The position numbers were made by a program, and so were the translations under genes. A stretch of DNA of 64,000 bases from an uncultured Clostridia bacterium. GTDB taxonomy: Bacteria > Bacillota > Clostridia > Christensenellales > UBA1242. Every line of letters starts with the position of its first letter. Within the stretch, counting starts at the first letter, position 1. The stretch spans positions 55,655-119,654 of the forward strand of contig CALWEH010000003.1 of the NCBI GenBank assembly GCA_944377145.1, given 5' to 3'. A model generated the notes under the pieces. That model was given only the letters and a program-made list of their open reading frames with translations, was not told where the DNA came from and ran no database searches. This document shows, one piece after another, positions 1 to 64,000 of this stretch.

Positions 1-905
<905 letters not shown>

Positions 906-909
<4 letters not shown>

Positions 910-2087
910 AACTTTCTCTCCTTATTTTTTATTACCTTGGCTGTAATCTCATTGGTTAAAGTAGATATCTGTATTATATCATCTTTATTAAGGTTTGTAT
1001 AGTCTTTTAATCTAATATCATCTTTATTTATTATAGCATATCCTGTTTTTAATAAGTTTATAGGATTTAATTTATCTAGTGTATTCAACACTATATTTAC
1101 CCTATATATTGTATCATCTATTTTATTTTCAATAGAATTTAAGCATTTATTATTTAAATTTCTAATTTTTATTTCTAATCCATGAACAATATTAATAATA
1201 CAATTTTGAAGAGTAGAAATATAATTATCTAATATCATATTATTTTCAATATAATATTTATCTATAAATTTATTAAATTCATCTATATATCCCAATAATA
1301 TTGAGCATGTATCATAATAATCAAAAGACACTAATTCTGCTGCTGCAGATGGAGTTGGAGCACGCAAATCAGCAACAAAATCTATAATAGTAAAATCAGT
1401 TTCATGCCCCACGGCAGATATTATAGGCTTTTTACAGTTAAAGCAAGCTCTTGCAACATCTTCTTCATTAAAGGGTTGCAAATCTTCAAGTGAACCACCT
1501 CCACGAGCAACAATTACTACATCTACACCATCATAATTCGAAAAAAAATTAATTCCATCTATAATTTGCTGTTTTGCAACAATTCCTTGAACTTGTACAT
1601 CTTTTAACACTATATCTATTGTTGGATTTCTTCTAGAAACAATATTTATAATATCTTGTAAAACAGCACCTGTTTTTGAGCTAACTACTCCTATGCGTTT
1701 AATATATTTAGGGATAGCCTTTTTATATTTTAAATCAAATAAACCTTCGCTTTCAAGCTTAGCTTTAAGCTCTAAATATTGCTTATATAAATCTCCCTGT
1801 CCCACAGCTTCTATTTGACTAACATTAAAGGATAATTTCCCACCTTTAACATAATAATTCACTCCACCTGTAACTAAAACTTTATCTCCAATATTATAAC
1901 TATTATAGCAATTAAACATTACACAACTTAATAAACTATCATCATCTTTTATATTAAAATAGGCTATTCCTCTTGTAATAGAAAAAGAAGATATTTCTCC
2001 CATTACTGTAACATGCTCTAATATAACTTCATTTTCTAAAATATCTTTAATTCTTTTATTTAATTGACTAACAGTTAAACTAATCAT
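906..2087 (-). CDS. xseA: exodeoxyribonuclease VII large subunit
   Basis: 393 aa. N-terminal OB-fold region (V.GEIS.F), core motif VARGGGSLEDLQPFNEE and AVGHETDFTI. Lies next to xseB and nusB as in other Firmicutes. Confidence 0.9.
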
Positions 2088-2449
2088 TGTTTTATTAAGC
2101 CTGCCAAAAACCCATTTATAAAGCTAGGGCTACGCTCTGTAGAATATTTTTTAGCTAATTCAACCACTTCATTAATAACTATTTTATATTCACTTCCTGG
2201 AATATAAAAAATTTCAGCAATAGCTTCATATATAAGTGCAAGGTCTATTTTATACACTCTATTTAATGTAATACCTTTTAAATTTTCCGCCACCACTTTA
2301 TTTATCTCATCATAATGCTCTGTAAAAGCTGAAATAATAGATGAGCAGAATTCATCTATATTTTCAATAGGCAAAATCTCCTCTTCTTTTACATATAATT
2401 TTGAATAAATAATTTTAAAAGCATTTTCTCTTGATTGAATTCTACTCAT
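2084..2449 (-). CDS. nusB: transcription antitermination factor NusB
   Basis: SRENAFKIIY... and a C-terminal FINGFL motif. Start moved to the ATG at 2449, preceded by GGAGAAAT; the upstream part of the track ORF reads the RBS as codons (LGEIM). Confidence 0.85.
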   Translation of the reverse strand: MSRIQSRENAFKIIYSKLYVKEEEILPIENIDEFCSSIISAFTEHYDEINKVVAENLKGITLNRVYKIDLALIYEAIAEIFYIPGSEYKIVINEVVELAKKYSTERSPSFINGFLAGLIKQ

Positions 2450-2482
2450 AATTTCTCCTAAACTAGAAAAATCCCCCAAATA

Positions 2483-2836
2483 TTATTGAGGGTGTTTTTC
2501 TGCATCTACTATATGAACATTAATTGCTTTAATAGGCATTTCTATCATTGTAGATATACTATTTTTAATATTTTGCTGTACACGATATACTACATCGTTT
2601 ACACTATATCCAATTTCAACTATTATGTATACATCAATGATTAACCCTATTTGAGTAAATTTAATGCTAACACCATCTCCTATATTTTGTGAAAATATTC
2701 TTTTTATATTTTGAAATGGCGGTTGTGTTACATCAATTACTCCTGCTATTTCTTTAGTAGCAAGGGTTACAATAGACAACAGCATATTTTTATTTATATG
2801 GGTATTATTAAATGTATCTCTTACTTTTTGTGCCAT
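2483..2836 (-). CDS. Asp23/Gls24 family envelope stress protein
   Basis: Asp23-like sequence (IAGV..V...GV.I......I.DVYI.V.YG..I.DV...VQ..I). Conserved position between spoIIIAH and nusB. Start placed at the ATG 8 nt after AGGAGA. Confidence 0.8.
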   Translation of the reverse strand: MAQKVRDTFNNTHINKNMLLSIVTLATKEIAGVIDVTQPPFQNIKRIFSQNIGDGVSIKFTQIGLIIDVYIIVEIGYSVNDVVYRVQQNIKNSISTMIEMPIKAINVHIVDAEKHPQ

Positions 2837-2886
2837 ATACATATCTCCTTGTAAGTTATTATAGCACAAAGGTATCTATTTTGCAA

Positions 2887-3378
2887 TTATTCTGACGGAA
2901 TTATTATAATATCTTCCTCAGGTACTCCCAACTGCTCACATACAACATCAGTAATAATTATCATTTGATTTCTATCTATCTCAGGAGATTTAATAAATAC
3001 ATTTACATTAGTTTCACTTTGCGTAATAATGGCATCATCAAAACCTTTACCTACAAGTATACCTTCTATTACTAATTCTTTTTCCATTTGATTAATTAAA
3101 TTTAATTTATTTTTTTCTGCTTCTTGCTTAGCATCTTGTGAAGATGATGCACTAGTAATTATAGCTTCATAAAACTGAATTTCCTGTTTACGAGTACTTT
3201 CTCTCTCTGTTTTGTATGTAACATAAAAGCTTTCACTCATAGTTGAAGTTGGTTGAGATGTATTTGTTTTTGATGAATTTGATGATAATGAATTATTTAG
3301 CATAACATTAATATATCCTGTAATTACTAATAATCCAACCATAATAGATAAAATGATAATTTTCTTTTTCTTAGTCAT
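2887..3378 (-). CDS. spoIIIAH: stage III sporulation protein AH
   Basis: 163 aa with an N-terminal K-rich segment plus TM anchor and a soluble C-terminal domain. It is the last gene of the eight-gene spoIIIA cluster. Called mostly from position and architecture. Confidence 0.65.
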   Translation of the reverse strand: MTKKKKIIILSIMVGLLVITGYINVMLNNSLSSNSSKTNTSQPTSTMSESFYVTYKTERESTRKQEIQFYEAIITSASSSQDAKQEAEKNKLNLINQMEKELVIEGILVGKGFDDAIITQSETNVNVFIKSPEIDRNQMIIITDVVCEQLGVPEEDIIIIPSE

Positions 3379-3411
3379 AATTTACTCCTTTAATTATATA
3401 ATTTTTTATAT

Positions 3412-3864
3412 TTAATTACTTAACAATATTTCTATTCTGCCACTCGATATATCTATAACTGCTTGTACTGCTTTTAATATATTCATTTTAACGCCTGTAT
3501 TTTCCACCCCCTTTGCCACTATAATCACCCCTTTGATAGTTGGGAACTCTGTAGTTTCTATCACATCGTCTTTAACATTCGTTCCACTCATATCTAAAGT
3601 AATCATAACATTTACATCACTTGCTCCTTGGATTTGAGATAATATTTGCTCAAGTTTTGTTTCCATATTTTCTACATAACTTGTAATAGATGATGTTGCT
3701 TCTGTTGAGTTTGAATAATTATCTTTTTCCTTATCTCCTGTAGATGAGAAGAATATTAATATAAGTATTATTGCAAATATTATAGTTATGTATATTTCTA
3801 TATGCTTTATATTCTTAAGTTTTTCTACCCATTTAAATTTGCTCTTTTGAGGTTTTTCACTCAC
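3412..3864 (-). CDS. spoIIIAG: stage III sporulation protein AG
   Basis: 150 aa with an N-terminal TM segment and the C-terminal motif P.IKGVIIVAKGVEN..VK..I..AV..V. Position in the spoIIIA operon fits. Confidence 0.75.
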   Translation of the reverse strand: MSEKPQKSKFKWVEKLKNIKHIEIYITIIFAIILILIFFSSTGDKEKDNYSNSTEATSSITSYVENMETKLEQILSQIQGASDVNVMITLDMSGTNVKDDVIETTEFPTIKGVIIVAKGVENTGVKMNILKAVQAVIDISSGRIEILLSN

Positions 3865-4339
3865 AAAATACTATCACCTCCTCAGTTACAGCTATATGGC
3901 TCATAACAACTTGTCTAATATATACATATTTATTTATATTCACAGTATTTTGATTAATGACTAAATTTTGCAAATCCACCAAAACTTGTGTTATTTTTAC
4001 ATTATCCGCCTCCATTTCAAACTGTATATCTATCTTAACATTGGTGTATCCGTTTGTATTTAATTCTTCTATAATAATTTGTTCAATTTCACCTAATTTA
4101 GAGTTATTTATATTGTATAATAATTTTTCATTTAATTGTATATCTGTTTTAGTAAAATAATCGCTTAATTTATAATCACTCTTAATCCAAGTTAATATTG
4201 GAGAAAGTATTACAAACATTACAAATATAGAAAATATTCCTGATATATACTTAGATGTAGTTCCTGACGGTAATATCACTTCTATTAACACACCTAATAA
4301 TACAATCCCTAATAATGTTAACAAATATCCACTCATCAT
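3857..4339 (-). CDS. spoIIIAF: stage III sporulation protein AF
   Basis: 160 aa with two N-terminal TM helices (LIEVILPSG..SKYI..IFS). Overlaps spoIIIAG by 8 nt and sits in the expected operon position. Confidence 0.7.
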   Translation of the reverse strand: MMSGYLLTLLGIVLLGVLIEVILPSGTTSKYISGIFSIFVMFVILSPILTWIKSDYKLSDYFTKTDIQLNEKLLYNINNSKLGEIEQIIIEELNTNGYTNVKIDIQFEMEADNVKITQVLVDLQNLVINQNTVNINKYVYIRQVVMSHIAVTEEVIVFCE

Positions 4340-4345
4340 TCCTCC

Positions 4346-5566
4346 TTACACCACATTAGCTGACGCCATACACAATCCTATAGATAAAAAGTACATAAAT
4401 CCAACTACTATAATACATGTAGATAGCATTGTAATAGTTTTAGATGTACTATGCAAGAAGTTTGTAATTCTACCATTATTTAATGGTTGTAATATTGCAC
4501 TCACTGCTTTTAACATCAAACTAAATATTATAATTTCTAATATTGGAGAAAGAATAGATGAAATTATTAATAATATTCCCACCAAACCTATTGAATTTTT
4601 AATTAAAACTCCACTTGCAAGAATTAAATCCATTCCTTGAGATAAATATCCTCCCATAACAGGAACATAACTGCTAATAGTGAATTTTGCAGTTCTTAAT
4701 GAAACTGAATCAAAAGCCCCTGCTGATATTCCTTGAATAGATATTACTGCAAAAAATATTGTAAATGTAACTCCTATAATCCATTTAAATAAACTATTTA
4801 AAAAAGAATTAAACTTGTCCAATTTAACATTGTTAGATAAATGCCCTATAATATTAAGTACAAAAGTAAAAATAAATATTGGCATAACTACTTTTAATAT
4901 TATTATGCTAATAATATTGCTCATAATAGCCAAAACAGGTTGAAATACTCCTACACTTGAAACAGAGCCTATTCCTACCATGAGAGTTAGTATAATGGGA
5001 AATAAAATATTTATTTGATTTTCCATTATACCTAAAGTGTCTGAGGTGCTGTTTATAAGCCTTTTTATGCTAGTTGCCATAACTACAACTATCAAGCAAA
5101 AACATACAAAATGAACAATATCTGCTGTTGATTTTTCAGCAAATTTACTCTTTATTTGCCCTAACAGGCTAGCTATTACCCCTATCCCAACAATTAAAGC
5201 AAACATAGGCACATATTGAATTATTAATTGCATTATTACTTGAAATATAATTTCAATCAGCATTGAATAATCTACTGCTTGCTCTCCGTTTATAACACTC
5301 TGCACTTTATCTTTTACATTATTTAATGAAAACATTTTTACTTGATTTTCATCAAAGTTACTAACTGCTTCTTCAAGAGGAGTAAAATCTATATCATACA
5401 ATAAATCTTCAACATTTGAGCCTAATTCTTCACTCATGCTAACTATGCTAGTGGTAGCACAATATGTATATGTTGGTTGAACAATAAGTGCAAAAAATGA
5501 AATTATTATAACTAATAAAATGCAAGTACGCTTAACATACTCTGGACGATTTCTTAATTTTATCAT
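4346..5566 (-). CDS. spoIIIAE: stage III sporulation protein AE (polytopic membrane protein)
   Basis: 406 aa with a signal-like N-terminus and many TM helices. Size and order match SpoIIIAE. Confidence 0.85.
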   Translation of the reverse strand: MIKLRNRPEYVKRTCILLVIIISFFALIVQPTYTYCATTSIVSMSEELGSNVEDLLYDIDFTPLEEAVSNFDENQVKMFSLNNVKDKVQSVINGEQAVDYSMLIEIIFQVIMQLIIQYVPMFALIVGIGVIASLLGQIKSKFAEKSTADIVHFVCFCLIVVVMATSIKRLINSTSDTLGIMENQINILFPIILTLMVGIGSVSSVGVFQPVLAIMSNIISIIILKVVMPIFIFTFVLNIIGHLSNNVKLDKFNSFLNSLFKWIIGVTFTIFFAVISIQGISAGAFDSVSLRTAKFTISSYVPVMGGYLSQGMDLILASGVLIKNSIGLVGILLIISSILSPILEIIIFSLMLKAVSAILQPLNNGRITNFLHSTSKTITMLSTCIIVVGFMYFLSIGLCMASANVV

Positions 5567-5946
5567 AATAGCTCCATTACAATGTCAAGCACACTGTTTA
5601 TAATAGGCAAAGCAATTATTAAAATAGAAATTTTACCACAAAATAAAATTTTGTCTGCAATACTATTGCAGCCGCCATCTATACATAAATTTGCTCCAAA
5701 TTCGCATAAATATCCAATTCCAATTATTTTTAATACAGGAACAAAAAGTGAATTACTTACGCCTGTTTTATTAAATATGCCCATGAAATTGCCAAACACA
5801 TTCTGTAGTAATTGTATTGAAAAAATAATTATAATTATACAGCCGGCAATATTTATAAGCATAGCAATTTCAGGTTTAATTTGACGAACTATAATACTTG
5901 CTATTACTGTAATAAGTCCGGCAATAACCACTTTTACCACATCCAT
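5563..5946 (-). CDS. spoIIIAD: stage III sporulation protein AD
   Basis: 127 aa polytopic membrane protein that overlaps the spoIIIAE start by 4 nt. Order and size fit SpoIIIAD. Confidence 0.8.
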   Translation of the reverse strand: MDVVKVVIAGLITVIASIIVRQIKPEIAMLINIAGCIIIIIFSIQLLQNVFGNFMGIFNKTGVSNSLFVPVLKIIGIGYLCEFGANLCIDGGCNSIADKILFCGKISILIIALPIINSVLDIVMELL

Positions 5947-5954
5947 ATATTACC

Positions 5955-6149
5955 TCAAAATGAAAATAAATTTTTAACAGTATCTAATAGATTTTGCACT
6001 AAATCTAATACCATTAATAAACAAATTATAAGTCCAGCTAATGTGGTTACAGATGCAATTTCTTCTTTACCTAAATGTTTTAGTATTTGATTGACTATAG
6101 CAGTTATAAGCCCTATACCCGCAATTTTAAATATAATATCTACTGACAC
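5955..6149 (-). CDS. spoIIIAC: stage III sporulation protein AC
   Basis: 64 aa with two TM helices (IFKIAGIGL...LAGL). Order and size fit SpoIIIAC. Confidence 0.8.
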   Translation of the reverse strand: MSVDIIFKIAGIGLITAIVNQILKHLGKEEIASVTTLAGLIICLLMVLDLVQNLLDTVKNLFSF

Positions 6150-6175
6150 TTTTTTCTCCTTAATTTTTATATCTT

Positions 6176-6658
6176 TTAAATAAATAATATAGCAAGTCCA
6201 ATAGCAAATAAAAATGACAATTTAGTAATAAGAGGACAATATTTTTCTTTTTCATTTAAAGTCTTTGTTATTTTATCTTTTAAATACATGTCATAAGCTT
6301 CTAATTGCTTTATTTCTCCAGCTGTATCATGCTTGCCTAAAGAGTGAAGCATTTTAGCGATATACTCTTCTTCAGCATCATCTAAAATATGTACAAAACT
6401 TAAATCTAGGTTTGTTCCTTCTTCTAAATATTGTAAATAAGCTGTATATATGTCTTTGTTAGTTTTCTTTAAATTGGTTTGATTTAATATCTCTTTTATC
6501 TTTTGTTTTTGAAATCCTAAATTTAATCGCATTTGCCTAAAAAATTCGCTTAAAGATTCAAATAATAAATACCTATCTTTATATTGTTTACAAACCCCTT
6601 GAGCAACAAGCATTATGACACATATTAAACATATCATTAAAATATATTTCATAATCAC
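6176..6658 (-). CDS. spoIIIAB: stage III sporulation protein AB
   Basis: 160 aa with TM helices at both N- and C-termini and a helical cytoplasmic core. Overlaps the spoIIIAA stop by 4 nt. Confidence 0.7.
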   Translation of the reverse strand: MIMKYILMICLICVIMLVAQGVCKQYKDRYLLFESLSEFFRQMRLNLGFQKQKIKEILNQTNLKKTNKDIYTAYLQYLEEGTNLDLSFVHILDDAEEEYIAKMLHSLGKHDTAGEIKQLEAYDMYLKDKITKTLNEKEKYCPLITKLSFLFAIGLAILFI

Positions 6659-7569
6659 CTACAATACATACATTGAAGCTTTGCATCATATATACCTGTT
6701 AAAGTTCCTGGACCTTCTTGATCTCCTAAAACAATATATCTATCAAATATTTTATTTGAAGTAATAAAATCAAATCCTCTTTTTGCTTTTAATTGCGTTA
6801 TACTATCACTATGAATAGTTGCCAATACTTTAACTCCTGAATTTGTAGCATCAATTATACTTTGAATATCTTTATCTACATCTATTTCATCTGTAACAAA
6901 TATATCAGGCTTCATTGTTCTCAATCCATGCTTAAAAGCAAATTCTTTGCTACAATTTGAATAAATATCAGCAAAGTTTCCCAAAGGTATTTCTGCAACT
7001 CCATTATATACTGAAGCTATTTCATTCCTTTCATCTGCTACTAATACATTATAACAATAGTTTTGATTAGATAATTGATATATCACATCTCTAATAAAGG
7101 TGGTTTTCCCTGCACCTGCAGGTGAAATTACTAATGTATTTAAAAACTCTTTATCCATCATATAATCTAAAGCTAATAAGCTACAACCCTTAATATTGTG
7201 AGGAATTCGAATATTTGCTGATTGAAAATTTTTAATAGTAACCACTTCATTATCGTTGTATACAACTTCCCCACATATTCCTACTCTCACTCCCTTAGGT
7301 AATGTTACAAAACCTTGTTTTAATTGGTCGTTTACAGCATATACAGCATTATCACATAATTTATATACAAATTCTTGCATCATTTCGTATGTACAAATAA
7401 TTGCATGTGAATAGTCACAAAATCCTTTTTCTCCTACAAAATATTTTTTATTTTTAATACATACTATTAGCGGGCAATTCACTCTTAGCCTAATTTCATT
7501 TATATCAGCATAATTTATATATCTTGCTATTGAATTATATATAACTTCTGGTAAATATTTTCTTAACAT
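6655..7569 (-). CDS. spoIIIAA: stage III sporulation protein AA (secretion-type ATPase)
   Basis: 304 aa with Walker A SPAGAGKTT and Walker B IFVTDEI. First gene of the operon, with an AGGAG RBS 6 nt upstream. Confidence 0.85.
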   Translation of the reverse strand: MLRKYLPEVIYNSIARYINYADINEIRLRVNCPLIVCIKNKKYFVGEKGFCDYSHAIICTYEMMQEFVYKLCDNAVYAVNDQLKQGFVTLPKGVRVGICGEVVYNDNEVVTIKNFQSANIRIPHNIKGCSLLALDYMMDKEFLNTLVISPAGAGKTTFIRDVIYQLSNQNYCYNVLVADERNEIASVYNGVAEIPLGNFADIYSNCSKEFAFKHGLRTMKPDIFVTDEIDVDKDIQSIIDATNSGVKVLATIHSDSITQLKAKRGFDFITSNKIFDRYIVLGDQEGPGTLTGIYDAKLQCMYCR

Positions 7570-7648
7570 ACTATAGCTCCTATATAAAAAGTTTTAATAA
7601 AAACTCTTTTACATATTGATATAACTTTATAGCTAATATTAGAACAGA

Positions 7649-7680
7649 TAAAAAAAATAGCACAATATTCGTGCTATTTT
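7649..7680 (-). terminator. rho-independent terminator after efp
   Basis: Minus strand reads ATAGCAC-GAATATT-GTGCTAT (7-bp stem) followed by 8 T, about 20 nt after the efp stop. Confidence 0.8.
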
Positions 7681-7698
7681 GCTAAATTTTGTATAATT

Positions 7699-8277
7699 TT
7701 ATAACCTCTCCATATATTCACCTGTACGAGTATCTACACGCACACGGTCTCCTTCATTTACAAATAAAGGAACTTGAATTGTATATCCTGTTTCAAGCTT
7801 TGCTGGTTTATTACCAGATTTAGCTGTATCTCCACGAACTCCTGGTTCGCATTGAGTAATTGTTAATTCTACAAACATTGGAGGTTCAACATTTATAGCT
7901 GTACCTTTATAAAATTGAACTTGAGCTGTAGTATTCTCTACCATAAATTTCATAGCATCAGCTACTGTTTCATAATTAAATGGAATTTGCTCATAAGTTT
8001 CATTATCCATGAAATAATACAATCCACCTTCATTGTATAAATACTGCATTTCTCTTCTCTCAATTGATACATCATCAATTTTTTCAGATGGATTATATGT
8101 TCTTTCTATAACCTTGCCTGTAATTACATTTTTAAGTGTAGTTCTTACAAATGCAGCACCTTTTCCTGGTTTTACATGTTGGAAATCAACCACTAAAAAT
8201 AAATTTGGGTTTTTTGGATCATTGCTTGATCCATCATCAAAAATTACACCTTTTCTTATATCTCCTGCACTAATCAT
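7699..8277 (-). CDS. efp: translation elongation factor P
   Basis: 192 aa: [10 protein letters not shown]...[20 protein letters not shown]; the EF-P KPGKG loop is present. Confidence 0.95.
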
Positions 8278-8306
8278 AACATTCTCCTTTTAAAATTTTA
8301 CGTTTT

Positions 8307-8335
8307 ATTATAACATATAAAACACTTTTTGAAAA
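8307..8335 (-). promoter_or_regulatory. sigma-A-type promoter for efp
   Basis: Minus strand: TTTTCA, 17 nt spacer, TGtTATAAT (extended -10), about 30 nt upstream of the efp RBS (AAAGGAG). Confidence 0.55.
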
Positions 8336-8418
8336 GTATTTATATAAATTTTTATATTTAATATATATTTAATTTGCATATATTTTGTAATAAACTCTTG
8401 ATAAATATAGAATTTACA

Positions 8419-8443
8419 TTAAAAAACTGTAAAGAATTACAGT
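8419..8443 (-). terminator. rho-independent terminator after truB
   Basis: Minus strand: ACTGTAA-TTCT-TTACAGT followed by TTTTTT. The 5' arm overlaps the truB stop codon. The stem is AT-rich. Confidence 0.55.
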
Positions 8444-9354
8444 TTAAAATATTTTATCATTTTTATATGTTTATTTATTGCCACAGCTATTCCAACAAAT
8501 TGTTTATACATATATAGCCTATACTCACCATCTTTAATATTTAATATTAAAGTTTGACCTTGAATTAGCCTTCTCACATCATCTACTTGATCTATTATTG
8601 GCATATAATCCAATGCACTATCTATAGGAAGTAACCTAGACCTGATATCTTCATCTGCCATAGCTTTTATGTCTATACACTCTGAAATATCAAATTTTCC
8701 TAATCTTATTCTTCTTAAACTTGTCATTGTAGCTAAGCTATTTAAACTATATGCAATATCTCTAGATAAAGAACGAATATAAGTTCCAGCACCACAATCA
8801 ATTTTTAATGTTAACACATTTTTATTATAATTTAATATTTCAATAGAATTTATTTTCACTTTGCAAGGATTCAATTCAAATTCTTTACCACTTCTTGCCA
8901 TGTCATAAGCATTTTTGCCATTTATTTTTTTTGCACTATATTTAGGAGGTATTTGCTCTATTTCTCCTATAAACTTAGGTAATACAGCTTTAATTTGTTC
9001 TAATGTTGGAATAATTCCATCTTGAATTTTAACAATTTCATCACTGTTTTTAGCCACTTCTAACATTTTATCTGTATCAAAATCTTTTAAAACAGCATCT
9101 ATTTTCCCATCTGCATCTAAAGTGTCTGTTGAATATCCAAAAGTAAACTCAGCTATATATGTTTTTGATTTATTTAAGAATATGTCAAATAACTTTGTAG
9201 CACTTCCTATAGTTATAGCTAATACTCCTGTAGCCATTGGGTCAAGAGTACCTAAATGCCCTACTTCTTTAGTTCCAAACACTCGCTTACAATAACTTAC
9301 TACATTAAAACTTGTCCATTCAGGTCTTTTATCTACTAATAAAATTCCTCTCAT
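8437..9354 (-). CDS. truB: tRNA pseudouridine(55) synthase
   Basis: 305 aa: GILLVDK...TS...V...KR......VGH.GTLDPMATGVL, including the catalytic Asp motif. Follows rbfA as in other genomes. Confidence 0.9.
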   Translation of the reverse strand: MRGILLVDKRPEWTSFNVVSYCKRVFGTKEVGHLGTLDPMATGVLAITIGSATKLFDIFLNKSKTYIAEFTFGYSTDTLDADGKIDAVLKDFDTDKMLEVAKNSDEIVKIQDGIIPTLEQIKAVLPKFIGEIEQIPPKYSAKKINGKNAYDMARSGKEFELNPCKVKINSIEILNYNKNVLTLKIDCGAGTYIRSLSRDIAYSLNSLATMTSLRRIRLGKFDISECIDIKAMADEDIRSRLLPIDSALDYMPIIDQVDDVRRLIQGQTLILNIKDGEYRLYMYKQFVGIAVAINKHIKMIKYFKL

Positions 9355-9731
9355 TAATCTTCCTCATAATCAAATTTATCGTCAGGATTAGTAGAATAAG
9401 ATATATTGTTTAATAAACTATCTATTTTTTGACCATAAGCTTGAGAATTATCTAAAAAGAATTCTAAACGTGGAGTAATTCTCAAACGAATTCTTTGAGA
9501 TAATTTTCCCCTAATAAATGATCCTGCTCCCTTAATTCTATTCAATACCTCTTCACTATCTCCGCCATAAATAGATAAAAACACTTTAGCAGTTGATAAA
9601 TCTGGTGATACACTCACTTCACTCACTCCTATAAGCGAGGTTATTTGAGGATCACGCAAGTCGTTATTTATTATTGTGGCTATTTCTTTTTGCAATTCAG
9701 CATTAACTCTTTCTAATCTATTATTTTTCAT
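9354..9731 (-). CDS. rbfA: ribosome-binding factor A
   Basis: 125 aa: RV...L..EI..II...L.DP....I.VSEV.VS.DL..AKVF. Sits immediately after infB. Confidence 0.9.
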   Translation of the reverse strand: MKNNRLERVNAELQKEIATIINNDLRDPQITSLIGVSEVSVSPDLSTAKVFLSIYGGDSEEVLNRIKGAGSFIRGKLSQRIRLRITPRLEFFLDNSQAYGQKIDSLLNNISYSTNPDDKFDYEED

Positions 9732-12235
9732 TATTCTTCAATCCTTTTAAGTGAAAAACATTCAATTATATCTCCCACTTTAATATCGTTGAATGATAAT
9801 TTAATACCACACTCTCTTCCTTTACCAGCTTCTTTAACATCATCTTTAACAATTTTTACAGATATTAAATCACAATCTTCTACAATAACTTCACCGTCAC
9901 GAATAACTCTAGCATGAGTATTTCTAGCTACCACTCCATCACGAACAATACTTCCTGCTACTATTCCTACTCCTGTAAGCTTAAATACCATAAGTACTTC
10001 AGCTTTACCTAATTCTACTTTTTCGTATTTAGGCTCTTTCATTCCCTTCATAATTGCTTCTAAATCATCTAGCAATTCATATATAATACGATAATTTTTA
10101 ATATTAACTTTTAATCTTTCTGCTACAGTTTTAACCTTGCTATCAATATGTGTATTAAATCCTAAAATAATTGCATTAGAAGCATTTGCAAGAATAACAT
10201 CTGATTCAGAAATTCCACCTACCGCACTATGCAATATATTTACTTTTACTTCATCATTGTTAATTTTAGCGATAGATTGTTTAATAGCTTCAAGTGAACC
10301 TCCCACATCAGTTTTTAATAACACATTTAATATTTTCATGTTTCCTTCACTTGTTTTAGCCATTAAATCTTCAATAGTATTAGCACTAGTAGAATTTGCT
10401 AATTCATTTTTTATTTTATTTTTACGTTCCTCTACAATTTCTTTAGACAATTTCTCATCAACAACTGTAAAGTTTTCTCCAGCTATAGGCACTTCACTAA
10501 AACCAAGCACTGATACAGGCATTGATGGAGTTGCAACTTTAATGCTTTTATTATTTTCATCAATCATTGCTTTAACTTTACAAATACATGTTCCACTTAC
10601 AAGAGTATCTCCAATATGCAAACTACCATTTCTTACAATTAATGAAGCAACCACTCCTCTACCTTTATCTAGTTTAGATTCCAAAATAGTTCCCATTGCA
10701 GGAGCGTTAGGATTTGCTTTTAATTCTGCCATTTCCGCCACCAAAAGAATAGTATCTAAAAGTTTATCTATTCCCATTCCTGTTAGAGCTGAAATTGGAA
10801 CTATAATAGCATCTCCTCCCCAAGCTTCTGGCAATACACCATTTTCTGCTAATTGTTGCATTATTCTATCTGGATTTGCCTGAGGCTTATCCATTTTATT
10901 TATAGCCACAATCATTGGAACATTAGCAGATTTTATATGATTAATTGCCTCTATTGTTTGAGGCATTATACCATCATCTGCAGCCACAACAAGAACAGCA
11001 ATATCTGTTACAGATGTTCCTCTTGCACGCATATCAGTAAATGCTTCATGACCTGGAGTATCTATAAATGTTATATATTTACCATTAACATTTACTTTAT
11101 ATGCCCCTATATGTTGAGTAATACCACCAGCTTCACCTAAAGTAACTTTAGATTTTCTAATATAGTCTAATAAAGAAGTTTTACCATGGTCAACATGTCC
11201 CATAACTGTTACAATTGGAGGACGAGGTTGAGCTTCTTCATCACTATAATTTGAAATTGTATGTTGAACTTCTTTTAATTTTTCTTCACTTGTTTTGTCT
11301 AATTTTTGAATAAGTTCTACACCCATTTCATTTGCAATAAGTTCTGCAGTTTGGAAATCAATGACTGAATTTATTGTAACCATCATTCCTAAAAGCATAA
11401 ATTTCTTTATTATTTCACTTACGCTTTTACCTGTAACTTCACTTAACAATTTAACTGTAATATTATCTGTTGTGATTATTGCTGGACCTGCTGGTTTTAC
11501 AACTACAGGTTTTTCTTCTTTTTTCTTAGTGCGAACTTTTCTAGACAACATTCTATCTTCTGTATTTTCTTCTTCTATCATACCTCTACGCAATAAATCT
11601 CGTTTGGTATATGTCTTTTTCTCTTCGTATTGCACTCCACCTTTCTTTTTATTAGAGTAATCACGTTGAGGTTGACTTTCTATAATAGGTTTATCGAATA
11701 TAGGCTTTGGTTTATTCATAAAACTTGGCTTAGCTATTGGTTTTATAGGTTTATTAAATGGTTTGTTTTGCTGAGTATTGCGTGAAAAACCATGTTGAGT
11801 TGAATTTAGTTTGTTTCTATTAAAATCTTGACTTTGTTGAGGACGATTAAAATTCCTATTATTTTGGTTATATTGACCTTGAGGTTTAGTTTGATTATAT
11901 TGGTTTTCATTACGGCGATTATTAATTGGGCGCGCTTGGTTATTTTGAGTTTTTACTTTTGAAGATGTGTTATCATTTTGGTTTATAGGTTGTTCTACTT
12001 CTTTTTTAGGACTTGGTTCTACAGCTTTAACCTTTTCCTCTTTTATACTTTTTTCTTTTTCAGATTGAATTTGAAGTGTTAGATTTTTTTCTCTATTTCT
12101 AGCACTTTTACATAAATTATCCATTTTTATTTTCAAATCTTTAATATTTCCTGTAAGTGCGGAAAATTTACCTTCCTTTATGAAAGATTTTAATAAATTA
12201 ATATTATCAAATGATACTTTTTGTTTATTTTCCAT
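9731..12235 (-). CDS. infB: translation initiation factor IF-2
   Basis: 834 aa with G-domain motifs VMGHVDHGKTSLLD, DTPGHEAF and NKMD. The N-terminal region is Asn/Gln/Lys-rich low complexity. Confidence 0.97.
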   Translation of the reverse strand: MENKQKVSFDNINLLKSFIKEGKFSALTGNIKDLKIKMDNLCKSARNREKNLTLQIQSEKEKSIKEEKVKAVEPSPKKEVEQPINQNDNTSSKVKTQNNQARPINNRRNENQYNQTKPQGQYNQNNRNFNRPQQSQDFNRNKLNSTQHGFSRNTQQNKPFNKPIKPIAKPSFMNKPKPIFDKPIIESQPQRDYSNKKKGGVQYEEKKTYTKRDLLRRGMIEEENTEDRMLSRKVRTKKKEEKPVVVKPAGPAIITTDNITVKLLSEVTGKSVSEIIKKFMLLGMMVTINSVIDFQTAELIANEMGVELIQKLDKTSEEKLKEVQHTISNYSDEEAQPRPPIVTVMGHVDHGKTSLLDYIRKSKVTLGEAGGITQHIGAYKVNVNGKYITFIDTPGHEAFTDMRARGTSVTDIAVLVVAADDGIMPQTIEAINHIKSANVPMIVAINKMDKPQANPDRIMQQLAENGVLPEAWGGDAIIVPISALTGMGIDKLLDTILLVAEMAELKANPNAPAMGTILESKLDKGRGVVASLIVRNGSLHIGDTLVSGTCICKVKAMIDENNKSIKVATPSMPVSVLGFSEVPIAGENFTVVDEKLSKEIVEERKNKIKNELANSTSANTIEDLMAKTSEGNMKILNVLLKTDVGGSLEAIKQSIAKINNDEVKVNILHSAVGGISESDVILANASNAIILGFNTHIDSKVKTVAERLKVNIKNYRIIYELLDDLEAIMKGMKEPKYEKVELGKAEVLMVFKLTGVGIVAGSIVRDGVVARNTHARVIRDGEVIVEDCDLISVKIVKDDVKEAGKGRECGIKLSFNDIKVGDIIECFSLKRIEE

Positions 12236-12545
12236 TATTTTCTCCTATCTCATTTTTATTTTCCGCCACTTTAAGTATAGCTTCGCTAAGTGAACTATTT
12301 TTTAATCCTAAAATTTTACAACCTTGTATGTTTGTATACTCTTGCAAATTTTCATCTAAACATAATGTATTACAACCATATTTTTCGCCCAACCTTAATG
12401 CAAGGTCTTTTAAATTTTGACTAGCTGTTTTACAATATATTATTAAATATACTTTGCTTTTATTTTTCTTTAATTGATCTTGACCTATAATCACAGACCT
12501 TGATTTTATACTAAACCCAATATAAGTTTTTATTAAATTATTCAA
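12225..12545 (-). CDS. ylxQ: L7Ae-family RNA-binding protein YlxQ
   Basis: 106 aa in the conserved slot between ylxR and infB, with an L7Ae-like pattern (GFSIKSR.VI.G.D...). Confidence 0.75.
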   Translation of the reverse strand: MNNLIKTYIGFSIKSRSVIIGQDQLKKNKSKVYLIIYCKTASQNLKDLALRLGEKYGCNTLCLDENLQEYTNIQGCKILGLKNSSLSEAILKVAENKNEIGENNGK

Positions 12546-12792
12546 TATAACCTCTCAATTTATTATAAATTTCATCTAAATTTGTTTTAAAAGCCCTATT
12601 TAATAGTTTTTTTTCAATAGCTTTTGATATACATTCATTATTTTTACAAATATATGCACTTCTACCATTTAGTTTATAGCTTTCATCTATTAGATATTCA
12701 TTATTAATTCTAGATATTTTAAGCATTTCTTGTTTTAATTTTACTTGCCTACAAGCAATACATCTACGTTCAAATTTATTATGCATATTCAC
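12538..12792 (-). CDS. ylxR: YlxR/RnpM family (DUF448) RNA-binding protein
   Basis: 84 aa: RRCIACRQVK.K.E...I........D......GRSAYIC....C. Sits directly after nusA. Confidence 0.85.
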   Translation of the reverse strand: MNMHNKFERRCIACRQVKLKQEMLKISRINNEYLIDESYKLNGRSAYICKNNECISKAIEKKLLNRAFKTNLDEIYNKLRGYIE

Positions 12793-13920
12793 CTAATCAT
12801 CAATATCATCAAAAATATTCTCGTCTACATCATCTACTATAATATTCACATCATTAGCAACTACAACATCATTTGTATGTGCACGCTCTTTTTCACCTTT
12901 AACATCTAGCTTATATCCTGTGATTTTAGCTGCCAAACGAACATTATGCCCACCTTTCCCTATGGCAAGTGACAATTTATTTTCAGGCACTAAAACTTGA
13001 GCTTCTTGAGTTGATTCGTTTACAATTACTTCATTAACAGTTGCTGGATTAAGAGCTGAAATAATGTATTCTTTTGGATCTTGAGAATAATTTATAATAT
13101 CTATCTTTTCTCCATGCAATTCATTGATAATAGTATTAATTCTCATGCCTTTATTTCCAATGCATGCTCCTACAGCATCTAATCCTGGAATATTGGTTTT
13201 AACCGCCACTTTTGTTCTAAGGCCTGGTTCACGAGCTATGGCTACTATTTCAATATCTCCATTAGCAATTTCAGGCACTTCCATTTCTAACATTTTTTTA
13301 ACAAATGTAGGACTAGTACGAGTTACTTGAACAACTGTTCCTTTATAATCGTCTTTTATATGGCGTACAAATACCTTTATTTTATCTCCAATTCTAAATC
13401 TATCTTCTGGCAAACAATCTTTTTCTGTTAATAAACCTTCTAAGTTTGTTCCACCAATTTCTAAATAAATTTTATCTCCATCAATTCTTCTAACACTTGC
13501 AACTATTAGTTTTCCTTCTTTTTCTGCAATATCGTTGTATATAGTTTTCTTTTCTATCTCTTTAATATTCTGCACTACAACTTGTTTTGCAGTTTGAACT
13601 GCTATACGATTAAAGTTTTTTGGATTTTCTTCTTTCAAAACTAAATCGCCAATTTTATAAGATTTTTTTATCTCTTGAGCTTCTTTTAAGCTTATTTCTT
13701 TATCTGGATCTTCGACTTCTTCTACAACAGTTTTATATGAATAAATTTTTATAGTATACTTTTCAGGTATTAGTTTTACCTGTGCAGACCTTGCCTCTCC
13801 AAAAGTCTTTTTATATGCAGCTGTTAAAGCAGCTTCCATCATAGAAATCATAGTTTCTTGAGGAATTCCACGCTCAATCTCTAAATCTTTCAAAGCTTCA
13901 AAAAAATCTTTATTAATCAT
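12793..13920 (-). CDS. nusA: transcription termination/antitermination factor NusA
   Basis: 375 aa with an N-terminal domain (FEAL..LE.ERGI), an S1 domain and two KH domains (AVGACIG.KG.RI, LAIGKGG.NVRLA). Confidence 0.95.
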   Translation of the reverse strand: MINKDFFEALKDLEIERGIPQETMISMMEAALTAAYKKTFGEARSAQVKLIPEKYTIKIYSYKTVVEEVEDPDKEISLKEAQEIKKSYKIGDLVLKEENPKNFNRIAVQTAKQVVVQNIKEIEKKTIYNDIAEKEGKLIVASVRRIDGDKIYLEIGGTNLEGLLTEKDCLPEDRFRIGDKIKVFVRHIKDDYKGTVVQVTRTSPTFVKKMLEMEVPEIANGDIEIVAIAREPGLRTKVAVKTNIPGLDAVGACIGNKGMRINTIINELHGEKIDIINYSQDPKEYIISALNPATVNEVIVNESTQEAQVLVPENKLSLAIGKGGHNVRLAAKITGYKLDVKGEKERAHTNDVVVANDVNIIVDDVDENIFDDIDD

Positions 13921-13931
13921 AATATCTCTCC

Positions 13932-14384
13932 TTAAAACTCAATATATGGCGTAATTTGTGCCACTAAATCTTTTGAAATGTTTACAACTTTTCCATTTAT
14001 ATCAAATTCAAAATTATCTTTATATGCTTTTAATATTGCATCAAATGTTTTTAAATCTTCTACTTTTTTATACAAGCTAACACTTACTTTCTTATTTAAA
14101 TATTTATCAAACTGCCAATCATACTTTAATGGTTTATCAATTCCGTATGATGATACATCTAGACAAAAGCTTTCATCATTTGTAGGATTTAGCTGGTCAA
14201 TTATTGGGTCTATTAATTTGCTTACTTTTTCACAATCTTCTATACTAACTCCATCTAGCTTATCTATATACACAATTAAATGCATATTATCATATTTTTT
14301 TACATATTCAACTTCAACTAATTGAATATCACTCCCTTCAAATAGAGGACTAATTGCTTGATATACTAAATCAGCAGTTCTCAT
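13932..14384 (-). CDS. rimP: ribosome maturation factor RimP
   Basis: 150 aa in the first position of the rimP-nusA-infB operon (L.VEVEY.K......L.VYIDK..GV.I.DCE.VS). Confidence 0.85.
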   Translation of the reverse strand: MRTADLVYQAISPLFEGSDIQLVEVEYVKKYDNMHLIVYIDKLDGVSIEDCEKVSKLIDPIIDQLNPTNDESFCLDVSSYGIDKPLKYDWQFDKYLNKKVSVSLYKKVEDLKTFDAILKAYKDNFEFDINGKVVNISKDLVAQITPYIEF

Positions 14385-14430
14385 ACACTCTCCTTTTTAT
14401 TTTTCAATAAATATCTTATTTCAAACAATG

Positions 14431-14454
14431 AGGAGTGGGATCAAGCCCACTCCT
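14431..14454 (-). promoter_or_regulatory. GC-rich 5'-leader hairpin of the rimP-nusA-infB operon (candidate attenuator or 5' stabiliser)
   Basis: AGGAGTGGG-CTTGAT-CCCACTCCT is a perfect 9-bp stem. It is the only GC-rich island in a 235-bp AT-rich spacer. On the minus strand it is followed by CATTGTTTG (an interrupted U tract) and lies just downstream of the predicted promoter. Confidence 0.45.
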
Positions 14455-14467
14455 ACTCCGCATTTAT

Positions 14468-14496
14468 ATATTAACATAAAACTAATTATTTTACAA
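14468..14496 (-). promoter_or_regulatory. sigma-A-type promoter for the rimP operon
   Basis: Minus strand: TTGTAA, 17 nt spacer, TGtTAATAT. The predicted transcript would begin just before the leader hairpin. Confidence 0.55.
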
Positions 14497-14573
14497 TAGT
14501 TTTTAATAAATTTATTTAAAATTTTTAAAATTTTATATTTATACATAGATATAGTTTAATTTTAACCCTTATA

Positions 14574-14602
14574 TTGACATAATTATATAATTGTGTTATA
14601 AC
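14574..14602 (+). promoter_or_regulatory. sigma-A-type promoter for the lone plus-strand gene
   Basis: Plus strand: TTGACA, 17 nt spacer, TGtTATAAC, followed by AAAGGA and the ATG at 14620. Confidence 0.7.
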
Positions 14603-14619
14603 TACAAAAAGGAAAAAAT

Positions 14620-15189
14620 ATGGAAAGTTTCTCTAACACAATAATTGCAATAACATCAAAAATTAATAATATAACATTAGTTGATTTAACAAATGATAAA
14701 ATATTAAATGAAAAACAAAGAGTTATTTTGAAAATGACTTTTGGTATAGGATTTAATAGAAAGTATAATGAATCTGAAATAGCCACTCATCTAAATAAAA
14801 ATTTGTTATATGTTAGAAGATTAAAAAGCATGGCATATAGAGCTTTAGTGTATAAATACTCATTTTATTTAAAATGTAAAGACAGCTCTTCTTTAGCAGA
14901 GAAAATAATTTCATCATCAAATTATATGTTAACAGTTAAAGATTTAAATACTAAATTAGTATATAAAGTGGTAAATTCTTTAAATAAGAGAGATAAATAT
15001 ATAATGTTTAGACTATTTAGTATATTTAATGATGATAATAAAGACAATGTTCAAGATATTATAAACACCCTTAATATAACTAGAGATGAAATTTCTTTAA
15101 TATCTCAACAAATTATTGATAAAATTGTAAATCTACATTTAGCAGAAAAGAAAAGGGTTAACAAATATATTTCAAATATTGTAATATAA
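14620..15189 (+). CDS. hypothetical DNA-binding protein with two sigma-70 region-4-like HTH modules
   Basis: 189 aa. Module 1 is LNEKQRVILKMTFGIGFNRKYNESEIATHLNKNLLYVRRLKSMAYRAL; module 2 is LNKRDKYIMFRLFSIFNDDNKDNVQDIINTLNITRDEISLISQQIIDKI. It has its own promoter, RBS and terminator. Confidence 0.6.
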   Translation: MESFSNTIIAITSKINNITLVDLTNDKILNEKQRVILKMTFGIGFNRKYNESEIATHLNKNLLYVRRLKSMAYRALVYKYSFYLKCKDSSSLAEKIISSSNYMLTVKDLNTKLVYKVVNSLNKRDKYIMFRLFSIFNDDNKDNVQDIINTLNITRDEISLISQQIIDKIVNLHLAEKKRVNKYISNIVI

Positions 15190-15221
15190 CAAAAAAGACA
15201 AATAAAATATTTGTCTTTTTA
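15190..15221. terminator. bidirectional rho-independent terminator between convergent genes
   Basis: AAAAAAGACAAATA-AAA-TATTTGTCTTTTT: a 9-14 bp stem flanked by an A run and a T run. It serves the plus-strand gene and the minus-strand PolC-like gene, whose stop lies in the T run. Confidence 0.85.
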
Positions 15222-16808
15222 TATTAATTTTAAAAATGCTTTTGCTGTTGCCAAACAATCATTTACTGCACGATGGGCACCTACTAAAGATACTCCAAGA
15301 GCCTCTGTTATAGTGCCTAATTTATAATTTTTTAATCCTTTTAATTTATTTCTTGCTAAAATCATTGTATCATATTGAGGATTATCAAAATTATACATCA
15401 TCTTTTTTGCTATATTAGATAAAAATCCATAATCAAAAGCTATATTATGAGCCACTAATCCGCAACCATAACAATATTTATAAAAATCTGGAATAACATA
15501 ATTTATAGCTGGAGCATTTTCTACCATTTCATTTGTTATATGTGTTAAATCAGTAATTTCTTGAGGTATTAACACACTAGGTTTAACAAAAGTTGAAAAA
15601 GTCGATACTATTTTCCCTTTTGATATTTTTACAGCACCTATTTCTATTATTTCATCTTTACTACTTTCTAATCCTGTAGTTTCAAAGTCAAATACTACAT
15701 AATCTTTATTTAAAGCATCATTAGATGATTTACCATTAATTTCCTCAAACATATTACTTTGTTCAAAATCTTCATAAGGTTGAGGGATTACTGTATGGTA
15801 ATGCTCATTTACATGTTTATATTTCACAGGAGGTATATATTTCTCAAAGTCACATATACATAACGAATTGGCAGTAAAATTAATACGCCCTTTATAGTTA
15901 TCAAATTTCCCAAATAAAGCTATTTTATTTCCAGCTTGAACTACCTCGCATTTTTTTTCTTCAGCAACACGAGGAAATAATGAACAATTCAAATATTTCC
16001 CATCATTCATAATGGTAATAGTGAAAAAATATCTCTCCTGCTCTGTAGTTCTATTATTTCTAGTAGTTTTTCTTATATAACTTCGTTTATCTATTTTAAC
16101 CACACTACCACATACTACACAATCAGCCATATTTTCTTGAACTTTACTAAAATCAAGTGCCATATTATATTCTGCCTTCCCAACTATATGCTGTACATTA
16201 GATATTTTATATAGCACTTTATTTTCAAAAAATTTAATACTATCTTGAAATTCTTTATTATCAGCAATAACATTTACATTTTCACCAGTATAATCTTGTT
16301 TTTTATGCAAAATCACTTTAAACTTTCCAAAAAAGTTTTCTTGCAATTTTTTTTCAATATCTTGCTCTCTACCCAATTTATTTGAAAATTCATACATCTG
16401 TGAATCTATATATAAATCTACAGAAATATTCATATCATCAATAGTTAATTTTATATCATCTAATGAAAAATTTTTAGATAAACTTGGAAAATTATTTGTA
16501 ATCATTGTTAAAATAAACAATGCAATGTTAGATTTATCTAAGGTACATTTATTAAATTTTGTTTCAATTATCACATTTTGAGGCAAACTTGATTTTAATA
16601 AATTTTCAATTTCCTCTACTTTATCAGCAACTTTAAAAAGTGTTGGATTATATAAAAAAACAACTGTGCAAACATGAGTATGCATATTAAATGTAACTTC
16701 TTTTAATTTTAACCCTTCATAGCTGTTTATTTCACTTGTAATATCCATATTTATTATTATATCAAACAAAATAAAAAAATCAAGAGAAATTTCTTGATTT
16801 TTTACCAT
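15219..16808 (-). CDS. PolC-like N-terminal/OB-fold plus DEDDh 3'-5' exonuclease protein lacking PHP and polymerase domains
   Basis: 529 aa. The exonuclease motifs are colinear with the PolC exonuclease: YVVFDFETTGL, IIEIGAVKI, LTHITNEMVENAP, LVAHNIAFDYGFL, GAHRAVNDCLATAKAF. An OB-like block precedes them (CGSVVKIDKRSY...YFFTITIMNDGKYLNCSLF). The protein ends right after the exonuclease domain. The start is uncertain (ATG 16808 or 16748; no clear SD for either). Confidence 0.7.
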   Translation of the reverse strand: MVKNQEISLDFFILFDIIINMDITSEINSYEGLKLKEVTFNMHTHVCTVVFLYNPTLFKVADKVEEIENLLKSSLPQNVIIETKFNKCTLDKSNIALFILTMITNNFPSLSKNFSLDDIKLTIDDMNISVDLYIDSQMYEFSNKLGREQDIEKKLQENFFGKFKVILHKKQDYTGENVNVIADNKEFQDSIKFFENKVLYKISNVQHIVGKAEYNMALDFSKVQENMADCVVCGSVVKIDKRSYIRKTTRNNRTTEQERYFFTITIMNDGKYLNCSLFPRVAEEKKCEVVQAGNKIALFGKFDNYKGRINFTANSLCICDFEKYIPPVKYKHVNEHYHTVIPQPYEDFEQSNMFEEINGKSSNDALNKDYVVFDFETTGLESSKDEIIEIGAVKISKGKIVSTFSTFVKPSVLIPQEITDLTHITNEMVENAPAINYVIPDFYKYCYGCGLVAHNIAFDYGFLSNIAKKMMYNFDNPQYDTMILARNKLKGLKNYKLGTITEALGVSLVGAHRAVNDCLATAKAFLKLI

Positions 16809-16814
16809 ATATAT

Positions 16815-17942
16815 TTAAGCTAAAAACTGAATTATATCTACTAATATAACAAATCCAAACAAAGCTAGCAAGCCAAAACCATGAATATACGCCTCTACAT
16901 TTCTATTGATAGGCTTTCTTCTAATCCATTCAATAAGCACAAATACCATACGAGCCCCATCTAATGATGGAATTGGAAGTAAGTTAAATACAGCTAAATT
17001 CACAGCAATAACAGGCAATAAAATAAATAAATAACTAAAGCTTTGTTGAGTACTTTCAGCCATAACTTTAATTGTAGTTACAGGCCCTCCTAAAGATTTA
17101 ATTGATAACTGCCCTGTAAATAAATCACCTAGTATAATAAAAATTTTATGAACCCATCTAAAACTAAAATCAAAACTTTCTCCTATTGCCTCTATAAACC
17201 CATACCTATATGTTTCAATTTCAAAATCATTTCCATCTACAGAAGCAAAGCTCCATACTTCTTCTCCATCTTGAATTTGCTGTTGTAATACTCCATTTAC
17301 CACTAAATTTTTGTCATCACGCTCTACATTTAGTGGAACTGTGCTATATAATACACCATTACTAGTCCAACTATCTTCTTCAAAATCAAGATTATTACTA
17401 ACATAATCTGTTAATAATCCATTAAAATATTCGTCATGTACGAAATCAAATTCTACACCATTAATTCCATATATTCTATCCCCTTCTTCTAAATGATTAA
17501 CTTCTTGATATTGAAAAGATGTATTAGAAATAGTTTTTACACTCACATCTTCATATCCAAAACTTACTAATAAAATATATGAAAAAATTATAGCTGATAG
17601 AAAATTAAAAAATGCTCCTGAGAACAATACTATTAATCTTTTCCAAGGTTTTTGATTATTAAATGCTGTAGGGCTATTACTATTTTCATCTTCTCCGTCA
17701 AAAGCACAATAGCCTCCTAAAGGGATAACTCTTAAGCTAAATAGCTCTCCATTTTTTTTCTTTTTTTGAAAAATTTTAGGTCCAAATCCTACTGAAAATT
17801 CATTGATTTTAAAGCCTAATATTTTACCCGCTATATAATGCCCAAACTCATGTATCATTACCATTAGTAGTAGTGCAAATATTGCAATTAATACATACCA
17901 AACATAAGATAATGTAGAGCCTATTGATAATATATAATTCAC
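16815..17942 (-). CDS. rseP: RIP (site-2) zinc metalloprotease RseP/YluC
   Basis: 375 aa with HEFGHY (the HExxH motif) in TM1, a PDZ-like middle region and NLLPIPSLDG near the C-terminus. Follows cdsA. Confidence 0.9.
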   Translation of the reverse strand: MNYILSIGSTLSYVWYVLIAIFALLLMVMIHEFGHYIAGKILGFKINEFSVGFGPKIFQKKKKNGELFSLRVIPLGGYCAFDGEDENSNSPTAFNNQKPWKRLIVLFSGAFFNFLSAIIFSYILLVSFGYEDVSVKTISNTSFQYQEVNHLEEGDRIYGINGVEFDFVHDEYFNGLLTDYVSNNLDFEEDSWTSNGVLYSTVPLNVERDDKNLVVNGVLQQQIQDGEEVWSFASVDGNDFEIETYRYGFIEAIGESFDFSFRWVHKIFIILGDLFTGQLSIKSLGGPVTTIKVMAESTQQSFSYLFILLPVIAVNLAVFNLLPIPSLDGARMVFVLIEWIRRKPINRNVEAYIHGFGLLALFGFVILVDIIQFLA

Positions 17943-18019
17943 GCATACTCCTTTAAATAATTTAGTCTTAATATATTATATTGCCAAGTTGTCCAAATAT
18001 ATGAATAAAATAATAAAAG

Positions 18020-18919
18020 TTAAATTAAAAACATTAACATTCCGCCTACAAACACTAAGCAAAATATCAAAGCATCTATTCTATCCAACATTCCACCATG
18101 CCCTGGTATAAAATTTCCAGAGTCTTTCACTCCTGCTTTTCGTTTTAACCAACTTTCAAATATATCTCCAATTTGACTTACAACTGAGCCTAAAAATCCT
18201 AGCACTATGAACCATGCAAGATTTAAATGTGTAGATGTCAAAATTACGCTTAGGCTAGACACATTTTTAATAATAAAATATGTGATTAGGCCCATTACAG
18301 CTCCACCTATTGCTCCACCTATTGCTCCGCTCCAACTTTTGTTAGGGCTAATTTTAGGGCAAAGTTTTGGTCCTCTCAAACTACTGCCAACTATATAAGC
18401 AAATGTATCGCTTAAAATTGCTATTCCCCAAATAAATACGATTAATATAAAAGAGAAGTAAGGAACTTTAATCGCCACTGCACTAAAAACTTCTATATGA
18501 TTTATAATGAAAAATACAGATAATAAAAGATTAGGATAAATCATTACTTTTAGTGAGTTTAATGTAATATTTAAAGCTTGTTCAAATTTATTTTCTTTGT
18601 TTATAATAATTTCATATATAAATATAATTAACGAGTATATCACAAATGCTAAAAGCATATATAGTAAAATTTGATACAATTCTGCTCCTGCATTAGTAGG
18701 GAAAATTATAGCTCCATATAATGCCACTATGAACATACTTGATAAAAATTTACTTACTTTTATTTCACGTTTTTCTAACAAGTTGCACATTTCAATACTT
18801 CCAACTATGCTTATAACAGCAATAAATACATCAAAAATCTCATTAACTAAAAATTTTGATGCAATAGCTAAAATTATTGCTAACATTATAAAAATGCTGG
18901 AAATTGCTCTTTTTTTCAT
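18020..18919 (-). CDS. cdsA: phosphatidate cytidylyltransferase
   Basis: 299 aa polytopic protein with the signature [31 protein letters not shown]. Confidence 0.9.
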
Positions 18920-18925
18920 AAATTT

Positions 18926-19639
18926 CTACTCCTTAATAGCACCAAATCTTCTATCTCGTGAAGAATACTCTTTTATGGCTTCAATTAAATCTTTTTTACT
19001 AAAATCTGGCCATAACACTTTAGGAAAATATAACTCAGAATATGTACTTTGCCAAGGCATAAAATTGCTAAGCCTACATTCCCCACTTGTACGAATAATA
19101 AAATCTGGATCTGGACAATTTTTGCTATATAAGTTTTGAGAGATATCTTCTATAGTAACCAATGTTTTGCCCTGCTTTATCAACTTATTTACAGCTTGAA
19201 CAATATCTTCTCGTCCTCCATAATTCATACATATATTGATATGAAAATCTTTATTATTTTTAGTTCTTTCCATTATATCAAGAGCACCAGTTTTAATATC
19301 TTCTTCAAATCTATTTAAATCTCCAAAAAATTCTATTCTAGTATCTTCATATTTATTTTTATTATAAAAATCTTTAATAACTCTTCTAAACAACTTCATC
19401 AAGCCATCTACTTCTTCTTTTGGTCTATTCCAATTTTCTGTAGAAAAAGCATAAATGGATATATATTTAATACCTAACTCTCTAACCATTTTATACACTT
19501 TCTCTAATCTATTAAAGCCTTTAATGTGACCCTGACTGCGTGGCAAATTTCGTTTTTTAGCCCATCGTCCATTACCATCTATTATAAACCCAATATGTGT
19601 TGGCAGTTTATACATGGTTTTTAATTCTGCTAATTCCAA
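18926..19639 (-). CDS. uppS: undecaprenyl diphosphate synthase
   Basis: 237 aa: HIGFIIDGNGRWA, YAFSTENW.RP, RTSGE.RLSNF. Confidence 0.95.
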   Translation of the reverse strand: MELAELKTMYKLPTHIGFIIDGNGRWAKKRNLPRSQGHIKGFNRLEKVYKMVRELGIKYISIYAFSTENWNRPKEEVDGLMKLFRRVIKDFYNKNKYEDTRIEFFGDLNRFEEDIKTGALDIMERTKNNKDFHINICMNYGGREDIVQAVNKLIKQGKTLVTIEDISQNLYSKNCPDPDFIIRTSGECRLSNFMPWQSTYSELYFPKVLWPDFSKKDLIEAIKEYSSRDRRFGAIKE

Positions 19640-19640
19640 A

Positions 19641-20207
19641 TTAAACCTCCATAATTTCTGCTACTTTTTTATCGCAAAGTTGGTCAGCCTTTGCTATAAC
19701 TTCATCTAAATGCTTTTGAACAGATTTATCTAATGTATTATATTCATCTTCGCTTATTTCTGCTTCTTTTTTCATTTCTTTAAATATATCCAACACATCT
19801 CGTCTAGCATTTCTCATTGTAATTTTAAAATTCTCTAATATTTTTTTAGCATCTTTAGCATATTGAACACGGCGTTCTTCTGTTAGTTGAGGAAAATTTA
19901 TACGAATTTTTTGACCATCATCACTACAACTTACTCCTAAATTAGCTTCATCAATAGCTGACTTAATTCCTTTTATTAAGCTAGCGTCCCAAGGAGAAAC
20001 TACCAACATTCTAGCTTCTGCCACTGTTATATTAGAAGCTTGAGATAATGGCACACGTGAACCATAATATTCAACCATAATTTTTTCAACTAATTTTGGA
20101 TTGGCTCTTCCTACTCTAATTGTAGCAAATTCATCTTGCAATTTATCAAAAATCTTATCTAAATCTTGCTTATAACTCTCCATATATTCATTAACCATTT
20201 CATTCAT
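19641..20207 (-). CDS. frr: ribosome recycling factor
   Basis: 188 aa: F..IR.GRANP.L...I.V.YYG...PL.Q...I.V.....L.V.PWD. Confidence 0.95.
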   Translation of the reverse strand: MNEMVNEYMESYKQDLDKIFDKLQDEFATIRVGRANPKLVEKIMVEYYGSRVPLSQASNITVAEARMLVVSPWDASLIKGIKSAIDEANLGVSCSDDGQKIRINFPQLTEERRVQYAKDAKKILENFKITMRNARRDVLDIFKEMKKEAEISEDEYNTLDKSVQKHLDEVIAKADQLCDKKVAEIMEV

Positions 20208-20252
20208 AAAAATTCTCCTTAAATTTTTAAATTATTAATATTTACTTATAGG

Positions 20253-20281
20253 AGTATATATTAAAATTGAAAAAATAGCAA
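20253..20281 (-). promoter_or_regulatory. sigma-A-type promoter for the frr-uppS-cdsA-rseP unit
   Basis: Minus strand: TTGCTA, 17 nt spacer, TATACT, downstream of the rplS terminator. Confidence 0.45.
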
Positions 20282-20332
20282 CCAATTTAAACTATAAAAC
20301 TCCAAAAATCAAATCAAAACCCTTAAATTGTA

Positions 20333-20358
20333 TAAAAAAATGATGAGAAAACTCATCA
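20333..20358 (-). terminator. rho-independent terminator after rplS
   Basis: Minus strand: TGATGAG-TTTT-CTCATCA followed by 7 T. Confidence 0.75.
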
Positions 20359-20376
20359 AATTTTAAAATAAATTTA

Positions 20377-20724
20377 TTATTTGCTTTCTTTAACTTTAAC
20401 AGCTTTGCCTTTTCTATCACGAAGATAGTAAAGTTTAGCACGTCTTACACGACCTTTACGCACTACTTCAATCTTGTCTATACGAGGTGAATGTAGTGGG
20501 AAAGTACGCTCAACGCCAACACCGAAAGAAATACGTCTTACCGTGAAAGTTTCACGAATTCCAGAACCCTTTTTTGCAATACAAGTTCCCTCATAAGCTT
20601 GGATTCTCTCTTTATCACCCTCAACAACTTTAAAATACACTTTTAAAGTGTCGCCAATATTAAATGGAGTGATATTTGATTTCATTGATTCTTTTTCAAT
20701 TTGTTCGATAATTGGATTCATCAT
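20377..20724 (-). CDS. rplS: 50S ribosomal protein L19
   Basis: 115 aa: F..GD.L.V.FKV.EG.KERIQ.YEG.CIA....GI..TFTVR.IS.GVGVER.FPLHSP.I..IEV...[11 protein letters not shown]. Confidence 0.97.
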
Positions 20725-20779
20725 ATACCTCCTTAGAATGTTCTTGTAATTGGATACAGCGGACCATTCAAACTAATTA

Positions 20780-20808
20780 ATTATATCACACAAAAACAAT
20801 TTAAGCAA
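20780..20808 (-). promoter_or_regulatory. sigma-A-type promoter for rplS
   Basis: Minus strand: TTGCTT, 17 nt spacer, TGaTATAAT, giving a 5' UTR of about 50 nt. Confidence 0.6.
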
Positions 20809-20843
20809 GAGTTTTTATTAAATTTCTTTTACTAAATTTATTA

Positions 20844-21503
20844 CTAGCGCAAGTTTTGTTTAATAGGCTGAAATTCGTCCATTTTTCTTACTACACTTAA
20901 AGCTTTAACTAATCTTGCTTGAGCCACTTTTTCATTCAAACCATATTTAGACGCAATCTCTTTTAATTTAAGAGCTCTCCTCTCTTGATTTATTCCATAA
21001 TAATCTTTTATCATATTAATTTTCATTTCATCTAAATTATATTTAATAGCTTTATCTGGATTAGCTTTCAAATCATTTAAGAAATTAATAGTAAATAATA
21101 GCGATTGTGAAGCAAATTCTTCATTTGCTACGCTTTTTTCAATATCTGTAAATTCCATCTCATTTTGATAAGACTGTAATAATAATTTGCTTTTAAACTC
21201 ATCAGCATTAGAATCTTTCTTAGTCAATTCTTCACAATCAATATCCATTAAATATTTAAGTCTAGATTCAAACCAGCTAGGATTAAGAATATTGTTTACA
21301 ACTTTATCATATAAGAATGAAAAGTTTTCATTAAAAATATCTTTTACATCATCTTTATTTAGTCTGTATTTTTGAGCAAATTCATCTATATATGGCAAAT
21401 AATTATTATATATTTTATCTCCTAAATAATCATTGCTAGTTGCTTTAATAGACGCAAAAATCTCCTCTAGTTCATTAGAGGTTAAAAACTGTACTTCTTT
21501 CAT
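20844..21503 (-). CDS. divergent sigma-70-family-like protein (region-2-like N-terminus, region-4-like HTH C-terminus)
   Basis: 219 aa. YLPYIDEFAQKYRLNKDDVKDIFNENFSFLYDKV resembles sigma region 2.1-2.2. The C-terminal INMIKDYYGINQERRALKLKEIASKYGLNEKVAQARLVKALSVVRK resembles region 4.2. The similarity is weak and was recognised by eye. Confidence 0.45.
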   Translation of the reverse strand: MKEVQFLTSNELEEIFASIKATSNDYLGDKIYNNYLPYIDEFAQKYRLNKDDVKDIFNENFSFLYDKVVNNILNPSWFESRLKYLMDIDCEELTKKDSNADEFKSKLLLQSYQNEMEFTDIEKSVANEEFASQSLLFTINFLNDLKANPDKAIKYNLDEMKINMIKDYYGINQERRALKLKEIASKYGLNEKVAQARLVKALSVVRKMDEFQPIKQNLR

Positions 21504-21536
21504 AACATTTCTCCTAAAAAATAAATTGTTAATTGC

Positions 21537-21565
21537 ATTATATCTTAAAAATCAATTTTTGTCAA
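21537..21565 (-). promoter_or_regulatory. perfect consensus sigma-A promoter for the sigma-like gene
   Basis: Minus strand: TTGACA, 17 nt spacer, TATAAT. A 9-bp inverted repeat (TTTGTCAAT...ATTGACAAA) overlaps and precedes the -35 element. Confidence 0.7.
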
Positions 21566-21646
21566 TGCTTAAAATAAAAAAAATTGACAAAATTCGTCAA
21601 AATTTAACATAAATATAAAAATCGCTTAAAATAAAAAATTTATTTT

Positions 21647-21994
21647 TTAAAAAGCATTAACAATATGCCTTATATCATCATCTAAAATTTCTACAACATC
21701 ATATCTATAATTTTTATCAAGCCACCCTTTTAATTTTAAATACACTTGTGATGTTATATGTATTTTACGCATTTTATCTTCAGTTACAGCTTCAACAGGG
21801 CGACCAAACAAACAAGTTGCCCTATATTTAACTTCTACAAATACAATATATTTAGTTTGTTTATCATACGCAATTATGTCAATCTCCCCTGCTGGACAAT
21901 TAAAATTTCTAGTAAGTATTTTATATTTTTCTTTTTTTAAATAATAAATTGCCATATTTTCATATTTTTCACCCAATATTTTTGTATTTAACAT
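21647..21994 (-). CDS. yraN: YraN family (UPF0102) endonuclease-like protein
   Basis: GE..A..YL...Y.IL.RN.....GEIDIIA......VFVEVKYR. Start placed at ATG 21994, which has GGAG 7 nt upstream; the track ORF is 12 codons longer. Confidence 0.85.
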   Translation of the reverse strand: MLNTKILGEKYENMAIYYLKKEKYKILTRNFNCPAGEIDIIAYDKQTKYIVFVEVKYRATCLFGRPVEAVTEDKMRKIHITSQVYLKLKGWLDKNYRYDVVEILDDDIRHIVNAF

Positions 21995-22230
21995 TTTACA
22001 TCTCCATTTTTCATCAAATAAAACAAGCATCTATTCGCAAAACATAAAAATATTTCTCAATTATATTATATCACCATTATATCATTGAAAATATATTATT
22101 TTCCTTGTATATGCCATTATTTTAAATTAATTTAATACTTAAATTTTATTTTAAAGATATTTTTTACAATATTTTTTAATTTTTTCAATATTTTTGTAGA
22201 TATTAAAAATAAAAATTTTTTATATCAAAA

Positions 22231-22836
22231 TTAACTTACAAAATGAGTTATAAAACTATCTCTATGAATAGGACATTTTCCAAATTGTTTTAAAGCTTCA
22301 ATATGTTTTTTAGTGCCATATCCTTTATTATTTTCAAAATCATACATTGGATAAGATTTTGCATACTCATTCATCAATCTATCTCTAAAAACTTTTGCTA
22401 AAATTGATGCACAAGCAATAGCATAACTTGTACTATCCCCTCTTATTATTGAAATCGTATCACAAGGAACATCTAATTTTACTGCATCTACTAATAGTAA
22501 ATCTGGTTTTATACTAAGAGTAGTATATGAATTTAGCATTGATTTTTTTGTAGCTTGCAAAATGTTGATTTCATCAATAATTTTTTCATTTTCCAATGTT
22601 ATAGAATAAGAAATAGCCTTTGATAAAATTAAATCATATAATTTTTCTCTCTTTTTAGCTGTAATATGTTTACTATCATATACCCCCTCTATCATTTCAT
22701 CATAAGGCATAATAACACAAGCTGTAACTACAGGTCCTGCTAAAGGCCCTCTACCAACCTCATCTATTCCAGCAATCAAATTATATTTTTTATGTAAATT
22801 TAAATCATAATCAAATAAAGGTTTTGTATATATCAT
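22231..22836 (-). CDS. rnhB: ribonuclease HII
   Basis: 201 aa: IAGIDEVGRGPLAGPVV.A, DSK.....KRE.L, ASI.AKV.RD. Confidence 0.93.
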   Translation of the reverse strand: MIYTKPLFDYDLNLHKKYNLIAGIDEVGRGPLAGPVVTACVIMPYDEMIEGVYDSKHITAKKREKLYDLILSKAISYSITLENEKIIDEINILQATKKSMLNSYTTLSIKPDLLLVDAVKLDVPCDTISIIRGDSTSYAIACASILAKVFRDRLMNEYAKSYPMYDFENNKGYGTKKHIEALKQFGKCPIHRDSFITHFVS

Positions 22837-22839
22837 TTT

Positions 22840-23715
22840 TTATCCTTTTAATAAATCATTAGGCAAAGTGAAAGTTATTTTTCCTAAGCTTCCTTTTCTA
22901 AAATCATTAAGAATTAGTTTTGCTACACGCTCATAATCTATTTCATTTCCTTTTAATATGCAACCTCGCTTTTTAGCAACTAACTCTAATATTGATAAAC
23001 AATGTTGAGGATTATTTACATCAAATTTTAAATTAGCATCTAATTTGTAATATTCTACAAAATTCGACTTTATATTTAATAATGTAACAGCCAATTTCCC
23101 TGCAATTTCTACAATATTTAATATATCATCTTTAATACTTCCAATATATGCTAATTGATATGCAAGATTTTCATCATCAAAGCTTGGCCATAATGTTCCA
23201 GGAGTGTCCATTATTTGTAGTGTTGGACTTATATTAACCCATTGTATGTTTTTTGTAACACCAGCCTTATCTCCTGTTAAAGCTCTAGCCTTACCGCAAA
23301 GATTATTTACAATAGTTGATTTGCCTGAATTTGGCACACCTAATACCATTGCTCTAAATACAAATGTTACTTGTTTGCTTATATTTGCTTCAATTTGATT
23401 TTTTAATAAATCCATTATAGCATTTACAATTACTTTACATGATTTACTAATAGTTGCATTTGTAACTACACATCTGCTATTTGGTAAAGAATTAAAATAT
23501 ATTTTCCATTTTGTAGTAGATGCATCGTCAGCTTTATCGCTTTTATTTAACACATACACTATAGGTTTATTTCCAATAACTTTTACAAATTCAGGATTTA
23601 AACAAGCTTGAGGACTTCTCGCATCTAACACATATATAAAACAATTACAAAGTTTGTTCAAACTCTGCATTTCTTTTAAAGTTTTATTCATGTGCCCTGG
23701 AAACCAATTAATCAT
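22840..23715 (-). CDS. rbgA: ribosome biogenesis GTPase A (YlqF)
   Basis: 291 aa circularly permuted GTPase: WFPGHM, LDAR.P, NKSD, G.PN.GKST..N. Confidence 0.92.
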   Translation of the reverse strand: MINWFPGHMNKTLKEMQSLNKLCNCFIYVLDARSPQACLNPEFVKVIGNKPIVYVLNKSDKADDASTTKWKIYFNSLPNSRCVVTNATISKSCKVIVNAIMDLLKNQIEANISKQVTFVFRAMVLGVPNSGKSTIVNNLCGKARALTGDKAGVTKNIQWVNISPTLQIMDTPGTLWPSFDDENLAYQLAYIGSIKDDILNIVEIAGKLAVTLLNIKSNFVEYYKLDANLKFDVNNPQHCLSILELVAKKRGCILKGNEIDYERVAKLILNDFRKGSLGKITFTLPNDLLKG

Positions 23716-23820
23716 ATTTAACTCCTTTCAATAAAAGGTTTACATATTTTATCTATAAAATTCATTTATTTACAAAAATATATTTAATTTAGAATAACAC
23801 ATCAAAAAAAAATTGTCAAT

Positions 23821-23850
23821 TAAAAAAAATTAAGCTATTATATGCTTAAT
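23821..23850 (-). terminator. rho-independent terminator after trmD
   Basis: Minus strand: ATTAAGC-ATATAATA-GCTTAAT followed by 8 T. A TTGACA hexamer follows it. Confidence 0.65.
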
Positions 23851-23861
23851 TTTGTAATATT

Positions 23862-24530
23862 TTATTTATTTTTTAATAAGTCTGGGCGATTTTTTTTAGT
23901 GTTTTCCAATGAATTTTGTTCTCGCCATTTTTCAATATTAGCATGATGCCCTGAAATTAATATTTCTGGAACTTTTAAACCTTTAAATTCTAATGGTCTA
24001 GTATATTGATCATACTCCAATAAATTATTTGAAAAACTTTCATTTTCTAAGCTTTCATTTGTAATTACATTAGGAATCAATCTTGCAACAGCATCTATTA
24101 CAGCCATGGCAGGAATTTCTCCACCAGTTAGCACATAATCTCCTATTGACAATTCTTCAATGTGAAAATAATCTATAACCCTCTGATCAATTCCTTCATA
24201 ATGCCCACATAATAAAATAATATGCTCTAAACTTGATAAAGTTTTAGCTATATTTTGATTAAAAACTTTACCTCTTGGGGACATATAATATATTTTAGCA
24301 TTATCATCTAAAATACTTTCAATAGCTTTAAATAAAGGTTCGCATAGCATAACCATTCCAGCCCCTCCACCATAAGGTTCATCGTCACATTTATAATGTG
24401 GAGGAGATGCAAAATCTCTAATATTTACTAAATTTATTGAAATTAAATTTTCCTCTTGAGCACGTTTTAATATACTATAATTCAAACTTTCAAACATCTC
24501 TGGAAATAAAGTTAGAACATCTATTCTCAT
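23862..24530 (-). CDS. trmD: tRNA (guanine37-N1)-methyltransferase
   Basis: 222 aa: MRIDVLTLFPEMF, DD.PYGGG.GMV, S.GDYVLTGGE. Confidence 0.95.
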   Translation of the reverse strand: MRIDVLTLFPEMFESLNYSILKRAQEENLISINLVNIRDFASPPHYKCDDEPYGGGAGMVMLCEPLFKAIESILDDNAKIYYMSPRGKVFNQNIAKTLSSLEHIILLCGHYEGIDQRVIDYFHIEELSIGDYVLTGGEIPAMAVIDAVARLIPNVITNESLENESFSNNLLEYDQYTRPLEFKGLKVPEILISGHHANIEKWREQNSLENTKKNRPDLLKNK

Positions 24531-25021
24531 ACTCTAATCTCCAAAAATCTATTATAATCAATAATAAATTCTTTTTTATTTTTATCAAATTGTAGAGTAT
24601 CTGGTATATAAGGTACCATATATGTAGTGCCGTTACAATTAATTGATATAATATCTGCACTACCATAATTTTCTACATTTACTACAATACCAATTAATTT
24701 CCCATCTTTTGATTTTACTTCCACTCCAATATAGTCGCTAGGGAGAATAATATCTTTAAATATAACATACTCCTCTCTATTAATATATATTGGTTGGTTT
24801 CTAAATTTTTCAGCCTCATCACATGAAGGAATTGTATCTAACATTATAGAATAAAATCCATTTAATTTTGTTATTTTTGTAATTTGACTTGGAATTTTAT
24901 TTTTCCCTAAATACACTTTTTTAAAAATAGAAAAAGGAATGTCAGGTAAATTTACCGACACCTTTACTCCTCCTTTCACTCCATGAGGGCGTAATATTTT
25001 TGCTATTTGAATTAGTTCCAT
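24527..25021 (-). CDS. rimM: 16S rRNA processing protein RimM
   Basis: I.IAKI.RPHGVKG.VKV. Start placed at ATG 25021 after AGGAG; the longer track ORF starts at a TTG inside khpA. Confidence 0.85.
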   Translation of the reverse strand: MELIQIAKILRPHGVKGGVKVSVNLPDIPFSIFKKVYLGKNKIPSQITKITKLNGFYSIMLDTIPSCDEAEKFRNQPIYINREEYVIFKDIILPSDYIGVEVKSKDGKLIGIVVNVENYGSADIISINCNGTTYMVPYIPDTLQFDKNKKEFIIDYNRFLEIRV

Positions 25022-25028
25022 CTTACTC

Positions 25029-25256
25029 CTATATAGTATCAAACTTAATTCTAACTCTTTGACGAGGGTTTACAGACTTTGCTATAGTGCGAATAGATTG
25101 TGCAACATTTCCGCCTTTTCCTACCACATGTCCAATGTCATTAGAAGATACTTTTACTGTATATAAAGTACAATTATCTTCTTTTGACATTTGAATATTT
25201 ACAGCATCTTTATCCTCAACTATAGATTTAACTAAAAATTCAATTAATTCTTGCAT
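25029..25256 (-). CDS. khpA: KH-domain RNA-binding protein (YlqC/KhpA)
   Basis: 75 aa: L.EFLVK.IV.D.D.V.I.......V......D.G.V.GKGG..A.SIRT. Sits in the slot between rpsP and rimM. Confidence 0.85.
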   Translation of the reverse strand: MQELIEFLVKSIVEDKDAVNIQMSKEDNCTLYTVKVSSNDIGHVVGKGGNVAQSIRTIAKSVNPRQRVRIKFDTI

Positions 25257-25259
25257 ATA

Positions 25260-25556
25260 TTAAGCCTTTTTATTTTTTTTATTATTTGTTTTAGCCACAC
25301 TATTACCTTTAACTTCAATTACACCAGCAGTTTGCAAAATGCTTTTTGCAGTTTCTGTAGGTTGAGCACCATTAGCCAACCATTTTTTTGCTAAATCTGC
25401 ATTGATTTTAATTTCAGCAGGATTTTTTAGTGGGTCGTAAGTACCAATTTGCTCAATAAATTTTCCATCACGAGCTACTCTTGAATCAGCAACAACTACT
25501 CTATAGAAAGGAGATTTCTTGTCGCCCAATCTTGTTAATCTAATTCTTACAGCCAT
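25260..25556 (-). CDS. rpsP: 30S ribosomal protein S16
   Basis: [36 protein letters not shown]. Start at ATG 25556 after GGAGGAAATT; the track ORF reads the RBS as MEEI. Confidence 0.95.
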
Positions 25557-25606
25557 AATTTCCTCCATTTTTAATATTTATATAAAATTGCATTGCAATA
25601 TTATAT

Positions 25607-26944
25607 CTATTTCATCATTTTCATAAGCGCACTTATTCCTCCACGCTTATTATTTTTAAGTTGTTTCATCATTTCTTTTGATTGATTAAATTGTCTTATT
25701 AACTGATTTACATCACTAACTTGAACTCCAGCACCCTTTGCTATTCTCATGCGTCTTGAGCCATTAATTATATCAGGATTTTCACGCTCTTTTTCTGTCA
25801 TAGATTGAATTATCGCTTTATTTTTAATCATTAATTTCTCGTCCATTGCATTTTCTAATTGTTGCAATTTGCCAGACATTCCAGGCAACATTGATATTAC
25901 TGATTTCAATCCACCCATTTTATTTAAATTGTCCATTTGAGAAATATAATCATTAAATGTAAAAGAATTTTCTCTAAACTTTTTTTCCATTTCTTTTACT
26001 TGAGCTTCATCAACTGCTTCTTGAGCTTTATCTATAAGAGTTAGTATATCTCCCATTCCTAAAATTCTTGAAGCCATACGATCAGGATAGAAAGGTTCTA
26101 AATCAGTTAGTTTTTCACCTACACTACAAAATTTAATAGGTTTACCTATAACTGATCTAACGCTTAATGCTACACCACCACGAGTATCACCATCTAATTT
26201 TGTTAGTACAACTCCTGTTACATCTAAAGCATCATTAAATGCAGTAGACACATTTACCGCTTCTTGACCAATCATTGAATCTATTACTAATAAAATTTCA
26301 GTAGGATTTAATTCTTTCTTTAATTGCTTTAGTTCGTCCATTAACTTTTCATCTATTTGCAAGCGACCAGCTGTATCAATAATAACAGTATCTAGCATAA
26401 ATTTTTCAGCATATTTAATAGCTTCTTTACTTGTTTTTATAGGATTATCTAATCCTCTTTCAAATACATCTACTTGAATAGACTTCCCTAAAACTTTTAA
26501 TTGTTCTATTGCAGCTGGACGATACACATCACAAGCTACAAGCAATGGCTTTTTACCTTGTTTTTTTAAAGATAGTGCCAATTTTCCGCTAAATGTAGTT
26601 TTTCCGCTTCCCTGAAGGCCACACATCATGATTATTGTTGGAGGTTTAGAAGCTACTTCTAGCTTTACATTTTCCCCTCCCATTAAAGATGTAAGTTCAT
26701 CTCTAACAATTTTAATCACTTGCTGAGCAGGAGTTAAGCTTTTAAGAATCTCTTCCCCAACAGCTTTTTCACTAACTGAAGCTATAAATTTTTTTACCAC
26801 AGTAAAGTTAACATCTGCTTCTAAAAGTGCTACACGCACTTCACGCATAGCTTCTTTAATTTCAAGCTCTGTTAGTTTTCCACGCTTAGTAAGTTTGCTA
26901 AATATATGGTTTAATCTTTCGCCTAATCCTTGAAATAACGCCAT
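25607..26944 (-). CDS. ffh: signal recognition particle protein Ffh
   Basis: 445 aa with N/G domains (GLQGSGKTT, DTAGR, TKLDGD.RGG) and a Met-rich M domain. Confidence 0.97.
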   Translation of the reverse strand: MALFQGLGERLNHIFSKLTKRGKLTELEIKEAMREVRVALLEADVNFTVVKKFIASVSEKAVGEEILKSLTPAQQVIKIVRDELTSLMGGENVKLEVASKPPTIIMMCGLQGSGKTTFSGKLALSLKKQGKKPLLVACDVYRPAAIEQLKVLGKSIQVDVFERGLDNPIKTSKEAIKYAEKFMLDTVIIDTAGRLQIDEKLMDELKQLKKELNPTEILLVIDSMIGQEAVNVSTAFNDALDVTGVVLTKLDGDTRGGVALSVRSVIGKPIKFCSVGEKLTDLEPFYPDRMASRILGMGDILTLIDKAQEAVDEAQVKEMEKKFRENSFTFNDYISQMDNLNKMGGLKSVISMLPGMSGKLQQLENAMDEKLMIKNKAIIQSMTEKERENPDIINGSRRMRIAKGAGVQVSDVNQLIRQFNQSKEMMKQLKNNKRGGISALMKMMK

Positions 26945-27252
26945 TATAGTTCCTCCAAAATATTTGAAATTTCTTTAGTTGTAGGTTCTAATCGAATCTT
27001 TTCCAACTTATGCTTTATTTTTTGCAATTTTTCTACAAAATGAAGAGTATTTTCATATTTATTTAAACTATTAACAGCATTATCTAAAGCATATTTTACC
27101 GCTTGTCTAGATATATTGAGCATGTTAGCCACTTCAGCATAACTAAGATTTTTATTTATATACATGTCAAATATCTGTTGCTGTTTTTCGCTAAGTAATG
27201 CACCATAATTATCAAACAATTCAATAATTTCTAGCCTTTTGACTAAATCCAT
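26944..27252 (-). CDS. ylxM: UPF0122 HTH protein YlxM
   Basis: 102 aa: LFD.YG.LL...Q......Y....LS..E.A....ISRQAV. Sits directly upstream of ffh. Confidence 0.85.
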   Translation of the reverse strand: MDLVKRLEIIELFDNYGALLSEKQQQIFDMYINKNLSYAEVANMLNISRQAVKYALDNAVNSLNKYENTLHFVEKLQKIKHKLEKIRLEPTTKEISNILEEL

Positions 27253-27265
27253 TATACTCCTTTTA

Positions 27266-27304
27266 TTAAGTAATTGCTTTTACATGTAAAGTAAAATTAC
27301 TTAA
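27266..27304. repeat. nested inverted repeat between ftsY and ylxM
   Basis: TTAAGTAATT...AATTACTTAA (10-bp arms, 19-bp spacer) encloses the perfect 12-bp palindrome TTTACATGTAAA, 13 nt upstream of the ylxM ATG. Confidence 0.6.
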
Positions 27305-27356
27305 CATTTAAATTTTATCATATAAATACTATAGTGTCAATAGTTTTTAATAATTT

Positions 27357-28220
27357 TTACATTAAAATTTTATCTACAAACTCTTCTACATTAAATTTTG
27401 ATAAATCGTTAACAGTTTCTCCAAAGCCTGTAAACACTATTGGAACATTCAATTCTTTCACTATTGGATAAGCCACTCCACCTTTAGCTGTTCCATCTAA
27501 CTTTGTTAAAATTATACCATCAATATTTACGCTCTCTTTAAAAGCTTGAACTTGTGCTAATGAATTTTGCCCGATGCTAGCATCTAGCACTATGAGATTT
27601 ATGTGCATTGCTTCTGGATATTCTCTTTTAGATATATTATTAATTTTCTCCAATTCTTTCATAAGATTTGATTTGGTATGCAATCTTCCAGCTGTATCTA
27701 CAATTAATACATCTATTTTTTTTGCTTTCATAGAGGTTATTCCATCAAACACAACACTTGCTGAATCTGCCCCCTCTCCCTGCTTTACTATTTTTACTTT
27801 AAGACGATTTGCCCACTGATCTAATTGTTCTGTGGCGGCTGCTCTAAAGGTATCTCCAGCTACTAACATTACACTCTTTTTTTGTTTATTAAAATAATTA
27901 GCCATTTTTGCTATAGAAGTAGTTTTTCCAACTCCATTTACTCCTACAACTGTAATAATTAATGGATAATTAAATTTAACTTCTTCAAACTTTAATTTGT
28001 CTATTAAAATTTCTCTTAATACTTTTTGAGCTCCATTCACATCTTTAATCATTCTTGACTTTAATTCTTGCTTAAACTGCTCAATAATTTCCTCGCTTGT
28101 GTTTACTCCCATGTCTGAACTTATTAGAGTTTGCTCCAATTCATCATAAAAGTTGTCATCTAATTCATTTTTGGTAAAAAAATATTTTATTCTCTTAAAA
28201 AAATTTCCAAATATACCCAT
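27357..28220 (-). CDS. ftsY: signal recognition particle receptor FtsY
   Basis: 287 aa short Firmicute form: GVNGVGKTT, DTAGR, TKLDGTAKGG. Confidence 0.95.
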   Translation of the reverse strand: MGIFGNFFKRIKYFFTKNELDDNFYDELEQTLISSDMGVNTSEEIIEQFKQELKSRMIKDVNGAQKVLREILIDKLKFEEVKFNYPLIITVVGVNGVGKTTSIAKMANYFNKQKKSVMLVAGDTFRAAATEQLDQWANRLKVKIVKQGEGADSASVVFDGITSMKAKKIDVLIVDTAGRLHTKSNLMKELEKINNISKREYPEAMHINLIVLDASIGQNSLAQVQAFKESVNIDGIILTKLDGTAKGGVAYPIVKELNVPIVFTGFGETVNDLSKFNVEEFVDKILM

Positions 28221-28231
28221 TATAGCCCCTT

Positions 28232-29077
28232 TTAATCTTCTTCTTTAATATCTTTCTCATGTACTATTTCATTTAATTCTTCGTCTTGTTGAGATTCTAA
28301 CCTTGCCTTTAATTTGTCTTTCCAGCTAATTTTCTGCTTATTTTCATTAACATTTTCTTGAGTAGTGTCAATATTTTCAGTTTGGCTTTCTGTAACTATT
28401 TGCTGTTCTGTTTCATTTTGCTCATCTTTAGCTGTTTCATTATTTTCAGCTTTATTTACATTTTGTTGTTCATTATTTTCAGCTTTATTTTCTTCATCTT
28501 CTTCTGGTATGCTAAACTCTCTATACAAGCTATCTCCTTCGCTGTGAATTACTCGTATGCGGTCTAGAACTTCTTTATGATTAGGCAAATCATCTAAACT
28601 AGACAATTCAAATCGTTTTAAAAATTCATCTGTAGTTCCAAACAATAAAGGTTTTCCTACAGCATCTTTTCTACCAACCACTTCTATAAGGTTATTATTT
28701 TGTAATAATTGAACTGCATAATCACAATTTACTCCCCTAATTTGTTCAATTTCACTTCTGGTTATAGGCTGTTTGTATGCCACTATTGCTACTGTTTCCA
28801 AAGCAGCTTTTGTTAGGCTTCTTTCTCTAATAGGGTTTAAAATTTCAGCAATATTATCAGCATATATTGGATTTGAACATAATTGAAGTTTGTTTTTATA
28901 TGAAATTATATTAATTCCACTGCTTTCATTATATTTATCTTTTAAAATGTCTATACATTTATTTAACTCTTTATCTGACAAATCATATATACGCTTAAAC
29001 TCATCTTTATCTACCCCATCGCCTGATACAAACAAGACAGCTTCTATTATCTTTGCAATGTCTACAATTTTCATCAA
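28232..29077 (-). CDS. scpB: segregation and condensation protein B, with a ~100-aa acidic C-terminal extension
   Basis: The N-terminal ~180 aa are ScpB-like (IEA.LF.SG..., ETLAIVAYKQPITR.EIE.IRGV). The tail is E/N/Q-rich and includes an 11-aa duplication (NKAENNE...). Confidence 0.88.
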   Translation of the reverse strand: MMKIVDIAKIIEAVLFVSGDGVDKDEFKRIYDLSDKELNKCIDILKDKYNESSGINIISYKNKLQLCSNPIYADNIAEILNPIRERSLTKAALETVAIVAYKQPITRSEIEQIRGVNCDYAVQLLQNNNLIEVVGRKDAVGKPLLFGTTDEFLKRFELSSLDDLPNHKEVLDRIRVIHSEGDSLYREFSIPEEDEENKAENNEQQNVNKAENNETAKDEQNETEQQIVTESQTENIDTTQENVNENKQKISWKDKLKARLESQQDEELNEIVHEKDIKEED

Positions 29078-29089
29078 AAACTCTCCTTA

Positions 29090-29854
29090 TTATTCTTCAT
29101 AAATCTTTTCTTTTGCTTTTATAATAATATCGCCATATTTTTCAGTTTGAACTACTTCAGCATATTGAAACTTTAATAATTCTAAAATAGCCATAAATAC
29201 TGTAATTACCTCTAATCTTGAATAATTTTCATCAAACAAACTAAAAAAATTTATTTCTTTATTTTCTTTTAATACCCCTTTTAAAAAGGCTAATTTTTCC
29301 GCCACAGTCCATCTATCTCTATTTATTTTTTTAGATGCTTCTGGATTTTCTTTATCTTCTACACGCATCAAAATCATTGCAAAAGCATCTAACATTTTAT
29401 CCAAATTAAACTGATTAAACACAATTCTTGGATCTCCAACTGACTTGTCTGGAGATTTATAAAATCTATCTATATTTTCAATGTTATGCAAACCTTCACT
29501 AGCCTCTTTAAATAATTGATATTCTTGTAGTTGCATTTTAAGCTCTAATTCAGGGTCAATAACTTCTTCCTCTTCATCTACAGTTTCTACAGGTAGCATT
29601 TTAAAAGATTTAATTTCCATTAATCTTGTAGCCATTACTAAAAATTCTGTAGCCAATTCCATATCGTTTTCTTTAAAATTTTGAATGTATGAAAGATACT
29701 GATCAGTAATTTCTGATAACTGAACTTCCATAATATCCATCTTTTTTTCTTTAATTAAGTGAAGCAGTAAATCAAGCGGGCCTTCAAAATCTTGCAATTT
29801 ATATTTTATGCTATTATCACTTGATTCCAACACTTCTTCTTTTTCTTCTGCCAT
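29090..29854 (-). CDS. scpA: segregation and condensation protein A
   Basis: F.GPLDLLLHLI.K...DI....L..IT.QY. Start placed at ATG 29854 after GAGGGGGAT. Confidence 0.88.
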   Translation of the reverse strand: MAEEKEEVLESSDNSIKYKLQDFEGPLDLLLHLIKEKKMDIMEVQLSEITDQYLSYIQNFKENDMELATEFLVMATRLMEIKSFKMLPVETVDEEEEVIDPELELKMQLQEYQLFKEASEGLHNIENIDRFYKSPDKSVGDPRIVFNQFNLDKMLDAFAMILMRVEDKENPEASKKINRDRWTVAEKLAFLKGVLKENKEINFFSLFDENYSRLEVITVFMAILELLKFQYAEVVQTEKYGDIIIKAKEKIYEE

Positions 29855-29862
29855 ATCCCCCT

Positions 29863-30546
29863 CTAAAACATTAATTGCCACAACTTACATAATGGATCTG
29901 TAATCCAACTTGCCAATGTAGTTAATAAATATCCTATAATTGATATATTAAAGAATAAATCTATAAATAAATCTACTAATAATATCGCTATAAATATTTG
30001 AGTTCCGTAACGAATATTTCCTTGAACAAATTTATTATTTCCTTTCATAAATGAACTAATAAAATTAAAGCCATCTAACGGATATATTGGGATTAAATTA
30101 AATATCATAAGGCAAGCATTTGCCCACATTAACCAAAACATAGATATTACTAATATGTCTGCACTATCACCCAATAAATTTAACGTTAAAATATATAAAA
30201 AACTTCCAACTATACATAATATAAAGTTTGCCACTACTCCAGCAATAGACACTTTAGCTATTCCAGAACGAAATTTTTTAAAATTATTTGGATTTACAGG
30301 AACAGGTTTAGCCCAACCTACACCTATAAATAGGAATATTATAAATCCAACTGCATCAATATGAGCTAGTGGATTTAAAGTTAATCTTCCAGCCATTTTA
30401 GGAGTAACATCTCCCTGCTTGTATGCCACAAAAGCATGTGCAAGTTCATGAAAAGCAAGAGATATAGCAAAAACGACTGCTAACAACAATAATAGTAAAA
30501 TAGTTTTAGGAATGGAAAACCCATAATTAAAAACAGTAAAAACCAT
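29863..30546 (-). CDS. M50 family (site-2 protease-like) zinc metalloprotease
   Basis: 227 aa polytopic protein with HELAHA (the HExxH motif) in a TM helix and NLIPIYPLDG later. Confidence 0.8.
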   Translation of the reverse strand: MVFTVFNYGFSIPKTILLLLLLAVVFAISLAFHELAHAFVAYKQGDVTPKMAGRLTLNPLAHIDAVGFIIFLFIGVGWAKPVPVNPNNFKKFRSGIAKVSIAGVVANFILCIVGSFLYILTLNLLGDSADILVISMFWLMWANACLMIFNLIPIYPLDGFNFISSFMKGNNKFVQGNIRYGTQIFIAILLVDLFIDLFFNISIIGYLLTTLASWITDPLCKLWQLMF

Positions 30547-30758
30547 ATATATTTTTTCCTTCTATCCTTTTATTAATATATCATATAAGCTTAAATTAAG
30601 CAACTAAATATTAATATTTTCTATATATGATATAATACTCTAATAATCTTATTTTTAGCTTAAAAATTACAAATTTAACATATTCTTAATATTTTACTAT
30701 TAATAATTATTGTAAATCCAATAAAAAATTCTCTTAATTATAAAAAAATATATTTAAT

Positions 30759-30912
30759 TGTCGAAATCAACATATTTTAATATATTTTTTGCAAGATTTT
30801 GTAAAAATCAACAAATTTAGGCCTATTTTTTTGTAATATTATGTCGAGATTTACAAATTTAAACCTATTTTTTTTGTAATATTATGTCGAGATTTACAAA
30901 TTTTAATAAAAA
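30759..30912. repeat. tandem 41-43 bp direct repeats (4 units; the last two share an identical 28-nt core), each starting with a TGTCGAA-like heptamer
   Basis: Units start at 30759 (TGTCGAAATCAACATATTTTA), 30800 (TGTAAAAATCAACAAATTTA), 30842 and 30885 (both TGTCGAGATTTACAAATTT). GTAATATTATGTCGAGATTTACAAATTT occurs twice exactly, at 30833 and 30876. Confidence 0.85.
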
Positions 30913-30935
30913 AGGTGGCTTTAACTTGCCACCTT
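30903..30935 (-). terminator. rho-independent terminator after relA
   Basis: Minus strand: AAGGTGGC-AAGTTAAA-GCCACCTT followed by TTTTATT, starting 5 nt after the stop. Confidence 0.85.
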
Positions 30936-30939
30936 ATAT

Positions 30940-32988
30940 TTACACTCTTTCTACAGAGCTAATATTATCAATTTGTTTTATCCTGCTAACCACTTTATCT
31001 AATTCGTCATGAGATTTTAATGTTAAGGTAATAGTATATTGATTTGGAGAAGATGGATTTACTTCAAATAATTTAATCACAACTCCCATTTTGCTCATTA
31101 AATTAGTAATTTTAGCAATAGCAGAACTATCTCCCTTTACATTAATTTTAGCTAAATATAATAATGATTGATTATCGTCCCAACTAACAGGAATAAATCT
31201 ATTTTTATCTAAGGTTTTAACATTAATACAGTCTTTTCTATGAATAGTGACTCCCTTACCAATTGATACAAATCCAACAATTTCATCTCCCATAATAGGC
31301 AAACAACATTTAGCAAATCTTGTCATCATACCTCTATTGTTATCAACTAAAACATTCCCTTTTACTTTATTTGTCTTTACAGTAGATGTTTTTGGAATTT
31401 GATTAAGAGATGGCATCAATTTTTTCACAATTCCATCAGCACTCAATGTTCCGCTACCAATCATTGCATACATTTCATCAACATTTGATAAAGAATATTT
31501 ATTTAAAATAGAATTAAGTTTATCGCTTGATAACAAACTAGTTACACTTACTTGATTATTTTTTGCACTAGTTTCAAACATTGATTTTCCAAATTTAATA
31601 TTATCTTCTACAAATTGCTTTTTAAAATAATTGTTTATTTTTGTTCTTGCTGAACTAGTTTTAACTATTTTAAGCCAATCTCGTGAAGGTCCTTTATTTT
31701 CTGGTCCAAGCAAAATCTCACATATATCGCCATTCTTAAGTTCAGTTGTTAAAGGAACAAATTTCCCATTTAATTTAGCTCCAACGCATCTATTACCAAT
31801 ATCTGTGTGAACAGCATAGGCAAAATCTATGCAATTAGACCCTATTGGGAATTTAATTATTTTACCATTTGGAGTTTGAGCGTAAACTTCGCTATTAAAC
31901 ATATCCATTTTAATAGCTTCAGTAAATTCTTTGCTAGACAAGTCTTTATTTTCATCAATTATTTCTTTTAGCCAATTAATAGACTTATCAAAATTAGTGG
32001 CTTTATGACCTTTATCCTTATATATCCAATGAGCTGCAACACCATATTCGTTAAAATGATGCATAGCTTGAGTACGTATTTGCACCTCTACAGGCCTATT
32101 ATTTTCAGCTAAAATACATGTATGTATTGATTGATAGCCATTAGGTTTTGGTGTAGCTATATAATCTTTAAATCTTCCTGGCAATATTGTAAATATAGAA
32201 TTAATTTTCCCCAATACTGCATAACATTCTTCTACTGTATCAACTATTACACGCACAGCCATCAAATCATATATTTGACCTAAAGATACTTGTTTGGATT
32301 TTATCTTATTATACACACTAGCAAGATGCTTTTCTCTACCATATACTTTCCCCTCTATATTCATCTCTTTAAGCGCTGAATTAATTTTTTGCACAACTAC
32401 ATCTACTTGATGTTGACGCTCTTCTTTATTTAATCGTTCGTCAACAGATAATTGTTTATATACATCAGGTTCCAAAAATTTAAAACAAGCATCTTCCATT
32501 TTGTTTTTAATTTCTTTTAAACTCAATCTTGCAGATAAAGGAGCATATATTTCATTTACAGATTTTACAAAAACTTTTTGTTCCTCTTCATTCATCAACT
32601 CTAAATGCTCGATTTTATATAAATTGTATGATAACAATATAATTAATACTCTCACATCTTGCGACATAACTATTAACATATTTCTAATATTTTCAAGTTC
32701 AGCACTATTTGATGGAGAATGTTGAAAGCCTACAGAATTTAAATTTTTTAGCATATTACTAACTTCTTCTCCAAATTCTTCAGTTATAGCTGAATAATCT
32801 ACATCTTGTTTTTCAATTATCACAAATAAAGCTGTTGACATAAAACTGACATCATCTAAATTATATGATTTAAGTATATCATATATATAAAATATAAGGT
32901 CGCAGCTTTGCTCATCAGTGTTATTTATATATTTTTGTAAAGAATTTGCCGACTTTTCATTTTTAATATAAAAATTCACGTCTTTCAT
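30940..32988 (-). CDS. relA: long RelA/SpoT-homologue (p)ppGpp synthetase with a degenerate hydrolase domain
   Basis: 682 aa. The synthetase motifs are intact (GREKH..S.Y.K, DL.AVRVIV, FKDYIATPKPNGYQSIHT, VEVQIRT..MH...EYGVAAHW.YK) and TGS and ACT-like C-terminal domains are present. The HD-domain catalytic motifs are substituted (see findings). Confidence 0.9.
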   Translation of the reverse strand: MKDVNFYIKNEKSANSLQKYINNTDEQSCDLIFYIYDILKSYNLDDVSFMSTALFVIIEKQDVDYSAITEEFGEEVSNMLKNLNSVGFQHSPSNSAELENIRNMLIVMSQDVRVLIILLSYNLYKIEHLELMNEEEQKVFVKSVNEIYAPLSARLSLKEIKNKMEDACFKFLEPDVYKQLSVDERLNKEERQHQVDVVVQKINSALKEMNIEGKVYGREKHLASVYNKIKSKQVSLGQIYDLMAVRVIVDTVEECYAVLGKINSIFTILPGRFKDYIATPKPNGYQSIHTCILAENNRPVEVQIRTQAMHHFNEYGVAAHWIYKDKGHKATNFDKSINWLKEIIDENKDLSSKEFTEAIKMDMFNSEVYAQTPNGKIIKFPIGSNCIDFAYAVHTDIGNRCVGAKLNGKFVPLTTELKNGDICEILLGPENKGPSRDWLKIVKTSSARTKINNYFKKQFVEDNIKFGKSMFETSAKNNQVSVTSLLSSDKLNSILNKYSLSNVDEMYAMIGSGTLSADGIVKKLMPSLNQIPKTSTVKTNKVKGNVLVDNNRGMMTRFAKCCLPIMGDEIVGFVSIGKGVTIHRKDCINVKTLDKNRFIPVSWDDNQSLLYLAKINVKGDSSAIAKITNLMSKMGVVIKLFEVNPSSPNQYTITLTLKSHDELDKVVSRIKQIDNISSVERV

Positions 32989-32996
32989 TTCTTCTC

Positions 32997-35381
32997 CTAT
33001 TTTACTAATTTTATTAAATTTAATTTATTATAAAAAGCACTTGCATTTAACATCTTTTTATCTGTATATATTTTTGTTATTCTACAATCATTTTGAGTTT
33101 CTATAATGTTTAGTTCCTTAAAAGTTGTAAGGCAAACCATAAATTGCAAATATGACATATTTTTACGCATGCATGAATTGCAAATTTTAGTAAAAAATTG
33201 ATATGAAGAATTAGCATTAATATTATTATCATAAGCAAATTTACATAATTTAAAATATTCAGCAAACACATTTCTATTTACACTAAGATTTTTAAATATA
33301 GAATAGCTAAAATGCATTTTATGAGGAAGATAAATAATAGCTTTTGTAGTTTTATTTAAAGCTGAAATATATCCTGCATGTAAAATTGGATCTATAAATA
33401 TAATTCGTTTAAATGAATTAAAATGATTGAAATTTTTAGGAGCTAATAATATAGTATTTATTCCAGACTCATCTTCTACCTCAAACAAACGATTTCTATA
33501 TATATTTAAATTATCATATACGCTTTTAAAATTTAAGTATGAATTATAGTCGCTTGCTATAATAAGTGTTCCATATACACTTTTATCCATATCTAGTAAA
33601 ATCCTTATTAAATTTTCACGAGTATAATTTACAAAGTTGTATTGCTCATCATCATTATATGCTAATTGTTTAATATAGTTGAAAGATATAATATCCATAT
33701 CTTTTGGGCGATATATATCTTCATAGTCAATACTTTTAACAATCCCTGTTATTTTAGTAGTATTTCTAAATGTTTCAATATTTAAATCTGTTAAAATATC
33801 ACATTTTGTGTCACTAGACAATATATATTCCATACTTGCCATATTAAAAGCTAATAAAGATAAATTTCCATATTTTATTGTTAAATGTTCAGGGTGCAAC
33901 TTCATAGGTGTAACATCAGCATTGCTAATAGACAATTTAAATATTGGTCTATTATTTTCATGCCCACATGGTTCCATTCTATCAACACTTTCAATTAAAG
34001 ACACGCTAACTTCTTGGGCAGAAATTTCTAAATCATAACTTTTAGTAGGCAAAAACTCTTCTTTGATTAAATTTTTATCTACATATTCATTAAATTTTTT
34101 GCAAAACTCATCATAATATTCTATTTTTAAAGTCAAACCCGCCGCCATAGTATGTCCGCCAAATTTCTCTAAAATGTCGCTCATACTACACATAAGGCTA
34201 TGAACATTTACTCCATTTACACTTCTGCACGATCCTGTTAAAATTCCATTATTATCACTAAACAAACATGTAGGCCTATTATATTCATCACTAATTTTTG
34301 CACAAACTATTCCTAATAGCCCTGCTTCCCATTCACTAGATTTGTAAATAATAGCTTTCATAGAATAAATATCATTTTTATTTAAATATTCTTTAACATC
34401 ATTATATATTTTATTACATAATTGCTGTCTTTTAGTATTATATTCTAATATTGTTTTGCATATTTTATTTATTTCATTTGGTCTAGTTTCAAGGTATAAT
34501 TTTAAGGACAATTCAGCATCACCCATTCTTCCTGAAGCATTAATTTTAGGGGCTAATTTAAAAGCTATCTCATTAGCTTTAGGTTTTCTATCCACACCAC
34601 ATTCATGCAATAATTTAATCAAACCTTTTGGCAAAGTGTTTATGTTATTTAAACCAACTGTAACAATTGCCCTATTCTCACCTATAAGCTCAACAATGTC
34701 TGATATAGTTGCAATAGCAGTAGTAGCAAGATATGGCATAATAGAGTCATTTCCGCCTAAAGCTTGCACAAGTTTTAATGCAACTCCAGCACCACACAAA
34801 CATTTAAATGGATATGAATTGCTTATTTTAGGATTTATTATTAAACAGTCTGGCAAAGACCCATCACTTTCATGATGATCTGTTATTATAATATCAATAT
34901 TTTTACTTTTAACATATTCTACTTCATTTTTAGCAGTTATCCCACAGTCAACAGTTATAATTAAATCTGGAATATCTTTCTCTAAAACTTTATCCAATGT
35001 CTCAATATTTAATCCATAGCCATCAATATATCTATTTGGCAAAAAATATGAAACATTAACTCCTCTTTTTTTTAAATAATCATATAAAGTTGCAGTAGCA
35101 GTTATACCGTCTACATCATAATCTCCATATATCAATATTTTGCTATTTGAAGCAATATGCTTGTTAATTTTTTCTACAACTAATGCCATATTTTCAAATA
35201 AAAATGGAGAATGTAATTGTGAAATATTTGGATTTAGATATTCTTTTAAAGCTTTTTCTGTATTTATTTTTCTTGCAAATAGCAATCTTACAACATGCTC
35301 ATCTATCAAATATTTTTTTGCCATTTGCGTTACAAACTGTTCATCGATTTCTATTCCAGAACAAGAATTAATATATTTCAT
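32997..35381 (-). CDS. recJ: single-stranded-DNA-specific exonuclease RecJ
   Basis: DHH motifs are present (GDYDVDGITA, DCG, ITDHH) with a DHHA1 domain (GGH..AAG). Start at ATG 35381 after AAGGTGG; the track ORF is 7 codons longer and would run into the secF terminator. Confidence 0.92.
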   Translation of the reverse strand: MKYINSCSGIEIDEQFVTQMAKKYLIDEHVVRLLFARKINTEKALKEYLNPNISQLHSPFLFENMALVVEKINKHIASNSKILIYGDYDVDGITATATLYDYLKKRGVNVSYFLPNRYIDGYGLNIETLDKVLEKDIPDLIITVDCGITAKNEVEYVKSKNIDIIITDHHESDGSLPDCLIINPKISNSYPFKCLCGAGVALKLVQALGGNDSIMPYLATTAIATISDIVELIGENRAIVTVGLNNINTLPKGLIKLLHECGVDRKPKANEIAFKLAPKINASGRMGDAELSLKLYLETRPNEINKICKTILEYNTKRQQLCNKIYNDVKEYLNKNDIYSMKAIIYKSSEWEAGLLGIVCAKISDEYNRPTCLFSDNNGILTGSCRSVNGVNVHSLMCSMSDILEKFGGHTMAAGLTLKIEYYDEFCKKFNEYVDKNLIKEEFLPTKSYDLEISAQEVSVSLIESVDRMEPCGHENNRPIFKLSISNADVTPMKLHPEHLTIKYGNLSLLAFNMASMEYILSSDTKCDILTDLNIETFRNTTKITGIVKSIDYEDIYRPKDMDIISFNYIKQLAYNDDEQYNFVNYTRENLIRILLDMDKSVYGTLIIASDYNSYLNFKSVYDNLNIYRNRLFEVEDESGINTILLAPKNFNHFNSFKRIIFIDPILHAGYISALNKTTKAIIYLPHKMHFSYSIFKNLSVNRNVFAEYFKLCKFAYDNNINANSSYQFFTKICNSCMRKNMSYLQFMVCLTTFKELNIIETQNDCRITKIYTDKKMLNASAFYNKLNLIKLVK

Positions 35382-35395
35382 GTAATCCACCTTTT

Positions 35396-35426
35396 CAAAC
35401 AAAAATCGCCTATTACTAGGCGATTT
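35396..35426 (-). terminator. rho-independent terminator after secF
   Basis: Minus strand: AAATCGCC-TAGTAATA-GGCGATTT followed by TTGTTT. Confidence 0.75.
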
Positions 35427-35428
35427 AA

Positions 35429-36499
35429 TTAATCAATAGTTATATTGTCGTCTTGTGATGGAGATTCTTCTAAATCATTATCTTCCTTAACTTCAATTAC
35501 CTGATCTTCCTTATAATTATTATTCAACTCGCCTGTGGCACTATTTTCAATAGCTTTTTTTGTTTTTTTATCTTTCTTTGTTCTTATTTTATCACTTACT
35601 TGTGTAATTGTCAAGCTCCATAAGAAAGGCAAAGCATAAACTGTTACAAACATTGCAACCACTATTGCAAACAATGCTACTAATGAAATTCGTTTAATTG
35701 CACTTGGAGCTATAAATACTAGAATTAAAGCTATAGCAAATATTGCTCCATACATAAACTTTTGCCTAAATCCTTCAGAGGCAAGTGTTTTAGATAATTG
35801 AGTTGAACGATCATTTTTATCTTCCAAAGAATCTCTGGTTCGCTCTAATCCATCAAACAAAATAAATCCTTCACACAATACTAACAAAATAGTTATAATG
35901 TTTATAGCTAAGAATGAACTTGTTACAGTTAATCTAAATATTGCGGTTAAGCTTATTAGAAGTATAACACTTAATAATGAAGACACCAAAGCAGTTATAG
36001 CACAGGCTAAATTATATCTAATTGCTATAAAAATTACAGCTAATGCAATTATAATTAATCCACATGCAATAGTAAATATATAATCTTTAGCTAAAATGCT
36101 AGGACTTACTTTTGAATGAGTAGAAATTTCCTCAACATTTATCTGTAAAACATTAGCTATTTCAGCATTAGTTTTTGCTTCATCTTTAATTTCTCCCATA
36201 TATTTAACTATGAGAATAGATTGCTCTCCCTCTCCTGCCAACTGAACTGAATACAAACTTGCATCATTCGAGCTTAAAGCTAATGAGATATCTTTTTCAT
36301 AATTAGACATATCAACTTTATCTACTGAACTTAAATTAATAGAAAAAGTTCTATAGCCTTTAACATCAGCACCTGCATTAAACCCTAAAGTGCAAATCAT
36401 AATAATAGCCATCACAACCACTACAGCTAATGCTATTAGTACAAATTTATTTTGTTTAATATATTGTTTACCTGAACTTGAAAAATCTCTATTAATCAT
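35429..36499 (-). CDS. secF: protein translocase subunit SecF
   Basis: Polytopic protein with a SecF-type periplasmic loop and a 6-TM core. Start at ATG 36499 after GGGAGGG, overlapping the secD stop by 8 nt. Confidence 0.88.
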   Translation of the reverse strand: MINRDFSSSGKQYIKQNKFVLIALAVVVVMAIIMICTLGFNAGADVKGYRTFSINLSSVDKVDMSNYEKDISLALSSNDASLYSVQLAGEGEQSILIVKYMGEIKDEAKTNAEIANVLQINVEEISTHSKVSPSILAKDYIFTIACGLIIIALAVIFIAIRYNLACAITALVSSLLSVILLISLTAIFRLTVTSSFLAINIITILLVLCEGFILFDGLERTRDSLEDKNDRSTQLSKTLASEGFRQKFMYGAIFAIALILVFIAPSAIKRISLVALFAIVVAMFVTVYALPFLWSLTITQVSDKIRTKKDKKTKKAIENSATGELNNNYKEDQVIEVKEDNDLEESPSQDDNITID

Positions 36500-37808
36500 T
36501 TGAGCCCTCCCTAATGAAGTTACATTTTTTACCATCTTCTGGATTAAATGGTAAATACAAATTAATCATTAAACGCATTAGCACTTGAGAAGTAAATATA
36601 TTTATAAATCCAAGCACCAATGATACAATCCCAAATGATTGAATAGCCATATTAGGCATTAAAGCTGATACAATTCCAGCTAAAATAAGCATAACATTGA
36701 TAGTTATATTAGAAATTAAGCTATTGTTAATACCTTGATGTAAACAAATATGAAGCTTTTTACCTTTCTTATACTCTTGTTTTGCATTTTCTAGCGTCAA
36801 CATTAAACCAACGCACGCTATTACATAGCTTAAAATTATAGCCAACACTCCGCTAAAGTTTATATGAACCAAAGGCACAGCCTGCAAGAAGAATAAAGCT
36901 AAAACAAGATAAAACATCATATTAAACATTGCCATTGCACCAATTTGTTTATATCTAATTATAAAGAAAGCAAATGATGCCACAACCATAATAGCTAAAA
37001 CAATCCAAATATACAACATAGAATTATATCCTAACCCTGCAGAAATTGTTCCGTAATAGCTACATACCAAATCTAAAGGCAACATTCCTGTTCTTATTTG
37101 AATAGCATATTGTTCTGTAGTTTTAAGATCTACAAAATTATCAGAAGTCATTGAAATAGATTTAGTTGTAACAGCTTCACTACTACTTCCAACTTGAGTA
37201 GAACCTAGAAGCATATAAAATGAACCACCCTCATCTATTATCTCAGCTGATCTATCTTTAATAATTTCAAAGCCTGCATCAGTAAATGTTATTTCTACAT
37301 AATATACTGTTTGCACACCATTAGATATCTGCTTAGCTTCAACTTTACTTACATATTCACCTGTCATAAACGCATCTTCAGCACTCTCACTAGAGCTGAA
37401 TACAAGCTGTTCTGGTGAACCTATCAAGCTGATAACCTCATTACTATCATCTTTATCAACTATTCCGCCTACTTCTATTCTTATTCCGCTTTCTCCATTG
37501 CGTACAATAGTGCTATTTTTAAACCCACTATCTTCCAAAATATCTTTTAACCCAACAATAGTATCCTCCATTAATGAGTCAAAATCATCATTTTGAGAAT
37601 AATCTTCACGCAAATTAGCCTGATATTCTAATAATACACCATCTCCAATATCGCTACCAAGCACCAATTCGTGAACAAAACTAGTATATTTATATTCAAC
37701 ACCATTTATTGAAAAAGGATATACAAAACTAATAAAACTAGCCACCAATCCAATAATTAATAATAGTGATAGAAAAATAATAAGCATTTTAGAACGATTT
37801 TTAGTCAT
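36492..37808 (-). CDS. secD: protein translocase subunit SecD
   Basis: About 438 aa with an N-terminal TM segment, a large extracytoplasmic domain and a C-terminal 5-TM bundle. Start at ATG 37808 after GGGAGAAA. Confidence 0.88.
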   Translation of the reverse strand: MTKNRSKMLIIFLSLLLIIGLVASFISFVYPFSINGVEYKYTSFVHELVLGSDIGDGVLLEYQANLREDYSQNDDFDSLMEDTIVGLKDILEDSGFKNSTIVRNGESGIRIEVGGIVDKDDSNEVISLIGSPEQLVFSSSESAEDAFMTGEYVSKVEAKQISNGVQTVYYVEITFTDAGFEIIKDRSAEIIDEGGSFYMLLGSTQVGSSSEAVTTKSISMTSDNFVDLKTTEQYAIQIRTGMLPLDLVCSYYGTISAGLGYNSMLYIWIVLAIMVVASFAFFIIRYKQIGAMAMFNMMFYLVLALFFLQAVPLVHINFSGVLAIILSYVIACVGLMLTLENAKQEYKKGKKLHICLHQGINNSLISNITINVMLILAGIVSALMPNMAIQSFGIVSLVLGFINIFTSQVLMRLMINLYLPFNPEDGKKCNFIREGSND

Positions 37809-38045
37809 AATTTCTCCCAATTTCTTAGTTATTATAATTTATTAATTCATTTATGTCAACTAAATTTTATATACTAACACTAATTTCTATAACTAAATAT
37901 TTTATAATACAAAACATAAATTAACGAAGATAATACTAATTAATTTTTGACTAAAAATTTATAAAAATACCTATTATTTAAAAACTAAACCTTCTAAGCA
38001 TATAGTTATAATCTATAAACTCTTATAAACCTATATTTTAAAAAG

Positions 38046-38438
38046 TTATTTCTTTTTAATAATATTTAACAAAATAGCTACAATACCAGCTACTACAGCT
38101 GAAAATATTACATCTGTAAATATTGCAAGCGAGAAATTTATTCCCCCATCTAAAATAGAAAATACTATAAATGTTAAAATAGAATACACTCCACCCATAA
38201 TTAAACTTTTAATCACAAGTCCTTCACAATTCTTATTTAATACAATTACAGCTATAGCAATACTAATAATTTTTATAATTTGATCTACAATAGAAATAAC
38301 ATTTGAGTTTAATTCAACAAATTTTAGTACAAAAGCAAAAAGCAAAACTAGTAAAATTGAGCAGATAACTCCTATTAAACTTGCTTTTAAAATATTTGTA
38401 ATTGACGCTAAATTTATTTTTTTTAATTTTTCTTTCAT
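38046..38438 (-). CDS. small polytopic membrane protein (YrzE/TIGR04086-like by position)
   Basis: About 130 aa with 4 predicted TM helices. It sits between yajC and secD, where B. subtilis has yrzE. Start at ATG 38438 after GGAGGCA. Confidence 0.45.
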   Translation of the reverse strand: MKEKLKKINLASITNILKASLIGVICSILLVLLFAFVLKFVELNSNVISIVDQIIKIISIAIAVIVLNKNCEGLVIKSLIMGGVYSILTFIVFSILDGGINFSLAIFTDVIFSAVVAGIVAILLNIIKKK

Positions 38439-38458
38439 ATTGCCTCCATAATACACTA

Positions 38459-38490
38459 TGAAAAAAAAGAGCGATATATTAGCTCCTTTT
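38459..38490 (-). terminator. probable rho-independent terminator after yajC
   Basis: Minus strand: AAGGAGC-TAATATATC-GCTCTT followed by 8 T. The stem is imperfect. Confidence 0.5.
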
Positions 38491-38515
38491 TAAAATTTTT
38501 AACAATTATTTTAAA

Positions 38516-38914
38516 TTATTTTGTAGTTTTTTCGTCTTCTTTAATATTTTCTTCTTCAACATTTGCTGTTTCTTCTTCTGTTTCTGTAGACACATATTTT
38601 GGTGCATCTTTATCAAATACATAATAAACAGAATTTGCATGCACTTTTATAAAGCCAAAATCTTTTCCCGTTCCTGATTTGATAGTAAAATATTTGAATT
38701 CACCTTCTGTAGCAATATCTACAATTTCTCCTACAACTCCAGTATCAGTCATTATTTTATCACCTATTTTAATATTATCACGAAGATTTTGAAGTTGAGT
38801 ATTAAATTTACGACGTTTTACATAACCCATAACCATCAAAACTACTAAAAGTAATAAAATAGCAATCATTAGTATATCTGCGACATCTACTGCTAAAAGA
38901 TTTAAAAAATTCAT
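38516..38914 (-). CDS. yajC: preprotein translocase subunit YajC
   Basis: Single N-terminal TM segment, then L..NIKIGDKIMTDTGVVGEIVDI. Follows tgt. Start at ATG 38914 after GGGGGAAATT. Confidence 0.85.
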   Translation of the reverse strand: MNFLNLLAVDVADILMIAILLLLVVLMVMGYVKRRKFNTQLQNLRDNIKIGDKIMTDTGVVGEIVDIATEGEFKYFTIKSGTGKDFGFIKVHANSVYYVFDKDAPKYVSTETEEETANVEEENIKEDEKTTK

Positions 38915-38987
38915 AATTTCCCCCATGCTTTTAATTTAACATAACTATTTAAGTATGTCAAATATATTTATTGAATAAAAATATTTT

Positions 38988-40130
<1,143 letters not shown>

Positions 40131-40136
40131 TTAAAT

Positions 40137-41165
40137 TTATTTTATAAACATTGCATCGCCAAAAGAAAAAAATCTATATTTTTCCTTTACAGCTATATCA
40201 TACAATTTCATAGTGTTTTTCACACCAGCAAATGCTGAAACTAGCATAATAAGAGTGGATTTTGGAAGATGAAAATTTGTAATAATTGCATCAACCATTT
40301 TAAATTGATATGGCGGATAAATAAATATTGATGTATCCTCGCTTTTAGGCTGAAGAGGAAAACCATATTTTGCCACACTTTCTAAAGTTCTAACACTAGT
40401 AGTTCCAACTGCTATTATTCGTTTACCTTGCTGTTTTGCTTTATTTATAATATCACATGTTTCTTGACTTATATTATAATGTTCTGTGTGCATATCGTGT
40501 TTGGTAATGTCATCTTCTTTACATGGGCGGAATGTTCCAAGACCTACATCAAGTGTTAATTCAGCAAAAATTACCCCTTTATCTTTTAATTTTTGCATTA
40601 AATCTTTAGTAAAATGCAGTCCTGCCGTTGGTGCCGCCGCACTTCCTTCAACTTTATTATATACTGTTTGGTATCTTTCTTGATCTTTTAATTTTTCATG
40701 AATATATGGAGGAAGAGGCATTTGACCAACCCTTGACAATATGTCTTCCAACACTCCATTGTATACAAATTCAATCTTACGATTTCCATTTGGTAATATT
40801 TCTATAAGTTTGCATTTCAATTCTTCATTAAATACCAATTCTTCACCAACATGCAAGCGTTTAGCAGGCTTTAACAAACATTCCCATACATTTAAACTGT
40901 GCCTTTTTAATAATAATACCTCAATCTTTGCTCCTGTTGATTTAAATCCATATAATCTAGCTGGGATAACTCTTGTATTGTTAATAACTAATACATCTCC
41001 TTCATTTAGATAATCTATAATAGAGTAAAAATGAGTGTGAGTAACGCTATTAGTTTTTTTATCATAAACCATAAGTCTTGCACTATCTCTAGGTTCAATA
41101 GGAGTTTGTGCAATTAAATTTTCTGGCAAATTATAGTCATAAGTATTTATATTTGTGTAATCCAT
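40137..41165 (-). CDS. queA: S-adenosylmethionine:tRNA ribosyltransferase-isomerase
   Basis: 342 aa: YDY.LP..LIAQ.P...RD..RLMV, PLPPYI, TAGLHFT, FFSFGDAMFI. Confidence 0.95.
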   Translation of the reverse strand: MDYTNINTYDYNLPENLIAQTPIEPRDSARLMVYDKKTNSVTHTHFYSIIDYLNEGDVLVINNTRVIPARLYGFKSTGAKIEVLLLKRHSLNVWECLLKPAKRLHVGEELVFNEELKCKLIEILPNGNRKIEFVYNGVLEDILSRVGQMPLPPYIHEKLKDQERYQTVYNKVEGSAAAPTAGLHFTKDLMQKLKDKGVIFAELTLDVGLGTFRPCKEDDITKHDMHTEHYNISQETCDIINKAKQQGKRIIAVGTTSVRTLESVAKYGFPLQPKSEDTSIFIYPPYQFKMVDAIITNFHLPKSTLIMLVSAFAGVKNTMKLYDIAVKEKYRFFSFGDAMFIK

Positions 41166-41201
41166 AATAATATTTCCCTTAAATAATAGAATAAAAATAT
41201 C

Positions 41202-42239
41202 TTACTCTTCGCTATCTTCAATATCTTTATTTAAATGTTTAGGAATAGGTAGTTTAAAATGTTCATAAGCTGGACGCAAAACCACTCTTCCTCTTGGAGT
41301 TCTAGCTATAAATCCTAATTGAAGTAAATATGGTTCTATAACATCTTCAATAGTGGTGCTTTCCTCTCCTGTAGATGCTGCTAAAGTATCTAATCCTACA
41401 GGTCCGCCATCAAATTTTTCAATCATTGTCATAACTATTTTTTTATCTGTATAGTCTAAGCCCAATTCATCTATATCCATTAAGTCAAGTGCCTTTTTTG
41501 CATCTTCAACTTCCAATACATCTTTTCCATCTACTTGAATAAAATCTCTCACACGCTTTAATATTCTATTTGCTATACGAGGAGTTCCTCTACTGCGTCT
41601 TGCCAATTCTTCTGCTGATTCAGGAGTTAAAGTTATTCCCAAAATTTTACTACTTCTAATTAAAATAGTTTTTATTTCTTCTGGCGTATACATCTCTAAG
41701 CGAGCCAAAACGCCAAATCTATCTCTTAAAGGGTTAGATATATTCCCTGCTTTTGTTGTAGCACCAATCAATGTAAAAGGTTGGATTTTTAAACGCATAC
41801 TTCTTGCAGAAGGACCTTTTCCTACAATAAAATCCAAAGCATAGTCTTCCATTGCTGGATACAAAATTTCCTCTACACTTCTGTTTAGTCTGTGAATCTC
41901 ATCTATAAACAACACATCATTTTTATTAAGATTTGTAAGTACTGCAGCTAAATCTGCAGCATGTTCAATAGCTGGACCACTAGTTACTTTTATCTGGCTA
42001 CCCATTTCATTAGCTATTATATGGCTTAATGTTGTTTTACCAAGGCCTGGAGGCCCATATAAAAGCACATGGTCAAGAGCTTCTTTTCTCTTCTTAGCGG
42101 CATCAATATACACTTTAAGATTATTTTTAATTTTTTCTTGCCCTACATATTCATCAAATGTAGTTGGGCGAAGCTTATTCTCAACTTCACTATCGCTTAG
42201 ATTTTTAGTACTTGATATAAATCTATTATCTTGTTCCAT
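41202..42239 (-). CDS. ruvB: Holliday junction branch migration helicase RuvB
   Basis: 345 aa: [31 protein letters not shown]. Confidence 0.97.
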
Positions 42240-42256
42240 ATTTATCCCTCATTTAA

Positions 42257-42850
42257 CTAATTTCCCATTTCATGCAATGATTTTGCCACAATTTGTTCAG
42301 CCGTATCTGTAGATGTTGCCACTTTTCTAGCAAGGCGACTAGCTTCATGCTTATTTATTCCAAGTGAAGTTAATACAAGTACAGCATCATCTATAGCTGT
42401 AGGATCTGATTGAGATTGATTATCAAATAATGGCAATACATATTCATAAGGATTAAGTTTATCTTTAAGCTCTAATACTATACGCTCAGCAGTTTTCTTG
42501 CCAATGCCTTTAATATTTGCTATAAGATGCACATCTCCAGCTACAATAGAGTTTACCAAATCGCTTTGCTTTATTCCAGATAGAATTTGTATTGCTGTTT
42601 TTGCTCCAATACCACCAACTGTTATTAATTGCAAAAACAAATTTTTTTCTTCCATGCTTTCGAATCCAAACAATGTAATTTCATCTTCTCTTACATTCAT
42701 ATAAGTATAAATCTTTACTTGCTCGTCTTCATCTGGAAGATTGCAAAAAGTGGAATTTGTAACCATAATCTCATATCCAACCCCACCACATTCAACTATA
42801 GCAATTCCTTCATATTTTGCTCTTAATATTCCATTTAAAAATGCTAACAT
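42257..42850 (-). CDS. ruvA: Holliday junction DNA-binding protein RuvA
   Basis: MLAFLNG.L.......I.VE..GVGYEI, with HhH motifs (VGGIGAKTA, IKGIGKKTAERI). Start at ATG 42850 after GAGGAGA. Confidence 0.92.
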   Translation of the reverse strand: MLAFLNGILRAKYEGIAIVECGGVGYEIMVTNSTFCNLPDEDEQVKIYTYMNVREDEITLFGFESMEEKNLFLQLITVGGIGAKTAIQILSGIKQSDLVNSIVAGDVHLIANIKGIGKKTAERIVLELKDKLNPYEYVLPLFDNQSQSDPTAIDDAVLVLTSLGINKHEASRLARKVATSTDTAEQIVAKSLHEMGN

Positions 42851-42862
42851 ATTTCTCCTCAA

Positions 42863-42898
42863 ACAAAAAAACTTCTAATTAATTATATCACAGAAGTT
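42863..42898 (-). terminator. hairpin plus T run after the 199-aa gene (overlaps the ruvA promoter)
   Basis: Minus strand: AACTTCT-(15 nt)-AGAAGTT followed by 7 T. The large loop contains the ruvA -10 element, so termination would apply only to read-through transcripts. Confidence 0.4.
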
Positions 42899-42910
42899 TT
42901 ATTTTGCCAA
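42882..42910 (-). promoter_or_regulatory. sigma-A-type promoter for ruvAB-queA-tgt
   Basis: Minus strand: TTGGCA, 17 nt spacer, TGaTATAAT. Confidence 0.6.
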
Positions 42911-42956
42911 TTAATTAAACATACTTGAGTTATTTTAAAATAATATATATATTTTT

Positions 42957-43556
42957 TTACACTTCTAATTCAATAGATTTGTTTTCTTGCAAATTGGTTT
43001 CATAAGAATATAAATAATACCCTTCTGCATACCCTCCTTTACTTTTCTTTAAGTTAACTCTCCTATTTTGAAAATTTACATAAAATTTGCCATATTCTAA
43101 ACTGTATTTTTTCAACTCTTCAAATAAAGATGATTCAATATATCTTAAGTGTTCAATATAAGAACTTTTACTCATTCTAGCTTTGTATGCCTTTAAATAA
43201 TTGTCAATATATTCATTAAGAGGTTTGATTGGAATGCTAAGTTTGGCTTCACGCCACAAATCTCTCCATTCAATAGAATTATTTTCACCTATACTTTTTA
43301 TTAGCTCTTCGATTTCTACCAAACATCTAATTCTTTCTTTACAATCTTTTATATCAAAATCTTTATCTTGAACAGTTTTTGCGCCGTCAGATAAAGTTGT
43401 ATATTTATCTATTGCAGATTTAACTAATTTATTCAATTCTGCAGTTTTTTTACTTCCATTCAAAACAGTATATTTAGGATTTGATTTTGACTTTTCTAGC
43501 AATCTTATTTGTTTATCTCTTACTAATTTATTTACTTTAACCAGCTTTTTATCCAT
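42957..43556 (-). CDS. hypothetical protein; N-terminus resembles the KLVRDK-motif all-alpha (MazG-like) NTP pyrophosphohydrolase family
   Basis: 199 aa. The N-terminal VNKLVRDKQIRLLEKS... recalls the KLVRDKIPEII start of COG4997-type proteins. The rest is helical and K/E-rich. The family assignment is tentative. Confidence 0.3.
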   Translation of the reverse strand: MDKKLVKVNKLVRDKQIRLLEKSKSNPKYTVLNGSKKTAELNKLVKSAIDKYTTLSDGAKTVQDKDFDIKDCKERIRCLVEIEELIKSIGENNSIEWRDLWREAKLSIPIKPLNEYIDNYLKAYKARMSKSSYIEHLRYIESSLFEELKKYSLEYGKFYVNFQNRRVNLKKSKGGYAEGYYLYSYETNLQENKSIELEV

Positions 43557-43722
43557 AATATTTACTCCTATTAATTAGGATATAATATTACACTTATTTT
43601 GTCAAGAACTATGAAACAGATGTAAAAATATACTTTTAATTTCAGCTTTATAATAACTAAACAAATTTTTAACTTTAACCTGAGGTATACCACTTTAAAA
43701 TTTTTAATTTTGTAAATCTACA

Positions 43723-43759
43723 ATAAAAAAAATTTAGAATAAACAGCTTATTCTAAATT
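43723..43759 (-). terminator. rho-independent terminator after ruvC
   Basis: Minus strand: ATTTAGAATAA-GCTGT-TTATTCTAAAT (11-bp stem) followed by 8 T, starting 3 nt after the stop. Confidence 0.8.
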
Positions 43760-43761
43760 TT

Positions 43762-44247
43762 TTATACTCTATTATCTGCAAGCAAACTATTAGTTTGTAT
43801 ATGGCAAAGTGCTACAGCTAAAGCATCTGCAGCATCATCTGGCCTTGGAACAGCTGTTAAACCTAAAATAGATTTCACCATATATTGCACCTGTTTTTTT
43901 TCAGCTCTCCCCACGCCTGTTAAAGCTTGTTTTATCTGCAAAGGAGTATATTCATATAAATTATTCATCTTTAATTTACATGCCAACAATAATACTCCTC
44001 TTGCCTGTGCAACAGGTACAGCTGTTTTTTGATTATTGTTAAAAAATAATTCTTCAAAAGCCACTTCATCTGGTTTAAAATTATCTATCAATTCGTTTGT
44101 AGCATCAAAAATTATTTTCAACCTCTCACTCATAGGCATATTTTTAGGAGTTGTAATCACTCCATAATCAATAACTCGATTTCCCTCGCTTTCTACTACT
44201 CCAAAGCCTATAATATTGTAGCCTGGATCTATACCTAAAACTATCAT
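43762..44247 (-). CDS. ruvC: crossover junction endodeoxyribonuclease RuvC
   Basis: 161 aa: MIVLGIDPG....GFGVVE, VAFEE.FF..N..TA..V.QARGV, DAADALAVALCH. Confidence 0.92.
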   Translation of the reverse strand: MIVLGIDPGYNIIGFGVVESEGNRVIDYGVITTPKNMPMSERLKIIFDATNELIDNFKPDEVAFEELFFNNNQKTAVPVAQARGVLLLACKLKMNNLYEYTPLQIKQALTGVGRAEKKQVQYMVKSILGLTAVPRPDDAADALAVALCHIQTNSLLADNRV

Positions 44248-44255
44248 TATTCTAC

Positions 44256-44810
44256 CTAATATTTTATATTTTTAATTTTTTCTTCAATAGATTTATAAGT
44301 TTGCATAAAAATTTCTTTTTCTTGTTTTATTTCCATTTTCAAGTTTTTATAATGCCCTTTTATTTCATCTATTTTATTTAAAATAGCTCTAATAAGCTTT
44401 ACTTGTTGCTTATAGCCTTTAATAATTGATGCACTAATTCCATCATATTTTAAAGCTTTATAGGTTTGGCAACACAAATTCACTTCATGTTTATATGTTT
44501 TTCTGCAATTTTCACAATCGTCCATACAATGGTCAACTTGGTTGATTAGTTCTTCATAGTGAGTTTTTAATTCATTAATTGCATTTACGCATTTAGTTAA
44601 TCTTGTTTTTACAGGTTTTTTAGAGGCTTGCAACTGTAATACTTCATCTTGATAATCTAACAACTGAGTATACAAAGAACCCACTTCCAATTTAATAGAT
44701 TTAGTTTGTTCAAGGCAAGATATAAAAAGATTATATGTTGCTCTTAATTTATTTCTACAATCATCTAATAACTTTAATAATTTAAAGAACTTCTCTTGAT
44801 TTTTATCCAT
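44256..44810 (-). CDS. hypothetical helical, cysteine-rich protein
   Basis: 184 aa, strongly helical/coiled-coil-like, with 9 Cys including HCMDDCENC and LCC clusters. No family recognised. Packed tightly between yebC and ruvC (20- and 9-nt gaps). Confidence 0.5.
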   Translation of the reverse strand: MDKNQEKFFKLLKLLDDCRNKLRATYNLFISCLEQTKSIKLEVGSLYTQLLDYQDEVLQLQASKKPVKTRLTKCVNAINELKTHYEELINQVDHCMDDCENCRKTYKHEVNLCCQTYKALKYDGISASIIKGYKQQVKLIRAILNKIDEIKGHYKNLKMEIKQEKEIFMQTYKSIEEKIKNIKY

Positions 44811-44829
44811 TGTTTCACCCCTAAAACAT

Positions 44830-45549
44830 TTATTCTTCTAAATTGTGTATAACTTCTTGCACATCATCACTTTCTTCAAGTTTTGCAAGCATTTTTTCAA
44901 AACTTTCTTTATGTTTTTCATCTAAAGCAACATAATTTTGAGGAATCATCTCTACATCAGCAGATAATACATTATATCCAGCATCGCTAAATATAGAAGA
45001 TATTTTATTTACTTCACTTATACTTGGCTCGCAATATACTGTAAACACTTCATCATCTTCACAATCTAAAGCATTTGCTTCCAATGCCACTTCCATTGCT
45101 TTATCACTATCAAATTTATCATTCTTTTCTAATATTATTACACCTTTATTATCAAATAAATATGATACACAGCCATTAGCACCTAAGCTTCCTCCAAACT
45201 TATCAAAAGCATATCTAACATCTGATATAGTTCTATTTTTATTGTCTGTCAAACACTTTACTACAACAGCCACTCCTCCAGCACCATATCCCTCGTATGT
45301 AATTTCACTATAATTAGACATATCTTGATTTGATTTTTTATCTAATAAAGCTTTAATTTTATCGTTAGGCATATTATTTTGTTTAGCTTTTTGAATAGCG
45401 TTTTTTAAGCTAGGGTTGCTTTCAGGATCAGAGCCATTAGCCATTGCCACCATTATTTGACGCCCCAACATTGTAAACATTTTAGCTCTTTGTGCATCAG
45501 ATTTTTCTTTTTTACCTTTAATATTATTCCATTTACTATGTCCAGACAT
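44830..45549 (-). CDS. yebC: YebC/PmpR family DNA-binding regulator
   Basis: 239 aa: MSGHSKWNNIK.KK...DA.RAK.F......I..A...G..DP..NP.L. Confidence 0.93.
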   Translation of the reverse strand: MSGHSKWNNIKGKKEKSDAQRAKMFTMLGRQIMVAMANGSDPESNPSLKNAIQKAKQNNMPNDKIKALLDKKSNQDMSNYSEITYEGYGAGGVAVVVKCLTDNKNRTISDVRYAFDKFGGSLGANGCVSYLFDNKGVIILEKNDKFDSDKAMEVALEANALDCEDDEVFTVYCEPSISEVNKISSIFSDAGYNVLSADVEMIPQNYVALDEKHKESFEKMLAKLEESDDVQEVIHNLEE

Positions 45550-46281
45550 TTATTTTTCTCCTTTAAATATTTCAAACATTATAATACTGCCAGCAATGCT
45601 AGCATTCAAACTTTCTATTTTACCAGACATTGGTAAAGTTATGGTTTTATCGCAAGCATCTATTAGTTGCTTACTCACTCCATTCCCTTCATTACCTATT
45701 ATAACACCAATACGCTTAGAAATCAAATGAATTTCACTCAAATCCTTTCCATTTAATATAGCTGATAATAATATATCGCAAATATTCTTTTTATTTGCAA
45801 TTAATTCATCTCTACTAATTATATGAGGTTTAATTTTAAATATAGCCCCCATACTAGCTCTTACTATTTTTTCACTATATATGTCTGGACAATCTATAAA
45901 ATAAATATCTTCAAAGTTAAAAGCTATTGCACTTCGAATTAAAGTGCCTACATTCCCAGGGTCTTGCAAGCCATCTAATATTAAACTATTGCCTAATGGA
46001 AAAGAATTGGTATTAGTTGGAATTTCGCAAACGCAAATAATATCTTGAGCAGTTTCTACAGTGGATATGCTTTCTAATATTTTACCATCTACTATGCACA
46101 CATTAGGAAAATCGTTATATTTAAATTCATTACTAGTAAGGGTATATTTAATAGTATAACTAGAATTTAAAGCCTCTTCGCAAAGCTTACTACCTTCTAC
46201 TAAAAATAACCCTTCGCTTCTGCGATATTTTTTATTTTTTAATTTTTTTATTAATTTAATATCTAAATTTGTTAATTTCAT
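45550..46281 (-). CDS. TrmH/SpoU family RNA 2'-O-methyltransferase
   Basis: 243 aa with SPOUT motifs: DG.QDPGNVGT.IRSA.AF, IGNEGNGVS, ESLNASIAGSI. Confidence 0.85.
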   Translation of the reverse strand: MKLTNLDIKLIKKLKNKKYRRSEGLFLVEGSKLCEEALNSSYTIKYTLTSNEFKYNDFPNVCIVDGKILESISTVETAQDIICVCEIPTNTNSFPLGNSLILDGLQDPGNVGTLIRSAIAFNFEDIYFIDCPDIYSEKIVRASMGAIFKIKPHIISRDELIANKKNICDILLSAILNGKDLSEIHLISKRIGVIIGNEGNGVSKQLIDACDKTITLPMSGKIESLNASIAGSIIMFEIFKGEK

Positions 46282-46329
46282 ATTAACATTATAATATCTT
46301 TAAATTTAATTAGTCAACTAGTTGAATAA

Positions 46330-46362
46330 TATAAAAATAAAAACACTTCAATATAAGTGCTT
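46330..46362 (-). terminator. weak rho-independent terminator after the ytxH-like gene
   Basis: Minus strand: AGCACTT-ATATTG-AAGTGTT (7 bp including one G-U pair) followed by TTTTATTTTTAT. Confidence 0.45.
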
Positions 46363-46377
46363 TTATTTTAATTTAAT

Positions 46378-46569
46378 TTATTTTTTGCTTGAACTAGATT
46401 TTTTACTAGGTTGTATAATCTTTTCTTCAATAAAGTCTTTACCTTCTTCTATTTTTTGATTAACAGCTTTTTTACCTTTTTCAACTGCATTAGATAAATC
46501 CTTATTTGATTTTACCATGATAGCTCCAACCACAAAACCAATACCCATTCCCATTAAAAATTCTTTCAT
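46378..46569 (-). CDS. YtxH-like small membrane-anchored protein
   Basis: 63 aa with an N-terminal glycine-zipper TM segment (GMGIGFVVGAIM), then a helical K/E-rich segment and a Ser/Lys tail. Confidence 0.5.
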   Translation of the reverse strand: MKEFLMGMGIGFVVGAIMVKSNKDLSNAVEKGKKAVNQKIEEGKDFIEEKIIQPSKKSSSSKK

Positions 46570-46633
46570 ACTGCCTCCAATATTAGTTTTTGTATAAATT
46601 TGTCAATTATTCATTTAAAATAATTTTAAATGC

Positions 46634-46662
46634 AAAAAAATATTATCGCATTGCGATAATAT
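46634..46662 (-). terminator. rho-independent terminator after the IscU-like/AT-hook gene
   Basis: Minus strand: ATATTATCGC-AAT-GCGATAATAT (10-bp stem) followed by 7 T, starting 6 nt after the stop. Confidence 0.85.
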
Positions 46663-46667
46663 TTTTA

Positions 46668-48302
46668 CTAGTCATCTAATAAAGCTTTTAATAAATCTTC
46701 TATACCACCTTTAGGAGCCTCATCTTTAATATTTATATCATCATAGTCTTTATCTTCTTCACTATCTACCTCTACTTCTTGATCATCTTCATCTATTTCT
46801 CTAGGTGCAGAAAGTGTAGTGTTTTCTTCTACTTTATTAATATTTACTTCATGCTCAGTTTGCTCATTATTAATTGTTTTAGTCATATTTATATTAATAT
46901 TTGTAGTAGTAACATTTTTTGAAGCAAATACAATATCTTGAGTATTATTCAACATACTAACACTATCATTAGCAGTTAAACTCCTTTTCAAAGAGCTCAC
47001 TGTAGGCATAGGTTCAAGTTTGTTTAATTGAGGATTAGCTATTTCTTCTACAGCCTTTTTAGGTCTTCCTCTGCCTCGTTTTTCTTCATTAACATCTAAC
47101 TCTTGAGAATCAATATTCACTTCATTCTCTAAATTATTTGCTTTATATTCATTAGATGTTTGATGAACATCTTTTCCTGATAAGATATTTCTAATATTGG
47201 ATTTAAATACATCATAATTATCTCCATAATCAGAATAACTTGAGCTAGACATCATTTCATTTACAAAGTTTGTAGCATTAGCTTTAAATGGTTGGCTTTC
47301 ATTAGTTGACAAACTATTAACTTGATTATTTATTGCCACTTCTTCTTTTCTAGGTCTGCCTCTACCTCGCTTTTCTCCAACTTGCACCATTGAATTTTCG
47401 TCTATTATTTTTCTTGGTCTACCTCTTCCTCTCTTCTCTGTTGGTTGAAGCGTATCTTCTGGAGAGACTTCTTTCCTTGGACGCCCTCTTCCTCTTTTTT
47501 CTTTAACAACTATTTCACTCTCGTCCACTATTTTTCTAGGTCTTCCACGCCCTCTTTTTTCTTTCAATTCAACAATCTCATTTTCATCAACAATTTTTCT
47601 TGGTCTACCTCTACCTCGTTTTTCTCCAACTTGCACTATTGAATTTTCGTCTACTATTTTTTTAGGTCTGCCTCTTCCTCTCTTCTCTGTTGGTTGAAGA
47701 TTATCTTCTGGAGAAACTTCTTTTCTTGGACGTCCTCTTCCTCGTTTTTCTCTTGTTAAATTTTCCTCTTCATTTTTAGGATATTTTCTTGGTCTGCCTC
47801 TACGTTCAACTTTAACAGGAGAAATATTAGAGTATATTTCCTTTTCAATTTCTGCATTTAAATCATTTTCTTCATCTTCTTTTTCATCTTGGTCTACAGG
47901 TTTATAATCTATTGGGGTATTTTGTTGTTTAGTTTGGCGTTTTAGATAATTATTATAAGCTTCAGTCATAGCCATTTTAACCATCTCAAACACTTCTAAA
48001 TATTCAGGTAATAATTCATCAAGATTTTCTTTAATAACACTTTCATCTATCTGCATTGCATTTTCAACAGACATATTAATAATATTATCTGTTATTAAAG
48101 ATGTAATAGCTATAGCGTTAGGATTTCCAAATGCTCTAAATTTAGCATCTGTAATAATTCCATTAACAACACGCCAACTAAGCTCTATTACCAAACCGTC
48201 ATTATCATTCCCCACTCTACCTATTGCGTCAGGCTTAATAATACGTCCACTATGTTTTGCATTATAAAATAAATCTAAAATTTTTCTACTACACGCTTTC
48301 AT
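46668..48302 (-). CDS. cysteine-less IscU/NifU-N-like domain fused to nine AT-hook motifs and an acidic tail
   Basis: 544 aa. Residues 1-118 are colinear with IscU (ILD.F.N...G.I...D..G.VGN...G..I.L...V....I.DAKF..FG...AIA) but all three ligand Cys are replaced. Residues 166-320 hold 8 RGRP cores (7 of them EKRGRGRP[RK]K at 20-21 aa spacing). One more core lies at residues 407-416. The C-terminus is acidic. Confidence 0.8.
   Translation of the reverse strand: MKACSRKILDLFYNAKHSGRIIKPDAIGRVGNDNDGLVIELSWRVVNGIITDAKFRAFGNPNAIAITSLITDNIINMSVENAMQIDESVIKENLDELLPEYLEVFEMVKMAMTEAYNNYLKRQTKQQNTPIDYKPVDQDEKEDEENDLNAEIEKEIYSNISPVKVERRGRPRKYPKNEEENLTREKRGRGRPRKEVSPEDNLQPTEKRGRGRPKKIVDENSIVQVGEKRGRGRPRKIVDENEIVELKEKRGRGRPRKIVDESEIVVKEKRGRGRPRKEVSPEDTLQPTEKRGRGRPRKIIDENSMVQVGEKRGRGRPRKEEVAINNQVNSLSTNESQPFKANATNFVNEMMSSSSYSDYGDNYDVFKSNIRNILSGKDVHQTSNEYKANNLENEVNIDSQELDVNEEKRGRGRPKKAVEEIANPQLNKLEPMPTVSSLKRSLTANDSVSMLNNTQDIVFASKNVTTTNININMTKTINNEQTEHEVNINKVEENTTLSAPREIDEDDQEVEVDSEEDKDYDDINIKDEAPKGGIEDLLKALLDD
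47343..47807 (-). repeat. tandem 60-63 bp coding repeats (AT-hook units) with a 249-bp higher-order duplication
   Basis: Units 1-2 (EVSPEDNLQPT / IVDENSIVQVG) recur as units 5-6 (EVSPEDTLQPT / IIDENSMVQVG). At DNA level, the blocks starting near 47362 and 47608 and those near 47420 and 47670 are nearly identical. Confidence 0.85.
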
Positions 48303-49500
48303 TTTTCTTTCTTCCTCTCTTTTGTTTTATACTAGATTTTGAGGAATACGTTGGAGAGAATGAACGTAATTTTTCTACACTTTCTTTAATTATTGCTACC
48401 GCTTTATCCACTTCCTCATATTCATTATTTTTAGAAAAACTAAAACGAATGGTACTTTTAGCTAGATCGTCTGTCATACCCATTGCTTTTAAAACATGAG
48501 AAACTTCTGTGCTATTAGACATACAGGCACTTCCTGTGCTAACATATACACCTTTTAAATCAAGCATCATAAGTAATGCACTACCATCTACTCCAACAAA
48601 AGTTGCACTCACTATTTTTGCTAATTTTTGCTTTGGATAACCATTTATAATAACATCTGGAACCTCTTTTGTTAATTGAGCTACAAAATATTCACTTAAT
48701 GTTTTAATTTTATATTGGTTTTGCTTTAAATCCCTATATGCAATTTCAGCAGCTTTAGCAAAGCCTGTTATTCCTGCCACATTTAAAGTTCCTCCTCGTT
48801 TACCACGCTCTTGATTTCCTCCAAAGTGCAAATTATCTATATTTACTTTATTGCTAACATATAAAGCTCCCACACCTTTAGGCCCATAAATCTTATGAGA
48901 GGATATGCTTAAAGCATCTATACCCATATCAGGACAATCAAATTCCATAGAACCATACAACTGAACTGCATCTGTATGGAAAATCACTCCTTTTTCTTTA
49001 GCTAGTTGAGCAATAGCTTTAATATTTTGTATAGTACCCACTTCATTATTAGCTGACATTATTGATATTAAAATTGTTTGAGGAGTAATAGCTCCAATAA
49101 GCTCTGCAAAATTTACAAACCCATTTTTATCAACATCTAGATAGGTAACTGTAAACCCATTTTTTTCTAAGAATTCACAAGCATCAAGCACTGAGTGATG
49201 TTCAAACTTAGATGTTATAATATGGTTTCCTTTATTTTTATTTGCCATAGCAATGCCAATAATAGCCCAATTATTAGACTCTGTTCCGCCTGATGTAAAA
49301 TATATTTCATTAGGACTAACATTAAGAGTTTTAGCAATAGTATCTCTAGCTTCATCAATATATTTATTAGCATCACGACCAACGCCATGCACTGAGTTGC
49401 TATTACCATAACATTCTGTCATAACAGGCATCATAGCCTGCAATACTTCTGCACTCATTTTAGTGGTAGAAGCGTTATCAAAATAGATTTCAGCTTTCAT
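48289..49500 (-). CDS. nifS: class V cysteine desulfurase (NifS/IscS-like)
   Basis: YFDNASTT, the PLP lysine in SSHKIYGPKG and the active-site Cys in STGSACMS. It has a basic C-terminal tail (KQKRGRKKNESV). Start at ATG 49500 after GGAG; the track ORF starts at a GTG inside the promoter. Confidence 0.9.
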   Translation of the reverse strand: MKAEIYFDNASTTKMSAEVLQAMMPVMTECYGNSNSVHGVGRDANKYIDEARDTIAKTLNVSPNEIYFTSGGTESNNWAIIGIAMANKNKGNHIITSKFEHHSVLDACEFLEKNGFTVTYLDVDKNGFVNFAELIGAITPQTILISIMSANNEVGTIQNIKAIAQLAKEKGVIFHTDAVQLYGSMEFDCPDMGIDALSISSHKIYGPKGVGALYVSNKVNIDNLHFGGNQERGKRGGTLNVAGITGFAKAAEIAYRDLKQNQYKIKTLSEYFVAQLTKEVPDVIINGYPKQKLAKIVSATFVGVDGSALLMMLDLKGVYVSTGSACMSNSTEVSHVLKAMGMTDDLAKSTIRFSFSKNNEYEEVDKAVAIIKESVEKLRSFSPTYSSKSSIKQKRGRKKNESV

Positions 49501-49518
49501 ATTTATATCTCCATGCTT

Positions 49519-49547
49519 ATTGTACAACACAACAGCTTCTTTGTCAA
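49519..49547 (-). promoter_or_regulatory. sigma-A-type promoter for the nifS / IscU-like operon
   Basis: Minus strand: TTGACA, 17 nt spacer, TACAAT. It is preceded by about 70 nt that are almost pure A (UP-element-like). Confidence 0.65.
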
Positions 49548-49625
49548 TAGTGATTTTTTAATTTTTTTATATTTTTTGACTATTTTTTTATTATTTTATT
49601 TTTATTTTTTTTGTTTTTTTCAATA

Positions 49626-49652
49626 TATAAAAAACACTAGCTATTAGCTAGT
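49626..49652 (-). terminator. probable rho-independent terminator after trxA
   Basis: Minus strand: ACTAGC-TAATA-GCTAGT followed by GTTTTTTAT. The stem is short. Confidence 0.5.
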
Positions 49653-49669
49653 ATTTTTAAACAACATTT

Positions 49670-49975
49670 TTATCTATTTTGATCAATGAATTTTAACACT
49701 TCATCTTTAGTATTAAATCCTACCATTGTATCTACAACTTGACCTTTTTTAAAAATCAATATTGTAGGGATTGAAAATATTTTATATTCTCTTGCAATAT
49801 CTTCACTTTCATCTACATCTACATTATAGAACTCAACATCTTTTAAAATAGTTTCAATTTCTTCCATAATTGGCTTTAACATTCTGCAAGGTGCACACCA
49901 AGTAGCGTAAAAATCCACTACACAAAAATCGCTCTCTTTCACCTTTTTAAATGTTGAACTTGTTAATTTTTCCAT
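49670..49975 (-). CDS. trxA: thioredoxin
   Basis: 101 aa with the active site WCAPC and FSIPT. Confidence 0.93.
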   Translation of the reverse strand: MEKLTSSTFKKVKESDFCVVDFYATWCAPCRMLKPIMEEIETILKDVEFYNVDVDESEDIAREYKIFSIPTILIFKKGQVVDTMVGFNTKDEVLKFIDQNR

Positions 49976-49979
49976 AAAA

Positions 49980-50651
49980 TCACTCCTTTACAATTTCATT
50001 TATTACATAGGATACTATAGTACAAGCCATAGCTACTGGATAATAAGATATACTTCCAACTGGAGTCTTTTTCATTGCAAAATTAGAGGTATATACCACT
50101 TGCAATTTTTTTATGCCATTATCTTTACAATATTTTCTTAATATTTTTGCCAAGGCATCATTTTCAGTTTTAAATATATCTACCACTTTAAATTCAGGAT
50201 TTCCTAAATATCTATTTCCTGCACCCATACTAGATAATAAATTTAAATTTAATTGATTGCATTTATATATTAAATATTGTTTTGCTTTAATATCGTCAAT
50301 ACAATCTATAATCATAGTATATCTTGTTAAATCAATTTTATTATTACAATCAAATTTTTCACACAAACTAATTAAATTTAAATTAGGATTAATATCTAGC
50401 AACTGTTTTTTCAATACATTTACTTTATATTCTCCAATAGTTGAATAAAAGGCTACAAACTGCCTATTTATATTACTTTCAGCCACTTTATCAAAATCCA
50501 TAATAGTCAAATTAGAAACACCTGCCCGCACCAGCATGTGAGCTACTGCTCCACCTACTCCTCCTAGGCCAATAATTAATATATTTGCGTTTAAAATTTT
50601 ATCCATTTGAGTAGGAGTTAATAAAAGTTCTTGTCTTTGTAAAAATTCCAT
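49980..50651 (-). CDS. tcdA: tRNA threonylcarbamoyladenosine dehydratase (ThiF/MoeB E1-like, TcdA family)
   Basis: RQ..L.......L....I.I.GLGGVGG..A..L.R.GV..L...DFD.V..SN.NRQ. Start at ATG 50651, 1 nt after the hslU stop. Confidence 0.8.
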   Translation of the reverse strand: MEFLQRQELLLTPTQMDKILNANILIIGLGGVGGAVAHMLVRAGVSNLTIMDFDKVAESNINRQFVAFYSTIGEYKVNVLKKQLLDINPNLNLISLCEKFDCNNKIDLTRYTMIIDCIDDIKAKQYLIYKCNQLNLNLLSSMGAGNRYLGNPEFKVVDIFKTENDALAKILRKYCKDNGIKKLQVVYTSNFAMKKTPVGSISYYPVAMACTIVSYVINEIVKE

Positions 50652-50652
50652 A

Positions 50653-51957
50653 TTATAACACAAACTTTTTAAAATCATGAGATTTAAATGCTGATGTTAA
50701 AGTGCTTTCTACAAATACTTTATCTATTACAACTTCTACTAAAGGATTTTCATTGCTAGCATTAAATGAAATGTCTTCTAATAAATTTTCTAAAATAGTT
50801 TGCAAACGTCTAGCTCCAAGATTTTCTTGAGTTTCATTTTCAAGTTTAGCAAGCTCTCCAATTTTTTCTATAGCGTCATCTGTAAATTTTAAATCTATAT
50901 TATCTACTTTTAGCATTTGTTCATACTGATTAATTAGCCCTGTTTGTAATTTTAATATTTTAACAAAATCATCTTTATCCAAATTATCTAATTCCACTAT
51001 AATTGGGAAACGACCTTGCAATTCAGGAATTAAATCACTTACACTTGCAATATGAAATGCTCCTGCAGCTATAAATAATATATGGTCTGTATGAATTGAG
51101 CCATATTTAGTATTAACCACACAACCTTCTACTATTGGTAAAATATCTCGTTGAACACCCTCTCTGGATACATCTTGACCTTGAACTTTTTTCGCAGCAA
51201 TTTTATCTATCTCATCTATAAATATAATACCCTCTTGTTCAGCACGATGAATAGCTTCTTTATTTACATTATCTTGATCAATTAATCTATCACATTCTTC
51301 TTCTATTAATATTTCTCTAGCACGCTCAACACTCATTTTTTTAGTTTTGCGATTACCTTTAAACACTCCACCTACAATTTGACCAATATTAATTTCACCT
51401 GCTCCACCTTCTAAAATATTAAAAGGTTTAGGCTGTTCGTTAACTTCAACTTCAATTATATCTTTATCAAACAATCCTCCATCAAAACTAGCTTCAAATT
51501 GATTTTTAAAAGTTTCAGTATCCATTTCTTCTGGCTTTAATTGTTTTTTTAGAGGGTATAAAATGTCTTTAATTTTTTTATTTACTAAATGTAAAGCTTT
51601 ATCACGAACTTTTTGTACTTGTTCACTTTTTACCACACGAATACTAGCTTCCACAAGATCTCGCACCATGCTTTCAACATCACGACCAACATAACCTACT
51701 TCTGTATATTTAGTAGCTTCTACTTTTACAAAAGGCGCATTAACAAGCTTAGCTAGCCTTCTTGCTATTTCTGTTTTACCTACCCCTGTAGGACCTTTTA
51801 ATATAATGTTTTTTGGCATTATTTCATCACTTACAGATTTAGGTAATTGACTACGCCTATATCTATTTCTAAGAGCGATTGATACTGCACGTTTAGCTTT
51901 ATATTGCCCTACAATATATTCATCTAATTTATTAACAATTTCTTTACAAGTCATCAT
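50653..51957 (-). CDS. hslU: ATP-dependent protease ATPase subunit HslU (ClpY)
   Basis: L..YIVGQ..AK.AV..ALRNR.RR, GPTGVGKTEIARRLA, IIFIDEIDKI. Start at ATG 51957 after GAGGAGA, directly after the hslV stop. Confidence 0.95.
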   Translation of the reverse strand: MMTCKEIVNKLDEYIVGQYKAKRAVSIALRNRYRRSQLPKSVSDEIMPKNIILKGPTGVGKTEIARRLAKLVNAPFVKVEATKYTEVGYVGRDVESMVRDLVEASIRVVKSEQVQKVRDKALHLVNKKIKDILYPLKKQLKPEEMDTETFKNQFEASFDGGLFDKDIIEVEVNEQPKPFNILEGGAGEINIGQIVGGVFKGNRKTKKMSVERAREILIEEECDRLIDQDNVNKEAIHRAEQEGIIFIDEIDKIAAKKVQGQDVSREGVQRDILPIVEGCVVNTKYGSIHTDHILFIAAGAFHIASVSDLIPELQGRFPIIVELDNLDKDDFVKILKLQTGLINQYEQMLKVDNIDLKFTDDAIEKIGELAKLENETQENLGARRLQTILENLLEDISFNASNENPLVEVVIDKVFVESTLTSAFKSHDFKKFVL

Positions 51958-51959
51958 AA

Positions 51960-52493
51960 TTAAATCTCCTCGTAAGTGTAATTTGAATTTGTAAATACAC
52001 AAGTTTCACTAGCAATTTTCATTGCTTCATCAGCAATTTCTTTTGCAGACATATTTGTATTACGCATTAATGCTTTAGCTGCTGCTAGAGCATAATTACT
52101 TCCACTACCTATAGAATACACATCACCCTCTGGTTCTAATATTTCTCCTGATGAACTTAGCATAAGTAAAGTATCTTTATCTGCTACCAACATCATAACA
52201 TCTTCATTGCTTCCGTGAGGCATAGTTCTAACATTTTTAGCAAATTCTACTGCACTTCTTACAAGACTTCCTGAAAATTTATTTAAACATTTTTCAAATT
52301 CTTCACAAAGTAGCACAGCATAACCAGCTGCTCCTGCAAATCCTACAATTACTTTTCCATCATATATTCTTCTTAATTTGTGAGCTGTTGTTTTAGCTAT
52401 AATGCTTTGACCAAGAGTTACTTGACCATCAGCTACCATAATAGTTTTTCCATCTTTTTTAACAGCTAATATTGTTGTTGCCTTAAAATCCAT
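51960..52493 (-). CDS. hslV: ATP-dependent protease peptidase subunit HslV (ClpQ/CodW type)
   Basis: 177 aa: ATTILAVKKDGK....DGQVT.G....K..A.K.RR...GKV..GFAG, GSGS.YALAAA.AL. Confidence 0.93.
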   Translation of the reverse strand: MDFKATTILAVKKDGKTIMVADGQVTLGQSIIAKTTAHKLRRIYDGKVIVGFAGAAGYAVLLCEEFEKCLNKFSGSLVRSAVEFAKNVRTMPHGSNEDVMMLVADKDTLLMLSSSGEILEPEGDVYSIGSGSNYALAAAKALMRNTNMSAKEIADEAMKIASETCVFTNSNYTYEEI

Positions 52494-52606
52494 AACTTTC
52501 TCCTAAAATTTATTATATACTATTAATTTTTAATTAGCAAACATTTTTTATTATTACATATCATCATTTTTATTTGCTTATAGTTTTTATTTAAATTTTT
52601 ACATAT

Positions 52607-53911
52607 CTAATTTATCAATTTTATTATCTCTTGCATAGCTTGATTACTTCGCTTTGAGTATTGCTCATTTCTTTTTTGTTTATCCTTAATATCTAGTGGT
52701 GCCAATAAGCCTAAATTAGCATTCATAGGTTGAAAATTATCTATATTAGCATTGGATAAATATTTATAAATTCCTCCAATAATTGTGTTATTATCAAATT
52801 TTACCATTTCTCTATTTTCCAACATGTTAACTATATTCATAGCACAATACAGACCACTCATTATGCTTTCAACATATCCTTCCACCCCACTTAATTGACC
52901 TGCAATAAAAATATTATTATTAATTTTCAACCTACTATATTCATCGCATACTTTTGGGAAATTAATAAAATTATTCCTATGCATTACTCCATAACGCAAA
53001 AATTCAGCATTTTCTAAAGCTGGAATTAATCTAAACACTCGCTTTTGTTCTGCAAAAGTAAGATTAGTTTGAAACCCCACCATATTATACATATTTGCTA
53101 ACACATTTTCTTTTCTTAACTGCACAACAGCATAAGGTTTTACTTGTGTTCGTTTATCCATTAACCCTACAGGTTTAAGAGGGCCAAATCGAATAGCATC
53201 TTCCCCACGACCAGCCATAACTTCAATAGGCATGCAGCTTTCAAATACTTTTTTATTTTCAAAATCCTTTAATTCAACACTCTCAGCATTTATCAATTCA
53301 TTATAAAATTTTAAATATTGTTCTTTATTCATAGGGCAATTTAAATAATCTTCCCCACCTTTATCATATCTGCTTTGAAAAAATGCTATATCCATATTTA
53401 TGCTAGACGCATCTATAATAGGAGAAGCTGCATCAAAAAAATATAAGAACTCTCCCCCTAACATATTTTTTAAAGTATTACACATTTTATCTGTAGTTAA
53501 AGGCCCTGTAGCTATAATAGTTATAGCATCGCTATCTATATAGTCAACATCTTCTACATGTAAAGTTATATTTTTATTTGATTTTATTAAAGATGTTACT
53601 TTTGCAGAAAACAATTCTCTATCTACTGCCAATGAGGCTCCAGATGGAACTTGACATTCATAAGCCACTTTTAATAAATTACACCCAAGAGCCAACAGCT
53701 CTTGTTTTAAAATTCCACTAGCAGAATTAGGGTCTTTGCTTTTAAATGAATTGCTACACACAATCTCTGCATAATTACTATTATGATGAGCGGGTGTAAA
53801 ATTTTTACCTTTTATATCATATAAATTTACTTTATACCCTTTATTTGCAAGGTACAAACATGCTTCGCTTCCTGCTAAGCCTCCACCTATTACATTAATG
53901 GTTTTTTGCAT
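52607..53911 (-). CDS. trmFO: methylenetetrahydrofolate--tRNA-(uracil54-C5)-methyltransferase
   Basis: 434 aa: VIGGGLAGSEA, SNS.KS, FAGQ..GVEGY.ES. Follows topA as in B. subtilis. Confidence 0.93.
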   Translation of the reverse strand: MQKTINVIGGGLAGSEACLYLANKGYKVNLYDIKGKNFTPAHHNSNYAEIVCSNSFKSKDPNSASGILKQELLALGCNLLKVAYECQVPSGASLAVDRELFSAKVTSLIKSNKNITLHVEDVDYIDSDAITIIATGPLTTDKMCNTLKNMLGGEFLYFFDAASPIIDASSINMDIAFFQSRYDKGGEDYLNCPMNKEQYLKFYNELINAESVELKDFENKKVFESCMPIEVMAGRGEDAIRFGPLKPVGLMDKRTQVKPYAVVQLRKENVLANMYNMVGFQTNLTFAEQKRVFRLIPALENAEFLRYGVMHRNNFINFPKVCDEYSRLKINNNIFIAGQLSGVEGYVESIMSGLYCAMNIVNMLENREMVKFDNNTIIGGIYKYLSNANIDNFQPMNANLGLLAPLDIKDKQKRNEQYSKRSNQAMQEIIKLIN

Positions 53912-55981
53912 CTATTTACATTCCTTATTAGCACAATATATTTTTTCACTTTTATTTTTAGCTGTAATATGCTTATATAATGGCTGACCGCATTTAGGAC
54001 ATTTTTCTTTTAATGGCATATCCCATGATGCAAAATTGCATTTAGGATAATTACTACAGCCATAAAATTTATCTCCTTTTTTGCTTCGTTTAATTTGAAG
54101 TGGAGAGCCACAAACAGGGCAATCTCCCATTTCTTCTGGAATTACATCTTCATTTATATTTTGAGTGTTTTTACAGCTTGGATAATTGCTACAAGCTAAA
54201 AATTTTCCAAATTTACCTTCTCTATACACCATCATTCCGCCACATTTTGGACATATTATACCGCTAGGTTGAGCTTCATTTTTCATACTTTGACTATTTA
54301 ATTCTGCTTCATTTAAATGAACAATAAAGTCTTTATAAAAATCATCTACAATATCTTCCCATTTTTTGCCTTTAAATTCCACTTCATCTAAATGTTTTTC
54401 CATATCAGCTGTAAATTTAATATTCATAAGATTTGAAAAATACTTTTCCAAATATTCTGTAACTTTTTCTCCAAGTTCTGTTGGAACCAAATTTTTATCT
54501 TGTTTTACCACATAATCACGATTTAATAATGTCATAATTGTGCTAGCATAAGTTGCTGGACGCCCAATTCCTTTATCTTCCATTTCTTTAATTATGGTAG
54601 ACTCATTAAATCTTACAGGAGGTTTTGTGAATTTCTGTTCACTGTCTAATTTTTCTAACTTCAACTCTTCTCCCTCTACCAAATTTGGAATATTTATTGC
54701 AGCAGATTTATCATCTTCTTCATTATTAAACACTTTTGTATATCCATCAAAAATTAAAGCTCTACCTGAAGATTTAAACTTATAGTCTCCAGCTTTAATT
54801 TCAACCACTAAGCTATCATATTTTGCATTTGACATTTGACTAGCTAAAAATCGATTAAATATTAAAGTATAAAGCTTTAACAAATTATTATCCATTTTGC
54901 CAGCAAGTGATTGAGGAGTGTATTTTAAAGATATTGGTCTAATAGCCTCATGAGCATCTTGCATATTTTTCTTAACATCATACTTATTAAATTGTTTTGG
55001 AGCATATTCTTGACCATAATTATCTATAATATACTCTTTTGCCATTTTTTGCGCCTCTGGAGATACTCTTACGCTATCTGTACGAATATATGTGACTAAA
55101 GCTACTTTACCTTCCCCTTCAATTTCTACTCCTTCATATAACATTTGAGCAGATTTTGTATAACTATTAAGAGTCATTTTCAACTTTTTTATAGCATCTT
55201 GCTGTAAAGAGCTTGTAATATATGGTGGCGGAGTTTTACCATCTACCACGCTTCTTTTTACACTGTCTACAATATATGGTAAATTTTTTAATTCATCTTC
55301 TATTCGCTTTGCTTCAGCCTGGTTTGGTATATCAATTTTTTTATTATTAAAATGAGTAAGCTCACTTTTAAAAGATTTATTATTATCTTTCTTTAACAAA
55401 TGAGCTGATATATTCCAATATTCTTCTTTTACAAAATTGCGAATAGCTTTTTCTCTATCAACAATTATTTTTAATACAACAGATTGAACTCTTCCTGCAC
55501 TTAATTTATTTCTAATTTTACGTGAAAGAAGAGGAGATAACTTATATCCCATAATTCTATCTAGCACTCTTCGAGCTTGTTGAGCATTTACTAAATTTAA
55601 ATTAATTGGCTTTGGATTAGCTATACTTGCCTGAATAGCATTTTTTGAAATTTCATTAAATGCAGTCCTAACAGGAGCATCTTTTCCTAAACCTAAAATA
55701 TATGCTAAATGCCAAGCAATAGCTTCACCTTCTCTATCAGGGTCTGTAGCAAGATATATAGCATCTGCTTTAGAGGCTTTTTCTTTTAATTGCTTAACAA
55801 TATCCCTCTTATCAGCAATAATTTCATAACTAGGCTTATATCCATGTGCAATATCTACAGCAAAACGAGATTTAGGCAAATCTCTTACATGCCCTTTAGT
55901 AGCAAACACTTCATAACCTGGTCCTAAATATTTCTTTATACTTTCTCTTTTACCTGGTCCTTCTATTAAAACTAACTTCAT
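53912..55981 (-). CDS. topA: DNA topoisomerase I
   Basis: 689 aa with a Toprim domain (L.IVE.P.K), the active-site region (YITYIRTDS-like TYIRTDS) and three C-terminal Cys4 zinc ribbons. Confidence 0.97.
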   Translation of the reverse strand: MKLVLIEGPGKRESIKKYLGPGYEVFATKGHVRDLPKSRFAVDIAHGYKPSYEIIADKRDIVKQLKEKASKADAIYLATDPDREGEAIAWHLAYILGLGKDAPVRTAFNEISKNAIQASIANPKPINLNLVNAQQARRVLDRIMGYKLSPLLSRKIRNKLSAGRVQSVVLKIIVDREKAIRNFVKEEYWNISAHLLKKDNNKSFKSELTHFNNKKIDIPNQAEAKRIEDELKNLPYIVDSVKRSVVDGKTPPPYITSSLQQDAIKKLKMTLNSYTKSAQMLYEGVEIEGEGKVALVTYIRTDSVRVSPEAQKMAKEYIIDNYGQEYAPKQFNKYDVKKNMQDAHEAIRPISLKYTPQSLAGKMDNNLLKLYTLIFNRFLASQMSNAKYDSLVVEIKAGDYKFKSSGRALIFDGYTKVFNNEEDDKSAAINIPNLVEGEELKLEKLDSEQKFTKPPVRFNESTIIKEMEDKGIGRPATYASTIMTLLNRDYVVKQDKNLVPTELGEKVTEYLEKYFSNLMNIKFTADMEKHLDEVEFKGKKWEDIVDDFYKDFIVHLNEAELNSQSMKNEAQPSGIICPKCGGMMVYREGKFGKFLACSNYPSCKNTQNINEDVIPEEMGDCPVCGSPLQIKRSKKGDKFYGCSNYPKCNFASWDMPLKEKCPKCGQPLYKHITAKNKSEKIYCANKECK

Positions 55982-55992
55982 AAAACCTCATA

Positions 55993-57069
55993 TTATGCGG
56001 AAATGTATGAATTCCCTGCAACTTTTACAATTATACCATTCATCACCATTTCCATCAACTTGTTATTCAACTCTCGTGCTGGAAGTTTTGTAAAATCTGC
56101 AATCTCTTGAAACGACTTTTTTTCCGCTAGTATATAATTTAATATAGTTTCAGCAACAATGTCAAGTTGATGAGATGATTTTTTAGAATTTTGCACAACA
56201 TTTATATTTAATACATTTAATATCTCTTCTGGACAAATTACCAATGTAGCCTGACATTGTTTAATTATATTGTTTGTTCCCACACTTTCGATAGAAGTGA
56301 TTTTTCCAGGAATTGCAAACACCTCTCTTCCATTTTCAATAGCATAATTTTTGGTATGTAATGCACCACTTTTAGCTCCTGCTTCAGTGATTAGAGTTCC
56401 TTTTGTTAAACCTGCAATTATTCTATTTCTTATAGGAAAATTGTGTACACTTGGTTCAGTATTAGGTTCATATTCACTTACCACCAAACCAAAATGACAT
56501 ATTTGCTGATATAACCCATAATTTGCTTGAGGATATACATGATTAAACCCTCCACCTAAAACAGCTATAGTTTTTCCATTATTATCTAAAGCTGTTTTAT
56601 GAGCAATAGCATCTACACCTAAAGCTAAGCCAGACACAATCACCAAACCAGCTTGAGAAAGTTCTCTAGTAAATGACGCTGTAGTTACCTGACCATATTC
56701 ACTACATTTTCTACTACCTACTATAGCTATGCTAGGGCATTTTAATAAACTAACATCACCTTTACAGTACAAGCAAAGTGGAGGTTCTTGAATTTGTTTT
56801 AATAATTCAGGATAATCCTCACTATAAATCGACACAATTTTAATTCCAGCTCTTTCATATTCATCTAAAACTTTATTAAAATTATATTCATATCTCTTTA
56901 AAATATTTAATTCTCTTTCTGTTAACAAAGGTTTTAAAGTTGGTTCAATTTTATCGAAATTTTCTTGCAAATCTTCATCAACATCAAACATTTTTAATAT
57001 TTTTGCTTTTTTAGCATTAGTCATGTTTGCCATATTTAAAAATAATATATTTTTTTCTGCTATTATCAT
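55993..57069 (-). CDS. dprA: DNA processing protein DprA (Smf)
   Basis: 358 aa: IAIVGSRK.S.YG......F...L...G..IVSGLA.G.D..AH..AL, with a C-terminal winged-helix-like domain. Confidence 0.9.
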   Translation of the reverse strand: MIIAEKNILFLNMANMTNAKKAKILKMFDVDEDLQENFDKIEPTLKPLLTERELNILKRYEYNFNKVLDEYERAGIKIVSIYSEDYPELLKQIQEPPLCLYCKGDVSLLKCPSIAIVGSRKCSEYGQVTTASFTRELSQAGLVIVSGLALGVDAIAHKTALDNNGKTIAVLGGGFNHVYPQANYGLYQQICHFGLVVSEYEPNTEPSVHNFPIRNRIIAGLTKGTLITEAGAKSGALHTKNYAIENGREVFAIPGKITSIESVGTNNIIKQCQATLVICPEEILNVLNINVVQNSKKSSHQLDIVAETILNYILAEKKSFQEIADFTKLPARELNNKLMEMVMNGIIVKVAGNSYISA

Positions 57070-57079
57070 TCTCTATTCC

Positions 57080-58612
57080 TTACACATCGAATTTTTTATC
57101 CATAGATCTATATTGTATTGCCTCTTGAATATGCATTGGTTCAATATCTACACAACCATCTAGATCAGCTATAGTTCTAGCAACTTTTAATATTCTAGTA
57201 TATCCCCTAGCACTTAAATTAAGTATTTTAAACGCTTTTTCAAGTAAAGCCACACATCTATCATCTAATTTACAATATTTTAAAATTTCCTTATCACCCA
57301 TTTTACTGTTTGAATATATATTAGTACCTTTATATCTTTCTAACTGAATCATTCTAGCATTATTCACTCTCTTTTTTACTTCACTAGATGGTTCCTCTAA
57401 TTCTCTACTTGCTAATTCTTCGTATGTAATAGCCTCTACTTCAACATGCAAATCTATTCTATCCATTAAAGGCCCTGAAATTTTATTTATATATTTATGT
57501 ATTGCTGTTGGTTGACACTTACATCTAACTGTAGGGCTTCCATAATAACCACATGGACAAGGATTCATGCTTCCAACCAATATGAAGTTTGCAGGATATG
57601 TAACAGTCATCATATTTCGTGCCACTGTAATAAAACCATCTTCCATTGGTTGACGCAAGACTTCCATTGTTTGCCTATTATATTCTGGCATTTCATCTAA
57701 AAACAACACTCCATTATGAGCCAAAGATATTTCTCCAGGTTTTGCATTATGACCTCCACCTGTTAAAGCTATCATTGTAGTAGTATGGTGAGGAGTTCTT
57801 ACAGGACGCTGAAAAACAATTCCTTTATCAGGATCTAGCACTCCTGCAACACTATGTATTTTAGTTACTTCCAAAGCTTCATCAAAAGTTAGATCTGGTA
57901 AAATAGTGCTAAAAGCTTTAGCCATCATTGTTTTTCCAGCTCCAGGCGGACCTATCATTAATATATTATGCCCTCCAGCTGCAGCAATTTCAAGTGCACG
58001 TTTTGCACTTGCTTGCCCTTTCACATATTTAAAATCATATTTACTTTCAAATTCATGTTGCAAATCATAGAATGATTTAGTTTCAATATTTGGAAGTTTT
58101 ATTTCTCCTGTAACAAATTTAACCATTTCTGTTAAATTTCTAACAGCATATACTTCTACATCATCTATAAAAGACGCTTCTACTAAATTTTCGTATGGGA
58201 TAATAAATTTATTAAAACCTCTTTGCTTAGCTGAAATCAACATAGGTAATATTCCATTTACTTTGCTAACTCCACCATCTAACGACAATTCTCCTAAAAT
58301 TATGTAATCTTTTACTTGAGCTTGTGAAATTGTTGCATTGGATACCAATATTCCTGTAGCTATAGGTAAATCATACAATGAGCCAACTTTTTTAGTATGA
58401 GCAGGAGCCAAATTCACTATAACTTTATTAATAGGATAATTATAACCACTATTTTTTATTGCAGCTCTAACTCTTTCTTTACTTTCCTTTACAGCAGTAT
58501 CTGCTAAACCCACCACATCATATCCAGGCACTCCCGCATTTATATCAATTTCCACCTTTACTTCATAGCCATCTATACCTATGAAGCCATAACTCATAAT
58601 TTTCGATAACAT
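57080..58612 (-). CDS. comM: YifB/ComM family Mg-chelatase-like AAA+ ATPase
   Basis: G..G..V.VE.DI..G.P....VGL.D.AVKES..RV, GPPGAGKTM, FLDE.PE. Start at ATG 58612 after AAGAGG. Confidence 0.9.
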   Translation of the reverse strand: MLSKIMSYGFIGIDGYEVKVEIDINAGVPGYDVVGLADTAVKESKERVRAAIKNSGYNYPINKVIVNLAPAHTKKVGSLYDLPIATGILVSNATISQAQVKDYIILGELSLDGGVSKVNGILPMLISAKQRGFNKFIIPYENLVEASFIDDVEVYAVRNLTEMVKFVTGEIKLPNIETKSFYDLQHEFESKYDFKYVKGQASAKRALEIAAAGGHNILMIGPPGAGKTMMAKAFSTILPDLTFDEALEVTKIHSVAGVLDPDKGIVFQRPVRTPHHTTTMIALTGGGHNAKPGEISLAHNGVLFLDEMPEYNRQTMEVLRQPMEDGFITVARNMMTVTYPANFILVGSMNPCPCGYYGSPTVRCKCQPTAIHKYINKISGPLMDRIDLHVEVEAITYEELASRELEEPSSEVKKRVNNARMIQLERYKGTNIYSNSKMGDKEILKYCKLDDRCVALLEKAFKILNLSARGYTRILKVARTIADLDGCVDIEPMHIQEAIQYRSMDKKFDV

Positions 58613-58771
58613 TCTAAACCTCTTGTTATAATATATCATACCTGAATATAAATTACAAGAAAAATCATGCCATTTTTAGTTATTATTTATGTAAATATAG
58701 CAACAATTTATTCAGTTCGATTATTTTTCGATAATTAACAATAAAAAGTTTAATTATATATTTTTACCAAA

Positions 58772-58797
58772 TAAAAAAAAGCACTAATGTGCTTTTA
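58772..58797 (-). terminator. rho-independent terminator after the K/S/T-rich gene
   Basis: Minus strand: AAAAGCAC-ATTA-GTGCTTTT followed by further T residues. Confidence 0.8.
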
Positions 58798-58800
58798 ATT

Positions 58801-59397
58801 TTATTTTGTTTTATTTGTTGATTTTGTACTAGTTTTACTAGTTGATTTTGCATTAGAAGTTTTTGTACTAGTAGCAGATTTTGTTGAATTAGATTTTGTT
58901 TTTGCTTCAGCAGATTTTGTTGAATTAGATTTTGTTTTTGCTTCAGCAGATTTTGGAGTAGATGTTGAAGTCTTTGAGCTAGTTTTTGTAGATTTAGTTC
59001 CAGCTGACTTTGACACAGCTTTTTTAGCAGGAGCTTCTTCTGCCTTAACAGGAGCTTCTTCTGTTTTAGCAGGAGCTGCTTGTTCTACTATTTCTTTTTT
59101 TGTTGCAACTTTTGCTTTTGCACTAGTTGAAGTAGAAGCTTTTTTAGTAGAACTAGTTTTCTTTACTACAGGTTGTGTATCAGCTATTACACTTTGCTCT
59201 TCTTTTACATCTTCTTCCATTACCTCTTTTTCAACCTCTTGCTTTGGAAGTTCAGCTTGCTTTGTTTTAGCTTTATATTCAGCAACTAATTTTTTATCTT
59301 TAGCGTCCATAACAATTAAAGCAACCACAAGACCAACTAATATAACTCCTAAAACTATTAAAATAACAATCCAATTATCTGTAATAAAATTTGACAT
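58801..59397 (-). CDS. membrane-anchored low-complexity Lys/Ser/Thr/Ala-rich protein
   Basis: 198 aa with one N-terminal TM helix (WIVILIVLGVILVGLVVALIV). It continues with an E/K-rich linker, PAK/PVK repeats and an S/T/K tail carrying an exact SAEAKTKSNSTK duplication. Confidence 0.6.
   Translation of the reverse strand: MSNFITDNWIVILIVLGVILVGLVVALIVMDAKDKKLVAEYKAKTKQAELPKQEVEKEVMEEDVKEEQSVIADTQPVVKKTSSTKKASTSTSAKAKVATKKEIVEQAAPAKTEEAPVKAEEAPAKKAVSKSAGTKSTKTSSKTSTSTPKSAEAKTKSNSTKSAEAKTKSNSTKSATSTKTSNAKSTSKTSTKSTNKTK
58874..58956 (-). repeat. perfect 36-bp tandem duplication (2.3 copies) in the K/S/T-rich gene
   Basis: GCAGATTTTGTTGAATTAGATTTTGTTTTTGCTTCA occurs at 58874 and 58910, with a partial third copy at 58946. 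Confidence 0.9.
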
Positions 59398-59540
59398 ATT
59401 AAAAATCCCCTTTTACTTAACTATATTAATAATATCACATACATTTAAAAAATCAAAATAAATTTCGACAAATTTTTAATTTTATTAACAAAATTTTTAA
59501 TATTTATGTTAAAAAAGAGTCTAATCTTAATTAAATGATA

Positions 59541-59570
59541 TAAAAAAGAGCATTAGATTTGCTCTTTTTA
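59541..59570 (-). terminator. rho-independent terminator after spoIVA
   Basis: Minus strand: AAAGAGC-AAATCTAAT-GCTCTTT followed by TTTAT. Confidence 0.8.
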
Positions 59571-59579
59571 AAAATATAG

Positions 59580-61052
59580 TTATAATAATATGCAAATTAT
59601 TCCGCCTTTACCTTCGTTAACAATTCTAGACAAGGTTCTTCTTAATTTATTTTGTAAAGGTTTTGGCATAGCTGTTAATTTGTTGTTTAAATCTTCATTT
59701 ACTAAGCTTTCTAAACTTTTACCAAACATATTTGTTTGCCATATACCTTTAGGATTATTTTCAAATTCTTTTAAAAGATATTGTGCCATTTCTTCACTTT
59801 GTTGAACTCCTCCCATAATAGGGCTAACTTCTGTTTGGACTTCTACTTTCATTATATGTAAACTTGGAGCATTAGCTTTTAATTTAACTCCACAACGGCT
59901 TCCTTGTTTTACAATTTCAGGTTCCATCAATTCCATTTCATCTATACTAGGAACTACTATACCATACCCATCTTGTTCTACTTGAGCTAAAGCATCTTTA
60001 ATTTTATCGTAAGCTGTTTTTGCTTTAGTTAAATCTTTTAAACAGCTTATTAATTCAAAATCACTATTAATATCGCACCCACATTGTATACTTAGAACTT
60101 TATAAAACAAATTCTCTTTTGCTACCACATCATATACAATTTCCCCTTGACCCATTTGAATATTGCTAGATAATATTGGTTCAAAATTTTCGCTATTTTC
60201 AAATAAAGCCACATTAGCATCTCCCACAGTTTGAACATCTTGCATGCTATTCATAACAGTTTCTACTATTTCATTTATAATTTGATGATTTTTAGGCAAA
60301 GCTCTTAAATAATTTGGAATTTTTACACTTACCACTTCAAGTGGAAATTGAGTTAACACATTACTCATTATATTATCAATATCTCCTTTAGATAAATTAT
60401 ACACATCACAACACACTACAGGCACTTTATATTGCACAGATAGAGTTTGCTTTAACTTTTGCGTTTTTTCACTTTTCACATTTGCAGAGTTTAATACTAT
60501 CACAAAAGGTTTTTTACTATGTTTTAATTCTTTCACTAATTTAGATTCAACTTTAGCATAACTATCTCTAGGGATATTGCCAAAACTACCATCTGAAGTC
60601 ATAAGAATTGCAATATTTGAATGTTCGCTAATCACTCGTTTTGTTCCTAAGGTAGCAGCTTGAGCAAATGGCATTTTTTCTTTACTCCAAGGAGTTTCTA
60701 CAAGACGAGGCTGATTATTCTCCTCATAGCCACTAGCTCCATCTACTAAATATCCTACACAGTCTATCATTCTTAATTTAAAAGAAATATTGTCAATATT
60801 TACTTCCACAGGTTCACTAGGAACAAATTGAGGTTTAGTAGTCATAATCATTGTTCCGTCACCTGCTTGAGGCAATTCATCTTCTGTACGTGACAAATCG
60901 TACTTATTTGTAATATTTGGCAAAACAAAATTGCGCATACACTTACTAATAAATGTTGACTTCCCGCACCTAACAGGACCTACCACACCTATATACACAG
61001 CACCATTTGAACGTTGGGCAATATCTTTGTATATGCCGAATTCAAAATCCAT
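59580..61052 (-). CDS. spoIVA: stage IV sporulation protein A (spore coat basement-layer ATPase)
   Basis: 490 aa: IY.DIA.RS.G.VYIGVVGPVR.GKSTFI with Walker A. The length and conserved C-terminus (GKGGIICIL) are typical of SpoIVA. Confidence 0.93.
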   Translation of the reverse strand: MDFEFGIYKDIAQRSNGAVYIGVVGPVRCGKSTFISKCMRNFVLPNITNKYDLSRTEDELPQAGDGTMIMTTKPQFVPSEPVEVNIDNISFKLRMIDCVGYLVDGASGYEENNQPRLVETPWSKEKMPFAQAATLGTKRVISEHSNIAILMTSDGSFGNIPRDSYAKVESKLVKELKHSKKPFVIVLNSANVKSEKTQKLKQTLSVQYKVPVVCCDVYNLSKGDIDNIMSNVLTQFPLEVVSVKIPNYLRALPKNHQIINEIVETVMNSMQDVQTVGDANVALFENSENFEPILSSNIQMGQGEIVYDVVAKENLFYKVLSIQCGCDINSDFELISCLKDLTKAKTAYDKIKDALAQVEQDGYGIVVPSIDEMELMEPEIVKQGSRCGVKLKANAPSLHIMKVEVQTEVSPIMGGVQQSEEMAQYLLKEFENNPKGIWQTNMFGKSLESLVNEDLNNKLTAMPKPLQNKLRRTLSRIVNEGKGGIICILL

Positions 61053-61080
61053 AAATCCTCCAATAAATGTAATTTACATT

Positions 61081-61109
61081 AATGTATGTGACAAATTTTG
61101 CAAATATTA
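61081..61109 (-). promoter_or_regulatory. sigma-E-type (mother-cell) promoter for spoIVA
   Basis: Minus strand: TAATATT, 14 nt spacer, CATACATT. This matches the B. subtilis sigma-E consensus kmATATT-(13-15)-CATACAnT and lies about 28 nt upstream of the ATG. Confidence 0.6.
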
Positions 61110-61130
61110 CAATTTATTATTAATTTTTAC

Positions 61131-61160
61131 AAAAAAAAAGAATGGATCAATTCCATCTTT
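61131..61160 (-). terminator. rho-independent terminator after plsY
   Basis: Minus strand: AGATGGA-ATTGA-TCCAT(T)CT followed by 9 T. Confidence 0.65.
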
Positions 61161-61161
61161 T

Positions 61162-61926
61162 TTATTGCCGTTCAGTTCCAGACGATGTATCTTGAGAGTT
61201 TGAATCATCTTGAGATTTTTTTACATTTAATATTTCTACTTTTGTCTCATTATCTTGTTTTTCAAAACTTTCATTTTCATTAGAGTCTTTTTTATCTAAA
61301 TGGAAATCTTGCTTAAATGCTTTACGAATATTTGTAGGATTTTCTTTTCCAGCAAACAAACGCTTTATATTCCCTCTATGAACATATAATATAATAGAAG
61401 CAACTAATAACAACAAAATATAGCATATCCAGCCATAAGAAGCAGGCTGTATTAAAAATAATTGAATAATTGTAGATATTAACACAAATCCAAGAGTTCC
61501 TACTGAACCAATGCTTGTAATAACTACAAATATAAAACATGCTGCAAATACTATTAAAAATACCCACCAAGGAAGTGCTATTAAGCTAAATCCAGCAAAA
61601 GCCGCCACACCTTTTCCACCTTTAAATTTGTAAAACACTGGAAATATATGACCTAAAATAACTGCTGTTCCCGCCAAATACATAGCCTCTTGCCCTAACC
61701 ATAATTTACCTATCAATGTAGGGATAGCACCTTTACATATTTCTAACAAAAGATTAAGTATGGCCAATTTAAAGCCATACGTTCTAAGCATGTTTAATGT
61801 TCCAGGATTTCCGCTACCATGCTGAGTTATATCATCATTTTTAGAATGAGAAATAATTTTAGCAAAATTAATATTCCCCAACAAATAACTTCCTAATGTT
61901 AAAATACATAAATATAAAATTTTCAT
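61162..61926 (-). CDS. plsY: glycerol-3-phosphate acyltransferase PlsY with a ~55-aa hydrophilic C-terminal extension
   Basis: GS.L.GNINFA.I......D....GSGNPGT.N..R..G, F.GGKGVA. The tail is D/S/N/E-rich. Confidence 0.9.
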   Translation of the reverse strand: MKILYLCILTLGSYLLGNINFAKIISHSKNDDITQHGSGNPGTLNMLRTYGFKLAILNLLLEICKGAIPTLIGKLWLGQEAMYLAGTAVILGHIFPVFYKFKGGKGVAAFAGFSLIALPWWVFLIVFAACFIFVVITSIGSVGTLGFVLISTIIQLFLIQPASYGWICYILLLLVASIILYVHRGNIKRLFAGKENPTNIRKAFKQDFHLDKKDSNENESFEKQDNETKVEILNVKKSQDDSNSQDTSSGTERQ

Positions 61927-62045
61927 CTATCACCTATAATATTCAATTATATTTTAATATAACTTGTACAATTTTGCAACTATTTTAGTATGTTTACAAA
62001 AATTAGCTATATTTTTAATGTATAAAAATAAATTTTTAATATATG

Positions 62046-63362
62046 TTAATCTTCATTCCTTGACTTAAAATTAAATTTTATAGGTGTACCTTTAAAATCA
62101 AAAGCTCGTCTAAAAGCATTTTCTAAATATTTCATATATGAATTTTCTATTAGTGAAGCGTCATTGCAATATATATCAAATGTTGGAGGACACACACCAG
62201 ATTGCTTTCCATGAGTAATTTTTAATCTTTTTCCATTTTTAAATGGTGGTTGAGTAACACTTATAGCATTTACCAATACATTGTTAAATAACCCCATGCT
62301 AATTTCTCTAGTTGCATTAACATATACTTGTTCAACAGTTTCCATAACTTTACCTGTTCGCTTACCTTCTTTACAAGAAATGAATACAGGGATAAAATAT
62401 TTCATAAAAGCTAAATCTACTTCCATTTTCTTTTTAAATTCTTCCATAGTTCCTGAAGTCTTATCTATTAAATCCCATTTATTCACTACAATCACACTAG
62501 GTTTACCTTGTTCATGAATTAATCCTGCTATTTTCACATCTTGTTCTGTTATACCCTCAAAAGCATCTATAACTAAAATTGCCACATCACATCTAGATAT
62601 AGCGTCTAAACTTCTAACAGCACTATAGCGTTCAATACTTGACGGCTCAATTTTACTTTTCTTTCTAAGTCCAGCTGTATCAATAATTATATAATCTTTA
62701 CCATTATATCTAAAAGGAACTTCTATAGCATCTCTAGTAGTTCCAGCAATAGAACTTACAGCCACACGTTTTTCCCCTACTAAATAATTTGTAAGTGTAC
62801 TTTTGCCAGCATTTGGTTTTCCCACTATAGCTAATTTCAATCCTTTATTAGCTTCGCTTTCTGGAATCTGTTTTATTTTAGCTATAATTGCATCAAGCAA
62901 TTCTCCTACTCCCTTCCCATGCTCTACAGACACTCCAAAAGGTTCACCCAAGCCCAAATCATAAAATTCATAAGTTTTTTCAACTTCATTGTTATCTAAT
63001 TTATTTACAGCTAAAATTTTGGGAGCTTTAGCTTTTCTCAAATAAGTAGCAACTTCTTTATCTTGAGCAGTCATTCCTTCTTTACCGTCAACAAAAAATA
63101 CAATAACATCTGCAACATCTATAGCTAACTGTGCTTGCTCTAAAATATTTATATTTATTTCATCTTTTGATGTGAAATCTAGTCCGCCTGTATCAACTAA
63201 AGTAAATGCATATCCACACCATGTAGCATCAGCAAAAATTCTATCCCTAGTAACTCCAGGTATATCTTCTACAATACTAATTCTTTTCCCTACTACTTTA
63301 TTAAAAAATGTGCTCTTCCCAACATTTGGTTTTCCTACTATTGCAACAATAGGTTTGTTCAT
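62046..63362 (-). CDS. der: ribosome-associated GTPase Der (EngA)
   Basis: Two G domains (IVGKPNVGKST.FN, IVGKPNAGKST..N) plus a KH-like C-terminus. Start at ATG 63362 after AGGAG; the track extension overlaps the predicted promoter. Confidence 0.95.
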   Translation of the reverse strand: MNKPIVAIVGKPNVGKSTFFNKVVGKRISIVEDIPGVTRDRIFADATWCGYAFTLVDTGGLDFTSKDEININILEQAQLAIDVADVIVFFVDGKEGMTAQDKEVATYLRKAKAPKILAVNKLDNNEVEKTYEFYDLGLGEPFGVSVEHGKGVGELLDAIIAKIKQIPESEANKGLKLAIVGKPNAGKSTLTNYLVGEKRVAVSSIAGTTRDAIEVPFRYNGKDYIIIDTAGLRKKSKIEPSSIERYSAVRSLDAISRCDVAILVIDAFEGITEQDVKIAGLIHEQGKPSVIVVNKWDLIDKTSGTMEEFKKKMEVDLAFMKYFIPVFISCKEGKRTGKVMETVEQVYVNATREISMGLFNNVLVNAISVTQPPFKNGKRLKITHGKQSGVCPPTFDIYCNDASLIENSYMKYLENAFRRAFDFKGTPIKFNFKSRNED

Positions 63363-63393
63363 ATATTCTCCTCTTAACACTCTTAATAATTTT

Positions 63394-63422
63394 ATTATAT
63401 CAAATACAATAAAAATTTTCAA
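63394..63422 (-). promoter_or_regulatory. sigma-A-type promoter for der-plsY
   Basis: Minus strand: TTGAAA, 17 nt spacer, TGaTATAAT. Confidence 0.6.
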
Positions 63423-63443
63423 TCCTAAAATAATATAATAATT

Positions 63444-63476
63444 AAAAAATTAGTCAAAATTTATAATTATTTTGAC
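63444..63476 (-). terminator. possible terminator hairpin upstream of the der promoter
   Basis: Minus strand: GTCAAAAT-AATTATAA-ATTTTGAC, then TAA and TTTTTT. The stem is AT-rich and lies about 180 nt after the feoB stop. Confidence 0.35.
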
Positions 63477-63527
63477 CAACTTTCAAAAAAATAAAAATTA
63501 AAATATTTTTTTATTATTAAATAATTA

Positions 63528-63675
63528 TTTTTTTTATTTAATTTGCGTTATTTTATTTTTTATTTAATTTATATTATTAAATTTATTTTATTTTTAATTA
63601 ATCTTCTGCATTATTTTTTTAATTAATTTGTATTATTTTTTTAATTAATTTATTAAATTTATTTGCATTTATTAC
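63528..63675. repeat. degenerate AT-rich direct repeats (T-run + AATTAATTTGYRTTAT), about 5-6 copies
   Basis: Copies lie around 63528, 63553, 63591, 63614, 63636 and 63655. The clearest pair is TTTTTTTAATTAATTTGTATTA / TTTTTTAATTAATTTATTAAA. Spacing is 22-35 bp. The last copy overlaps the feoB stop. Confidence 0.55.
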
Positions 63676-64000
63676 ATGTTGAACAGTTGCAAAACATTTT
63701 TTTTGATTTTATTTTTTGATATATTATTTTAACGCTTAAAATAATTAATAAAATTATAACTAATAATATTAACGCTTGAACAACTCCTTTTGTAATCAAC
63801 GTATAAATTAAATATGAAATCATATAAGCACTAATTAACTGAAGGCTTACTCCAAACATAGTATATTTTAATCCAACCTCTTTTACTAAAACTCCAAAAT
63901 TTGATACACAAGGGAAATATAGTAAAGTAAATACTAGAAATGATACACCTGTTGCAAAATTAAAATACACAGCACTTGAGGCAACAGTTAAACTTGTGCT
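63659..64000 (-). CDS. feoB: ferrous iron transporter FeoB, C-terminal fragment (5' part beyond window end)
   Basis: The frame is open to position 64000 (..STSLTVASSAVYFNFATG..). FLVFTLLYFPCVSNFGVLVKEVG resembles the FeoB LLY.PC... motif, followed by final TM helices and a Cys-rich tail (CNCSTCNKCK). Confidence 0.65.
   Translation of the reverse strand, partial: STSLTVASSAVYFNFATGVSFLVFTLLYFPCVSNFGVLVKEVGLKYTMFGVSLQLISAYMISYLIYTLITKGVVQALILLVIILLIILSVKIIYQKIKSKKMFCNCSTCNKCK

Follow-up and report, generated by a model that had tools for sequence, protein, structure and literature searches.

We describe a conserved protein family that joins an IscU fold without Fe-S ligands to a multivalent AT-hook array. 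Its 544-aa representative, here called NifU*, comes from a group of uncultured gut Clostridia (MAGs) and is encoded in a 64-kb window (the whole stretch of DNA analysed), where its gene follows and overlaps that of a NifS-type cysteine desulfurase. The protein consists of an IscU/NifU-like head and a long tail with nine AT-hooks, an architecture for which we found no description in the searchable literature. Public annotation calls it an 'Fe-S cluster assembly scaffold protein', a label that is probably wrong. As to function, we see about an even chance that NifU* is an exapted pseudo-scaffold that still acts as the partner of NifS and ties the pair to AT-rich DNA, perhaps regulating its own operon.

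The features of the locus are collected in Table 1. A preliminary description had reported the IscU-like N-terminus, the replaced ligands, the nine hooks, a lone Cys and the operon with its NifS, and every sequence statement it made about the locus was borne out when re-checked.

Table 1. Features of the nifS-NifU* locus and its neighbours (positions in the 64-kb window)
Feature	Position	Strand	Basis or note
Terminator at operon end	46636..46666	(-)	intrinsic; 14-bp stem, then T-run
NifU* gene, 544-aa product	46668..48302	(-)	ORF call
C-terminal motif IKDEAPKGGIEDLLKALLDD, aa 523-544	46671..46736	(-)	predicted amphipathic helix
Acidic tract, aa 498-526	46725..46811	(-)	net charge -11
Tail motif 2, SLKRSL...QDIVFASKNVTTTNININMTK, aa 437-475	46878..46994	(-)	
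Ninth (distal) AT-hook NEEKRGRGRPKKA, aa 405-417	47052..47090	(-)	
Tail motif 1 YGDNYDVFKSNIRNILSG, aa 359-376	47175..47228	(-)	conservation scan, predicted helix
Eight-AT-hook array, aa 165-320	47343..47810	(-)	Pfam AT_hook; net charge +22
Acidic linker, aa 126-164	47811..47927	(-)	net charge -8; predicted helix 141-158
IscU/NifU-like head, aa 1-125	47928..48302	(-)	Pfam NifU_N, AF2, Foldseek
nifS, IscS/NifS-type cysteine desulfurase, 403 aa + stop	48289..49500	(-)	Pfam Aminotran_5
Basic hook-like NifS tail KQKRGRKK, aa 392-399	48304..48327	(-)	
Sigma-70-type promoter TTGACA-17-TACAAT, nifS-NifU* operon	49519..49547	(-)	11/12 consensus matches
A5-A8 tract array, directly upstream of -35 hexamer	49554..49620	(-)	
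Terminator after trx	49658..49630		
Thioredoxin (WCAPC), context neighbour	49670..49975	(-)	TIGR01068 112 bits, cutoff 96.8
ThiF-family TcdA-like E1 enzyme, context neighbour, separate transcription unit	49980..50678	(-)	Pfam ThiF E=2e-35

The family

The repeats might have been an assembly artefact, but at least 10 independent contigs from different samples encode exactly this protein. A survey of relatives gave about 60 proteins with the same head/hook fusion, falling into two clades ('Candidatus Onthoplasma' and other Clostridia MAGs). Hooks are present in every full-length member, in numbers from 4 to 16.

The head domain

Pfam NifU_N matches NifU* residues 5-125 (E=7.5e-20, 71.8 bits against a cutoff of 22), the AF2 model of the head has a pLDDT of 92.8, and Foldseek superposes it on the IscU structures 7c8m, 4eb5 and 3lvl at TM 0.82-0.86. 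Alignment with E. coli IscU, human ISCU2, Methanothrix IscU (PDB 7c8m) and B. subtilis SufU gives the replacements, against E. coli IscU numbering, as C37 to D35, D39 to L37, C63 to N60, H105 to E103 and C106 to V104; LPPVK of IscU reads LPEYL. All five ligand columns are substituted in 58 of the 58 family members examined, which disposes of a frame or sequence error as the source of the loss. The family conserves D/E at the C37 position, N/D at C63 and E/Y at H105, and the D39 and C106 positions are now hydrophobic. The best reading of these substitutions is that the head would be unable to ligate an Fe-S cluster. It is under purifying selection all the same (dN/dS 0.13-0.25, with dS saturated).

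NifU* resembles clostridial-type NifU/IscU (PF01592; TIGR03419) in its fold, in the place of its gene directly after that of a NifS/IscS desulfurase, with translational coupling between the two, and in several shared desulfurase-contact residues. It differs in that the three Cys ligands, Asp39 and His105 are replaced and a 420-aa DNA-hook tail is added, so the defining feature of a scaffold is missing. The protein falls short of the equivalog cutoffs of TIGR03419 (73.4 bits, cutoff 187.9) and TIGR01999 (49.5 bits, cutoff 192.4). SufU was rejected as an identity: TIGR01994 gives 25 bits against a cutoff of 92.5, NifU* has neither the Zn ligands nor the SufU insertion, and the partner desulfurase is of the NifS/IscS type, not SufS.

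Of the IscS-contact residues that Shi et al. 2010 (PMC2854127) list for IscU, several are invariant in NifU* (F12, G36, V38, R56, F58). Two others are changed, K42 to E40 and K103 to Y101; since K103E in IscU abolishes IscS binding in E. coli (PMC2854127), binding to NifS may be taken for granted only if NifS has co-evolved.

The sole Cys of NifU* is residue 4. Both clades have an invariant N-terminal Cys: in clade 1 it stands in place of the N-terminal Tyr of IscU, while clade 2 keeps Tyr/Phe and has an extra Cys inserted ahead of it. The Tyr (Ec Y3, Hs Y35) is universally conserved in IscU and needed for dimerisation-driven cluster synthesis, and the residue lies far from the active centre and is dispensable for persulfide transfer (PMC8617193). 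Cys4 might serve as a persulfide acceptor, or form a disulfide in place of the Tyr-Tyr dimer contact.

The tail

Pfam AT_hook finds eight stretches (E=3.3e-18), and GRP cores lie at aa 169, 190, 211, 232, 253, 273, 294, 315 and 412, making nine hooks. The array opens with RRGRPRK and continues with seven EKRGRGRP(R/K)K units 20-21 aa apart. The DNA beneath has a period of 63/126 bp with matches of only 65-68%, so the repeats are old and diverged; the core RGRGRPRK is nearly invariant among them, in contrast to the diverged spacers and underlying DNA. The array is predicted to be disordered (AF2 pLDDT <50). Elsewhere in the 64-kb window there are no AT-hooks outside the NifU* ORF, bar a degenerate RGRKK in NifS. 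From the identity of the motif, NifU* would be expected to bind the minor groove of AT-rich DNA. AT-hooks are able to bind RNA too.

Hook arrays of the same type also occur in similar MAGs as appendages of unrelated enzymes, GlgB among them, which is consistent with a portable nucleoid-tether module.

Three further motifs follow the array. Tail motif 1 is nearly invariant at Y363, D364, F366, S368, N369, R371 and G376 and is modelled as a helix (359-375, pLDDT 71-74). Tail motif 2 is invariant at R440, S441, L442, I457, F459, A460, S461, K462, N463, V464, T465, T467, N468, N470 and K475 across 32 sequences whose overall identity is about 50%; on its own the motif is predicted to be disordered. 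An acidic tract stands ahead of the C-terminus in all family members. The C-terminal motif, which in clade 2 reads GGSIEDALKALMDD, is shared by almost every full-length member of either clade, with D527, A529, P530, G533, L537, L538, A540, L541 and L542 invariant and a modelled helix at 533-543 (pLDDT 75-78); it is absent from the other AT-hook proteins examined.

NifS and the operon

NifS, its length counted from the ATG as in public contigs, matches Pfam Aminotran_5 (E=3e-82), the IscS subfamily model NF002806 of NCBIfam (349.8, cutoff 304) and TIGR03402 NifS (470 bits). It looks functional, to judge from SSHKIYGPKG at aa 200-209 (PLP Lys) and STGSACMS at aa 321-328 (catalytic Cys loop), and its clade-1 versions share about 90% identity (dN/dS about 0.03). 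The gene is directly upstream of that for NifU* in 9/9 related loci, and the 14-nt overlap between the two, confirmed from the coordinates, is kept in all eight clade-1 loci. These eight also share the basic NifS tail, as KQKRGRKKK; the clade-2 NifS C-terminus, GKRGRPRK, is a canonical AT-hook core. A role of this NifS in Dnd/Ssp phosphorothioation was rejected, the DndA model scoring 385 against a cutoff of 480, and no dndBCDE, sspBCD or tRNA-thiolation genes adjoin the locus.

The pair had been described as a two-gene operon between a promoter and a strong terminator, and both elements were located. The TTGACA...TA(C/A)AAT motif is common to all related loci. The A-tract array ahead of it is the most A-rich 70-nt stretch in the 64-kb window and its sole run of at least three phased tracts. 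In orthologous loci the tracts have fixed positions relative to the -35 hexamer, at -53, -42, -31, -21 and -11 (with further ones at -73 and -84), and the spacing of 10-11 bp holds in clade 2 as well; each of the 10 loci whose upstream sequence is long enough has a phased array. By its sequence it should be an intrinsically curved, UP-like element, and it is a candidate multivalent AT-hook target. Phased A-tracts upstream of the -35 strengthen promoters in Firmicutes, and another such array lies ahead of rsmH in L001, so the array of this operon need not be a hook target.

The ancestral locus

The neighbours of the pair are housekeeping genes (hslVU, thiF, trx, spoU, yebC, ruvC). The closest solved relatives of the ThiF-family enzyme are the TcdA structures 4d7a, 4yed and 4rdh (E about 6e-21). 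The thiF-trx-nifS-nifU order is shared by both clades and by orthologs that have no hooks. In those hook-less orthologs, which likewise lie at the hslVU-thiF-trx-nifS-nifU locus, 3, 2 or 1 of the ligand Cys are still there, which places NifU* at the ancestral nifU position, as had been proposed. Every ortholog in the syntenic series has at least one Cys, either ligand Cys or the new N-terminal one, and along the series the cluster site decays step by step.

The hook-less P0183, P0132 and P0131 are like NifU* in their locus, in translational coupling to nifS, in progressive ligand loss and in having a disordered C-terminal tail with a short conserved peptide at its end. They differ in that their long tails are acidic or K-rich without AT-hooks and the N-terminal Tyr is kept. 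The NifS hook is absent in all three; NifS C-termini in hook-less orthologs read KKGxxCTTKK or KNKVEL. P0132 and P0199, both hook-less, have neither the NifS hook nor an A-tract array upstream of nifS. The three features thus occur together in hook-bearing lineages and are missing together in these two.

These hook-less, ligand-degenerate orthologs are themselves undescribed. Among relatives, NifU-like proteins with degenerate ligands are fairly common, so that ligand loss alone is less unique than the preliminary description implied.

DISCUSSION

In the reading that we prefer, the head keeps the IscU fold, could not hold a cluster, and would remain the dedicated partner of a co-translated NifS. 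Its HMGA-like tail (nine hooks, acidic spacers, the acidic tract and three docking motifs) would hold an NifS2-(NifU*)2 complex on AT-rich DNA by way of the minor groove, with NifS adding one further hook per subunit. The phased A-tracts at the operon's own promoter are the best candidate for a high-affinity site, and from this we propose autoregulation. The reading draws on a ligand-less head that is still under purifying selection, on the constant upstream position, overlap and conservation of nifS, on the invariant IscS-contact positions, and on hooks in a positively charged disordered tail followed by acidic segments. A nucleoid-associated or tethering function had been suggested before; the conserved NifS tail hook (canonical in clade 2), the conserved A-tract array and the joint presence or absence of these with the NifU* hooks strengthen that suggestion. 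Against it, no dnd/ssp or tRNA-thiolation neighbours are there to give a DNA-bound desulfurase a task. The three invariant tail motifs are not accounted for by a tether.

A sulfur relay is an unlikely alternative. Here the head would be a single-Cys persulfide acceptor for NifS, like CsdE, SufE or TusA, handing sulfur to the TcdA-like E1 or other thiolation enzymes and recycled by thioredoxin, and the hooks would merely concentrate the relay on DNA or tRNA, which is compatible with a DNA tether. NifU* shares with CsdE/SufE, TusA and Zn-SufU the character of a small desulfurase-adjacent partner with one invariant Cys, a Cys that is kept in both clades though all ligand Cys are lost; every ortholog of the syntenic series likewise has at least one Cys. 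The conserved tcdA-like-trx-nifS-nifU neighbourhood, with its TcdA-like E1, parallels the E. coli CsdA-CsdE-TcdA triad (PMC4405576), and Rosetta-stone fusions join NifU_N to ThiF (P0154) and to a thioredoxin-reductase-like domain (P0166). However, the fold differs from those of SufE, CsdE and TusA, and the Cys of NifU* sits on a flexible N-terminus outside the active-site pocket, at a residue that in IscU is not needed for persulfide transfer (PMC8617193). Other NifU-like relatives without any Cys ligand also lack the N-terminal Cys, and in the window a terminator and a promoter separate thiF and trx from nifS. Finally, ct6A is sulfur-free and the CsdAE-TcdA link has itself been termed enigmatic (PMC4405576).

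We also think it rather improbable that NifU* acts apart from NifS, as an HMGA- or CarD-like architectural protein or transcription factor whose dead IscU head serves for oligomerisation or docking, the nifS linkage being a historical leftover that gives co-expression. Hooks followed by an acidic tail are the HMGA (HMG-I/Y) architecture, which likewise has multiple RGRP AT-hooks in a disordered region with acidic segments. Myxococcus xanthus CarD reportedly offers a bacterial precedent, with a head for protein interaction joined to a hook domain of the HMGA type. The invariant tail motifs suggest further partners, and the Tyr-to-Cys change falls on the IscU dimerisation residue. Yet the hook motif is the sole homology, and NifU* has nine hooks (4-16 in the family) in a regular 20-21-aa repeat where HMGA and CarD have 3-4. 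A CarD-type regulator was rejected, as Pfam finds NifU_N and AT_hook only and no CarD_TRCF domain. Unlike HMGA and CarD, NifU* is coupled to a desulfurase that itself bears a hook, and that coupling has outlasted saturated synonymous divergence in 8/8 clade-1 loci; acquisition of its own hook by NifS in both clades would make little sense unless NifS were DNA-bound too.

There is only a slim chance that the tail does nothing sequence-specific on DNA, the head being an allosteric activator or stabiliser of NifS at the IscU site and the tail a lineage-specific disordered segment acting in a condensate or on polyanion or RNA. Long disordered acidic or K-rich tails already occur in related hook-less orthologs, the tail is predicted to be disordered and hook number varies, but the hook core has stayed near-invariant while spacers and DNA diverged, and the hooks co-occur with the NifS hook and the A-tract array. 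That NifU* is still an Fe-S scaffold, through Asp/Glu/Asn ligands, Cys4 and dimerisation, is very improbable: the conserved residues at the C37, C63 and H105 positions and the public annotation speak for it, and against it stand the absence of any ligand Cys, the hydrophobic residues at D39 and C106, the shortfall against the TIGR03419 equivalog cutoff and the stepwise decay of the site.

To return to the tether, its furthest extension is possible though doubtful: a desulfurase complex installed on the chromosome would tie nucleoid architecture or transcription to cysteine, sulfur or redox status via Cys4. If it is true, an Fe-S scaffold without a cluster site would have been exapted as an HMGA-like nucleoid protein, and an NifS2-(NifU*)2 particle with about 20 AT-hooks would recognise phased A-tracts or bridge between them, the tracts at the promoter of its own operon among them. 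The invariant N-terminal Cys would provide the coupling, either by becoming persulfidated or by forming a disulfide that thioredoxin can reverse. The features of NifU* and NifS suggest a sulfur-mobilising enzyme complex that is anchored to the chromosome.

Head domain and loss of cluster ligands

The product of the gene 3′ of nifS, a 544-aa protein that we call a pseudo-scaffold, had been described as carrying an IscU/NifU-type head, and Pfam NifU_N covers its residues 5-125 (E=7.5e-20; 71.8 bits, cutoff 22). The nearest NCBIfam model for the protein is TIGR03419, the clostridial NifU equivalog, but the score, 73 bits, falls short of the 187.9 cutoff. The by-eye colinearity with IscU holds in an alignment to solved IscUs, and an AlphaFold2 (AF2) model of the head, made from an input alignment of 24 sequences, reaches pLDDT 92.8 and TM 0.82-0.86 on 7c8m, 4eb5, 3lvl and human ISCU2. 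IscU is one of the most conserved proteins known, its Cys ligands and N-terminal Tyr being considered universal. The alignment bears out the claim that every ligand is replaced, and the ligands are absent from 58 of the 58 aligned members of the family, i.e. ligand-free heads with an AT-hook tail. Purifying selection acts on the head (dN/dS 0.13-0.25, synonymous sites near saturation), and this, together with the invariant residues, rules out a decaying pseudogene.

Residues at the cluster-ligand positions of E. coli IscU
E. coli	Window protein	Family	P0183	P0132	P0131
C37	D35	D/E	C	C	Y
D39	L37	L/T	D	D	E
C63	N60	N/D	C	S	N
H105	E103	E/Y	Y	Y	Y
C106	V104	hydrophobic	C	C	C

The only Cys of the 544-aa protein is indeed residue 4. 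It is C4 in all 32 full-length sequences of clade 1 (the hook-bearing group that contains the window protein) and lies one residue earlier in clade 2 (the other hook-bearing group); in the alignment it is at, or abuts, the place of the IscU N-terminal Tyr. That Tyr is universally conserved, flexible and far from the active centre; it is not needed for desulfurase binding or persulfide transfer and is essential for IscU dimerisation via Tyr-Tyr (Freibert et al. 2021, PMC8617193).

AT-hook tail

Pfam AT_hook matches the tail in eight stretches (E=3.3e-18), and the nine GRP cores counted in the preliminary description are found at aa 169, 190, 211, 232, 253, 273, 294, 315 and 412. Three short tail motifs are invariant among sequences otherwise about 50% identical. 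A full-length AF2 model is confident for the head and predicts disorder for the hook array (pLDDT below 50); it forms helices from motif 1 and the C-terminal motif (pLDDT 71-78) and gives motif 2 no structure. The C-terminal motif, GG(I/L)xDLLKALL, is absent from other AT-hook proteins; we take it to recall the ParB N-terminal GLGRGLxALL peptide, as a lead only. A candidate second gene sharing the tail, P0045 on a 1.1-kb ENA contig, joins a TM-like N-terminus to a stretch 100% identical to query residues ~395-544 and is most likely a chimeric assembly.

EKRGRGRPRK-type arrays are also found on unrelated proteins from similar metagenomes: on a glycogen-branching enzyme encoded in a malQ-glgB-glgA-glgP operon (GlgB; P0087, P0088 and P0098; L017 3001-5481), on a 2-oxoacid dehydrogenase E1, and on a family of ~800-aa proteins with TM and coiled-coil segments ending ...DIDAYLKEID...KLRRKK (P0064-P0113). 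P0067 and P0094 carry such arrays too. This suggests that the AT-hook array serves AT-rich gut bacteria as a portable module.

Reality and distribution of the family

The identical 544-aa protein recurs on 10 or more contigs of independent assemblies, and the 63/126-bp DNA repeats of its hook array match only 65-68%. The array is therefore old and no assembly artefact, and a frame artefact is ruled out on the same grounds.

A search of 5.8 billion proteins found the NifU_N plus AT_hook architecture in about 60. A single-sequence scan of GTDB genomes gave no match; a profile scan assigned the family to MAGs bearing the name ‘Candidatus Onthoplasma’ (NCBI taxonomy: Christensenellales) and to other gut Clostridia. 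The two clades are told apart by their N-termini, MK[AST]C... and MSC[FY].... A HMMER profile run against 1.84 billion representatives separates the two groups by a sharp step in score: members of the family reach 184 bits or more, and canonical NifU/IscU stay at or below 103 bits. A tblastn search of the window and about 139 kb of related flanks turned up no further IscU or SufU. The searchable literature on IscU/NifU with AT-hooks, on prokaryotic AT-hook nucleoid proteins and on Cys-lacking NifU-like proteins holds no description of the family. In public records it goes by the name ‘iron-sulfur cluster assembly scaffold protein’ (e.g. MBQ7880796.1), probably in error.

Coupling to nifS

The upstream gene was verified as a 403-aa NifS starting at ATG, with the claimed 14-nt overlap, PLP Lys, catalytic Cys loop and KQKRGRKK tail, and the promoter and terminator said to bracket the pair were both located. 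Rfam reported no regulatory RNA in 46200-50100.

Features of the window and of the pseudo-scaffold tail
Feature	Position	Strand	Remark
spoIIIA-like operon	~3400-7570		
ORF between yebC and ruvC	44256-44810	-	184 aa
ORF downstream of the pseudo-scaffold gene	46378-46569	-	63 aa
Promoter-like site of the 63-aa ORF	46606..46579		
Operon-closing terminator	46666..46636	-	14-bp stem
Pseudo-scaffold gene	46668..48302	-	544 aa
nifS	49500 to 48289	-	403 aa
nifS operon promoter	49547..49519	-	TTGACA-17-TACAAT
A-tract array	49554..49620		richest in A of all 70-nt stretches in the 64-kb window
trx terminator	49658..49630	-	
spoIVA	59580-61052		
Tail motif 1	aa 359-376		YGDNYDVFKSNIRNILSG
Tail motif 2	aa 437-475		SLKRSL...IVFASKNVTTTNININ
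C-terminal tail motif			IKDEAPKGGIEDLLKALLDD; clade 2 equivalent GGSIEDALKALMDD

In all nine related loci nifS lies directly upstream of the pseudo-scaffold gene, and the 14-nt overlap is retained in every clade-1 locus (8/8); clade 2 has an 11-nt gap. Within clade 1 NifS is about 90% identical and its partner's head 63-79%, and NifS, with dN/dS of about 0.03, is far more constrained than the head. Among the IscU residues that touch IscS (Shi et al. 2010, PMC2854127), F12 (E. coli Y11), G36, V38, R56 and F58 are invariant in the family, whereas K42 and K103 have become E40 and Y101, so the interface is partly conserved. We infer that the head may bind NifS.

The NifS tail is conserved in clade 1 as SPTYSSKST(L/V)KQKRGRKKK, and in clade 2 the C-terminus is a canonical AT-hook, TGTGKRGRPRKIQQ. 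Where hook-bearing lineages have this basic hook, the NifS of hook-less orthologous loci (L015, L018 and L019) has a conserved KKGxxCTTKK end, with a Cys near the C-terminus.

Phased A-tracts at the promoter

Wherever a locus offers sufficient sequence, A5-A8 tracts lie immediately 5′ of the -35 hexamer. Their positions relative to it are fixed, at -53, -42, -31, -21 and -11 and often also at -73 and -84, a spacing of 10-11 bp. When both strands of the window were scanned, the array before nifS was the only run of at least three phased tracts, and 139 kb of related loci held only three other phased A/T-tract arrays. One of these precedes rsmH, at the start of the dcw cluster (L001 13383-13409), another lies within a coding region that is itself rich in A, and the third falls between genes (L006 2470-2507). 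Together they make no obvious regulon. Phased arrays are rare, yet not exclusive to the nifS promoter.

Genomic neighbourhood

The window consists of consecutive housekeeping genes on the minus strand; nearly all genes lie on that strand, GC skew is negative throughout (-0.15 to -0.35) and GC content is about 28-30%. The host is a spore-former, because the window has a spoIIIA-like operon and spoIVA. A role in DNA phosphorothioation (DndA-like) was rejected, there being no dnd/ssp partners. The 63-aa protein encoded just downstream of the pseudo-scaffold gene has an N-terminal hydrophobic helix, a Ser/Lys-rich end and its own promoter-like site. It matches nothing in Pfam and lacks conservation at the same position in the related locus L001. 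The 184-aa ORF has a Cys-rich patch, CMDDCENCRKTYKHEVNLCC, and no recorded Pfam family.

Hook-less relatives

Ligand-degenerate clostridial-type NifU-like proteins are common: among complete top hits of the profile search, 44 of 121 have fewer than three ligand Cys (e.g. P0168, P0171, P0215, P0232, P0237, P0179, P0238, P0199 and P0248). About 10 of the top hits outside the family have no ligand Cys at all. Many of the ligand-degenerate proteins have disordered tails and short conserved peptide ends (LFLDID, DFGFFDD, LSDALKQL), and some have an FC(I/L)DC motif in the C106 region. P0128 and P0130, eukaryotic-looking proteins with transit-peptide-like N-termini, have three tandem IscU domains in which the C37 equivalent is replaced (…ASRGG…) and C63 and C106 are mostly kept. 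In another relative, P0200, an LAGLIDADG intein splits NifU_N.

P0183, P0132 and P0131 are hook-less orthologs at the same hslVU-thiF-trx-nifS-nifU locus, where the overlap with nifS is 19 nt. They have three, two and one ligand Cys, respectively, and acidic tails, ending in the short conserved peptide LFLDID in P0183, LFLDID also in P0132, and FAIDYI in P0131. All three keep the N-terminal Tyr, and their NifS end in KKGxxCTTKK and lack the hook; at 56-60% identity to the window NifS, these are consistent with orthology. In P0132 and the further hook-less relative P0199, whose upstream regions were read, no A-tract array precedes nifS. From three, two and one ligand Cys at one nifS-coupled locus it follows that the cluster site was lost in steps and that the coupling to NifS persisted meanwhile.

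Interpretation

We regard as established a conserved, selected IscU-fold protein that is not a conventional Fe-S scaffold. Also established are its fusion to a regular AT-hook array, its genetic locking to a well-conserved NifS that has gained a hook of its own, and the conserved curved-DNA element at the promoter. To the following reading we give an even chance. The head would still dock on NifS, the tail and the NifS hooks would tether the resulting heterotetramer to AT-rich DNA, and the promoter A-tracts may be a preferred site of the tethered complex, giving autoregulation.

A Cys4 sulfur relay toward a TcdA-like enzyme or other acceptors, which is compatible with tethering, is a possibility that we rate low. 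Thioredoxin and a ThiF-family protein are conserved neighbours upstream of nifS. Among solved structures the ThiF-family protein matches TcdA best (E about 6e-21), with MoeB and ThiF behind. The desulfurase CsdA and CsdE, its single-Cys acceptor, have a functional link to TcdA in E. coli (PMC4405576). Relatives include Rosetta-stone fusions of NifU_N to ThiF (P0154, 579 aa) and to a thioredoxin-reductase-like pyridine-nucleotide-disulfide oxidoreductase (P0166), and every member of the ortholog series keeps at least one Cys. The thiF-trx and nifS-pseudo-scaffold pairs are separate transcription units in the window. The pseudo-scaffold lacks the hallmarks of SufU and differs in fold from SufE and TusA.

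Slightly more doubtful is a DNA-architectural protein like HMGA or CarD that no longer needs NifS. Hooks and an acidic tail on a partner-binding head are partly shared with those proteins; however, the hook motif is the sole common feature, the pseudo-scaffold is no member of either group, and both the hook on NifS and the retained gene overlap count against this reading. A tail with no DNA-specific role seems quite improbable; hooks on the pseudo-scaffold, the NifS hook and the promoter A-tracts are present in hook-bearing lineages and absent from hook-less relatives wherever checked. Residual scaffold function is least credible of all. The pair resembles IscU-IscS in part, and the pseudo-scaffold lacks the ligands, Tyr and score that define a scaffold.

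Automated annotation under the scaffold name, as in MBQ7880796.1, will lead metabolic reconstructions from gut Clostridia MAGs astray. The family has lost all ligands and the Tyr yet is selected and coupled to NifS, so the IscU-desulfurase partnership can serve beyond cluster assembly, and the series of orthologs at a single locus, from 3 ligand Cys through 2 and 1 to none, makes a natural experiment in the passage from scaffold to pseudo-scaffold. Few other bacterial uses of regular, multivalent AT-hook arrays in the eukaryotic style are as clear as this family. Hooks on both partners and a matching promoter A-tract element would be the first hint that bacteria tether a sulfur-mobilising complex to DNA.
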